Below, piece after piece: positions 1 to 64,000 of a stretch of 64,000 nucleotides of DNA. The first letter of the stretch is position 1, and every line of letters starts with the position of its first letter. The translations under genes were made by a program, and so were the position numbers. The stretch is from Escherichia coli (lineage in GTDB: Bacteria > Pseudomonadota > Gammaproteobacteria > Enterobacterales > Enterobacteriaceae). The notes under the pieces are model-generated. The model saw nothing but the letters and a program-made list of their open reading frames with translations, searched no databases and was not told the origin of the DNA. The stretch lies in the NCBI RefSeq assembly GCF_003334815.1, contig NZ_QOWO01000011.1. One strand, written 5' to 3'.

Positions 1-552
<552 letters not shown>

Positions 553-556
553 ATAA

Positions 557-588
557 ACGGGAGGCGAAGGTGCCTCCCGTTTTGCTTT
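557..588. terminator. Hairpin terminator shared by convergent envZ and pck
   Basis: Stem acgggaggc (557-565) pairs with gcctcccgt (572-580) around a 6-nt loop. It is followed by tttgctttc on + and preceded by an A-rich run, which gives a T-run on the - strand. Confidence 0.7.
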
Positions 589-627
589 CTATAAGATACT
601 GGATAGATATTCTCCAGCTTCAAATCA

Positions 628-2250
628 TTACAGTTTCGGACCAGCCGCTACCAGCGCGGCACCCGCAGGGGTGTCGGTGTATTTATCGAAGTTGTCGATA
701 AACAGTTTCGCCAGGGTTTCGGCTTTTTCCTGCCACTGTTCCGGAGAAGCGTAGGTGTTACGCGGATCGAGAATCTTCGTGTCTACGCCCGGCAGTTCGG
801 TTGGGATCGCCAGGTTAAACATCGGCAGAGTGAAGGTTTCTGCATTATCCAGCGAACCGTTGAGGATGGCGTCGATAATGGCGCGGGTATCTTTAATCGA
901 GATACGTTTGCCAGTGCCGTTCCAGCCAGTGTTAACCAGATAAGCCTGCGCGCCCGCCGCCTGCATACGTTTCACCAGCACTTCTGCGTACTGAGTCGGG
1001 TGCAGCGACAGGAATGCCGCGCCGAAGCAAGCGGAGAAGGTTGGCGTCGGTTCGGTGATGCCACGCTCAGTACCGGCCAGTTTGGCGGTGAAGCCAGAGA
1101 GGAAGTGATACTGGGTTTGATCGGCAGTCAGGCGAGAAACCGGCGGCAACACGCCGAAAGCATCAGCAGTCAGGAAGATAACCTTAGTCGCGTGGCCCGC
1201 TTTGGAAACCGGCTTAACAATGTTATCGATGTGATAGATCGGATAAGAAACGCGGGTGTTCTCGGTTTTTGAACCATCATCAAAGTCGATAGTGCCATCT
1301 TCACGCACGGTGACGTTTTCCAGCAACGCATCACGACGGATAGCGTTGTAGATTTCAGGTTCCGCTTCTTTCGACAGCTTGATAGTTTTTGCGTAGCAGC
1401 CGCCTTCGAAGTTAAACACGCCGTCATCGTCCCAGCCGTGTTCGTCATCGCCAATCAGGCGACGTTTCGGGTCGGTGGAAAGGGTGGTTTTACCGGTGCC
1501 GGAAAGGCCGAAGAACACCGCAACATCGCCTTTCTCACCAACGTTGGCGGAGCAGTGCATAGAAGCGATACCTTTCAGCGGCAGCAGGTAGTTCATCATC
1601 GAGAACATCCCTTTCTTCATTTCGCCGCCGTACCAGGTGCCGCCAATCAGCTGCATGCGCTCGGTCAGGTTAAACGCCACGAAGTTTTCGGAGTTGAGAC
1701 CCTGTTCTTTCCACTGCGGGTTAGTGCACTTCGCGCCGTTCATAACGATAAAGTCTGGTTTGAAACCTGCCAGTTCTTCATCGCTCGGGCGAATAAACAT
1801 GTTTTTGACAAAATGCGCCTGCCAGGCCACTTCGGTGATGAAACGGACGGAAAGACGAGTATCCGGGTTCGCACCACAGAAAGCGTCGACAACGAACAGA
1901 CGTTTGCCGGAAAGCTGCCTGGTCACCAGGCCTTTCAGATGCTGCCAGGTTTCCGGAGAGAGAGGTTTGTTGTCGTTCTTACCTTTGCCTTTGTCTGCCC
2001 ACCAGAAAGTATCGCGAGTGGTATCGTCACGGACGATATACTTATCTTTTGGTGAACGACCGGTGAAGATCCCGGTATCGACGGCAACGGCACCCAGATT
2101 AGTTAACACCCCGCGCTCATAACCTGTCAGGCTCGGATCGAGCTCTTCCTGATACAGCAGGTCGTAGCTTGGGTTGTAAACGATATCATGTACGTCACTG
2201 ATACCATAAGCCTCGAGTTCTTGCGGGGTCAAACCATTGTTAACGCGCAT
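628..2250 (-). CDS. pck: Phosphoenolpyruvate carboxykinase (ATP)
   Basis: 540-aa product starts [17 protein letters not shown] and has the kinase-1a P-loop GLSGTGKTT. The 23-codon upstream extension in the ORF track was rejected; ATG at 2250. Confidence 0.97.
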
Positions 2251-2628
2251 TTCACTGCTCCTTAGCCAATATGTATTGCCTGAATAGTAAAGTCTTTTTG
2301 GGGGTGTTAACCGCGACAAGGCTCATAGATTTACGTATCTGGAGAAATTCATATTTGACAAAAAACTCCGTGATTCCTGTCACGAAACGGTTGCTATTAT
2401 CGCAGAAATAGCATTTTAGGTGTGGAAAATGTTCTCAAAAGGTTAAATCTTGGTTTATATGGCGGGAATATTGTGAGTGGAATCGCATTCCTGAATGAAA
2501 TTGATGCAAATTCAACCGGTAAAGTATCGATTCACCACGCTAACTTTTTTTGATTATTTTCTGAAAAAAGCAAAATACTACTGCCCGGATGCGATAATTA
2601 ACCCACCTTTTGATTCTGGATAACCAAC

Positions 2629-4353
2629 ATGGATAACGTTGAACTTTCACCCGCAACACGCTGGGGGATGATTGCTACCGGATTACTTCAGGGTCTGGTT
2701 TGCTACCTGCTGATCGCCTGGCTTTCCGGAAAAAATCACAGTTGGATTGTTTATGGCGTGCCTGCGACCGTCGCGTTTTCATCCGTTTTACTCTTCTCCG
2801 TGATCTCTTTTAAACAGAAGCGCCTTTGGGGATGGCTGGCGCTAGTGTTTATTGCCACGCTGGGGATGAGCGGCTGGCTGAAGTGGCAAACTGATGGCAT
2901 GAACCCCTGGAGAGCTGAAAAGGCGCTTTGGGATTTTGGTTGCTATCTGCTGTTGATGGCAATGTTGTTGCTACCGTGGATACAACAAAGCCTTCGCATC
3001 CGCAATGACAGTAGCCGCTATCGCTATTTTTACCAGTCAGTATGGCATAACGTACTTATATTACTGGTGATTTTTCTCGCCAATGGCTTGACGTGGCTGG
3101 TGCTTTTACTGTGGAGTGAGTTGTTTAAACTTGTTGGCATCACGTTTTTCAATACGCTCTTTTTTGCAACCGACTGGTTTATTTATCTCACGTTAGGTCT
3201 GGTTACCGCGCTGGCGGTGATCCTCGCGCGAACACAGTCACGTTTAATCGACTCTATTCAAAAGTTGTTCACGTTAATCGCCACGGGGTTGCTGCCGTTA
3301 GTATCATTGCTAACCCTGATGTTTATCATCACCCTGCCGTTTACGGGCCTGAGCGCGATTTCTCGCCACATCTCCGCCGCCGGGTTGCTGTTGACGCTGG
3401 CCTTTTTGCAATTGATCTTAATGGCTATTGTCCGCGATCCGCAAAAAGCGTCACTTCCCTGGACAGGGCCGTTGCGTTGCCTGATTAAAACCGCTTTGCT
3501 GGTTGCTCCGCTGTATGTGTTCGTCGCCGCCTGGGCGTTATGGCTGCGGGTCGCTCAGTACGGCTGGACTGTCGACCGCTTGCAGGGCGTGCTGGCGGTG
3601 CTGGTGTTACTGGTGTGGTCGCTGGGGTATTTTGTCAGCATCGTCTGGCGTAAAGGGCAAAATCCCGTTGTTCTTCAGGGCAAAGTGAACCTTGCGGTTT
3701 CGTTATTGGTGTTGGTGATACTGGTGCTTCTTAATTCGCCGGTGCTGGACAGTATGCGCATTAGCGTGAACAGCCATATGGCGCGTTATCAGAGCGGCAA
3801 AAACACGTCAGACCAGGTAACTATCTACATGCTCGAGCAGAGCGGTCGCTATGGACGTGCTGCGCTTGAGTCGCTGAAAAGCGATGCCGGGTTTATGAAA
3901 GACCCGAAACGCGCGCGGGATCTGCTGATGGCGTTAGATGGAGAGCAACATCTTCAGCAACAGGTATCGGAAAAAGTATTAGCCGATAATGTGTTAATTG
4001 CCCCTGGTTCTGTTAAACCTGATGCGACATTCTGGTCGGCCTTAATCCAGGATCGCTATAACGTGATGACCTGTATTGAAAAAGACGCCTGCGTCCTGGT
4101 CGAGCAAGATCTGAATAGTGATGGTCAGGCGGAGCGGATCCTGTTTGCTTTTAATGATGACAGAGTCATTGTCTATGGCTTTGACTCAGACAGAAAAGAA
4201 TGGGACGCGCTTGATATGAGTTTACTTCCGAACGAAATAACGAAAGAAAAATTACTCACAGCTGCGAAGGATGGAAAACTGGGGACGAAGCCTAAAGCGT
4301 GGCGCGATCTTGTAGTGGATGGTGAAAGGCTGAATGTGAATCTGAATGAGTGA
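2629..4353 (+). CDS. yhgE: Polytopic inner-membrane protein of unknown function with a soluble C-terminal domain
   Basis: 574-aa ORF. The N-terminal ~380 aa are a series of hydrophobic helices and the C-terminal ~190 aa are hydrophilic. Recognised as YhgE. Confidence 0.85.
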
Positions 4354-4383
4354 CAAAGCGCATCAGGTGTATTAGTCGTAAAA

Positions 4384-4407
4384 TCCGGCAGAGCCCTCTC
4401 TGCCGGA
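4384..4407. terminator. Hairpin between convergent yhgE and hslO
   Basis: tccggcagag (4384-4393) pairs with ctctgccgga (4398-4407) around a 4-nt loop. The flanking T/A runs are weak. Confidence 0.5.
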
Positions 4408-4415
4408 CATACTCA

Positions 4416-5294
4416 TTAATGAACTTGCGGATCTGCCGGAGACGCGTTGTTGCGGATTTCAGCAATATCCATCGCATTGAACAGATAGTGGTTACCGCAG
4501 TAATCACAATGCATGTCAATTTCGCCATCTTCCGCCAGGATGCTATCAACTTCTTCATCAGGCAGCGTTTTCAGCGCATCGGCGCAACGTTCACGCGAGC
4601 AGGTGCATTTGAACTCCACATCCTGCGGATCGTAAACCGTCACCTCTTCTTCGTGATACAAACGCCACAACACTTCGTTTGCCGGTAAGGTCAGCAGTTC
4701 TTCGGTTTTGATGGTTTCGGTTAGCGTCGCCAGGTGGTCAAAGTCGTCCTGCTGGGCATTTTGCGCAGGCATTACCTGCAACAACATACCGCCTGCAGCC
4801 GGTTTGCCGTCTACGTCGCCGGTGCGAATAAACAGGCGCGTCGGCAGCTGTTCAGAACGCATAAAGTAATCTTCCAGGCAGGCCGCCAGGGTATCACCTT
4901 CCAGACCAACTACGCCCTGATAGCGTTCGCCTTCGCTCGGGGTAATGGTGATCACCACGTAACCATTGCCGACCAGCGTTTTCAGGTCGGCATTTTCTGG
5001 AATTTCGCCCTGCACGCGCGCCACACCGCGCATCTGCTGGTTATTGTTACCGTTAATAACCGCCAGATTCATCGGACCGTCGCCCTGCAGCTGTACGGTG
5101 ATATCACCATCAAACTTCAGCGTAGCGGTTAACAGGCTGGTCGCAACCAGCAGTTCTGCCAGCACGTTTTTAACGGGCTGCGGATAATCGTGGTTCTCAA
5201 GGATCTGTTGCAGGGTTTCCGAAACGGTTACCAGTTCGCCGCGCACGGCAAAGTTTTCAAACAGATAGCGATGTAATTGGTCATGTTGCGGCAT
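4416..5294 (-). CDS. hslO: Redox-regulated chaperone Hsp33
   Basis: The translation has the C-terminal zinc centre CTCSRERC...CDYCGNHY. Start chosen at MPQHDQ (292 aa); an in-frame ATG two codons upstream (5300) is possible. Confidence 0.93.
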
Positions 5295-5318
5295 AATCAT
5301 CTCTCTTGCAGGTGACAG

Positions 5319-5720
5319 TTATTCACTGTCGCCGTGTTTAAATCGTAACAGGTCGCGGCGCTCTTTTTTGTCCGGGCGTCGGTCCGGGTGCGGCATGGTT
5401 AAGGCATTAAGTTTACGTGCCAGCGCCATTTTTTCGCGTTTCTCTACACTTTCCGCAGTCTCTTCATACAGCAAGGCTGCCTCGCTGGCGGGGCGACGCT
5501 GTTCAGTAATCGCCTTTACAATCACCGTGCGTTCGTCATTTCCCTGGCGCAGAGTGAGCGTGGCATTCAGCTCGACGATTTTGCTCGGCTTGCTGCGCTG
5601 CCCGTTGTAATGCACCTTACCGCCTTCAATCATTTCACGGGCCAGCGCGCGGGTTTTATAAAAACGGGCAGCCCATAGCCATTTATCCAGTCGAACCTCA
5701 ACAGCAGGTTTCTCTTTCAT
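5319..5720 (-). CDS. hslR: Heat-shock protein Hsp15, S4-like RNA-binding domain
   Basis: 133-aa ORF starting MKEKPAVEVRLDKWLWAARFYKTRALA, which is an S4-domain signature. Sits 24 nt upstream of hslO. Confidence 0.93.
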   Translation of the reverse strand: MKEKPAVEVRLDKWLWAARFYKTRALAREMIEGGKVHYNGQRSKPSKIVELNATLTLRQGNDERTVIVKAITEQRRPASEAALLYEETAESVEKREKMALARKLNALTMPHPDRRPDKKERRDLLRFKHGDSE

Positions 5721-5730
5721 GGCGTCTCCT

Positions 5731-6399
5731 TCACATTAGCGAGGGGATCAGGCGGCGGTAGTCATTCAGTGACGGATGGCGTTGATACTGTTTCTCGGCA
5801 ATCCCGGAATCAGGATTAGTCACGCCGAGGCAGTAACGAATACCAAATTGCGCGGCAGCATCGAGAATCGCTTCGCTGTCATCAATAAACAGCGTTCTTT
5901 CAGCTTTCAGACCCGTAGCTTCGGCCACCGCATGCCATAACCGCTGATCCTCTTTCGGATAACCAAATGTGTGGGTGGAAAGTAATAAATCAAGGTGTGC
6001 GTCCAGACCGGTATGCTCAAGTTTTACCGCCAGGTTGTGCGGATGCGCATTGGTGAGCAAAATTCGCTGCTTACCGCTGGCTTTCAGTGCCTCAAGAAAC
6101 GGAATGGTATCTTCACGCAGTACGGCACGCGGTCCCATCTCGGTGGTCATCGCACAGATATCCAGACCCAGTTGCTCACTCCAGTAATCAAGACAGTACC
6201 AGTTTAGCGTATGCTGTACGTCGTGATATTGCTGGCGCATATATTCCATCGCTTCCTGTGGCGTAACCCCGTTTTTCGCGCCCCATGTTTCAGGCACCAG
6301 CTTTTGCCAGAAATAGTTATCGAAGGCGAGGTCGAGCAACGTGCCGTCCATATCCAGCAGAACGGTATCTACGTCCTGCCAGGCAATGTTGATATGCAT
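5731..6399 (-). CDS. yrfG: HAD-superfamily nucleotidase (GMP/IMP phosphatase)
   Basis: 222 aa starting MHINIAWQDVDTVLLDMDGTLLDL, which carries HAD motif I (DxDGT). The 15-codon upstream extension was rejected. Confidence 0.9.
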   Translation of the reverse strand: MHINIAWQDVDTVLLDMDGTLLDLAFDNYFWQKLVPETWGAKNGVTPQEAMEYMRQQYHDVQHTLNWYCLDYWSEQLGLDICAMTTEMGPRAVLREDTIPFLEALKASGKQRILLTNAHPHNLAVKLEHTGLDAHLDLLLSTHTFGYPKEDQRLWHAVAEATGLKAERTLFIDDSEAILDAAAQFGIRYCLGVTNPDSGIAEKQYQRHPSLNDYRRLIPSLM

Positions 6400-6463
6400 G
6401 AGGGAAATCTCCAGAGTGAAGCAATTTGCGCGACAGGGTAGCATAACCTGCCGCGCAAACGTG

Positions 6464-8599
6464 TTATTCGATAAGGCTTTCTGAAGGGGTGATCAGTTGC
6501 GGGTTCAGGCAGCTTTCATAATAGGCCTGAATCTCCATCATGCGAGTGCGATGACGCTGGTAACGACGCCAGGCCTGTACGCCATTGTAAATGGCGCTAC
6601 CCAGCATCGTCAGTAGCAGCAATGTGGTGCTGAGATAGCGCCACAGGCCGGAACGATCCGGGATCGGATGAAGGCCAATATGCTGCGTACCATTGGCGTC
6701 AGTGAAGATTTTTGTGACGATACCCTCGGCGTTAAACGGCGTATGCATCAGCATTTGTGCCAGTTTCTGGAAAGCGTTCCACTGTTCTTGCGGCGGGTAG
6801 TCGTAAAGTGATGCCGAAGGCCAGGGCTGATCAACAAAATCGCTGCCTTCGTCGCTGACAATCAGGAATCCGCCGGGGGCCGGACTGTTTAGTGATTGTG
6901 CCGCTCGCGCCGTTTCATGCGTGATAAACGGCGCGGTGGAGGTTGCCACCAGGTTATCCAGCGATTCCGCACTCACCGGGCGTAATAACACATTCACGCC
7001 ATCGAGCTTCCCGGCGTTGGCGCGTTTTACCAGCGCGTCCCAGTCTTTACTGTTGCCGAGATTGACCAGCGCATTTTTCAGTCGCACACAGTCATCTTTG
7101 GCAGAACATAAATCCGCTGTCTTCAGTACAATGTCGCCAAAATCATCAAGCAATACCATGCCGGATTTTTGAATTGCTGAACGTAATGAGGCACTGACGC
7201 GAGATTCATCTTCCGGTTTAGGGTGCAGCTGGCGATTAACTGCTTCAGTCAATGCCGTCGCTTTGTTGACCAGTTCAGATTCTGGTAATGGCAATGAGCG
7301 GGCGTCGTTCCAGATGATCTGCGAGCAGTCAAACGGTAAAAAAGGTGAATTGGTTTTCGCGCTCCAGGTTCCGGAAGTTCGAATATTACACATTCCCGTA
7401 CCGCTAATACGCAATGTATCGCCTACCCGCACGCCAGCGTCAGCCAGTTGTTTTACGCTGGTGGCTTCAATGGTCTGCGCGCCTTTCATCCATGAGAGAG
7501 TGAATTTCAGCGGCATATCCAGCGGGATCCAGAATAACAGCATAAACAGCACCAGCAGCGAGCCCGCAGCGATAATCGTACTGCGCAGCCAGTGCTGTAA
7601 CGGAAAGTTTTTTACTTCATCATGCAGCGAAAGATATCGTCCCTGACGCACTACATGGCGGTCGAGATAGATATCGATATCGGTTTGTTGACCGAGATCC
7701 TGAGCAATGTATGGCTGCCAGTGTGCGGGATAGACCAGGTCGATAATACCGAGTGAAATATTGTTGATCTGTTCCTGATCGTTTTCGCCAAACAATCCCC
7801 AACGACGGGGTGTACCGCGCAGACAATGAATTTCCCGCAGGGAGGATTTTGCCGGGGGCGCGAATAGCCCCCACAGACCTGCGCCCAGCAGCAGTAACGC
7901 GCCGCCTGCCAGCCACGGAACAAATACATCCGGGGTAATCAGGCAGAAAAAGAACATCAGGAAGGAGGCGACGATCAGCAACGCTTCACGCAGCCCGCGC
8001 GGACGACTCAGCGCATATTCTTCATGCGTTTCTTTGCGAATATTGAGTAGCTCGATTTGCTCACTCTCTTCCCCGCGAATCGACGCCTGCGTTGACGGAA
8101 CAGGTTGCAAGGCATAGCTGCGAGTTTCCTGCATGTACTCCTGCAGCGTATGACCGTTGAGTGAAATAACCAGCGGCAGCGAATCGGTATGAATCAGTTC
8201 AACGGTATTCTCATCGTTGATGTACTGTTCCCAGAAAGGGGGCAGGTGGACTTCTACCGAATCGAGGTAGTAACGCCATTTATTCGGATCGTCGGTAGAG
8301 ATGCCGTAACGCGTGATAGCGTGTGTCAGCATCATGACGTTGTTGCTTTCGGCATTCAGCGCCAGAGAGATCGGTGCCGCGCTGGCTCCCGTTGGGCCAG
8401 GCACCTGTAATACCTGCGTCAGGCTCTCAAGATAATTTTCAACGGCGCTACGTTCTTCAGGTGTGAGTTTACGCGTTTGCGCATCCGCGAAGGCGTTGGT
8501 CCAGGGCAGCTGACGCCGTCTGGATCGCACTTTTATCAGCCATCCCGCAAGTAGTGAGCAGGCCAGCAAAGCAGCTAAAAAAATCACAATGGTGCTCAT
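6464..8599 (-). CDS. igaA: Inner-membrane repressor of the Rcs phosphorelay (IgaA/YrfF)
   Basis: 711-aa ORF with an N-terminal TM segment, internal TM segments and a large periplasmic region. Recognised as IgaA. Confidence 0.9.
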   Translation of the reverse strand: MSTIVIFLAALLACSLLAGWLIKVRSRRRQLPWTNAFADAQTRKLTPEERSAVENYLESLTQVLQVPGPTGASAAPISLALNAESNNVMMLTHAITRYGISTDDPNKWRYYLDSVEVHLPPFWEQYINDENTVELIHTDSLPLVISLNGHTLQEYMQETRSYALQPVPSTQASIRGEESEQIELLNIRKETHEEYALSRPRGLREALLIVASFLMFFFCLITPDVFVPWLAGGALLLLGAGLWGLFAPPAKSSLREIHCLRGTPRRWGLFGENDQEQINNISLGIIDLVYPAHWQPYIAQDLGQQTDIDIYLDRHVVRQGRYLSLHDEVKNFPLQHWLRSTIIAAGSLLVLFMLLFWIPLDMPLKFTLSWMKGAQTIEATSVKQLADAGVRVGDTLRISGTGMCNIRTSGTWSAKTNSPFLPFDCSQIIWNDARSLPLPESELVNKATALTEAVNRQLHPKPEDESRVSASLRSAIQKSGMVLLDDFGDIVLKTADLCSAKDDCVRLKNALVNLGNSKDWDALVKRANAGKLDGVNVLLRPVSAESLDNLVATSTAPFITHETARAAQSLNSPAPGGFLIVSDEGSDFVDQPWPSASLYDYPPQEQWNAFQKLAQMLMHTPFNAEGIVTKIFTDANGTQHIGLHPIPDRSGLWRYLSTTLLLLTMLGSAIYNGVQAWRRYQRHRTRMMEIQAYYESCLNPQLITPSESLIE

Positions 8600-8918
8600 G
8601 CTTTCCCCATCTTACTTAGTCTGTCAGGCGTGGTCAGTCGCACCGGACACAATACATGATTCTGCGGTTGGCTATCGGCAAGCGTGGAGTTTAACTTGAG
8701 CATCATTAAGCACATCACAGTAACCGCTGATCATAGCAAACCCTCTGAAGGCGGAATATCAGCAAATTCCTGGAGTTATTTCAACCTATTGACTTTTAAT
8801 TTGATTTGAGGACGATTATTTATTAAGTTACATAAATGTAAATAACATGCAATTCACATTGCCGAAAGCGTGTCCGATATCGCACAATAACCGCTGATTT
8901 CACAGCATAGATCCCACG

Positions 8919-9479
8919 ATGAGCAAATCATTACAAAAACCCACCATTCTGAATGTTGAAACTGTAGCCCGTTCCCGACTGTTTACCGTCGAGAGCGTGG
9001 ATCTGGAGTTCAGCAATGGCGTGCGGCGTGTTTATGAACGAATGCGTCCAACCAACCGGGAAGCAGTGATGATTGTGCCGATTGTGGACGATCACCTGAT
9101 CCTGATCCGCGAATACGCAGTGGGAACTGAATCCTACGAATTAGGTTTTTCGAAAGGATTAATTGATCCGGGTGAAAGCGTCTACGAAGCCGCTAACCGC
9201 GAGCTAAAAGAAGAGGTTGGATTTGGAGCGAACGATCTGACTTTTTTGAAGAAGCTCAGCATGGCACCGTCTTACTTTTCCAGCAAAATGAATATCGTGG
9301 TAGCGCAAGATCTCTACCCGGAATCACTGGAAGGCGATGAGCCAGAGCCGCTACCACAGGTGCGCTGGCCGCTGGCGCATATGATGGATTTGCTGGAAGA
9401 CCCTGACTTCAATGAAGCGCGCAATGTCAGTGCGCTGTTCCTCGTGCGCGAATGGTTGAAAGGGCAGGGGCGAGTGTAA
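8919..9479 (+). CDS. nudE: ADP-compounds Nudix hydrolase
   Basis: 186 aa with the Nudix box GLIDPGESVYEAANRELKEEVGF. Confidence 0.93.
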   Translation: MSKSLQKPTILNVETVARSRLFTVESVDLEFSNGVRRVYERMRPTNREAVMIVPIVDDHLILIREYAVGTESYELGFSKGLIDPGESVYEAANRELKEEVGFGANDLTFLKKLSMAPSYFSSKMNIVVAQDLYPESLEGDEPEPLPQVRWPLAHMMDLLEDPDFNEARNVSALFLVREWLKGQGRV

Positions 9480-9492
9480 ATGCGTGAAGTTT

Positions 9493-9590
9493 GCCTGATG
9501 CACAATGTTTATCAGGCTTATGGGGTTTCTGCAATTTATTGAGTTTTCACGATTTTGTTAGCCGGATAACGCGTTCACGCCGTATCCGGC
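9493..9590. repeat. REP-like palindromic units between nudE and mrcA
   Basis: Two palindromes: gcctgatgcacaatgtttatcaggc (9493-9517) and gccggataacgcgttcacgccgtatccggc (9561-9590). Both are typical REP stems. Confidence 0.6.
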
Positions 9591-9619
9591 ATAAACAAGT
9601 GCACTTTGTCAGCAAACTG

Positions 9620-9643
9620 AAAAGGCGCCGAAGCGCCTTTTTA
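9620..9643. terminator. Bidirectional intrinsic terminator (nudE / mrcA)
   Basis: aaaaggcgc-cgaa-gcgcctttt, a GC stem flanked by an A-run and a T-run. It lies immediately 3' of the mrcA stop (9645). Confidence 0.8.
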
Positions 9644-9644
9644 A

Positions 9645-12197
9645 TCAGAACAATTCCTGTGCCTCGCCATTATCGATAATGGTCGTTCCCACCTCGTGCA
9701 CTGCCTGTTGTGTCGGCTGCGTACCTTCGATGAAATACTCTTCGCGGCTGTTGCCACCATTAGCTAACTGCCCGGTGCTGCGATCGATATTCACCGTCAC
9801 AATACCCGGTGGCGGCGTCAGCGGCTGCTCCGGCACACCTTCAAGAACGGCTTTCATATAAGCGTCCCATGCAGGCTGGGCACTCTTGGCACCGCCTTCG
9901 TAACCTGAGATCTGATCTTTAATCGCTCCGGAAGCCGTTGTATGACCGAGATTACGACGGTGATCATCAAAGCCAATCCAGACCGAGGTCACAACGCCCG
10001 GACCGTAACCCGAGAACCACGCATCTTTCGAACTGTTAGTGGTCCCGGTTTTCCCGCCGATATCGCGACGCTGCAAATCACGACCTGCACGCCAGCCAGT
10101 ACCCTGCCAGCCTGGCTCACCAAAGATATTGGTGTTCAAAGCACTCTTAATCAGGAATGCCAGCGGAGTGTTGATGACGTGCGGTGCGTACTCCTGCGCG
10201 CCAGTCTTCGCCACTAACGCCTGATTTGCCTGCTCCAGCTGCGGCATTGGTACAGAAACATTCTGCTGCTCGCGGGAGATAGCGACATCTTCAACATCGT
10301 TATTTTCCAGCACGTTCGATTTCTGCGTATCACCGTAAATCACCGGAATATCGCATTCCGGGCAGGCTACTTTCGGTTTCGCTTCGAAAATCACGCCGCC
10401 CTGATCGTTTTCAATTTTGCTGATAAACCACGGGTCCACCAGGAAGCCGCCGTTCGCCATGACCGCGTAGCCGCGCGCCACCTGCATTGGGGTGAAGGAC
10501 GCTGAACCCAGCGCCAGCGATTCGGTGTGGACAATGTTTTGTGCCGGGAAGCCGAAGCGTTGCAGATATTCTGCAGCGTAGTCGACGCCCATCGCCCGCA
10601 TTGCGCGTACCATCACCACGTTTTTCGACTGACCCAGCCCCTGACGTAAGCGAATTGGACCAGCATACTGCGGTGGTGAGTTCTTCGGCTGCCAGTCAGA
10701 ACCGGCACTTGCATCCCAGCGAGAAATTGGCACATCGTTCAACATACTTGCCAGCGTCAGACCTTTATCCATCGCCGCGGTGTAGAGGAACGGTTTGATG
10801 TTGGAACCCACCTGACGCAGTGCCTGGGTGGCGCGGTTAAACTTGCTCTGATTGAAATCAAAGCCACCGACCAGCGCCATAACGGCACCGTTTTGCGGAT
10901 TGATCGACACCAGCGCCGAGTTCACTTCCGGCACTTGTGCCAGCCACCATGCATCGCCAACCTGACGAACCCAGATTTGCTGACCCGTTTGCAGAACATC
11001 GGTCACTTTACGCGGCGTCGGTCCTTGCTGAGTATCCGAACGGTAAGGACGCGCCCAGCGAACGCCTTCCATACTCAATGCGACGGTCGACCCGTCCGCC
11101 AGCATCGCCGTCGCTTGCTGAGGATTGGCGCTGGTGACTGCGGCAGGCAGCAGCGGACCATAGGTTGGCAGCGCCTTCAGCGTATCGGTAATCTTGTTGT
11201 TATCCCACGCCGACTCGCCCACTTTCCACAGCACATTTGCCGGGCCGCGATAGCCGTGGCGCATGTCGTAGTCCAGCACGTTATTACGTACCGCCTGCTG
11301 CGCGGCCTGCTGCACTTTGCGGGTGATGGTGGTGTAAATGCGATAACCGTCTTCATAGGCACTTTCGCCATAACGGTTATACATCTCCTGGCGCACCATT
11401 TCGCTCAGGTACGGCGCAGAGAAAGCAATCTCCGGCGCGTGATAGTTAGCGTTAATCGCCTCAGTGCGTGTCTGATCGAACTGTTGTTGGGTGATATACC
11501 CTTCATCCAGCATCCGCGACAGCACGACGTTACGCCGCGCGACGGCACGATCCATCGAGTAGAGCGGGTTGAAGGTGGAAGGCGCTTTCGGCAGCCCGGC
11601 TATCACCGCCATTTCGTTCAGCGTCAGTTGGTCGACCGTTTTTCCGAAATAGACTTGTGCCGCAGCACCGACACCATAGGCGCGGTAACCAAGGTAAATC
11701 TTGTTCAGATAAAGCTCGAGGATCTCGTCTTTCGTCAGCAGCTGTTCAATGCGAATCGCGAGGAAGACTTCCTTAATCTTACGCATCAGCGTGCGTTCTG
11801 GACTGAGGAAGAAGTTTCTCGCCAGCTGCTGGGTAATGGTACTTGCCCCTTGTGACGCGTGACCGGAGAACAGCGCCACGCTTGCTGCACGGAAGATCCC
11901 CACCGGGTCAACGCCGTGATGCTCGTAGAAGCGGCTGTCTTCTGTCGCGATAAAGGCTTTCACCATCTCCGGTGGGATTTGATCCAACGTAACCGGAATA
12001 CGACGTTTCTCACCGTATTGAGCAATCAGCTCGCCATCGGCGCTGTAAATCTGCATCGGAATTTGCAGGCGAACATCTTTTAATGTCGCCACATCCGGCA
12101 GTTGTGGCTCGATGTAGCGGTATAGGCCATAAATCGAGCCTGCTCCCAGCAGAATGCAACAGACTGCAAGGATCAAAAAATACTTTACGAACTTCAC
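9645..12197 (-). CDS. mrcA: Penicillin-binding protein 1A (bifunctional transglycosylase/transpeptidase)
   Basis: Glycosyltransferase motifs EDSRFYEHHG and GASTITQQ. Transpeptidase motifs SNIK (SxxK) and KTGTT. A GTG start at 12197 gives 850 aa; an upstream ATG at 12221 would give 858 aa. Confidence 0.95.
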   Translation of the reverse strand: MKFVKYFLILAVCCILLGAGSIYGLYRYIEPQLPDVATLKDVRLQIPMQIYSADGELIAQYGEKRRIPVTLDQIPPEMVKAFIATEDSRFYEHHGVDPVGIFRAASVALFSGHASQGASTITQQLARNFFLSPERTLMRKIKEVFLAIRIEQLLTKDEILELYLNKIYLGYRAYGVGAAAQVYFGKTVDQLTLNEMAVIAGLPKAPSTFNPLYSMDRAVARRNVVLSRMLDEGYITQQQFDQTRTEAINANYHAPEIAFSAPYLSEMVRQEMYNRYGESAYEDGYRIYTTITRKVQQAAQQAVRNNVLDYDMRHGYRGPANVLWKVGESAWDNNKITDTLKALPTYGPLLPAAVTSANPQQATAMLADGSTVALSMEGVRWARPYRSDTQQGPTPRKVTDVLQTGQQIWVRQVGDAWWLAQVPEVNSALVSINPQNGAVMALVGGFDFNQSKFNRATQALRQVGSNIKPFLYTAAMDKGLTLASMLNDVPISRWDASAGSDWQPKNSPPQYAGPIRLRQGLGQSKNVVMVRAMRAMGVDYAAEYLQRFGFPAQNIVHTESLALGSASFTPMQVARGYAVMANGGFLVDPWFISKIENDQGGVIFEAKPKVACPECDIPVIYGDTQKSNVLENNDVEDVAISREQQNVSVPMPQLEQANQALVAKTGAQEYAPHVINTPLAFLIKSALNTNIFGEPGWQGTGWRAGRDLQRRDIGGKTGTTNSSKDAWFSGYGPGVVTSVWIGFDDHRRNLGHTTASGAIKDQISGYEGGAKSAQPAWDAYMKAVLEGVPEQPLTPPPGIVTVNIDRSTGQLANGGNSREEYFIEGTQPTQQAVHEVGTTIIDNGEAQELF

Positions 12198-12316
12198 TGG
12201 AAATTTCCCATTTAGTTTCATTTGGGCAGTTTATAAACAAACGCGCGGTAGTATAAAGGCAAGCCAGACGCATTGATATACCCGTCAGAGTGACGGGTGA
12301 TAAGGAGATCATCACA

Positions 12317-13096
12317 ATGGCATTTAAGATCTGGCAAATTGGTTTGCATTTACAACAGCAAGAAGCGGTAGCGGTTGCGATCGTGCGGGGCGCAAAAGAA
12401 TGCTTTTTGCAACGCTGGTGGCGGTTGCCGCTGGAGAACGACATTATCAAAGATGGGCGGATTGTTGATGCGCAGCAGCTGGCTAAAACGTTGTTACCGT
12501 GGAGTCGCGAACTGCCGCAGCGTCATCACATTATGTTGGCGTTTCCCGCCAGTCGCACATTACAGCGGTCATTTCCGCGCCCGTCGATGTCCCTTGGTGA
12601 GCGGGAGCAAACGGCCTGGCTGTCAGGGACGATGGCCCGCGAGCTGGATATGGATCCGGACTCCCTGCGCTTCGATTACAGCGAAGACTCACTCAGTCCC
12701 GCCTATAACGTGACTGCCGCGCAAAGCAAAGAGCTGGCAACGCTGCTTACTCTGGCAGAAAGGTTGCGTGTTCATGTGAGCGCGATCACCCCGGATGCCA
12801 GTGCATTACAGCGATTCCTGCCTTTTTTACCTTCTCATCAGCAATGTCTGGCCTGGCGTGATAACGAACAGTGGCTGTGGGCGACGCGCTATAGCTGGGG
12901 GCGCAAACTGGCGGTGGGGATGACTAGCGCGAAGGAGCTGGCGGCAGCGTTATCCGTTGATCCCGAAAGCGTCGCGATATGTGGCGAAGGCGGATTTGAT
13001 CCCTGGGAGGCCGTTTCTGTTCGTCAGCCGCCGCTACCGCCGCCAGGTGGAGACTTTGCCATCGCGCTGGGGCTGGCGCTTGGGAAGGCGTACTGA
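12317..13096 (+). CDS. hofM: PilM-like type IV pilus/DNA-uptake assembly protein
   Basis: 259 aa starting MAFKIWQIGLHL. An aaggag SD sits 9 nt upstream. First gene of a pilMNOPQ-like block. Confidence 0.88.
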   Translation: MAFKIWQIGLHLQQQEAVAVAIVRGAKECFLQRWWRLPLENDIIKDGRIVDAQQLAKTLLPWSRELPQRHHIMLAFPASRTLQRSFPRPSMSLGEREQTAWLSGTMARELDMDPDSLRFDYSEDSLSPAYNVTAAQSKELATLLTLAERLRVHVSAITPDASALQRFLPFLPSHQQCLAWRDNEQWLWATRYSWGRKLAVGMTSAKELAAALSVDPESVAICGEGGFDPWEAVSVRQPPLPPPGGDFAIALGLALGKAY

Positions 13097-13635
13097 TGAA
13101 CCCGCCAATTAATTTTTTGCCCTGGCGACAGCAACGCCGGACCGCTTTTCTGCGTTTCTGGTTGCTGATGTTCGTTGCGCCTCTGCTGCTGGCCGTCGGG
13201 ATAACGCTAATACTGCGTCTGACAGGCAGCGCCGAAGCGCGCATAGACGCAGTTTTGCTTCAGGCGGAACAACAACTCGCCCGCAGCTTACAGATAACGA
13301 AGCCACGTTTGCTGGAGCAACAGCAGTTACGCGAACAGCGTTCGCAACGGCAGCGCCAGCGACAATTTACCCGCGACTGGCAATCTGCGCTGGAAGCACT
13401 GGCGGCGCTTTTACCCGAGCACGCCTGGCTGACAACGATAAGCTGGCAGCAGGGAACGCTGGAGATCAAGGGGCTGACAACAAGCATTACCGCGTTAAAC
13501 GCACTAGAAACGTCACTCCGCCAGGATGCATCTTTTCATCTCAATCAGCGGGGAGCCACGCAGCAGGATGCGCAGGGACGCTGGCAATTTGAGTATCAGT
13601 TAACAAGGAAGGTTAGCGATGAACATGTTCTTTGA
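13096..13635 (+). CDS. hofN: PilN-like bitopic membrane protein
   Basis: 179 aa with a single N-terminal TM helix and a Q/R-rich coiled region. The start overlaps the hofM stop (TGATG). Confidence 0.88.
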   Translation: MNPPINFLPWRQQRRTAFLRFWLLMFVAPLLLAVGITLILRLTGSAEARIDAVLLQAEQQLARSLQITKPRLLEQQQLREQRSQRQRQRQFTRDWQSALEALAALLPEHAWLTTISWQQGTLEIKGLTTSITALNALETSLRQDASFHLNQRGATQQDAQGRWQFEYQLTRKVSDEHVL

Positions 13636-14059
13636 CTGGTGGTTCGCCACATCACCCCGCCTCCGCCAGCTTTGCTGGGCATTCTGGTTGCTGATGTTAG
13701 TTACGCTCATTTTTCTGTCATCGACACACCATGAAGAGCGCGACGCATTAATTCGACTACGGGCAAGTCATCACCAGCAGTGGGCCGCACTGTATCGCCT
13801 GGTAGACACCACTCCCTTCAGCGAGGAAAAAACGCTGCCCTTTTCGCCACTGGATTTTCAGTTATCCGGCGCGCAACTGGTTTCCTGGCATCCATCCGCG
13901 CAGGGAGGCGAGTTGGCGTTGAAAACGCTGTGGGAAGCAGTGCCGTCGGCATTTACACGGCTGGCAGAGCGCAACGTCAGCGTGAGCCGTTTTTCGTTAA
14001 GCGTGGAAGGTGATGATCTTTTGTTCACGCTACAACTGGAGACGCCGCATGAGGGTTAA
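13619..14059 (+). CDS. hofO: PilO-like protein
   Basis: 146 aa with an N-terminal TM helix. Overlaps hofN by 17 nt. Confidence 0.85.
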   Translation: MNMFFDWWFATSPRLRQLCWAFWLLMLVTLIFLSSTHHEERDALIRLRASHHQQWAALYRLVDTTPFSEEKTLPFSPLDFQLSGAQLVSWHPSAQGGELALKTLWEAVPSAFTRLAERNVSVSRFSLSVEGDDLLFTLQLETPHEG

Positions 14060-14453
14060 ACGCTGGTTGTTGGCAGGTATTGCATTGTGCCTTTTAACCG
14101 GTATGCGTGACCCTTTTAAACCGCCGGAAGATCTATGCCGGATTAGCGAACTTAGCCAGTGGCGCTATCAGGGGATGGTAGGGCGAGGCGAGCGCATCAT
14201 CGGTGTAATAAAAGACGGGCAAAAGAAATGGCGACGGGTGCAGCAAAACGATGTGCTGGAAAACGGCTGGACAATTTTACAGCTGACGCCAGACGTACTA
14301 ACGCTGGGTACCGGGACAAACTGCGAACCGCCACAATGGTTGTGGCAACGGCAAGGAGATACAAATGAAGCAATGGATAGCCGCACTACTGTTGATGCTG
14401 ATACCCGGCGTACAGGCGGCAAAGCCGCAAAAAGTGACGCTGATGGTGGATGA
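14049..14453 (+). CDS. hofP: PilP-like protein
   Basis: 134 aa starting MRVKRWLLAGIALCLLTG, a signal/lipoprotein-like N-terminus. Overlaps hofO by 11 nt and hofQ by 89 nt. Confidence 0.8.
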   Translation: MRVKRWLLAGIALCLLTGMRDPFKPPEDLCRISELSQWRYQGMVGRGERIIGVIKDGQKKWRRVQQNDVLENGWTILQLTPDVLTLGTGTNCEPPQWLWQRQGDTNEAMDSRTTVDADTRRTGGKAAKSDADGG

Positions 14454-15603
14454 CGTTCCGGTAGCTCAGGTGTTGCAGGCGCTGGCTGAACAGGAGAAGT
14501 TGAACCTGGTCGTGTCGCCAGACGTCAGCGGTACGGTGTCGTTACATCTAACAGATGTTCCCTGGAAGCAGGCACTACAAACTGTAGTGAAAAGCGCCGG
14601 ACTGATAACGCGGCAGGAAGGCAACATTCTCTCAGTGCATTCCATTGCCTGGCAGAATAACAATATCGCCCGCCAGGAGGCGGAGCAGGCGCGGGCGCAG
14701 GCAAATCTGCCGCTGGAAAATCGCAGTATAACCCTGCAATACGCCGACGCGGGAGAACTGGCGAAAGCGGGGGAGAAGCTACTGAGTGCCAAAGGGAGTA
14801 TGACCGTCGATAAACGCACCAATCGCCTTTTGCTACGAGATAACAAAACGGCGTTAAGCGCGCTTGAACAGTGGGTAGCGCAAATGGATCTGCCGGTCGG
14901 GCAGGTTGAGCTGTCGGCGCATATTGTCACCATTAATGAAAAAAGTTTGCGTGAGTTAGGCGTGAAATGGACGCTGGCCGATGCGCAACACGCTGGTGGC
15001 GTTGGGCAAGTCACCACGCTTGGTAGCGACCTCTCCGTAGCGACGGCGACAACGCATGTCGGTTTTAACATTGGGCGCATCAACGGACGCTTGCTGGATC
15101 TTGAGCTTTCCGCGCTCGAACAAAAACAGCAGCTGGATATTATCGCCAGTCCGCGTCTGCTGGCCTCACATCTTCAGCCTGCCAGCATTAAACAGGGGAG
15201 CGAAATTCCATATCAGGTTTCCAGCGGGGAAAGTGGCGCGACGTCGGTGGAATTTAAAGAGGCCGTCCTGGGGATGGAGGTCACGCCCACGGTGTTACAA
15301 AAAGGTCGCATCCGGCTGAAATTACACATCAGCCAGAACGTTCCGGGGCAGGTGCTACAGCAGGCCGATGGCGAAGTGCTGGCGATTGATAAGCAGGAGA
15401 TCGAAACGCAGGTCGAGGTCAAAAGCGGAGAAACGTTGGCGCTGGGCGGCATTTTTACCCGTAAAAATAAATCGGGTCAGGATAGCGTACCGTTGCTTGG
15501 CGACATTCCCTGGTTCGGGCAATTATTTCGTCATGACGGAAAAGAAGATGAACGACGCGAGTTAGTGGTGTTTATCACGCCACGACTGGTTTCCAGTGAG
15601 TAA
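14365..15603 (+). CDS. hofQ: Outer-membrane secretin (PilQ/ComE family)
   Basis: 412 aa with signal peptide MKQWIAALLLMLIPGVQA. The C-terminal secretin core ends in PLLGDIPWFGQLF...ELVVFITPRLV. Confidence 0.92.
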   Translation: MKQWIAALLLMLIPGVQAAKPQKVTLMVDDVPVAQVLQALAEQEKLNLVVSPDVSGTVSLHLTDVPWKQALQTVVKSAGLITRQEGNILSVHSIAWQNNNIARQEAEQARAQANLPLENRSITLQYADAGELAKAGEKLLSAKGSMTVDKRTNRLLLRDNKTALSALEQWVAQMDLPVGQVELSAHIVTINEKSLRELGVKWTLADAQHAGGVGQVTTLGSDLSVATATTHVGFNIGRINGRLLDLELSALEQKQQLDIIASPRLLASHLQPASIKQGSEIPYQVSSGESGATSVEFKEAVLGMEVTPTVLQKGRIRLKLHISQNVPGQVLQQADGEVLAIDKQEIETQVEVKSGETLALGGIFTRKNKSGQDSVPLLGDIPWFGQLFRHDGKEDERRELVVFITPRLVSSE

Positions 15604-16003
15604 ACAGCCGTAAAAGCGGTAATGTTTTTACGCTGAACGTGTTTCATCTATTTGACGCGCGCAGGTATTTAGCATACAAGGAGTACCGATTTGAGAGTTG
15701 GTGCTCTTCGCTGCCTGCGTTCCATGATGATGATTTATCATTCAGGCGGCATTTTGCTGTCTTTTTTACGCTAATCTTACCCGGTGATTTATCGCCAGAG
15801 CGGTGGTAGCAAGGCAGCGCGCTTGCAGCGACCAGATATGCAGAGGGATGGGTGATTTATTCAGTTGCCAAACCCGCTGGAGTATTGAGATAATTTTCAG
15901 TCTGACTCTCGCAATATCTTATGAGGTTTCAGTTCATGTCCTGCGGCGCTCTCTGAGCGAAGCGGGTTTATCATTAACGAATAGTCTTAGTAGTACCGAA
16001 AAA

Positions 16004-16525
16004 ATGGCAGAGAAACGCAATATCTTTCTGGTTGGGCCTATGGGTGCCGGAAAAAGCACTATTGGGCGCCAGTTAGCTCAACAACTCAATATGGAATTTT
16101 ACGATTCCGATCAAGAGATTGAGAAGCGAACCGGAGCTGATGTGGGCTGGGTTTTCGATTTAGAAGGCGAAGAAGGCTTCCGCGATCGCGAAGAAAAGGT
16201 CATCAATGAGTTGACCGAGAAACAGGGTATTGTGCTGGCTACTGGCGGCGGCTCTGTGAAATCCCGTGAAACGCGTAACCGTCTTTCCGCTCGTGGCGTT
16301 GTCGTTTATCTTGAAACGACCATCGAAAAGCAACTTGCACGCACGCAGCGTGATAAAAAACGCCCGTTGCTGCACGTTGAAACACCGCCGCGTGAAGTTC
16401 TGGAAGCGTTGGCCAATGAACGCAATCCGCTGTATGAAGAGATTGCCGACGTGACCATTCGTACTGATGATCAAAGCGCTAAAGTGGTTGCAAACCAGAT
16501 TATTCACATGCTGGAAAGCAACTAA
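16004..16525 (+). CDS. aroK: Shikimate kinase I
   Basis: 173 aa starting [19 protein letters not shown] (Walker A). The in-frame 67-codon upstream extension in the track was rejected. Confidence 0.95.
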
Positions 16526-16581
16526 TTCTGGCTTTATATACACTCGTCTGCGGGTACAGTAATTAAGGTGGATGTCGCGTT

Positions 16582-17670
16582 ATGGAGAGGATTGTCGTTA
16601 CTCTCGGGGAACGTAGTTACCCAATTACCATCGCATCTGGTTTGTTTAATGAACCAGCTTCATTCTTACCGCTGAAATCGGGCGAGCAGGTCATGTTGGT
16701 CACCAACGAAACCCTGGCTCCTCTGTATCTCGATAAGGTCCGCGGCGTACTTGAACAGGCGGGTGTTAACGTCGATAGCGTTATCCTCCCTGACGGCGAG
16801 CAGTATAAAAGCCTGGCTGTACTCGATACCGTCTTTACGGCGTTGTTACAAAAACCGCATGGTCGCGATACTACGCTGGTGGCGCTTGGCGGCGGCGTAG
16901 TGGGCGATCTGACCGGCTTCGCGGCGGCGAGTTATCAGCGCGGTGTCCGTTTCATTCAAGTCCCGACGACGTTACTGTCGCAGGTCGATTCCTCCGTTGG
17001 CGGCAAAACTGCGGTCAACCATCCCCTCGGTAAAAACATGATTGGCGCGTTCTACCAACCTGCTTCAGTGGTGGTGGATCTCGACTGTCTGAAAACGCTT
17101 CCCCCGCGTGAGTTAGCGTCGGGGCTGGCAGAAGTCATCAAATACGGCATTATTCTTGACGGTGCGTTTTTTAACTGGCTGGAAGAGAATCTGGATGCGT
17201 TGTTGCGTCTGGACGGTCCGGCAATGGCGTACTGTATTCGCCGTTGTTGTGAACTGAAGGCAGAAGTTGTCGCCGCCGACGAGCGCGAAACCGGGTTACG
17301 TGCTTTACTGAATCTGGGACACACCTTTGGTCATGCCATTGAAGCTGAAATGGGGTATGGCAATTGGTTACATGGTGAAGCGGTCGCTGCGGGTATGGTG
17401 ATGGCGGCGCGGACGTCGGAACGTCTCGGGCAGTTTAGTTCTGCCGAAACGCAGCGTATTATAACCCTGCTCAAGCGGGCTGGGTTACCGGTCAATGGGC
17501 CGCGCGAAATGTCCGCGCAGGCGTATTTACCGCATATGCTGCGTGACAAGAAAGTCCTTGCGGGAGAGATGCGCTTAATTCTTCCGTTGGCAATTGGTAA
17601 GAGTGAAGTTCGCAGCGGCGTTTCGCACGAGCTTGTTCTTAACGCCATTGCCGATTGTCAATCAGCGTAA
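16582..17670 (+). CDS. aroB: 3-dehydroquinate synthase
   Basis: 362 aa with the NAD-binding [13 protein letters not shown] and metal-ligand HTFGHAIE motifs. Confidence 0.95.
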
Positions 17671-17761
17671 CAACAAGAAAGGTCAGGCCGCTTATCAAGC
17701 CGTCTATTAGCTTCAGGTTAATTGCAACGTGGTAAGCATTAACCTTTTAGTGGGGTGTTAA

Positions 17762-19048
17762 ATGGATGAATTCAAACCAGAAGACGAGCTGAAACCCGAT
17801 CCCAGCGATCGTCGTACTGGTCGTTCTCGTCAATCTTCTGAACGTTCTGAGCGTACTGAACGTGGCGAACCGCAGATCAATTTTGATGATATTGAACTTG
17901 ATGACACTGACGATCGCCGTCCGACTCGTGCGCAAAAAGAGCGCAATGAGGAACCGGAAATCGAAGAAGAAATTGACGAATCCGAAGATGAAACCGTGGA
18001 TGAAGAGCGCGTAGAGCGTCGTCCGCGTAAGCGCAAAAAAGCAGCCAGTAAACCCGCTTCTCGTCAGTATATGATGATGGGCGTCGGCATTCTGGTTCTA
18101 CTGCTGTTGATCATCGGTATCGGTTCTGCGCTAAAAGCCCCCTCGACCACTTCCAGCGATCAAACCGCGTCTGGCGAGAAGAGTATTGATCTTGCTGGCA
18201 ATGCGACCGATCAGGCGAATGGCGTGCAGCCAGCGCCGGGAACCACGTCTGCGGAAAATACTCAGCAGGATGTTTCTCTGCCACCGATCTCTTCTACGCC
18301 GACTCAAGGGCAAACCCCGGTGGCAACGGATGGTCAACAACGTGTTGAAGTGCAGGGTGACCTGAACAATGCGCTGACCCAGCCACAAAATCAGCAACAG
18401 CTGAACAATGTGGCGGTCAATTCCACGTTGCCGACTGAACCCGCAACGGTTGCGCCTGTTCGCAATGGCAATGCATCGCGTGACACGGCGAAAACGCAAA
18501 CCGCTGAACGTCCGTCCACTACGCGCCCAGCTCGTCAGCAGGCGGTGATTGAACCGAAAAAACCGCAAGCAACCGTGAAAACGGAGCCGAAGCCGGTAGC
18601 ACAGACGCCGAAGCGTACTGAACCAGCTGCCCCTGTGGCGAGCACGAAGGCACCGGCTGCGACTTCTACGCCAGCACCAAAAGAGACGGCGACTACGGCT
18701 CCAGTACAGACGGCATCCCCGGCGCAAACCACGGCAACACCCGCTGCTGGGGCGAAGACCGCAGGTAATGTTGGTTCGTTGAAATCGGCACCGTCCAGCC
18801 ATTACACTCTGCAGCTGAGCAGTTCCTCTAACTACGACAACCTGAACGGTTGGGCGAAGAAAGAGAATCTGAAAAACTACGTTGTCTATGAAACGACGCG
18901 TAATGGTCAGCCGTGGTATGTCCTGGTTTCTGGCGTGTACGCTTCGAAAGAAGAGGCGAAAAAAGCGGTATCTACATTGCCAGCAGATGTCCAGGCCAAA
19001 AACCCGTGGGCGAAACCGCTGCGTCAGGTACAGGCCGATCTGAAGTAA
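17762..19048 (+). CDS. damX: Cell-division protein DamX (SPOR domain)
   Basis: 428 aa. Acidic N-terminus, one TM helix ([18 protein letters not shown]), a long Q/P/T/A-rich linker and a C-terminal SPOR-like domain ([20 protein letters not shown]...). Confidence 0.93.
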
Positions 19049-19154
19049 TCAAGGTTATCTCCCGCAATGGTTTATCGTTGCGGGAGTTGCCTGAAGCGCT
19101 GGATGCTGTCGGAGCTTTCTCCACAGCCGGAGAAGGTGTAATTAGTTAGTCAGC

Positions 19155-19991
19155 ATGAAGAAAAATCGCGCTTTTTTGAAGTGGGCAGGGGGCAAGTATC
19201 CCCTGCTTGATGATATTAAACGGCATTTGCCCAAGGGCGAATGTCTGGTTGAGCCTTTTGTAGGTGCCGGGTCGGTGTTTCTCAACACCGACTTTTCTCG
19301 TTATATCCTTGCCGATATCAATAGCGACCTGATCAGTCTCTATAACATTGTGAAGATGCGTACTGATGAGTACGTACAGGCCGCACGCGAGCTGTTTGTT
19401 CCCGAAACAAATTGCGCCGAGGTTTACTATCAGTTCCGCGAAGAGTTCAACAAAAGCCAGGATCCGTTCCGTCGGGCGGTACTGTTTTTATATTTGAACC
19501 GCTACGGTTACAACGGCCTGTGTCGTTACAATCTGCGCGGTGAGTTTAACGTGCCGTTCGGCCGCTACAAAAAACCCTATTTCCCGGAAGCAGAGTTGTA
19601 TCACTTCGCTGAAAAAGCGCAGAATGCCTTTTTCTATTGTGAGTCTTACGCCGATAGCATGGCGCGCGCAGATGATGCATCCGTCGTCTATTGCGATCCG
19701 CCTTATGCACCGCTGTCTGCGACCGCCAACTTTACGGCGTATCACACAAACAGTTTTACGCTTGAACAACAAGCGCATCTGGCGGAGATCGCCGAAGGTC
19801 TGGTTGAGCGCCATATTCCAGTGCTGATCTCCAATCACGATACGATGTTAACGCGTGAGTGGTATCAGCGCGCAAAATTGCATGTCGTCAAAGTTCGACG
19901 CAGTATAAGCAGCAACGGCGGCACACGTAAAAAGGTGGACGAACTGCTGGCTTTGTACAAACCAGGAGTCGTTTCACCCGCGAAAAAATAA
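19155..19991 (+). CDS. dam: DNA adenine methyltransferase (GATC)
   Basis: 278 aa with the SAM motif [10 protein letters not shown] and the catalytic DPPY motif (YCDPPYAP). Confidence 0.96.
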
Positions 19992-20008
19992 TTCTCAAGG
20001 AGAAGCGG

Positions 20009-20686
20009 ATGAAACAGTATTTGATTGCCCCCTCAATTCTGTCGGCTGATTTTGCCCGCCTGGGTGAAGATACCGCAAAAGCCCTGGCAGCTGGCGCTGA
20101 TGTCGTGCATTTTGACGTCATGGATAACCACTATGTTCCCAATCTGACGATTGGGCCAATGGTGCTGAAATCCTTGCGTAACTATGGCATTACCGCCCCT
20201 ATCGACGTACACCTGATGGTGAAACCCGTCGATCGCATTGTGCCTGATTTCGCTGCCGCTGGTGCCAGCATCATTACCTTTCATCCAGAAGCCTCCGAGC
20301 ATGTTGACCGCACGCTGCAACTGATTAAAGAAAATGGCTGTAAAGCGGGTCTGGTATTTAACCCGGCGACACCTCTGAGCTATCTGGATTACGTGATGGA
20401 TAAGCTGGATGTGATCCTGCTGATGTCCGTCAACCCTGGTTTCGGCGGTCAGTCTTTCATTCCTCAAACACTGGATAAACTGCGCGAAGTACGTCGCCGT
20501 ATCGACGAGTCTGGCTTTGACATTCGACTAGAAGTGGACGGTGGCGTGAAGGTGAACAACATTGGCGAAATCGCTGCGGCGGGCGCGGATATGTTCGTCG
20601 CCGGTTCGGCAATCTTCGACCAGCCAGACTACAAAAAAGTCATTGATGAAATGCGCAGTGAACTGGCAAAGGTAAGTCATGAATAA
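20009..20686 (+). CDS. rpe: Ribulose-phosphate 3-epimerase
   Basis: 225 aa starting [21 protein letters not shown], with [12 protein letters not shown], a typical RPE signature. Confidence 0.95.
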
Positions 20687-21437
20687 GTTTGAAGATATTC
20701 GCGGCGTCGCTTTTGATCTTGATGGTACGCTGGTCGACAGTGCTCCTGGTCTTGCTGCTGCGGTAGATATGGCGCTGTATGCGCTGGAGTTGCCCGTCGC
20801 AGGTGAAGAACGCGTTATTACCTGGATTGGTAACGGCGCAGATGTTCTGATGGAGCGCGCATTGACCTGGGCGCGTCAGGAACGTGCGACTCAGCGTAAA
20901 ACAATGGGTAAACCGCCCGTTGATGACGACATTCCGGCAGAAGAACAGGTACGTATTCTGCGTAAACTGTTCGATCGCTACTATGGCGAGGTTGCCGAAG
21001 AGGGGACGTTTTTGTTCCCGCACGTTGCCGATACGTTGGGCGCGTTGCAGGCTAAAGGCCTGCCGCTAGGCCTGGTCACCAACAAACCGACGCCGTTCGT
21101 CGCGCCGCTGCTCGAAGCCTTAGATATCGCCAAATACTTCAGCGTGGTGATTGGTGGTGATGATGTGCAAAACAAAAAACCGCATCCGGACCCGCTGTTA
21201 CTGGTGGCTGAGCGGATGGGAATTGCCCCACAACAGATGCTGTTTGTCGGCGACTCACGCAATGATATTCAGGCGGCAAAAGCGGCAGGTTGCCCATCAG
21301 TTGGCTTAACCTACGGATATAACTACGGCGAGGCTATCGATCTCAGCCAGCCTGATGTAATTTATCAGTCTATAAATGACCTTCTGCCCGCATTAGGGCT
21401 TCCGCATAGCGAAAATCAGGAATCGAAAAATGACTAA
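20679..21437 (+). CDS. gph: Phosphoglycolate phosphatase (HAD)
   Basis: 252 aa with HAD motif [12 protein letters not shown]. Overlaps rpe by 8 nt. Confidence 0.94.
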
Positions 21438-22434
21438 GCCCATCGTTTTTAGTGGCGCACAGCCCTCAGGTGAATTGACCATTGGTAACTACATGGGTGC
21501 GCTGCGTCAGTGGGTAAACATGCAGGATGACTACCATTGCATTTACTGTATCGTTGACCAACACGCGATCACCGTGCGCCAGGATGCACAGAAGCTGCGT
21601 AAAGCGACGCTGGATACGCTGGCCTTGTATCTGGCTTGTGGTATCGATCCTGAGAAAAGCACCATTTTTGTTCAGTCCCACGTGCCGGAACATGCACAGT
21701 TAGGCTGGGCACTGAACTGCTATACCTACTTCGGCGAACTGAGTCGCATGACGCAGTTTAAAGATAAATCTGCGCGTTATGCCGAGAACATCAACGCTGG
21801 TCTGTTTGACTATCCGGTGCTGATGGCAGCGGACATCCTGCTGTATCAAACTAATCTGGTACCGGTGGGTGAAGACCAGAAACAGCACCTCGAACTGAGC
21901 CGCGATATTGCCCAGCGTTTCAACGCGCTGTATGGCGAGATCTTTAAGGTGCCGGAGCCGTTTATTCCGAAATCTGGCGCGCGCGTAATGTCGCTGCTGG
22001 AGCCGACCAAGAAGATGTCCAAGTCTGACGATAATCGCAATAACGTTATCGGCCTGCTGGAAGATCCGAAATCGGTAGTGAAGAAAATCAAACGTGCGGT
22101 CACTGACTCCGACGAGCCGCCGGTAGTTCGCTACGATGTGCAGAACAAAGCGGGCGTTTCCAACCTGTTGGATATCCTTTCAGCGGTAACGGGCCAGAGC
22201 ATCCCAGAACTGGAAAAACAGTTCGAAGGCAAGATGTATGGTCATCTGAAAGGTGAAGTGGCTGATGCCGTTTCCGGTATGCTGACTGAATTGCAGGAAC
22301 GCTATCACCGTTTCCGCAACGATGAAGCCTTCCTGCAACAGGTGATGAAAGATGGCGCGGAAAAAGCCAGCGCGCACGCTTCCCGTACGCTAAAAGCGGT
22401 GTACGAAGCGATTGGTTTTGTGGCGAAGCCGTAA
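21430..22434 (+). CDS. trpS: Tryptophan--tRNA ligase
   Basis: 334 aa with a class I HIGH-like motif (TIGNYMG) and KMSKS (KKMSKSD). Overlaps gph by 8 nt. Confidence 0.96.
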
Positions 22435-22467
22435 TTCACTATTGCTGGCAAATTGCGCTTTGTTCAT

Positions 22468-22557
22468 GCCGGATGCGGCGTGAACGCCTTATCCGGCCTA
22501 CAAAGTAATGCACATATTGCAAGGAAATGTAGGCCTGATAAGCGTAGCGCATCAGGC
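22468..22557. repeat. BIME: two inverted REP units
   Basis: gccggatgcggcgtgaacgccttatccggcctac (22468-22501) faces gtaggcctgataagcgtagcgcatcaggc (22529-22557). Confidence 0.8.
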
Positions 22558-22582
22558 AATTTTGCTTTTATCATCACTCTGA

Positions 22583-22605
22583 AACCGGGGAAACCCGGTT
22601 TTTTT
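22583..22605 (+). terminator. Intrinsic terminator downstream of trpS
   Basis: aaccggg-gaaa-cccggtt followed by a T7 run. Confidence 0.8.
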
Positions 22606-22723
22606 ATCCTCATTTGCAATAATCCGAAAAAATGTGAAGTGCCTCGCCGTTTCCACATCTCGCTGTTGCGCCTTATCTTCAAATTCCTGAAGATATAAAT
22701 ATTCAATTTACTGAAAATTTATT

Positions 22724-23629
22724 ATGCGTCGAACGTTTATCAAAAAAGAAGGCGTCGTCATCACGACGCTGGCCCGTTATTTGTTGGGTGAAAAGTGCGG
22801 TAATCGATTGAAAACCATAGATGAGCTGGCAAATGAATGCCGTTCATCCGTTGGCCTGACGCAGGCCGCGTTGAAAACGCTGGAATCAAGCGGAGCGATA
22901 CGGATTGAACGCCGTGGGCGCAATGGCAGTTATCTGGTCGAGATGGATAACAAAGCATTGCTGACTCATGTGGATATCAACAACGTGGTATGTGCAATGC
23001 CCTTGCCCTATACCCGTTTGTACGAAGGCCTGGCGAGCGGATTGAAAGCCCAGTTTGATGGCATTCCTTTTTACTATGCGCACATGCGTGGCGCGGATAT
23101 TCGCGTGGAGTGTCTGCTTAATGGCGTGTATGACATGGCGGTGGTTTCGCGACTAGCGGCGGAAAGTTATCTCACGCAAAAAGGCTTATGCCTCGCGCTG
23201 GAGTTGGGGCCGCACACCTACGTTGGCGAGCACCAGTTGATTTGCCGTAAAGGCGAGTCCGCAAACGTGAAGCGCGTGGGGCTGGATAACCGTTCGGCGG
23301 ATCAGAAAATCATGACCGATGTTTTTTTTGGCGGTAGTGATGTGGAACGAGTCGATCTCTCTTATCACGAGAGTTTACAACGCATTGTTAAAGGCGATGT
23401 CGATGCGGTGATCTGGAACGTGGTGGCGGAAAACGAACTGACCATGCTGGGATTAGAGGCGACGCCGCTCACAGACGATCCGCGATTTTTACAGGCCACC
23501 GAAGCCGTGGTCCTGACGCGAGTCGATGATTACCCAATGCAACAACTGCTGCGTGCCGTTGTAGATAAACACGCCCTGCTCGCCCATCAACAACGGGTAG
23601 TGAGTGGGGAACAGGAACCGAGTTATTAA
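22724..23629 (+). CDS. yhfZ: Putative transcriptional regulator: N-terminal winged-HTH plus a ligand-binding-like C-terminal domain
   Basis: 301-aa ORF. The N-terminus (LARYLLGEKCGNRLKTIDELANECRSSVGLTQAALKTLESSGAIRIERRGRNGSYLV) looks like a wHTH. Recognised as YhfZ. Confidence 0.85.
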   Translation: MRRTFIKKEGVVITTLARYLLGEKCGNRLKTIDELANECRSSVGLTQAALKTLESSGAIRIERRGRNGSYLVEMDNKALLTHVDINNVVCAMPLPYTRLYEGLASGLKAQFDGIPFYYAHMRGADIRVECLLNGVYDMAVVSRLAAESYLTQKGLCLALELGPHTYVGEHQLICRKGESANVKRVGLDNRSADQKIMTDVFFGGSDVERVDLSYHESLQRIVKGDVDAVIWNVVAENELTMLGLEATPLTDDPRFLQATEAVVLTRVDDYPMQQLLRAVVDKHALLAHQQRVVSGEQEPSY

Positions 23630-23645
23630 ACGAAAGGCATCTGAT

Positions 23646-24008
23646 ATGGAAACCAGACTCAACCTGCTTTGCGAGGCAGGCGTTATTGATAAGGACATCT
23701 GCAAAGGCATGATGCAGGTCGTCAACGTACTGGAAACAGAGTGCCATCTGCCGGTGCGCAGTGAGCAAGGAACGATGGCGATGACACATATGGCGAGTGC
23801 ACTGATGCGCAGTCGCCGTGGTGAAGAAATAGAGCCGCTGGATAACGAGTTGCTGGCAGAACTGGCGCAATCCAGCCACTGGCAAGCCGTTGTGCAATTG
23901 CATCAGGTGTTGTTGAAGGAATTCGCACTGGAAGTTAACCCGTGTGAAGAAGGCTATTTGCTGGCCAACCTTTATGGATTATGGATGGCTGCTAACGAAG
24001 AGGTTTGA
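23646..24008 (+). CDS. yhfY: Stand-alone PRD-domain-like protein
   Basis: 120 aa from METRLNLLCEAG. All-helical composition with a conserved His context (MAMTHMASAL). The 14-codon upstream extension was rejected. Confidence 0.8.
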   Translation: METRLNLLCEAGVIDKDICKGMMQVVNVLETECHLPVRSEQGTMAMTHMASALMRSRRGEEIEPLDNELLAELAQSSHWQAVVQLHQVLLKEFALEVNPCEEGYLLANLYGLWMAANEEV

Positions 24009-24091
24009 AGCTCCCGACAAATCCACGTCGCACAACCTAAATATTCAAAAAAATGAATATTTAATTCAAGGAACAGAAACGAGGCAACAAG

Positions 24092-25255
24092 ATGTTTGTA
24101 GAAGCATTGAAACGCCAGAACCCGGCGCTGATTTCCGCCGCACTAAGCCTGTGGCAGCAGGGCAAGATCGCCCCGGACAGCTGGGTGATCGACGTGGATC
24201 AGATACTGGAAAACGGTAAGCGGCTGATTGAGACGGCGCGGCTTTACGGCATTGAACTGTATCTGATGACCAAGCAGTTTGGTCGTAATCCGTGGCTGGC
24301 GGAAAAATTGCTGGCATTAGGCTACAGCGGCATTGTGGCGGTGGATTACAAAGAGGCGCGAGTCATGCGCCGCGCTGGTTTGCCTGTGGCGCATCAGGGG
24401 CATCTGGTACAAATCCCTTGTCATCAGGTTGCTGACGCCGTTGAACAGGGCACCGACGTCATCACCGTGTTTACTCTCGACAAAGCGCGGGAAGTTTCTG
24501 CGGCGGCGGTGAAGGCCGGGCGAATCCAGTCTGTGCTGCTTAAAGTTTATAGCGACGATGATTTTCTTTATCCGGGCCAGGAGAGCGGTTTTGCCCTCAA
24601 GGTGTTGCCGGAGATTGTCGCCGAAATCCAGAATCTGCCAGGGCTGCATTTAGCCGGACTTACCCATTTCCCTTGCCTGCTTTGGGATGAGGCTGTCGGA
24701 AAAGTTTTGCCGACACCGAATCTTCACACGCTGATACAGGCACGGGATCAACTGGCGAAATCTGGTATTGCACTTGAGCAACTGAACGCGCCTTCAGCGA
24801 CCAGCTGCACTTCGCTGCCATTACTGGCGCAATACGGTGTGACTCATGCCGAACCCGGTCATGCGCTGACGGGCACTATTCCGGCAAACCAGCAGGGCGA
24901 TCAGCCTGAACGTATCGCGATGCTCTGGTTAAGTGAAATCTCCCATCATTTCCGTGGCGACAGCTACTGCTACGGCGGCGGTTACTATCGTCGTGGTCAT
25001 GCGCAACATGCGTTGGTGTTTACGCCAGAAAATCAAAAGATTACTGAAACCAATCTCAAAACTGTGGATGACAGCAGTATCGACTACACCCTGCCGCTGG
25101 CAGGCGAGTTTCCGGTAAGCAGTGCAGTGGTGCTCTGTTTTCGCACGCAGATTTTTGTCACCCGTAGCGATGTGGTGCTGGTGTCCGGTATTCATCGTGG
25201 CGAACCGGAAATCGTCGGTCGTTATGACAGTCTTGGAAACTCTCTGGGGGCGTAA
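24092..25255 (+). CDS. yhfX: Alanine-racemase-N-like (fold-type III PLP) protein, function unknown
   Basis: 387-aa ORF recognised as YhfX. The stop overlaps the yhfW start (TAATG). Confidence 0.85.
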
Positions 25256-26481
25256 TGGCGCGATTTGTGGTGTTAGTGATTGATAGCTTTGGCGTAGGGG
25301 CAATGAAAGATGTCACGCTGGTGCGTCCGCAAGATGCGGGAGCGAATACATGTGGTCACATCCTGAGCCAGTTGCCGCATTTGCAGCTACCAACGCTGGA
25401 GAAGCTGGGGCTAATCAACGCATTGGGTTATGCGCCAGGCGATATGCAGCCGTCAGATTCCGCAACCTGGGGCGTGGCAGAGCTGCAACATGAAGGTGGC
25501 GATACCTTTATGGGGCATCAGGAAATTTTAGGCACGCGCCCGTTACCGCCGCTGCGGATGCCTTTTCGCGATGTGATTGACCGTGTTGAGCAGGCATTAG
25601 TTTCCGCTGGCTGGCAGGTGGAGCGCCGTGGCGATGATCTGCAATTTCTGTGGGTCAATCAGGCGGTTGCGATTGGCGATAATCTCGAGGCGGATTTAGG
25701 CCAGGTCTATAACATTACCGCCAATCTCTCTGTGATCTCTTTTGACGACGCAATCAAAATTGGTCGTATCGTGCGTGAGCAGGTACAGGTCGGTCGGGTC
25801 ATTACATTTGGTGGCCTGTTAACCGACAGTCAACGCATTCTCGATGCCGCAGAAAGCAAAGAAGGGCGCTTTATTGGTATCAATGCGCCGCGTTCTGGCG
25901 CTTATGACAACGGTTTCCAGGTCGTGCATATGGGCTATGGCGTCGATGAAAAAGTGCAGGTGCCACAAAAACTGTATGAAGCAGGCGTGCCAACCGTGCT
26001 GGTGGGTAAGGTGGCAGATATCGTCAACAATCCTTATGGCGTGAGCTGGCAAAATCTGGTGGATAGCCAGCGGATTATGGATATCACCCTCAACGAATTT
26101 AACACCCATCCGACGGCGTTTATTTGCACCAACATTCAGGAAACCGACCTCGCTGGTCATGCAGAAGACGTCGCACGTTATGCCGAACGTTTGCAGGTCG
26201 TTGACCGTAACCTTGCCCGGCTTGTTGAGGCGATGCAGCCAGATGATTGCCTGGTCGTGATGGCGGATCACGGCAACGATCCGACCATTGGTCACAGCCA
26301 CCATACCCGCGAAGTGGTGCCAGTGCTGGTTTATCAGCAAGGGATGATCGCTACGCAGCTCGGTGTGCGCACCACGCTTTCTGATGTGGGGGCTACCGTG
26401 TGTGAATTTTTCCGCGCGCCACCGCCACAAAATGGTCGCTCTTTTCTTTCCTCCCTCCGGTTTGCAGGAGACACCCTATGA
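25255..26481 (+). CDS. yhfW: Phosphopentomutase-like metalloenzyme (alkaline-phosphatase superfamily)
   Basis: 408 aa with N-terminal [12 protein letters not shown] and C-terminal MADHGNDPT motifs like DeoB. Confidence 0.87.
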
Positions 26482-27356
26482 GTTTTGATCCGACGGGTTA
26501 CACCCTCGCCCATGAGCATCTGCATATTGATCTCTCCGGCTTTAAAAACAACGTGGACTGCCGCCTTGATCAGTATGCGTTCATTTGCAAGGAGATGAAC
26601 GACCTGATGACCCGGGGCGTGCGTAATGTGATTGAGATGACCAACCGTTACATGGGGCGCAATGCGCAATTTATGCTTGATGTAATGCGCGAGACGGGGA
26701 TCAACGTGGTGGCCTGTACCGGTTATTACCAGGACGCGTTTTTCCCGGAACATGTGGCGACCCGCAGCGTGCAGGAACTGGCGCAGGAGATGGTCGATGA
26801 AATTGAACAGGGTATCGATGGCACGGAGCTGAAAGCCGGGATCATCGCGGAGATCGGCACCAGCGAAGGAAAGATTACGCCGCTGGAAGAGAAGGTATTT
26901 ATTGCCGCTGCGCTGGCGCATAACCAGACCGGACGCCCGATCTCCACGCATACGTCGTTCAGCACGATGGGGCTGGAGCAACTGGCGTTGCTACAAGCCC
27001 ACGGGGTTGATCTTTCGCGCGTCACCGTTGGTCACTGCGATCTGAAAGACAACCTCGACAACATTTTGAAGATGATCGATCTCGGCGCGTACGTGCAGTT
27101 CGACACCATCGGCAAGAACAGTTACTACCCGGACGAAAAGCGTATTGCGATGCTTCATGCGCTACGCGACCGTGGGTTGCTGAACCGCGTCATGCTGTCG
27201 ATGGATATTACGCGCCGCTCCCATTTAAAAGCCAACGGTGGTTATGGCTATGACTATTTACTAACCACCTTTATTCCGCAATTGCGCCAGTCAGGATTCA
27301 GTCAGGCCGATGTGGATGTGATGTTACGTGAAAATCCCTCTCAATTTTTCCAATAA
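26478..27356 (+). CDS. php: Phosphotriesterase homology protein (amidohydrolase superfamily)
   Basis: 292 aa with N-terminal HxH metal ligands ([12 protein letters not shown]). 4-nt ATGA overlap with yhfW. Confidence 0.92.
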
Positions 27357-27366
27357 GGACAGACTC

Positions 27367-27720
27367 ATGAAAAAGATTGGCGTTGCAGGCTTACAGCGTG
27401 AGCAGATTAAAAAAACTATTGAAGCGACGGCTCCTGGCTGTTTTGAAGTTTTCATTCACAACGACATGGAAGCGGCAATGAAGGTGAAATCCGGGCAACT
27501 GGATTATTACATCGGCGCGTGTAATACCGGTGCGGGCGCGGCATTGTCGATTGCCATCGCGGTGATAGGCTATAACAAAAGTTGCACCATTGCCAAACCA
27601 GGCATTAAAGCGAAAGACGAGCATATCGCCAAAATGATCGCTGAAGGAAAAGTGGCGTTTGGCCTTTCCGTTGAGCACGTCGAACACGCGATTCCGATGC
27701 TGATTAACCATCTGAAATAA
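27367..27720 (+). CDS. yhfU: Small soluble protein of unknown function
   Basis: 117 aa from MKKIGVAGLQREQ. The 13-codon upstream extension overlapping php was rejected. Confidence 0.8.
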   Translation: MKKIGVAGLQREQIKKTIEATAPGCFEVFIHNDMEAAMKVKSGQLDYYIGACNTGAGAALSIAIAVIGYNKSCTIAKPGIKAKDEHIAKMIAEGKVAFGLSVEHVEHAIPMLINHLK

Positions 27721-27731
27721 AAGGCACGACT

Positions 27732-29036
27732 ATGGATCTGTATATTCAGATTATCGTGGTGGCGTGCCTGACGGGTATGACATCGCTTCTGGCGCATCGC
27801 TCGGCGGCTGTTTTTCATGACGGCATCCGCCCGATCCTGCCGCAACTGATTGAAGGCTATATGAACCGTCGCGAGGCGGGGAGTATCGCTTTTGGTCTGA
27901 GCATTGGTTTTGTGGCCTCGGTGGGGATCTCTTTTACCCTGAAAACCGGGCTGCTCAACGCATGGTTACTCTTTCTTCCTACCGATATCCTCGGCGTCCT
28001 GGCGATAAACAGCCTGATGGCGTTTGGTCTTGGCGCTATCTGGGGCGTGTTGATCCTTACTTGCCTGTTGCCAGTAAACCAGCTGCTGACCGCGCTGCCG
28101 GTGGATGTATTAGGTAGCCTGGGGGAATTAAGCTCGCCGGTGGTTTCAGCTTTTGCACTGTTCCCGCTGGTGGCGATTTTCTACCAGTTTGGCTGGAAGC
28201 AAAGTCTGATCGCCGCCGTGGTGGTACTGATGACCCGTGTGGTAGTCGTGCGCTATTTCCCACATCTTAACCCTGAATCCATCGAAATCTTTATTGGCAT
28301 GGTGATGCTGCTGGGGATCGCGATAACTCACGACCTGCGTCATCGTGATGAAAATGACATTGATGCCAGCGGGCTTTCGGTGTTTGAAGAACGCACGTCA
28401 CGGATTATCAAAAACTTACCCTATATCGCCATCGTGGGAGCATTGATTGCCGCCGTTGCCAGCATGAAGATTTTTGCTGGCAGTGAAGTGTCGATCTTCA
28501 CACTGGAGAAAGCATATTCCGCAGGCGTAACGCCGGAACAATCGCAAACGCTGATTAATCAGGCGGCTCTGGCAGAATTTATGCGCGGACTGGGGGTTGT
28601 GCCGTTGATTGCCACCACCGCGTTAGCAACGGGTGTGTATGCAGTTGCGGGCTTTACCTTTGTTTATGCGGTGGGCTATCTCTCGCCGAATCCGATGGTT
28701 GCAGCGGTATTAGGCGCAGTGGTTATTTCGGCGGAAGTCTTGCTGCTTCGTTCGATCGGCAAATGGCTGGGACGCTACCCGTCGGTGCGTAATGCGTCGG
28801 ATAACATCCGTAACGCCATGAATATGCTGATGGAAGTGGCGCTGCTGGTCGGTTCGATTTTCGCAGCAATTAAGATGGCGGGTTATACCGGATTCTCTAT
28901 CGCGGTTGCCATTTACTTCCTCAACGAATCCCTGGGCCGTCCGGTACAGAAAATGGCGGCACCGGTCGTGGCAGTAATGATCACCGGTATTCTGCTGAAT
29001 GTTCTTTACTGGCTTGGCCTGTTCGTTCCGGCTTAA
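27732..29036 (+). CDS. yhfT: Polytopic membrane protein, putative transporter
   Basis: 434 aa, hydrophobic throughout (about 10-12 predicted helices by eye). Confidence 0.85.
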   Translation: MDLYIQIIVVACLTGMTSLLAHRSAAVFHDGIRPILPQLIEGYMNRREAGSIAFGLSIGFVASVGISFTLKTGLLNAWLLFLPTDILGVLAINSLMAFGLGAIWGVLILTCLLPVNQLLTALPVDVLGSLGELSSPVVSAFALFPLVAIFYQFGWKQSLIAAVVVLMTRVVVVRYFPHLNPESIEIFIGMVMLLGIAITHDLRHRDENDIDASGLSVFEERTSRIIKNLPYIAIVGALIAAVASMKIFAGSEVSIFTLEKAYSAGVTPEQSQTLINQAALAEFMRGLGVVPLIATTALATGVYAVAGFTFVYAVGYLSPNPMVAAVLGAVVISAEVLLLRSIGKWLGRYPSVRNASDNIRNAMNMLMEVALLVGSIFAAIKMAGYTGFSIAVAIYFLNESLGRPVQKMAAPVVAVMITGILLNVLYWLGLFVPA

Positions 29037-29047
29037 GGAAGGCACCT

Positions 29048-30183
29048 ATGAAGACGTTTCCTCTGCAAAGCCTGACGATTATTGAGGCGCAGCAAAAGCA
29101 GTTTGCGCTGGTGGATAGCATTTGTCGCCATTTCCCCGGCAGCGAGTTTCTTACTGGCGGTGATTTAGGCTTAACGCCAGGACTGAATCAACCGCGCGTT
29201 ACCCAGCGTGTGGAACAGGTGCTGGCTGATGCATTTCACGCACAGGCTGCGGCGCTGGTGCAGGGCGCGGGGACTGGCGCGATTCGCGCCGGGCTGGCGG
29301 CTTTGCTCAAACCGGGGCAGCGTCTTCTGGTGCATGACGCGCCTGTTTACCCGACGACACGGGTTATTATTGAGCAGATGGGGCTGACGCGCCTGTTTAC
29401 CCGACGACACGGGTTATTATTGAGCAGATGGGGCTGACGCTTATTACTGTTGATTTCAATGACCTGTCGGCACTGAAGCAGGTCGTCGACGAGCAACAAC
29501 CGGATGCGGCGCTGGTGCAGCATACGCGCCAGCAGCCGCAGGACAGCTACGTGCTGGCAGATGTGCTGGCAACGTTGCGCGCGGCAGGTGTTCCAGCGTT
29601 AACCGATGACAACTATGCGGTGATGAAGGTGGCTCGAATCGGCTGTGAATGCGGCGCGAATGTCTCGACATTTTCCTGCTTCAAGCTATTTGGGCCAGAG
29701 GGTGTTGGTGCAGTGGTCGGCGATGCTGATGTTATCAACCGTATTCGCGCCACGCTTTACTCCGGCGGTAGCCAGATCCAGGGCGCACAGGCGCTGGAAG
29801 TATTGCGTGGTCTGGTGTTTGCGCCAGTGATGCACGCGGTGCAGGCAGGGGTATCTGAACGGTTGCTGGCTTTGCTTAACGGTGGTGCGGTGCCGGAAGT
29901 GAAAAGCGCGGTGATTGCTAATGCGCAGTCGAAGGTGTTGATTGTCGAGTTTCATCAGCCGATTGCCGCCAGAGTGCTGGAAGAGGCGCAAAAGCGCGGT
30001 GCCTTGCCTTACCCGGTGGGTGCAGAGTCGAAATATGAAATCCCGCCGCTCTTTTATCGCCTTTCCGGAACGTTTCGCCAGGCGAATCCACAATCAGAAC
30101 ATTGTGCGATTCGCATTAACCCGAATCGCAGCGGTGAAGAGACGGTGCTGCGGATTTTGCGTGAGAGTATTGCCAGTATTTAA
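29048..30183 (+). pseudogene. yhfS: PLP-dependent-transferase-like gene disrupted by a 50-bp tandem duplication (split into 129-aa and 251-aa ORFs)
   Basis: ORFs 29048-29437 and 29428-30183 are in different frames. Removing one 50-bp copy restores a single 1086-nt ORF. The downstream part carries an SxxK-type PLP-lysine context (FSCFKLFG). Confidence 0.85.
29341..29440. repeat. Perfect 2 x 50-bp direct tandem duplication
   Basis: 29341-29390 and 29391-29440 are the same 50-mer (gcctgtttacccgacgacacgggttattattgagcagatggggctgacgc). The 6 nt before copy 1 (tgacgc) match the end of the unit. Confidence 0.98.
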
Positions 30184-30210
30184 TGCTGGATAGCACCGTC
30201 AAGCTAAATT

Positions 30211-30270
30211 CCGTACTGAACGGTCCCCTCGCCCCTTTGGGGAGAGGGTTAGGGTGAGGGGAACGTACGG
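30211..30270. repeat. GC-rich nested-palindrome intergenic repeat (resembles the Box C family; recollection only)
   Basis: Outer arms are ccgtac (30211-30216) and gtacgg (30265-30270). Inner arms are tcccctc (30224-30230) and gagggga (30256-30262). The core is cgcccctttggggagagggttagggt. Confidence 0.4.
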
Positions 30271-30296
30271 GATGTAAAATTCAACGCGCCAGCATC

Positions 30297-30332
30297 GCCG
30301 GATGCGATGCTGGCGCATCTTATCCGGCCTAC
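30297..30332. repeat. REP element
   Basis: cgccggatgcgatgctggcgcatcttatccggcctac, a canonical REP stem and tail abutting the frlR stop. Confidence 0.75.
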
Positions 30333-30334
30333 GG

Positions 30335-42669: not shown

Positions 42670-42691
42670 AGAGGTGATTTTGATCACGGAA
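42670..42691 (+). promoter_or_regulatory. CRP-binding site in the tsgA-ppiA divergent region
   Basis: The core ggtga-ttttga-tcacg (42673-42688) matches TGTGA-N6-TCACA in 8 of 10 core positions. Confidence 0.5.
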
Positions 42692-42811
42692 TAAAAAGTG
42701 ATCGTCAGGTTACATATATTTCAGATACGTAAAATTAGGTAAAGGGATGGCCTTGTTCTTGAAGGCTATTTAGAATCTCTTCACTTGCTTTTTTTCTGCT
42801 CTGTTTGTTAA

Positions 42812-43393
<582 letters not shown>

Positions 43394-43402
43394 TGATTTC
43401 TC

Positions 43403-43430
43403 GCGCGGGCAATCTTGCCCGCGCTTCTGC
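43403..43430 (+). terminator. Hairpin downstream of ppiA
   Basis: gcgcgggca-atct-tgcccgcgc followed by ttctgct. Confidence 0.6.
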
Positions 43431-43497
43431 TCTCCCGGCGTAACCCGGATTTGCCGCTTATACTTGTGGCAAATGGACACGTTCAGGGAGGCATCAA

Positions 43498-43665
43498 GTG
43501 AAGAAACTCACCGATAAGCAAAAGTCCCGTCTCTGGGAGCTTCAGCGTAATCGTAATTTTCAGGCCAGTCGCCGTCTTGAAGGCGTCGAGATGCCTTTAG
43601 TCACTCTTACTGCCGCAGAGGCTTTAGCGCGCCTTGAAGAGCTGAGGAGTCACTATGAGCGATAA
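43498..43665 (+). CDS. yhfG: Fic-cognate antitoxin-like small protein (55 aa), absent from the ORF track
   Basis: A GTG start at 43498 (SD gggagg 6 nt upstream) gives [55 protein letters not shown]. It contains SRRLEG, which fits [ST]xxxE[GN]. Confidence 0.85.
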
Positions 43666-44257
43666 ATTCGGCGAAGGGCGCGATCCGTATCTTTATCCAG
43701 GCCTTGATATCATGCGTAACCGGCTGAACATCCGCCAGCAGCAGCGGCTGGAACAGGCCGCTTACGAAATGACGGCGCTGCGTGCTGCGACCATTGAGCT
43801 TGGTCCGCTGGTGCGCGGTTTACCGCATTTGCGAACTATCCATCGCCAGCTGTATCAGGATATTTTCGACTGGGCAGGGCAACTGCGTGAAGTTGATATT
43901 TATCAGGGTGATACGCCGTTCTGCCACTTTGCTTATATCGAAAAAGAGGGCAATGCCCTGATGCAGGATCTGGAGGAAGAAGGTTATCTGGTTGGCCTGG
44001 AGAAAGCGAAGTTCGTCGAGCGGCTGGCGCATTACTATTGTGAAATCAACGTGCTGCATCCCTTCCGGGTGGGAAGTGGTCTGGCACAGCGGATCTTCTT
44101 CGAGCAACTGGCGATTCATGCCGGATATCAACTGAGCTGGCAGGGTATCGAAAAAGAGGCCTGGAATCAGGCAAATCAGAGTGGGGCAATGGGGGATCTC
44201 ACCGCACTGCAGATGATATTTAGCAAAGTGGTAAGCGAAGCCGGGGAATCTGAGTAA
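43655..44257 (+). CDS. fic: Fic-domain protein with a degenerate active-site motif
   Basis: 200 aa. The Fic motif region reads [12 protein letters not shown]. Overlaps yhfG by 11 nt. Confidence 0.92.
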
Positions 44258-44288
44258 AATAGCGCGGTTCTTTTGTACCGGAGCCGCC

Positions 44289-44852
44289 ATGATCCTGCTT
44301 ATAGATAACTACGATTCTTTTACCTGGAACCTCTACCAGTACTTTTGTGAACTGGGGGCGGATGTGCTGGTTAAGCGCAACGATGCGTTGACGCTGGCGG
44401 ATATCGACGCCCTTAAACCACAAAAAATTGTCATCTCACCTGGCCCCTGTACGCCAGATGAAGCCGGGATCTCCCTTGACGTTATTCGCCACTATGCCGG
44501 GCGCTTGCCGATTCTTGGCGTCTGCCTCGGTCATCAGGCAATGGCGCAGGCATTTGGCGGTAAAGTTGTGCGCGCCGCAAAGGTCATGCACGGCAAAACC
44601 TCGCCGATTACACATAACGGTGAGGGCGTATTTCGGGGGCTGGCAAATCCACTTACCGTGACACGCTACCATTCGCTGGTGGTGGAACCTGACTCATTAC
44701 CAGCGTGCTTTGACGTGACGGCCTGGAGCGAAACCCGCGAGATTATGGGGATTCGCCATCGCCAGTGGGATCTGGAAGGTGTGCAGTTCCATCCAGAAAG
44801 TATTCTTAGCGAACAAGGACATCAACTGCTGGCTAATTTCCTGCATCGCTGA
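44289..44852 (+). CDS. pabA: Aminodeoxychorismate synthase glutamine amidotransferase subunit
   Basis: 187 aa class-I GATase with the catalytic Cys in GVCLGHQ. Confidence 0.95.
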
Positions 44853-44922
44853 TTTCTGATTGCCATTTAGTGATTTTTTATGCATATTTTGTGGTTATAA
44901 TTTCACATTTGTTTATGCGTAA

Positions 44923-46158
<1,236 letters not shown>

Positions 46159-46181
46159 ATACGAAGCATCAGGCAAAAGAT

Positions 46182-46211
46182 GTCGGATGCGGCGTGAATG
46201 CCTTATCCGAT
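46182..46211. repeat. REP-like element
   Basis: gtcggatgcggcgtgaatgccttatccgat lies between convergent argD and yhfK. Confidence 0.65.
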
Positions 46212-46224
46212 GGTTTAGCCTGCA

Positions 46225-48327
46225 TTACGCCTTCGAATCCCGCAACTTGCGACTCAGCCAAATCCCGTGATGCGGTCGCTGACGCCATGCCATCGACGAA
46301 ATGGTGTGCATGGTGTTCAGATGACCAATAACCCGCTGTAAATGCTGCTCCAGCGTACCTGCCGCGCCTTCGTGCGGCTGCATCTCCGGCGCATCCATGA
46401 TATTGGCATCGCCAGAACTACCCGGTTCGTCATACTCCAGTCGCTGCTGACAACGCTGAATGGCGATTTCACAAGACTGTAAATACTCTTGTGCCAGTTC
46501 AGGTGGCAATGCCCGGTGTTCCCGCGCCAGCGTGGTCATGGCATTAATATGCTCAACAATAAACTGGCTGTGCGTTACCCACAGTTTCATATCTGCCAGA
46601 TAATGGCTGTTAAACGCCGGTTCCTGCATCGCCTGATTCAATGAGTTATACAGAGTGTTATGTGCCTGATTTACCCGCATTCGCTGCCAGGCCAGTGGCG
46701 TAGGTTGCGGATCCTCGCTAAGAATCAAGCGAATCGCTTCCTGATAGGCTTCTAAAGCATCATGGGCGTTTTTACGCAATAACCCGCTCTGCCACTGCGG
46801 CCACAGCCAGACAGTACCGCCGAAAGCAATTAAACAACCAATAATGGTATCGATAAGACGCGGAAGGATGTATTGCTCGCCGTTCAACCACAATAGTTGC
46901 AGGGTATACACTGCGGTAATAGTAAAACCGACCGTCGCCCAGCCGTAGTTTTTGCGCAATATCAGGTAGCTGGCGAGGGTGGTAATCAGCATCAACGTCA
47001 GGGTGTAACCTTCGGGAATTTTAAAGTGCAGCGCCACGCCCGCAATGATTAACCCGACCACGGTTCCCACGGAGCGATTCACAATCCTCAGACGGGTTGC
47101 GCCATAGCCATTTTGTGTCACCAGCAATACCGTCATCAGGATCCAGTACGACTTCGGCAGATGCAGCGCGGTGCCCATCAGGCTGGCAACGCTTAACATC
47201 ACACTGAGTCGTCCGGCATTGCGTAGCGCCGGAGACTTTAGTGACAGATAACTTTTCAGCGCCGGAAGTAATGGCATTCGCCGCTGTTTATCGGCCAGTA
47301 AGTCACGGGCATAGAGCGGTTTTTGGGTGCGCAGCACGCGGGCGATGCGGCTGAAATGCCAGTAGCAGAATTGCCCAACCGGATTATCCGGATGCTGGCG
47401 GGCGATTTTTTCCAGTGCGCCAATTTGCTTTTCCATCGTAAAACGCGTTGGCAGGCGATGGTAAAGAATGTCATCAGCCAGCACGCGCAGGCGAGCGGCG
47501 ACGGTTTGCGCATTCCAGCGGATAACTTCTTCCGCATGGCTACGCTCGACCAGCTTTTGCACCTCTTCCGGCTGATGCAAACTGACCGAAATATGTTCCT
47601 GTAAATCCAGCGCCTCCTGGAAAATACGCAGCATCCGCTTGTAGTCAGTATTATTTTGCGCGGAAAGCATATGCATTTGCTGATAGCACTGGGTAATTAG
47701 ATCGACCGCTTTTTGCTGGCGCACCAGCAGCGGCGGCAGCGCTTTTTCAGGGTCGGTGTGCTGGGTAAGCAGGCTGTATTTGGCTTCACAATAATCTGCC
47801 AGTTCACGGTACAGCAGACTTAGTGACTCGCGCAGCGGTTGTTCGCGCCAGATCCAGAACCAAAACCAGTTAAACAATCCGTACCAGAGAGTGCCCAACG
47901 CATAGATGAGCAACGGTTCCCAGACCGGCATGTATCCCGCCAAACTGAGGGTAAAAATGGCGGCGAGCAGCGATGCAGGAAGCAATTTTGCGTGCAATGG
48001 CCCCAGCTCAGCAGTGACGCCAAGTACCAGCGTTAATCCGGTCAGCAAAAAGGGCAGGGGAACATCTTTTGCCAGTAGTAGCTGTGTCAGCAAGCTACAG
48101 GTGGCAAACAGCGACGCACCAATGATTAAGCGTTTGAAAAAACGTTTATGAGGCGTATCAAGGCCCGCAATATTGCAACAGGCAGGAACGAGGGAGAAGA
48201 GCAGACCGAATCGTAATTCGCCAAGCATTAACCCAACGGCCACGGGCAAACATAGCACCAGCGTTTGTCGAAGTGCATAGTTGATATCGGGGTGATAAAT
48301 CAGTCTGCGCCACATCGGGGGAAACAA
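46225..48327 (-). CDS. yhfK: FUSC-family inner-membrane protein of unknown function
   Basis: 700 codons if started at TTG 48327, or 696 from ATG 48315 (MWRRLIYHPD). Two hydrophobic blocks are separated by a helical cytoplasmic region. Confidence 0.85.
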   Translation of the reverse strand: MFPPMWRRLIYHPDINYALRQTLVLCLPVAVGLMLGELRFGLLFSLVPACCNIAGLDTPHKRFFKRLIIGASLFATCSLLTQLLLAKDVPLPFLLTGLTLVLGVTAELGPLHAKLLPASLLAAIFTLSLAGYMPVWEPLLIYALGTLWYGLFNWFWFWIWREQPLRESLSLLYRELADYCEAKYSLLTQHTDPEKALPPLLVRQQKAVDLITQCYQQMHMLSAQNNTDYKRMLRIFQEALDLQEHISVSLHQPEEVQKLVERSHAEEVIRWNAQTVAARLRVLADDILYHRLPTRFTMEKQIGALEKIARQHPDNPVGQFCYWHFSRIARVLRTQKPLYARDLLADKQRRMPLLPALKSYLSLKSPALRNAGRLSVMLSVASLMGTALHLPKSYWILMTVLLVTQNGYGATRLRIVNRSVGTVVGLIIAGVALHFKIPEGYTLTLMLITTLASYLILRKNYGWATVGFTITAVYTLQLLWLNGEQYILPRLIDTIIGCLIAFGGTVWLWPQWQSGLLRKNAHDALEAYQEAIRLILSEDPQPTPLAWQRMRVNQAHNTLYNSLNQAMQEPAFNSHYLADMKLWVTHSQFIVEHINAMTTLAREHRALPPELAQEYLQSCEIAIQRCQQRLEYDEPGSSGDANIMDAPEMQPHEGAAGTLEQHLQRVIGHLNTMHTISSMAWRQRPHHGIWLSRKLRDSKA

Positions 48328-48354
48328 AATGGCGCGCTACCAGGTAACGCGCCA
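48321..48354 (-). terminator. crp intrinsic terminator
   Basis: The - strand reads tggcgcg-ttacctggtag-cgcgcca followed by ttttgttt. It starts 12 nt after the crp stop. Confidence 0.85.
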
Positions 48355-48365
48355 CTCCGACGGGA

Positions 48366-48998
48366 TTAACGAGTGCCGTAAACGACGATGGTTTTACCGT
48401 GTGCGGAGATCAGGTTCTGATCTTCCAGCATCTTCAGAATGCGTCCCACGGTTTCACGAGAACAGCCGACAATCTGACCAATTTCCTGACGGGTAATTTT
48501 GATTTGCATACCGTCCGGGTGAGTCATAGCGTCTGGTTGTTTTGCCAGATTCAGCAGAGTCTGTGCAATGCGGCCCGTCACGTCGAGGAACGCCAGGTTG
48601 CCCACTTTCTCTGAAGTGACTTGCAGACGACGCGCCATCTGTGCAGACAAACGCATCAGAATGTCCGGGTTTACCTGAATCAATTGGCGAAATTTTTTGT
48701 ACGAAATTTCAGCCACTTCACAGGCGGTTTTCGCACGTACCCATGCGCTACGTTCCTGGCCCTCTTCAAACAGGCCCAGTTCGCCAATAAAATCACCCTG
48801 ATTCAGATAGGAGAGGATCATTTCTTTACCCTCTTCGTCTTTGATCAGCACTGCCACAGAGCCTTTAACGATGTAGTACAGCGTTTCCGCTTTTTCACCC
48901 TGGTGAATAAGCGTGCTCTTGGATGGGTACTTATGAATGTGGCAATGAGACAAGAACCATTCGAGAGTCGGGTCTGTTTGCGGTTTGCCAAGCACCAT
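48366..48998 (-). CDS. crp: cAMP receptor protein
   Basis: 210 aa starting [28 protein letters not shown], with the [23 protein letters not shown]. Confidence 0.99.
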
Positions 48999-49113
48999 GC
49001 GCGGTTATCCTCTGTTATAAGCTTTCTCCAGAGCCAGATAACGCCGCTGTCTCTGGATTGCCGAAATATGCTTCCCGCTACCTGGGAAGGGGCTATCAAC
49101 TGTACTGCACGGT

Positions 49114-49133
49114 AATGTGACGTCCTTTGCATA
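49114..49133 (-). promoter_or_regulatory. CRP autoregulatory site in the crp leader/promoter region
   Basis: aatgtgacgtcctttgcata has a perfect TGTGA half and a TTGCA half. It sits about 120 nt upstream of the crp ATG, consistent with the known downstream autoregulatory site. Confidence 0.7.
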
Positions 49134-49299
49134 CATGCAGTACATCAATGTATTACTGTAGCATCCTGACTGTTTTAGCATAGCTTTCGCTTGGTGTCTC
49201 CTGGTGTCTCGCTTCAGCATGACCCAGGTCGCCTTCCGTTGCGCGATTTGGTTAGTACGCGTACTCTGTCAGGAAAATTGACGCAGTGGAGTAGCAAAA

Positions 49300-49704
49300 A
49301 TGCAAGCGCGAGTGAAGTGGGTCGAAGGGTTAACTTTTCTGGGCGAATCCGCCTCTGGTCATCAGATTTTAATGGACGGCAACTCAGGCGATAAAGCACC
49401 AAGTCCGATGGAAATGGTGTTGATGGCGGCGGGTGGTTGCAGTGCCATCGATGTGGTTTCGATCCTGCAAAAAGGGCGTCAGGATGTGGTCGATTGTGAA
49501 GTAAAATTGACCTCTGAACGCCGCGAAGAGGCACCACGCCTGTTTACGCACATTAATCTGCATTTTATCGTCACCGGTCGCGACCTGAAAGACGCAGCGG
49601 TTGCGCGTGCGGTTGATCTCTCTGCCGAGAAATATTGTTCAGTGGCGTTGATGCTGGAAAAAGCGGTGAATATTACTCACTCGTATGAAGTGGTTGCCGC
49701 GTGA
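49300..49704 (+). CDS. yhfA: OsmC/Ohr-family protein
   Basis: 134 aa with conserved Cys contexts (AAGGCSAID, EKYCSVA) typical of the OsmC family. Confidence 0.9.
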   Translation: MQARVKWVEGLTFLGESASGHQILMDGNSGDKAPSPMEMVLMAAGGCSAIDVVSILQKGRQDVVDCEVKLTSERREEAPRLFTHINLHFIVTGRDLKDAAVARAVDLSAEKYCSVALMLEKAVNITHSYEVVAA

Positions 49705-49724
49705 CTTAACTATCCCGTTGTGAA

Positions 49725-49746
49725 GCCGGATAGTATTTTATCCGGC
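49725..49746. terminator. Hairpin between convergent yhfA and prkB
   Basis: gccggata-gtattt-tatccggc. Confidence 0.5.
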
Positions 49747-49758
49747 GTAATAGCAGAG

Positions 49759-50628
49759 TTACTCGATTTTCTTTCCTTCCATCAATCGTTGCACCAGCGG
49801 CAGCATAATTAATTCCATTGCCAGACCCATTTTGCCGCCCGGTACCACTAACGTATTGATGTGGGAAATGAATGAGCCTTGCAACATCGCCAGCAGCCAG
49901 GGGAAATCGATCCCTTCCAGATTACGAAAATGGATCACCACAAAGCTTTCATCGAGCGACGGGATACCTTTTGCCGCGAACGGGTTTGAAGTGTCGACGG
50001 TGGGAACGCGCTGGAAGTTAAGATGGGTGCGGGAAAACTGCGGTGTGATGTAGTTGATATAGTCTTCCATTGAACGCACTACTGAGTCCATCACTGCTTC
50101 TCGTGAGTGCCCGCGCTCGCTGGTGTCGCGGATCAGTTTTTGAATCCACTCAAGGTTAACGATAGGCACCACGCCGACCAGTAAGTCCACATGCTGCGCA
50201 ACGTTATGCTGTGGCGTGACTACGCCGCCGTGTAAACCTTCATAAAACAGTACATCAGTGGGTTCCGGTAAAGGTTGCCAGGGGGTGAATGTCCCCGGTA
50301 CCTGATTCCACGGTACGGCTTCGTCGTAGGTATGCAGATATTTGCGAGATTTCCCTTTGCCGCTCTGACCGTATTCAATGAAGGTTTGTTCCAGCAGGCC
50401 GAAGTCGTTAGCCTCGGGGCCGAAGTAGCTGATATGCCGCCCGGCGTCGCGCGCTTTGCGGATCGCCATGTCCATTTCCGGGCGGGTGTAACGGTGAAAA
50501 CTGTCGCCTTCCACCTCAGCTGCATGCAGATTTAACTGCGCGAATATTTTACGAAACGCGAGGCTGGTGGTGGTGGTCCCCGCGCCGCTGGATCCTGTTA
50601 CCGCAATGACCGGATGTTTGGCAGACAT
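49759..50628 (-). CDS. prkB: Phosphoribulokinase homologue
   Basis: 289 aa with the P-loop VTGSSGAGTTT. Recognised as PrkB. Confidence 0.92.
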   Translation of the reverse strand: MSAKHPVIAVTGSSGAGTTTTSLAFRKIFAQLNLHAAEVEGDSFHRYTRPEMDMAIRKARDAGRHISYFGPEANDFGLLEQTFIEYGQSGKGKSRKYLHTYDEAVPWNQVPGTFTPWQPLPEPTDVLFYEGLHGGVVTPQHNVAQHVDLLVGVVPIVNLEWIQKLIRDTSERGHSREAVMDSVVRSMEDYINYITPQFSRTHLNFQRVPTVDTSNPFAAKGIPSLDESFVVIHFRNLEGIDFPWLLAMLQGSFISHINTLVVPGGKMGLAMELIMLPLVQRLMEGKKIE

Positions 50629-50681
50629 AGTAACTCCATGACTTAGCTATCATTATTATCTCGTCCGCCGACGGTTGCAGG

Positions 50682-50900
50682 TTATTCGCGAAACTGACTG
50701 CGCGGCATAATATTGACCGTTTCGTGCAGCTCCGACCATACCAGCACCGCTTCTCCGCACTGTAGCTGGCGTTTGACGTCGGCGACTTTCTGTTCAAGTG
50801 TACGCTCATGTTCACCATAATCGGTGCCTTCACGTAACACAAAGCTTTCAATTAAATTTTCCAGCGTTTCGGGGGAGAGGTCTTGCCACGGAATCAACAT
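50682..50900 (-). CDS. yheU: UPF0270-family small protein
   Basis: 72-aa ORF. Overlaps yheT by 7 nt. Confidence 0.85.
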
Positions 50901-51916
50901 GATTTCGCCTCCAGATACGTTGTTAACCAGTCAGGAATGCGTGACTCCAGCCACATTTGCGGATGAAGTAATGTACCGCCAATAAAGCCAACATGACCGC
51001 CATGTTCAGTCAGTTGATACTCCACCTGCGGGGGGAGACTTTCCGGTTTCGGGATCACCTGATGATCCATAAACGGATCGTCTTTGGCGTGAATAATCAG
51101 CGTCGGTTTGGCGATCCGGTTCAGCATCGGCATGGCGCTACACTGACGATAATAGTCGATAGCGTCGGCGTAGCCGTGAATTCTGGCGGTGATGAGATCG
51201 TCAAATTCACGGATGCGACGTACCGATTTTAACTGCGCGAGATTAATCGGCAGCGTTCCGGGGTAGGCTGCCAGCTTGCGCGCGGCATTGGCTTTTAACA
51301 GGTTCAGCAAGTAACGCTGATAAACGCGGGAAAAGCCCTTTTCCATATGATAGCTACAGGCTTCCAGCATAAACGGCGCAGAGACAATCACCGCCGCATC
51401 AACCGGGAGATCATTGCCTTCCTTTGCCAGCAAACAGGCCAGCATATTACCGCCGAGCGAATAGCCGACGGCAGCCGTTGGCGCATGACCAAATTCGCGT
51501 TGCAGCCAGCGTAAAAACCAACTGGCGTCTTCGGTTTCGCCCGAATGGTAAATGCGGTGCATACGGTTTGGTTCACCGCTGCATCCGCGAAAATGCATCA
51601 CCACGCCCAGCCAGCCGCGCTTTTGCGCCGCCTCAACCAGACCGTGGGCGTAAGGGCTGTTGAGACTGCCTTCCAGCCCGTGAAACACCACCAGACGAGG
51701 TTTATGTTGCGCCTGTGCAGGGTTTTCACTCCACGCAAGATCGACAAAATCGCCGTCGGGCAACTCCAGCCGCTGCCAGTACGGGGTGAATTTCACCTGA
51801 CGACGAAACAGACGCGGCAGCATGGTTTGCAGATGACAATTGCTAAAGCCGCGCATGGGGATGAATTCAGCACTGCTGCTGAATTCATTGGCATCGGTCG
51901 TCGTTATCTGCGCCAT
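50894..51916 (-). CDS. yheT: Alpha/beta-hydrolase-fold protein
   Basis: 340 aa with a nucleophile elbow GYSLGG. The start overlaps the yheS stop by 1 nt. Confidence 0.88.
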
Positions 51917-53829
51917 CAGTTGCTTTGGCCTTCCAGCAGCATCTGCTCAAGCTGCTCCTGGGCTTCCAGCCATGCCATTTCGCACTCTTCCAGGCCGGAT
52001 TTGGCGCTGGCTTGCTGTTGCAGGCAGGCGGTCAACTCCGCTTTACGGCTCTGGTCATACAGTTCGCTGTCGCCGAGTTTCTCTTCCGCCTGCGCCAGTT
52101 GCGCGTTCAGCTTCTCCATCTCTTTTTCCAGACGGGCAATCTCTTTACGCAGTGGCTGGGTTTGCGCACGCAGCTCAGCTTCCCGACGCTTCTGATCTTT
52201 ACGTGCCTGGGCGCTGTTCGCATTCTCTTTTGGCGCTTCGTCGGTCTGGTTTTCCTGCTTTTGTACGTCGCTCAACCACTGTTGATAATCTTCCAGATCG
52301 CCGTCGAACGGTTCGACTTTACGATCGTGAACCAGGTAGAGATCGTCAGTGGTGGAACGCAGCAAATGACGGTCGTGCGAAACGACAACCAGCGCGCCTT
52401 CAAACTCGATTAATGCTTCGGTGAGTGCCTGACGCATGTCGAGGTCAAGGTGGTTAGTCGGTTCGTCGAGCAGCAGCAGATTCGGCCGCTGCCAGACAAT
52501 TAATGCCAGCACCAGGCGGGCTTTTTCCCCACCGGAGAAGCGGCGCGTTTCTTCGGTTACTTTATCGCCCTGGAAACCAAAGCCGCCGAGGTAGTCACGC
52601 AGTTTTTGTTCCAGCTCCTGCGGCGCTAAACGTGCCAGATGTTGAATAGGTGATTCGTCGGCGCGCAGGTATTCAAGTTGATGCTGGGCGAAGTAGCCGA
52701 GTTTGATCCCTTTCGCCAGACCAATTTCACCGCTGACTGGCGCAAGTTCACCGGCTAACAGTTTGATTAATGTCGATTTACCCGCGCCATTGCGGCCTAA
52801 CAGACCAATACGCGAGCCGGGCACCAGGTTCAGTTTAATCGAGTCGAGAATAATGCGATCGCCATAGCCCGCGCTGACTTTTTCCATCTTCAGTAACGGA
52901 TTTGGCAGGCTTTCCGGCGCGCGGAAGCTAAAGCGGAACGGGTTGTCGACGTGCGCGGGGGCAATTAGCTCCATACGCTCGAGCATCTTAATGCGGCTCT
53001 GGGCCTGCTTCGCTTTGGTGGCTTTGGCACGGAAACGGTCGATATAACTTTGCAGATGCGCTACGCGTTCCTGCTGGCTTTCGTACATCGCTTGTTGCTG
53101 CGCCAGACGGGTGGCGCGCTGTACTTCAAACGAACTGTAGTTGCCGGTGTACTCGAACATGCTTTGTTGTTCGATATGAATAATTTTATCGACGATCGGA
53201 TCGAGGAAGTCGCGGTCGTGAGAGATCAGGATCAGCGTGCCCTGATAGCTCTTCAGCCATTTTTCCAGCCAGATAACGGCATCGAGATCGAGGTGGTTAG
53301 TCGGTTCGTCGAGCAGCAGCAAGTCTGAACGGCAAATCAGCGCCTGGGCAAGGTTAAGACGCATACGCCAGCCCCCGGAAAAATCACTTACCGGGCGCTC
53401 CAGTTGTTCATTGCTGAAACCGAGGCCGTGCAGCAGGCTGGCAGCACGGGAGCGAATACTCCATGCGTCAATAGCATCCAGCTTGCCATGAATGGTCGCA
53501 ATGGCGTGCCCGTCGTTACGTTCGTTGGCGTCGTGTAGCTGCGCTTCTAGTTGACGATATTCACGGTCGCCGTCAATGACATATTCCAGCGCCGCTTGCG
53601 GTAACGCCGGCGTTTCCTGATTCACCCACGCCAGTTGCCAGCTTCCCGGAAAGGTGTAGCTGCCGCCGTCGGCGCTGATTTCATTTTTCAGCAATGCCAG
53701 CAGGGTAGATTTACCACAGCCGTTTTTACCCACCAGGCCGACTTTCTGCCCAGGGTTGATGGTGGCGGTGGCATTATCCAGCAGGACGCGCACGCCGCGA
53801 CGAATTTGTAACGAGGAGAAAACAATCAT
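51916..53829 (-). CDS. yheS: ABC-F family ATPase (no TM domain)
   Basis: 637 aa. Two Walker A motifs (GKNGCGKST, GRNGAGKST) and two signatures (FSGGWRMR, FSGGEKAR). Charged coiled-coil C-terminal tail. Confidence 0.93.
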   Translation of the reverse strand: MIVFSSLQIRRGVRVLLDNATATINPGQKVGLVGKNGCGKSTLLALLKNEISADGGSYTFPGSWQLAWVNQETPALPQAALEYVIDGDREYRQLEAQLHDANERNDGHAIATIHGKLDAIDAWSIRSRAASLLHGLGFSNEQLERPVSDFSGGWRMRLNLAQALICRSDLLLLDEPTNHLDLDAVIWLEKWLKSYQGTLILISHDRDFLDPIVDKIIHIEQQSMFEYTGNYSSFEVQRATRLAQQQAMYESQQERVAHLQSYIDRFRAKATKAKQAQSRIKMLERMELIAPAHVDNPFRFSFRAPESLPNPLLKMEKVSAGYGDRIILDSIKLNLVPGSRIGLLGRNGAGKSTLIKLLAGELAPVSGEIGLAKGIKLGYFAQHQLEYLRADESPIQHLARLAPQELEQKLRDYLGGFGFQGDKVTEETRRFSGGEKARLVLALIVWQRPNLLLLDEPTNHLDLDMRQALTEALIEFEGALVVVSHDRHLLRSTTDDLYLVHDRKVEPFDGDLEDYQQWLSDVQKQENQTDEAPKENANSAQARKDQKRREAELRAQTQPLRKEIARLEKEMEKLNAQLAQAEEKLGDSELYDQSRKAELTACLQQQASAKSGLEECEMAWLEAQEQLEQMLLEGQSN

Positions 53830-53956
53830 AAGGTGCCGTATGTTCAGACTATGTTAACTTATCATTATGATAATGTAATGTATGGGCGAGCTGCCGCACC
53901 GGGCGCAATGGTAGCCCAAAACAGCGACTATACACAAAAACCATACCGGGAGGGGG

Positions 53957-54511
53957 ATGATGTCTCAGCCAGCGAAAGTTTTGCTGCTGTATGCCCATCC
54001 GGAATCTCAGGACTCGGTGGCAAACCGGGTACTGCTTAAACCGGCCACGCAGCTCAGCAATGTTACCGTGCACGACCTTTACGCGCACTATCCCGATTTT
54101 TTTATTGATATCCCCCGTGAGCAGGCATTACTGCGCGAGCACGAGGTGATTGTCTTTCAGCATCCTCTTTATACCTATAGCTGCCCGGCGCTACTGAAAG
54201 AGTGGCTGGACCGGGTATTAAGTCGTGGTTTTGCCAGCGGGCCGGGAGGAAACCAACTGGCGGGAAAGTACTGGCGTAGCGTGATTACCACCGGCGAGCC
54301 GGAAAGTGCTTACCGTTATGACGCGCTGAATCGCTACCCGATGAGCGATGTGCTGCGCCCCTTTGAACTGGCGGCGGGCATGTGCCGGATGCATTGGTTA
54401 AGTCCCATCATTATTTACTGGGCGAGACGGCAAAGCGCACAGGAGCTGGCGAGCCACGCCAGAGCCTACGGTGACTGGCTGGCAAATCCGCTGTCTCCAG
54501 GAGGCCGCTGA
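53957..54511 (+). CDS. kefG: KefB ancillary protein (flavodoxin-like quinone-oxidoreductase fold)
   Basis: 184 aa starting [20 protein letters not shown]. The stop overlaps the kefB ATG. Confidence 0.92.
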
Positions 54512-56316
54512 TGGAAGGTTCCGATTTTTTACTCGCAGGAGTGCTGTTTCTCTTCGCGGCGGTGGCTGCGGTGCCGCTGGCATCGCGGCTGGGTATTGGC
54601 GCTGTGTTGGGATATTTGCTGGCAGGGATTGCAATTGGCCCGTGGGGGCTGGGGTTTATTAGCGACGTCGATGAGATCCTCCACTTTTCGGAACTCGGCG
54701 TGGTATTCCTGATGTTTATCATCGGCCTTGAGTTGAATCCCTCCAAACTTTGGCAACTGCGGCGTTCGATTTTTGGCGTAGGCGCGGCACAGGTGCTGTT
54801 AAGCGCGGCGTTGCTGGCGGGATTATTGATGCTGACGGATTTCGCCTGGCAGGCGGCGGTGGTCGGTGGCATTGGCCTTGCGATGTCTTCAACTGCAATG
54901 GCGTTGCAATTGATGCGTGAGAAAGGGATGAATCGCAGCGAATCCGGCCAGCTCGGGTTTTCGGTTCTGCTGTTTCAGGATCTGGCAGTAATCCCAGCAC
55001 TGGCGTTAGTGCCGTTGTTGGCGGGGTCGGCAGACGAACATTTCGACTGGATGAAGGTCGGCATGAAGGTGCTGGCGTTTGTCGGCATGCTGATTGGTGG
55101 GCGCTATTTACTGCGTCCGGTATTCCGCTTTATTGCAGCTTCTGGCGTGCGGGAAGTGTTCACCGCCGCGACGCTGCTGCTGGTGTTGGGTTCCGCATTG
55201 TTTATGGATGCGCTGGGGCTGTCGATGGCGCTCGGTACATTTATTGCGGGCGTGCTGCTGGCGGAAAGTGAATATCGCCATGAACTGGAAACGGCTATCG
55301 ATCCCTTCAAAGGCTTGCTGCTCGGTTTGTTCTTTATCTCTGTCGGCATGTCACTCAACCTCGGGGTGCTTTATACCCATCTGTTGTGGGTAGTGATAAG
55401 CGTGGTTGTGCTGGTGGCGGTGAAAATTCTCGTGCTGTATCTGCTGGCGCGATTGTATGGCGTGCGTAGCTCAGAGCGGATGCAGTTTGCTGGCGTGTTG
55501 AGTCAGGGTGGTGAGTTTGCCTTTGTCCTCTTTTCTACCGCTTCTTCACAACGCTTATTCCAGGGCGACCAGATGGCGTTGTTGCTGGTGACGGTGACGC
55601 TTTCCATGATGACCACGCCGTTGCTGATGAAGCTGGTGGATAAATGGCTATCCCGCCAGTTTAACGGACCGGAAGAAGAAGACGAAAAACCGTGGGTCAA
55701 CGATGATAAACCCCAGGTCATTGTCGTGGGCTTCGGGCGTTTTGGTCAGGTGATTGGTCGTTTGCTGATGGCAAATAAAATGCGCATTACCGTGCTGGAG
55801 CGGGATATCAGCGCCGTTAACCTGATGCGTAAATACGGCTACAAAGTTTATTACGGCGACGCCACGCAGGTCGATCTTTTACGTTCTGCGGGTGCAGAGG
55901 CCGCTGAGTCTATCGTCATTACCTGTAACGAGCCGGAAGACACCATGAAGCTGGTGGAAATATGCCAACAGCACTTTCCGCATTTGCATATTCTTGCGCG
56001 AGCGCGCGGACGTGTGGAAGCGCATGAGTTATTACAGGCAGGGGTGACGCAGTTTTCCCGTGAAACATTCTCCAGTGCGTTAGAGCTGGGGCGCAAGACG
56101 CTGGTCACGCTTGGCATGCATCCGCATCAGGCACAGCGAGCGCAACTGCATTTTCGCCGCCTGGATATGCGGATGCTGCGAGAGCTCATCCCAATGCATG
56201 CCGATACCGTACAAATTTCTCGCGCCAGGGAAGCCCGACGCGAACTGGAAGAGATTTTCCAGCGTGAAATGCAACAAGAACGACGCCAGCTGGACGGCTG
56301 GGATGAATTTGAGTAG
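54511..56316 (+). CDS. kefB: Glutathione-gated K+ efflux system KefB
   Basis: 601 aa with a CPA2 membrane domain plus a C-terminal KTN/RCK fold ([15 protein letters not shown]). Confidence 0.95.
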
Positions 56317-56325
56317 AGGGTAAAG

Positions 56326-56526
56326 ATGGCAATCCGAAAACGTTTTATTGCGGGCGCAAAATGCCCGGCCTGTCAGGCGCAGGATTCAATGGCGATGTGG
56401 CGCGAAAATAATATTGATATTGTTGAATGTGTTAAGTGCGGACATCAGATGCGAGAAGCAGACAAAGAAGCCCGCGATCACGTTCGCAAAGATGAGCAAG
56501 TGATCGGGATTTTTCATCCGGACTAG
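56326..56526 (+). CDS. yheV: Small zinc-ribbon protein
   Basis: 66 aa with CPAC...CVKCGH (two CxxC pairs). Confidence 0.85.
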   Translation: MAIRKRFIAGAKCPACQAQDSMAMWRENNIDIVECVKCGHQMREADKEARDHVRKDEQVIGIFHPD

Positions 56527-56620
56527 CGATATGCGCCGAGTTTTTTTAAGCTAGTGAGTACACGGCTGCAGAATTCCGCTACAATCTGCGCCACTATTCT
56601 TCCCATGCTCAGGAGATATC

Positions 56621-57211
56621 ATGAAAGTAGCAAAAGACCTGGTGGTCAGCCTGGCCTATCAGGTACGTACAGAAGACGGTGTGTTGGTTGATGAGTCTCC
56701 GGTGAGTGCGCCGCTGGACTACCTGCATGGTCACGGTTCCCTGATCTCTGGCCTGGAAACGGCGCTGGAAGGTCATGAAGTTGGCGACAAATTTGATGTC
56801 GCTGTTGGCGCGAACGACGCTTACGGTCAGTACGACGAAAACCTGGTGCAACGTGTTCCTAAAGACGTATTTATGGGCGTTGATGAACTGCAGGTAGGTA
56901 TGCGTTTCCTGGCTGAAACCGACCAGGGTCCGGTACCGGTTGAAATCACTGCGGTTGAAGACGATCACGTCGTGGTTGATGGTAACCACATGCTGGCCGG
57001 TCAGAACCTGAAATTCAACGTTGAAGTTGTGGCGATTCGCGAAGCGACTGAAGAAGAACTGGCTCATGGTCACGTTCACGGCGCGCACGATCACCACCAC
57101 GATCACGACCACGACGGTTGCTGCGGCGGTCATGGCCACGATCACGGTCATGAACACGGTGGCGAAGGCTGCTGTGGCGGTAAAGGCAACGGCGGTTGCG
57201 GTTGCCACTAA
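56621..57211 (+). CDS. slyD: FKBP-type PPIase/metallochaperone SlyD
   Basis: 196 aa with an FKBP core and a His/Cys/Asp-rich tail (HGHVHGAHDHHHDHDHDGCCGGHGHDHGHEHGGEGCCGGKGNGGCGCH). Confidence 0.97.
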   Translation: MKVAKDLVVSLAYQVRTEDGVLVDESPVSAPLDYLHGHGSLISGLETALEGHEVGDKFDVAVGANDAYGQYDENLVQRVPKDVFMGVDELQVGMRFLAETDQGPVPVEITAVEDDHVVVDGNHMLAGQNLKFNVEVVAIREATEEELAHGHVHGAHDHHHDHDHDGCCGGHGHDHGHEHGGEGCCGGKGNGGCGCH

Positions 57212-57225
57212 TACCGAAAAAGTGA

Positions 57226-57254
57226 CAAAAAAGCGGGGAATCCCCGCTTTTTTT
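57226..57254. terminator. Bidirectional terminator (slyD / slyX)
   Basis: caaaaaagcgggga-a-tccccgcttttttt has an A-run and a T-run on either side of a GC stem. Confidence 0.85.
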
Positions 57255-57259
57255 ACGCC

Positions 57260-57478
57260 TCAATAATGTGGCGGTGGCGTTTCTTCAGCCTGCGACGCGA
57301 TGTTCGACGGCTGGCTGGCTTTTAACTTCTCGGTCAGCAGACGCAGATGATCGCGCAGTTTCGCCATCTCCATTTCATGAGCGGTCACCGTGACGTTCAG
57401 TTCTTCAATGGTGATTTCCTGAAAAGCCAGTCGGCTCTCCAGCTCTGCCAGGCGTGCTTCCAATGATAAATCCTGCAT
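57260..57478 (-). CDS. slyX: SlyX coiled-coil protein
   Basis: 72 aa starting [28 protein letters not shown]. Confidence 0.9.
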
Positions 57479-57558
57479 GATTCACCTCTTTTGTCGAATG
57501 GTCGCCGCGGATTCTACTTAACTTTGCTGCCCGAGACAGCACTCATTTCGCGGTCATC

Positions 57559-57586
57559 GAAACTAATTTAAACAAAAAGAGTCTGA
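57559..57586 (+). promoter_or_regulatory. Candidate sigma-E promoter for fkpA
   Basis: gaaacta (compare GGAACTT), a 16-nt spacer, then tctga (57582-57586). It lies about 110 nt upstream of the fkpA ATG. fkpA is a known sigma-E regulon member. Confidence 0.5.
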
Positions 57587-57698
57587 AAATAGATGATAAT
57601 AGGGCGTGTCTGTATGTAGATTTGTTCGACAACGCTTTATAGTACCCTTCTGATAATAGTTAACCCTGGGGTGAGATGCCCCGATCCTGGAGATATGG

Positions 57699-58511
57699 AT
57701 GAAATCACTGTTTAAAGTAACGCTGCTGGCGACCACAATGGCCGTTGCCCTGCATGCACCAATCACTTTTGCTGCTGAAGCTGCAAAACCTGCTACAGCT
57801 GCTGACAGCAAAGCAGCGTTCAAAAATGACGATCAGAAATCAGCTTATGCACTGGGTGCCTCGCTGGGTCGTTACATGGAAAACTCTCTAAAAGAACAAG
57901 AAAAACTGGGCATCAAACTGGATAAAGATCAGCTGATCGCTGGTGTTCAGGATGCATTTGCTGATAAGAGCAAACTCTCCGACCAAGAGATCGAACAGAC
58001 TCTACAAGCATTCGAAGCTCGCGTGAAGTCTTCTGCTCAGGCGAAGATGGAAAAAGACGCGGCTGATAACGAAGCAAAAGGTAAAGAGTACCGCGAGAAA
58101 TTTGCCAAAGAGAAAGGTGTGAAAACCTCTTCAACTGGTCTGGTTTATCAGGTAGTAGAAGCCGGTAAAGGCGAAGCACCGAAAGACAGCGATACTGTTG
58201 TAGTGAACTACAAAGGTACGCTGATCGACGGTAAAGAGTTCGACAACTCTTACACCCGTGGTGAACCGCTTTCTTTCCGTCTGGACGGTGTTATCCCGGG
58301 TTGGACAGAAGGTCTGAAGAACATCAAGAAAGGCGGTAAGATCAAACTGGTTATTCCACCAGAACTGGCTTACGGCAAAGCGGGTGTTCCGGGGATCCCA
58401 CCGAATTCTACCCTGGTGTTTGACGTAGAGCTGCTGGATGTGAAACCAGCGCCGAAGGCTGATGCAAAGCCGGAAGCTGATGCGAAAGCCGCAGATTCTG
58501 CTAAAAAATAA
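57699..58511 (+). CDS. fkpA: Periplasmic FKBP-type PPIase/chaperone FkpA
   Basis: 270 aa with a signal peptide (...PITFAA) and an FKBP domain (VNYKGTLIDGKEFDNSY...LVFDVELL). Confidence 0.96.
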   Translation: MKSLFKVTLLATTMAVALHAPITFAAEAAKPATAADSKAAFKNDDQKSAYALGASLGRYMENSLKEQEKLGIKLDKDQLIAGVQDAFADKSKLSDQEIEQTLQAFEARVKSSAQAKMEKDAADNEAKGKEYREKFAKEKGVKTSSTGLVYQVVEAGKGEAPKDSDTVVVNYKGTLIDGKEFDNSYTRGEPLSFRLDGVIPGWTEGLKNIKKGGKIKLVIPPELAYGKAGVPGIPPNSTLVFDVELLDVKPAPKADAKPEADAKAADSAKK

Positions 58512-58519
58512 GCATTAAG

Positions 58520-58550
58520 AACCGCCGCCTGACCAGGCGGCGGTTTTTTT
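58520..58550 (+). terminator. fkpA intrinsic terminator
   Basis: aaccgccgcct-gacc-aggcggcggtt followed by a T7 run. Confidence 0.9.
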
Positions 58551-58677
58551 ATTACAGGCCGGATATAATTAGTGCTGGAAAGCGGAACCTCCGCTGTATT
58601 AATTTAGTTACCCGCATCATTAATGAGCCTGCCCTGAAAAGTTAACGACAGGCTCCTGAAAAGGAGTGTTTTTTTTC

Positions 58678-59785
<1,108 letters not shown>

Positions 59786-59786
<1 letters not shown>

Positions 59787-60145
59787 TGAAACGAATTGCG
59801 TTTGTTTTTTCTACTGCACCTCATGGTACAGCCGCAGGCCGGGAAGGTTTAGATGCTTTACTGGCAACTTCCGCATTAACTGACGATCTGGCTGTCTTCT
59901 TTATAGCTGATGGCGTTTTTCAGCTGCTGCCAGGACAAAAGCCCGATGCAGTGCTGGCGCGTGATTACATTGCCACTTTTAAATTGTTGGGTCTGTACGA
60001 CATTGAACAGTGCTGGGTTTGTGCGGCTTCACTGCGCGAACGCGGGTTAGATCCGCAGACACCCTTTGTTGTCGAAGCCACGCCGCTCGAAGCAGATGCC
60101 TTACGCCGCGAACTCGCCAACTACGATGTTATTTTGAGGTTTTGA
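59786..60145 (+). CDS. tusC: Sulfur relay TusC
   Basis: 119 aa DsrF-like protein. The start overlaps the tusD stop (TGATG). Confidence 0.93.
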
Positions 60146-60152
60146 GGCGTTT

Positions 60153-60440
60153 ATGCTGCACACATTACATCGCTCACCCTGGCTGACGGATTTTGCTGCG
60201 CTGCTGCGTCTGCTCAGTGAAGGAGACGAACTGCTATTATTGCAAGATGGCGTAACTGCCGCAGTTGACGGTAACCGCTACCTTGAAAGTCTGCGTAATG
60301 CCCCCATTAAGGTCTATGCCCTGAACGAAGACCTTATTGCCCGCGGTTTGACTGGTCAAATTTCGAACGACATCATTCTCATTGACTATACTGATTTCGT
60401 CAGACTTACGGTTAAGCACCCCAGCCAGATGGCCTGGTGA
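60153..60440 (+). CDS. tusB: Sulfur relay TusB
   Basis: 95 aa DsrH-like protein. Confidence 0.92.
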
Positions 60441-60462
60441 TGGCGGGATCGTTGTATATTTC

Positions 60463-61507
<1,045 letters not shown>

Positions 61508-61591
61508 TCCCTTCGGAGTTTTAGTCACCAGGCGGGCGCTTCCAGTAAGCAGCCCGCTTTGGGCTACTTAAATTGAACGCCTAAAAGATAA

Positions 61592-63718
<2,127 letters not shown>

Positions 63719-63731
63719 GCCTAAGGGTTAA

Positions 63732-64000
<269 letters not shown>

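Follow-up and report, generated by a model that had tools for sequence, protein, structure and literature searches.

A 50-bp tandem duplication with microhomology at its boundary divides yhfS in a draft Escherichia coli assembly

A duplicated segment in the last gene of the yhf cluster

The window, meaning the whole 64-kb stretch of DNA analysed, carries the genes trpS, yhfZ, yhfY, yhfX, yhfW, php, yhfU, yhfT and yhfS in that order, followed by the convergent frlR-frlDCBA. Annotation places yhfS as the last gene of the yhf cluster, as the original prediction had stated, with convergent frlR downstream, and it is the only broken gene of its cluster (Table 1). No Rfam family reached gathering score anywhere in the window.

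Direct comparison of two adjacent 50-nt segments within yhfS showed them to be the same base for base, abutting head to tail with no spacer or filler at the junction. TRF reported this array at 29335-29440 with a period of 50, 2.1 copies, 100% matches and no indels. Leftward, identity at period 50 continues for exactly 6 nt, TGACGC, which matches the final hexamer of the unit; rightward it continues for 0 nt. The array is the sole sizeable one found by TRF in the window and also the sole perfect tandem duplication there with a period of 20-300, and chance origin is no concern for a perfect repeat of 50 nt. The unit is not a multiple of 3 in length, and the copies show zero divergence.

Translation gives two open reading frames (ORFs) at the locus. 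The upstream ORF retains the native strong ribosome-binding site (AAGGAAGG), with a Shine-Dalgarno (SD) duplex of -8.3 kcal/mol (2nd percentile), and loses the frame after Thr114. The downstream ORF begins at an internal ATG lacking a meaningful SD sequence: its anti-SD duplex is -3.2 kcal/mol, which ranks at the 37th percentile among all the window's plus-strand ATGs. Together the fragments of 129 and 251 aa cover native residues 1-361, overlapping in MGLT, and removal of one copy in silico yields a single 1086-nt ORF of 361 codons plus stop. In the database record the two products, CAM9201593.1 (129 aa) and CAM9201517.1 (251 aa), are annotated as separate proteins and not as a pseudogene. 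The duplicated copies, the microhomology 5' of the first copy, both ORFs, the overlap of the upstream TGA with the downstream ATG within ATGGGGCTGA, and the frame restored by removing one copy had all been described in the original prediction, and each was reproduced by these comparisons.

Table 1. Features of the disrupted yhfS locus and its upstream neighbours, in window coordinates
Feature	Coordinates	Strand	Details
Upstream cluster genes yhfZ, yhfY, yhfX, yhfW, php, yhfU, yhfT	22724..29036	+	All intact, with lengths as annotated in the relative 52F4
Truncated yhfS 5' ORF, 129 aa	29048..29437	+	114 native codons, 15 out-of-frame codons (RLFTRRHGLLLSRWG), TGA
Upstream microhomology arm TGACGC	29335..29340	+	Precedes copy 1; in the single-copy ancestor, the first of two hexamers (yhfS nt 288-293 and 338-343) 50 nt apart
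Copy 1 of the 50-nt unit	29341..29390	+	Register arbitrary within 7 positions owing to the microhomology; from exact identity and TRF
Copy 2 of the 50-nt unit	29391..29440	+	Novel junction, ...GGGGCTGACGC followed by GCCTGTTTACC..., at 29390/29391
Downstream yhfS ORF, 251 aa (MGLTLITV...)	29428..30183	+	Start is the Met111 codon of copy 2
Overlap ATGGGGCTGA, 10 nt	29428..29437	+	Downstream ATG (29428-29430) and TGA of the truncated ORF (29435-29437)

Distribution, ancestral state and other lesions of yhfS

Alignment with other E. coli yhfS alleles, proposed earlier as a check, was carried out, and the duplication was absent from every other genome searched. By megablast, at least 80% of yhfS is present in 5,060 of 5,426 complete RefSeq E. 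coli genomes, the best matches spanning 1089 bp, which is the single-copy length; in the other 366 the gene is absent or falls below 80% coverage. A 60-nt junction probe searched by megablast against the same 5,426 genomes gave 28 matches with full coverage and 100% identity. A genuine junction would appear as a one-piece match in the top tier of these matches; all 28 were two-piece, circularly permuted matches to one copy, spanning 54-56 bp. None of the 5,426 complete genomes has two or more copies at the site. Exact scans for a 37-nt junction sequence returned 0 matches in GTDB species representatives and 0 in JGI metagenome contigs.

Protein records gave the same picture. The 129-aa product can exist only with the duplication and is diagnostic of it; a single contig has it on record, the 111,120-bp CBDBYT010000010.1 of draft assembly GCA_965212685.1, whose locus is identical to window positions 26048-32437. 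The intact, identical 361-aa allele is found on at least 1,000 contigs, and the 251-aa ORF is called on 105 contigs, downstream of other, unrelated yhfS frameshifts. The junction is lacking at 15 other yhfS loci, namely strain AST19 and 14 loci with truncated products (the identical 251-aa ORF in 10 distinct contexts and a 112-aa fragment in four). These 14 contexts carry other lesions, ruling out the duplication on another allelic background among them. AST19, the best-scoring odd match, was ruled out as a second carrier; it has an unrelated 44-nt direct-plus-inverted insertion near the 3' end. An apparent 155-nt insertion in a metagenome scaffold (L011) was likewise discarded as a second duplication, being a scaffold gap of 100 N with 55-nt overlapping contig ends. 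Across these searches the duplication appears to be private to one draft assembly.

The closest complete genome, strain 52F4, differs from window positions 4000-54000 by nine substitutions and no indel besides the 50 nt (99.98% identity). It has a single copy, with both TGACGC hexamers 50 nt apart. The collapsed gene contains one TGACGC pair at spacing 50 (nt 288 and 338), and thousands of other genomes are also single-copy. Because 52F4 is single-copy, the event is younger than the split from this 99.98%-identical relative. The earlier suggestion of a very recent event agrees with this ancestry, with the zero divergence between copies and with the absence of the allele from the other genomes searched.

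Intact yhfS has also been lost elsewhere, independently and by other routes. In the B/BL21/REL606 lineage the yhfS match spans 1866 bp, with IS1A annotated beneath, marking an IS1 insertion. Among the other loci with truncated products are at least five different 1-nt deletions (nt 216, 222, 267, 289 and 333), part of which may be sequencing errors, and one locus (L015) has a premature stop without an indel. Such a pattern agrees with weak selection on a conditionally dispensable gene and is by itself no proof of selection for loss. A cluster of N-terminal fragments had suggested a mutational hotspot at codons 105-114; we ruled it out as ascertainment bias because the cluster gathers fragments of similar length and all upstream -1 shifts share one TGA. 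The duplication resembles ordinary E. coli pseudogenisation in being a strain- or lineage-restricted disruption that leaves the rest of the operon intact. It differs from the other yhfS lesions in mutational class, being a tandem duplication and not an IS insertion or a homopolymer slip, and in that it alone would be precisely revertible by a single slippage event. It also differs in annotation: the AST19 gene carries the NCBI label 'frameshifted', whereas the duplication allele appears in the record as two separate proteins.

Predicted consequences for the YhfS protein

The protein obtained by collapsing the duplication in silico matches PDB 4J8L, 'Uncharacterized protein YhfS', at all 361/361 residues (100% identity, E 2e-235), and equals K-12 YhfS in sequence. 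In Pfam, intact YhfS matches Aminotran_1_2 (PF00155) at residues 52-232 (E 4e-10) and YhfS-like_C (PF22475) at residues 255-354 (E 7.5e-44), making the collapsed gene a full-length match to the YhfS family of fold-type I PLP enzymes. The window holds no single uninterrupted ORF for the whole PLP domain, and its yhfS is a disrupted allele of a YhfS-family gene. The 129-aa fragment scores 17.7 bits against Aminotran_1_2, below the gathering threshold of 19.7, with the match stopping at residue 114; the 251-aa fragment keeps the PF22475 match (E 4e-44) and loses that to Aminotran_1_2.

The predicted fold-type I PLP-binding domain is thus cut in two, ahead of the predicted catalytic residue Lys196. 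The glycine-rich segment QGAGTGAI (residues 72-79) stays in the N-terminal fragment. The 251-aa ORF holds Asp170/171, the YhfS-like C-terminal domain and the predicted PLP-binding Lys196 (codon 29683-29685), which aligns with the SGTK Schiff-base lysine of the O-succinylhomoserine sulfhydrylase 3NDN. Because residues 72-79 are parted from Asp170/171 and Lys196, the active site would need to be assembled from two polypeptides, one of them carrying 15 junk residues. On this domain architecture, a null or severely hypomorphic allele is the most likely outcome. Since yhfS is the last gene of the operon and frlR is convergent, no polar effect is expected. A literature search on the function of yhfS, of the yhf operon or of 4J8L found no relevant publication.

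Origin of the duplication and alternative readings

Slipped-strand mispairing between short direct repeats has long been described in E. coli. We regard the allele as a microhomology-mediated tandem duplication (MTD) that arose recently in yhfS, is private to one strain and was formed by replication slippage or template switching, and put the probability of this reading at roughly 85%. On this model, the nascent 3' end, while replicating the single-copy ancestor, would have stood just past the second TGACGC (yhfS nt 338-343) and mispaired with the first (nt 288-293), 50 nt upstream, either as a slipped strand on one template or through a switch to the sister-strand template. The intervening 50 nt would then have been copied again, producing the tandem duplication. 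With a unit length indivisible by 3, the frame breaks after Thr114, giving a 129-aa product from the native start that ends at the out-of-frame TGA and leaving the remaining 251 codons stranded behind an ATG with no real SD sequence. Slippage of this kind could also collapse the repeat to exactly the wild-type sequence, a property generic to short perfect tandem duplications and not that of an evolved switch.

An origin by slippage or template switching at the 6-nt microhomology, as originally proposed, is supported by the ancestral arms in 52F4, by a collapsed protein equal to 4J8L and by the absence of the allele elsewhere. An arbitrary duplication would share 6 nt or more at its boundary with a probability of about 4^-6 = 2.4e-4. 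Neither strand at the site folds better than shuffled controls (z -0.7 to -1.3), and DNA secondary structure was set aside as a promoter of the event. Special repeat content was set aside as well: counting maximal direct repeats of 6 nt or more separated by 7-200 nt, yhfS contains 66 such pairs, TGACGC among them, and for 36 of the 66 the spacing is not divisible by 3. Since neither repeat content nor folding marks the site as predisposed, it is the microhomology signature that points to the mechanism.

The nearest known counterparts are the MTDs of Schizosaccharomyces pombe ssp1, frameshifting duplications with units of 55, 68 and 92 bp and 5-8 bp of microhomology, which arise at about 8e-7, with precise reversion at about 1e-4 (Dan et al. 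2021, PNAS 118:e2019060118, PMC8639346). MTDs were found in E. coli too, at ~1/20 of the S. pombe frequency (PMC8639346). The yhfS allele shares with them a head-to-tail duplication of tens of bases (50 nt here), a boundary of 5-8-bp GC-rich microhomology (the 6 nt TGACGC here), identical copies in a frameshifted and inactivated gene, and an ancestor in which the two arms lie one unit length apart (PMC8639346). Abutting copies, microhomology and a single-copy ancestor with arms at unit spacing are all found at yhfS. The MTDs of that study were subclonal variants, whereas here the duplication is the consensus of an isolate assembly and the host is E. coli; no selected phenotype is known for the yhfS allele.

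An assembly or library artefact would imply one real copy, with the second produced when overlapping contig ends were left unmerged, when a loop in the assembly graph was wrongly resolved, or when PCR switched templates as the library was made. The two-copy state comes from a single draft assembly with an allele seen nowhere else, and scaffolding errors do occur at yhfS in public records, where two loci (L011 and L013) have N-gaps whose flanking contig ends overlap by 55 nt. Here, however, the window contains no N and the repeat is gap-free, and an overlap left unmerged would call for k = 50, an even number, compared with 55 in the L011 artefact; common de Bruijn assemblers use odd k. An assembler, unlike a polymerase, has no reason to set the boundary on a 6-nt microhomology (about 2.4e-4 by chance). 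A single-copy genome lacks the junction k-mer, so that a de Bruijn assembler would need junction-bearing reads; the 106-nt periodic region is shorter than a typical read, and PCR chimeras would be minority reads and not the consensus. Nor does the assembly look error-prone, given no other indel relative to 52F4 in 50 kb and no other tandem duplication in 64 kb. We therefore consider an artefact unlikely. A functional split enzyme, in which ribosomes ending at the TGA at 29435-29437 reinitiate at the ATG at 29428 and the two fragments form active YhfS, is the least probable of the readings weighed here. Termination-reinitiation across short overlaps is established in bacteria, stop and start both lie within ATGGGGCTGA, and the fragments together contain every native residue from 1 to 361. 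That overlap is the sole basis for possible reinitiation, on which any synthesis of the 251-aa product would depend, yet it is a by-product of the native sequence and not specific to this allele, because any -1 frameshift farther upstream runs into this TGA and leaves the 251-aa ORF exposed, as the many unrelated -1 frameshifts trailed by this ORF illustrate. The SD sequence at the internal ATG is no better than that of a random ATG, the cut lies inside the PLP-binding domain, separating the QGAGTGAI loop from Asp170/171 and Lys196, and the N-terminal fragment would bear its 15 junk residues.

The duplication could also be a selected, reversible on/off lesion, with loss of yhfS advantageous in some niche and the repeat acting as a revertible off-switch in the manner of a contingency locus. 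Short perfect tandem duplications do revert often to the exact wild type (about 1e-4 for the 55-92-bp MTDs of S. pombe; PMC8639346), and selection for loss could lie behind the repeated inactivation of yhfS in separate E. coli lineages. Against this, a conditionally dispensable gene under relaxed selection would be inactivated just as recurrently, sequencing error may account for part of the 1-nt deletions, a single contig carries the allele, and the 5,060 gene-carrying genomes show no copy-number polymorphism at the site. Like the phase-variable contingency loci built on simple sequence repeats (SSRs), yhfS has an in-gene repeat whose copy number sets the frame, so that one unit toggles expression. 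Unlike them, it has only two copies of a long 50-nt unit in place of a short unit (about 1-10 nt) repeated many times; other strains have no tract with variable copy number; two 6-nt arms, forming just one of 66 comparable pairs, do not amount to a repeat tract; and the product is a cytoplasmic PLP enzyme, while contingency loci are typically surface or restriction-modification genes. The yhfS duplication is not a contingency locus and resembles one only trivially, in that collapse restores the frame. The originally suggested reversible on/off lesion thus found no support as an evolved switch, its reversibility being generic, and we rate selection for it as very improbable. Of the three outcomes offered in the original prediction, a simple decay step fits best. 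A bolder version, in which yhfS is a recurrent target of selection for loss and the MTD allele a naturally caught 'temporary knockout' reverting at ~1e-4 to 1e-5 per cell, is hardly more credible; if true, it would extend the fission-yeast reversible-mutation phenomenon to a wild bacterial isolate.

Read as an MTD, the allele adds a further example of a textbook type of mutation, in a frequently inactivated gene; it is real but ordinary, and of little importance beyond annotation. The entries CAM9201593.1 and CAM9201517.1 ought to be joined into a single yhfS pseudogene and marked as frameshifted. The allele offers a clean natural example of an MTD that has become fixed, or at least predominant, in an E. 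coli isolate, and that isolate, if available, could be used as a natural substrate to determine the speed at which a chromosomal 50-bp duplication collapses. It tells nothing new about the function of the yhf operon and adds one more case indicating that yhfS is dispensable.

Single-nucleotide deletions and artefacts in public yhfS alleles

In many public assemblies, yhfS has lost one nucleotide somewhere in its first third; the deleted position varies and mostly falls within a G run. The resulting frames all end at a single out-of-frame TGA, and each deletion exposes identically the same 251-aa downstream ORF (P0016, 105 contigs). The G4-to-G3 allele, whose product is P0015, was found in 211 contigs, on backgrounds differing from the window's yhfS allele by 0–23 substitutions. 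This distribution of the G4-to-G3 allele may reflect slippage that occurred repeatedly, recombination, or sequencing error in the homopolymer.

Positions of 1-nt deletions and split matches in yhfS (deletions in nt of the single-copy gene, split matches in coordinates of the record; L, other yhfS loci)
Feature	Position	Locus or record
1-nt deletion	nt 333	L003-L006
1-nt deletion	nt 267	L008
1-nt deletion	nt 222	L010
1-nt deletion	nt 216	L012
1-nt deletion	nt 289	L014
1-nt deletion	nt 216	L016
Split match, REL606	3432837-3434702	NC_012967.1
Split match, BL21(DE3)	3364533-3366398	NC_012971.2

Runs of N interrupt yhfS in two ENA metagenome scaffolds, L011 (1336-1435) and L013. The contig ends on either side of the L011 run share a 55-nt overlap (yhfS nt 266-320), and we rejected an apparent 155-nt insertion at this locus as a scaffolding artefact composed of the N run and these overlapping ends. 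Its nearness to the window's duplication site is a coincidence of strain-variant branch points.

Record annotation and the yhfS-frlR intergenic region

GCA_965212685.1, a draft-assembly record with the window's duplicated allele, enters the yhfS halves (29048-29437 and 29428-30183) as separate proteins, not as one frameshifted pseudogene. The 129-aa product, CAM9201593.1, is named 'aminotransferase class I/II-fold PLP-dependent enzyme', and the 251-aa product, CAM9201517.1, is identical in sequence to entries called 'hypothetical protein' in other records.

Between yhfS and frlR lies a GC-rich imperfect palindrome, cccctcgcccctttggggagagggttagggtgagggga (window 30215-30265), which seems similar to the boxC repeats found between genes in E. 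coli; an Rfam search matched no family there.

Insertions in yhfS of AST19 and the B lineage

The yhfS gene of E. coli AST19 (L001, NZ_AP043612.1), labelled 'frameshifted' by NCBI, carries a separate 44-nt insertion (L001 4008-4051) at yhfS nt 1007/1008. Its first 28 nt repeat yhfS nt 1008-1035 in direct orientation, and the remaining 16 nt, ACCGTCTCTTCACCGC, are the reverse complement of yhfS nt 1034-1049. Since the insertion sits on a natural quasi-palindrome of yhfS, GCGATTCG...CGAATCGC, the mutation appears to have been templated by a hairpin or a strand switch.

Throughout the B/BL21/REL606 family of E. coli, the yhfS match falls into three pieces across 1866 bp, and the annotation beneath it in the B lineage records is IS1A transposase. 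Together, the split match and this annotation indicate that yhfS is disrupted by IS1 in these widely used laboratory strains.
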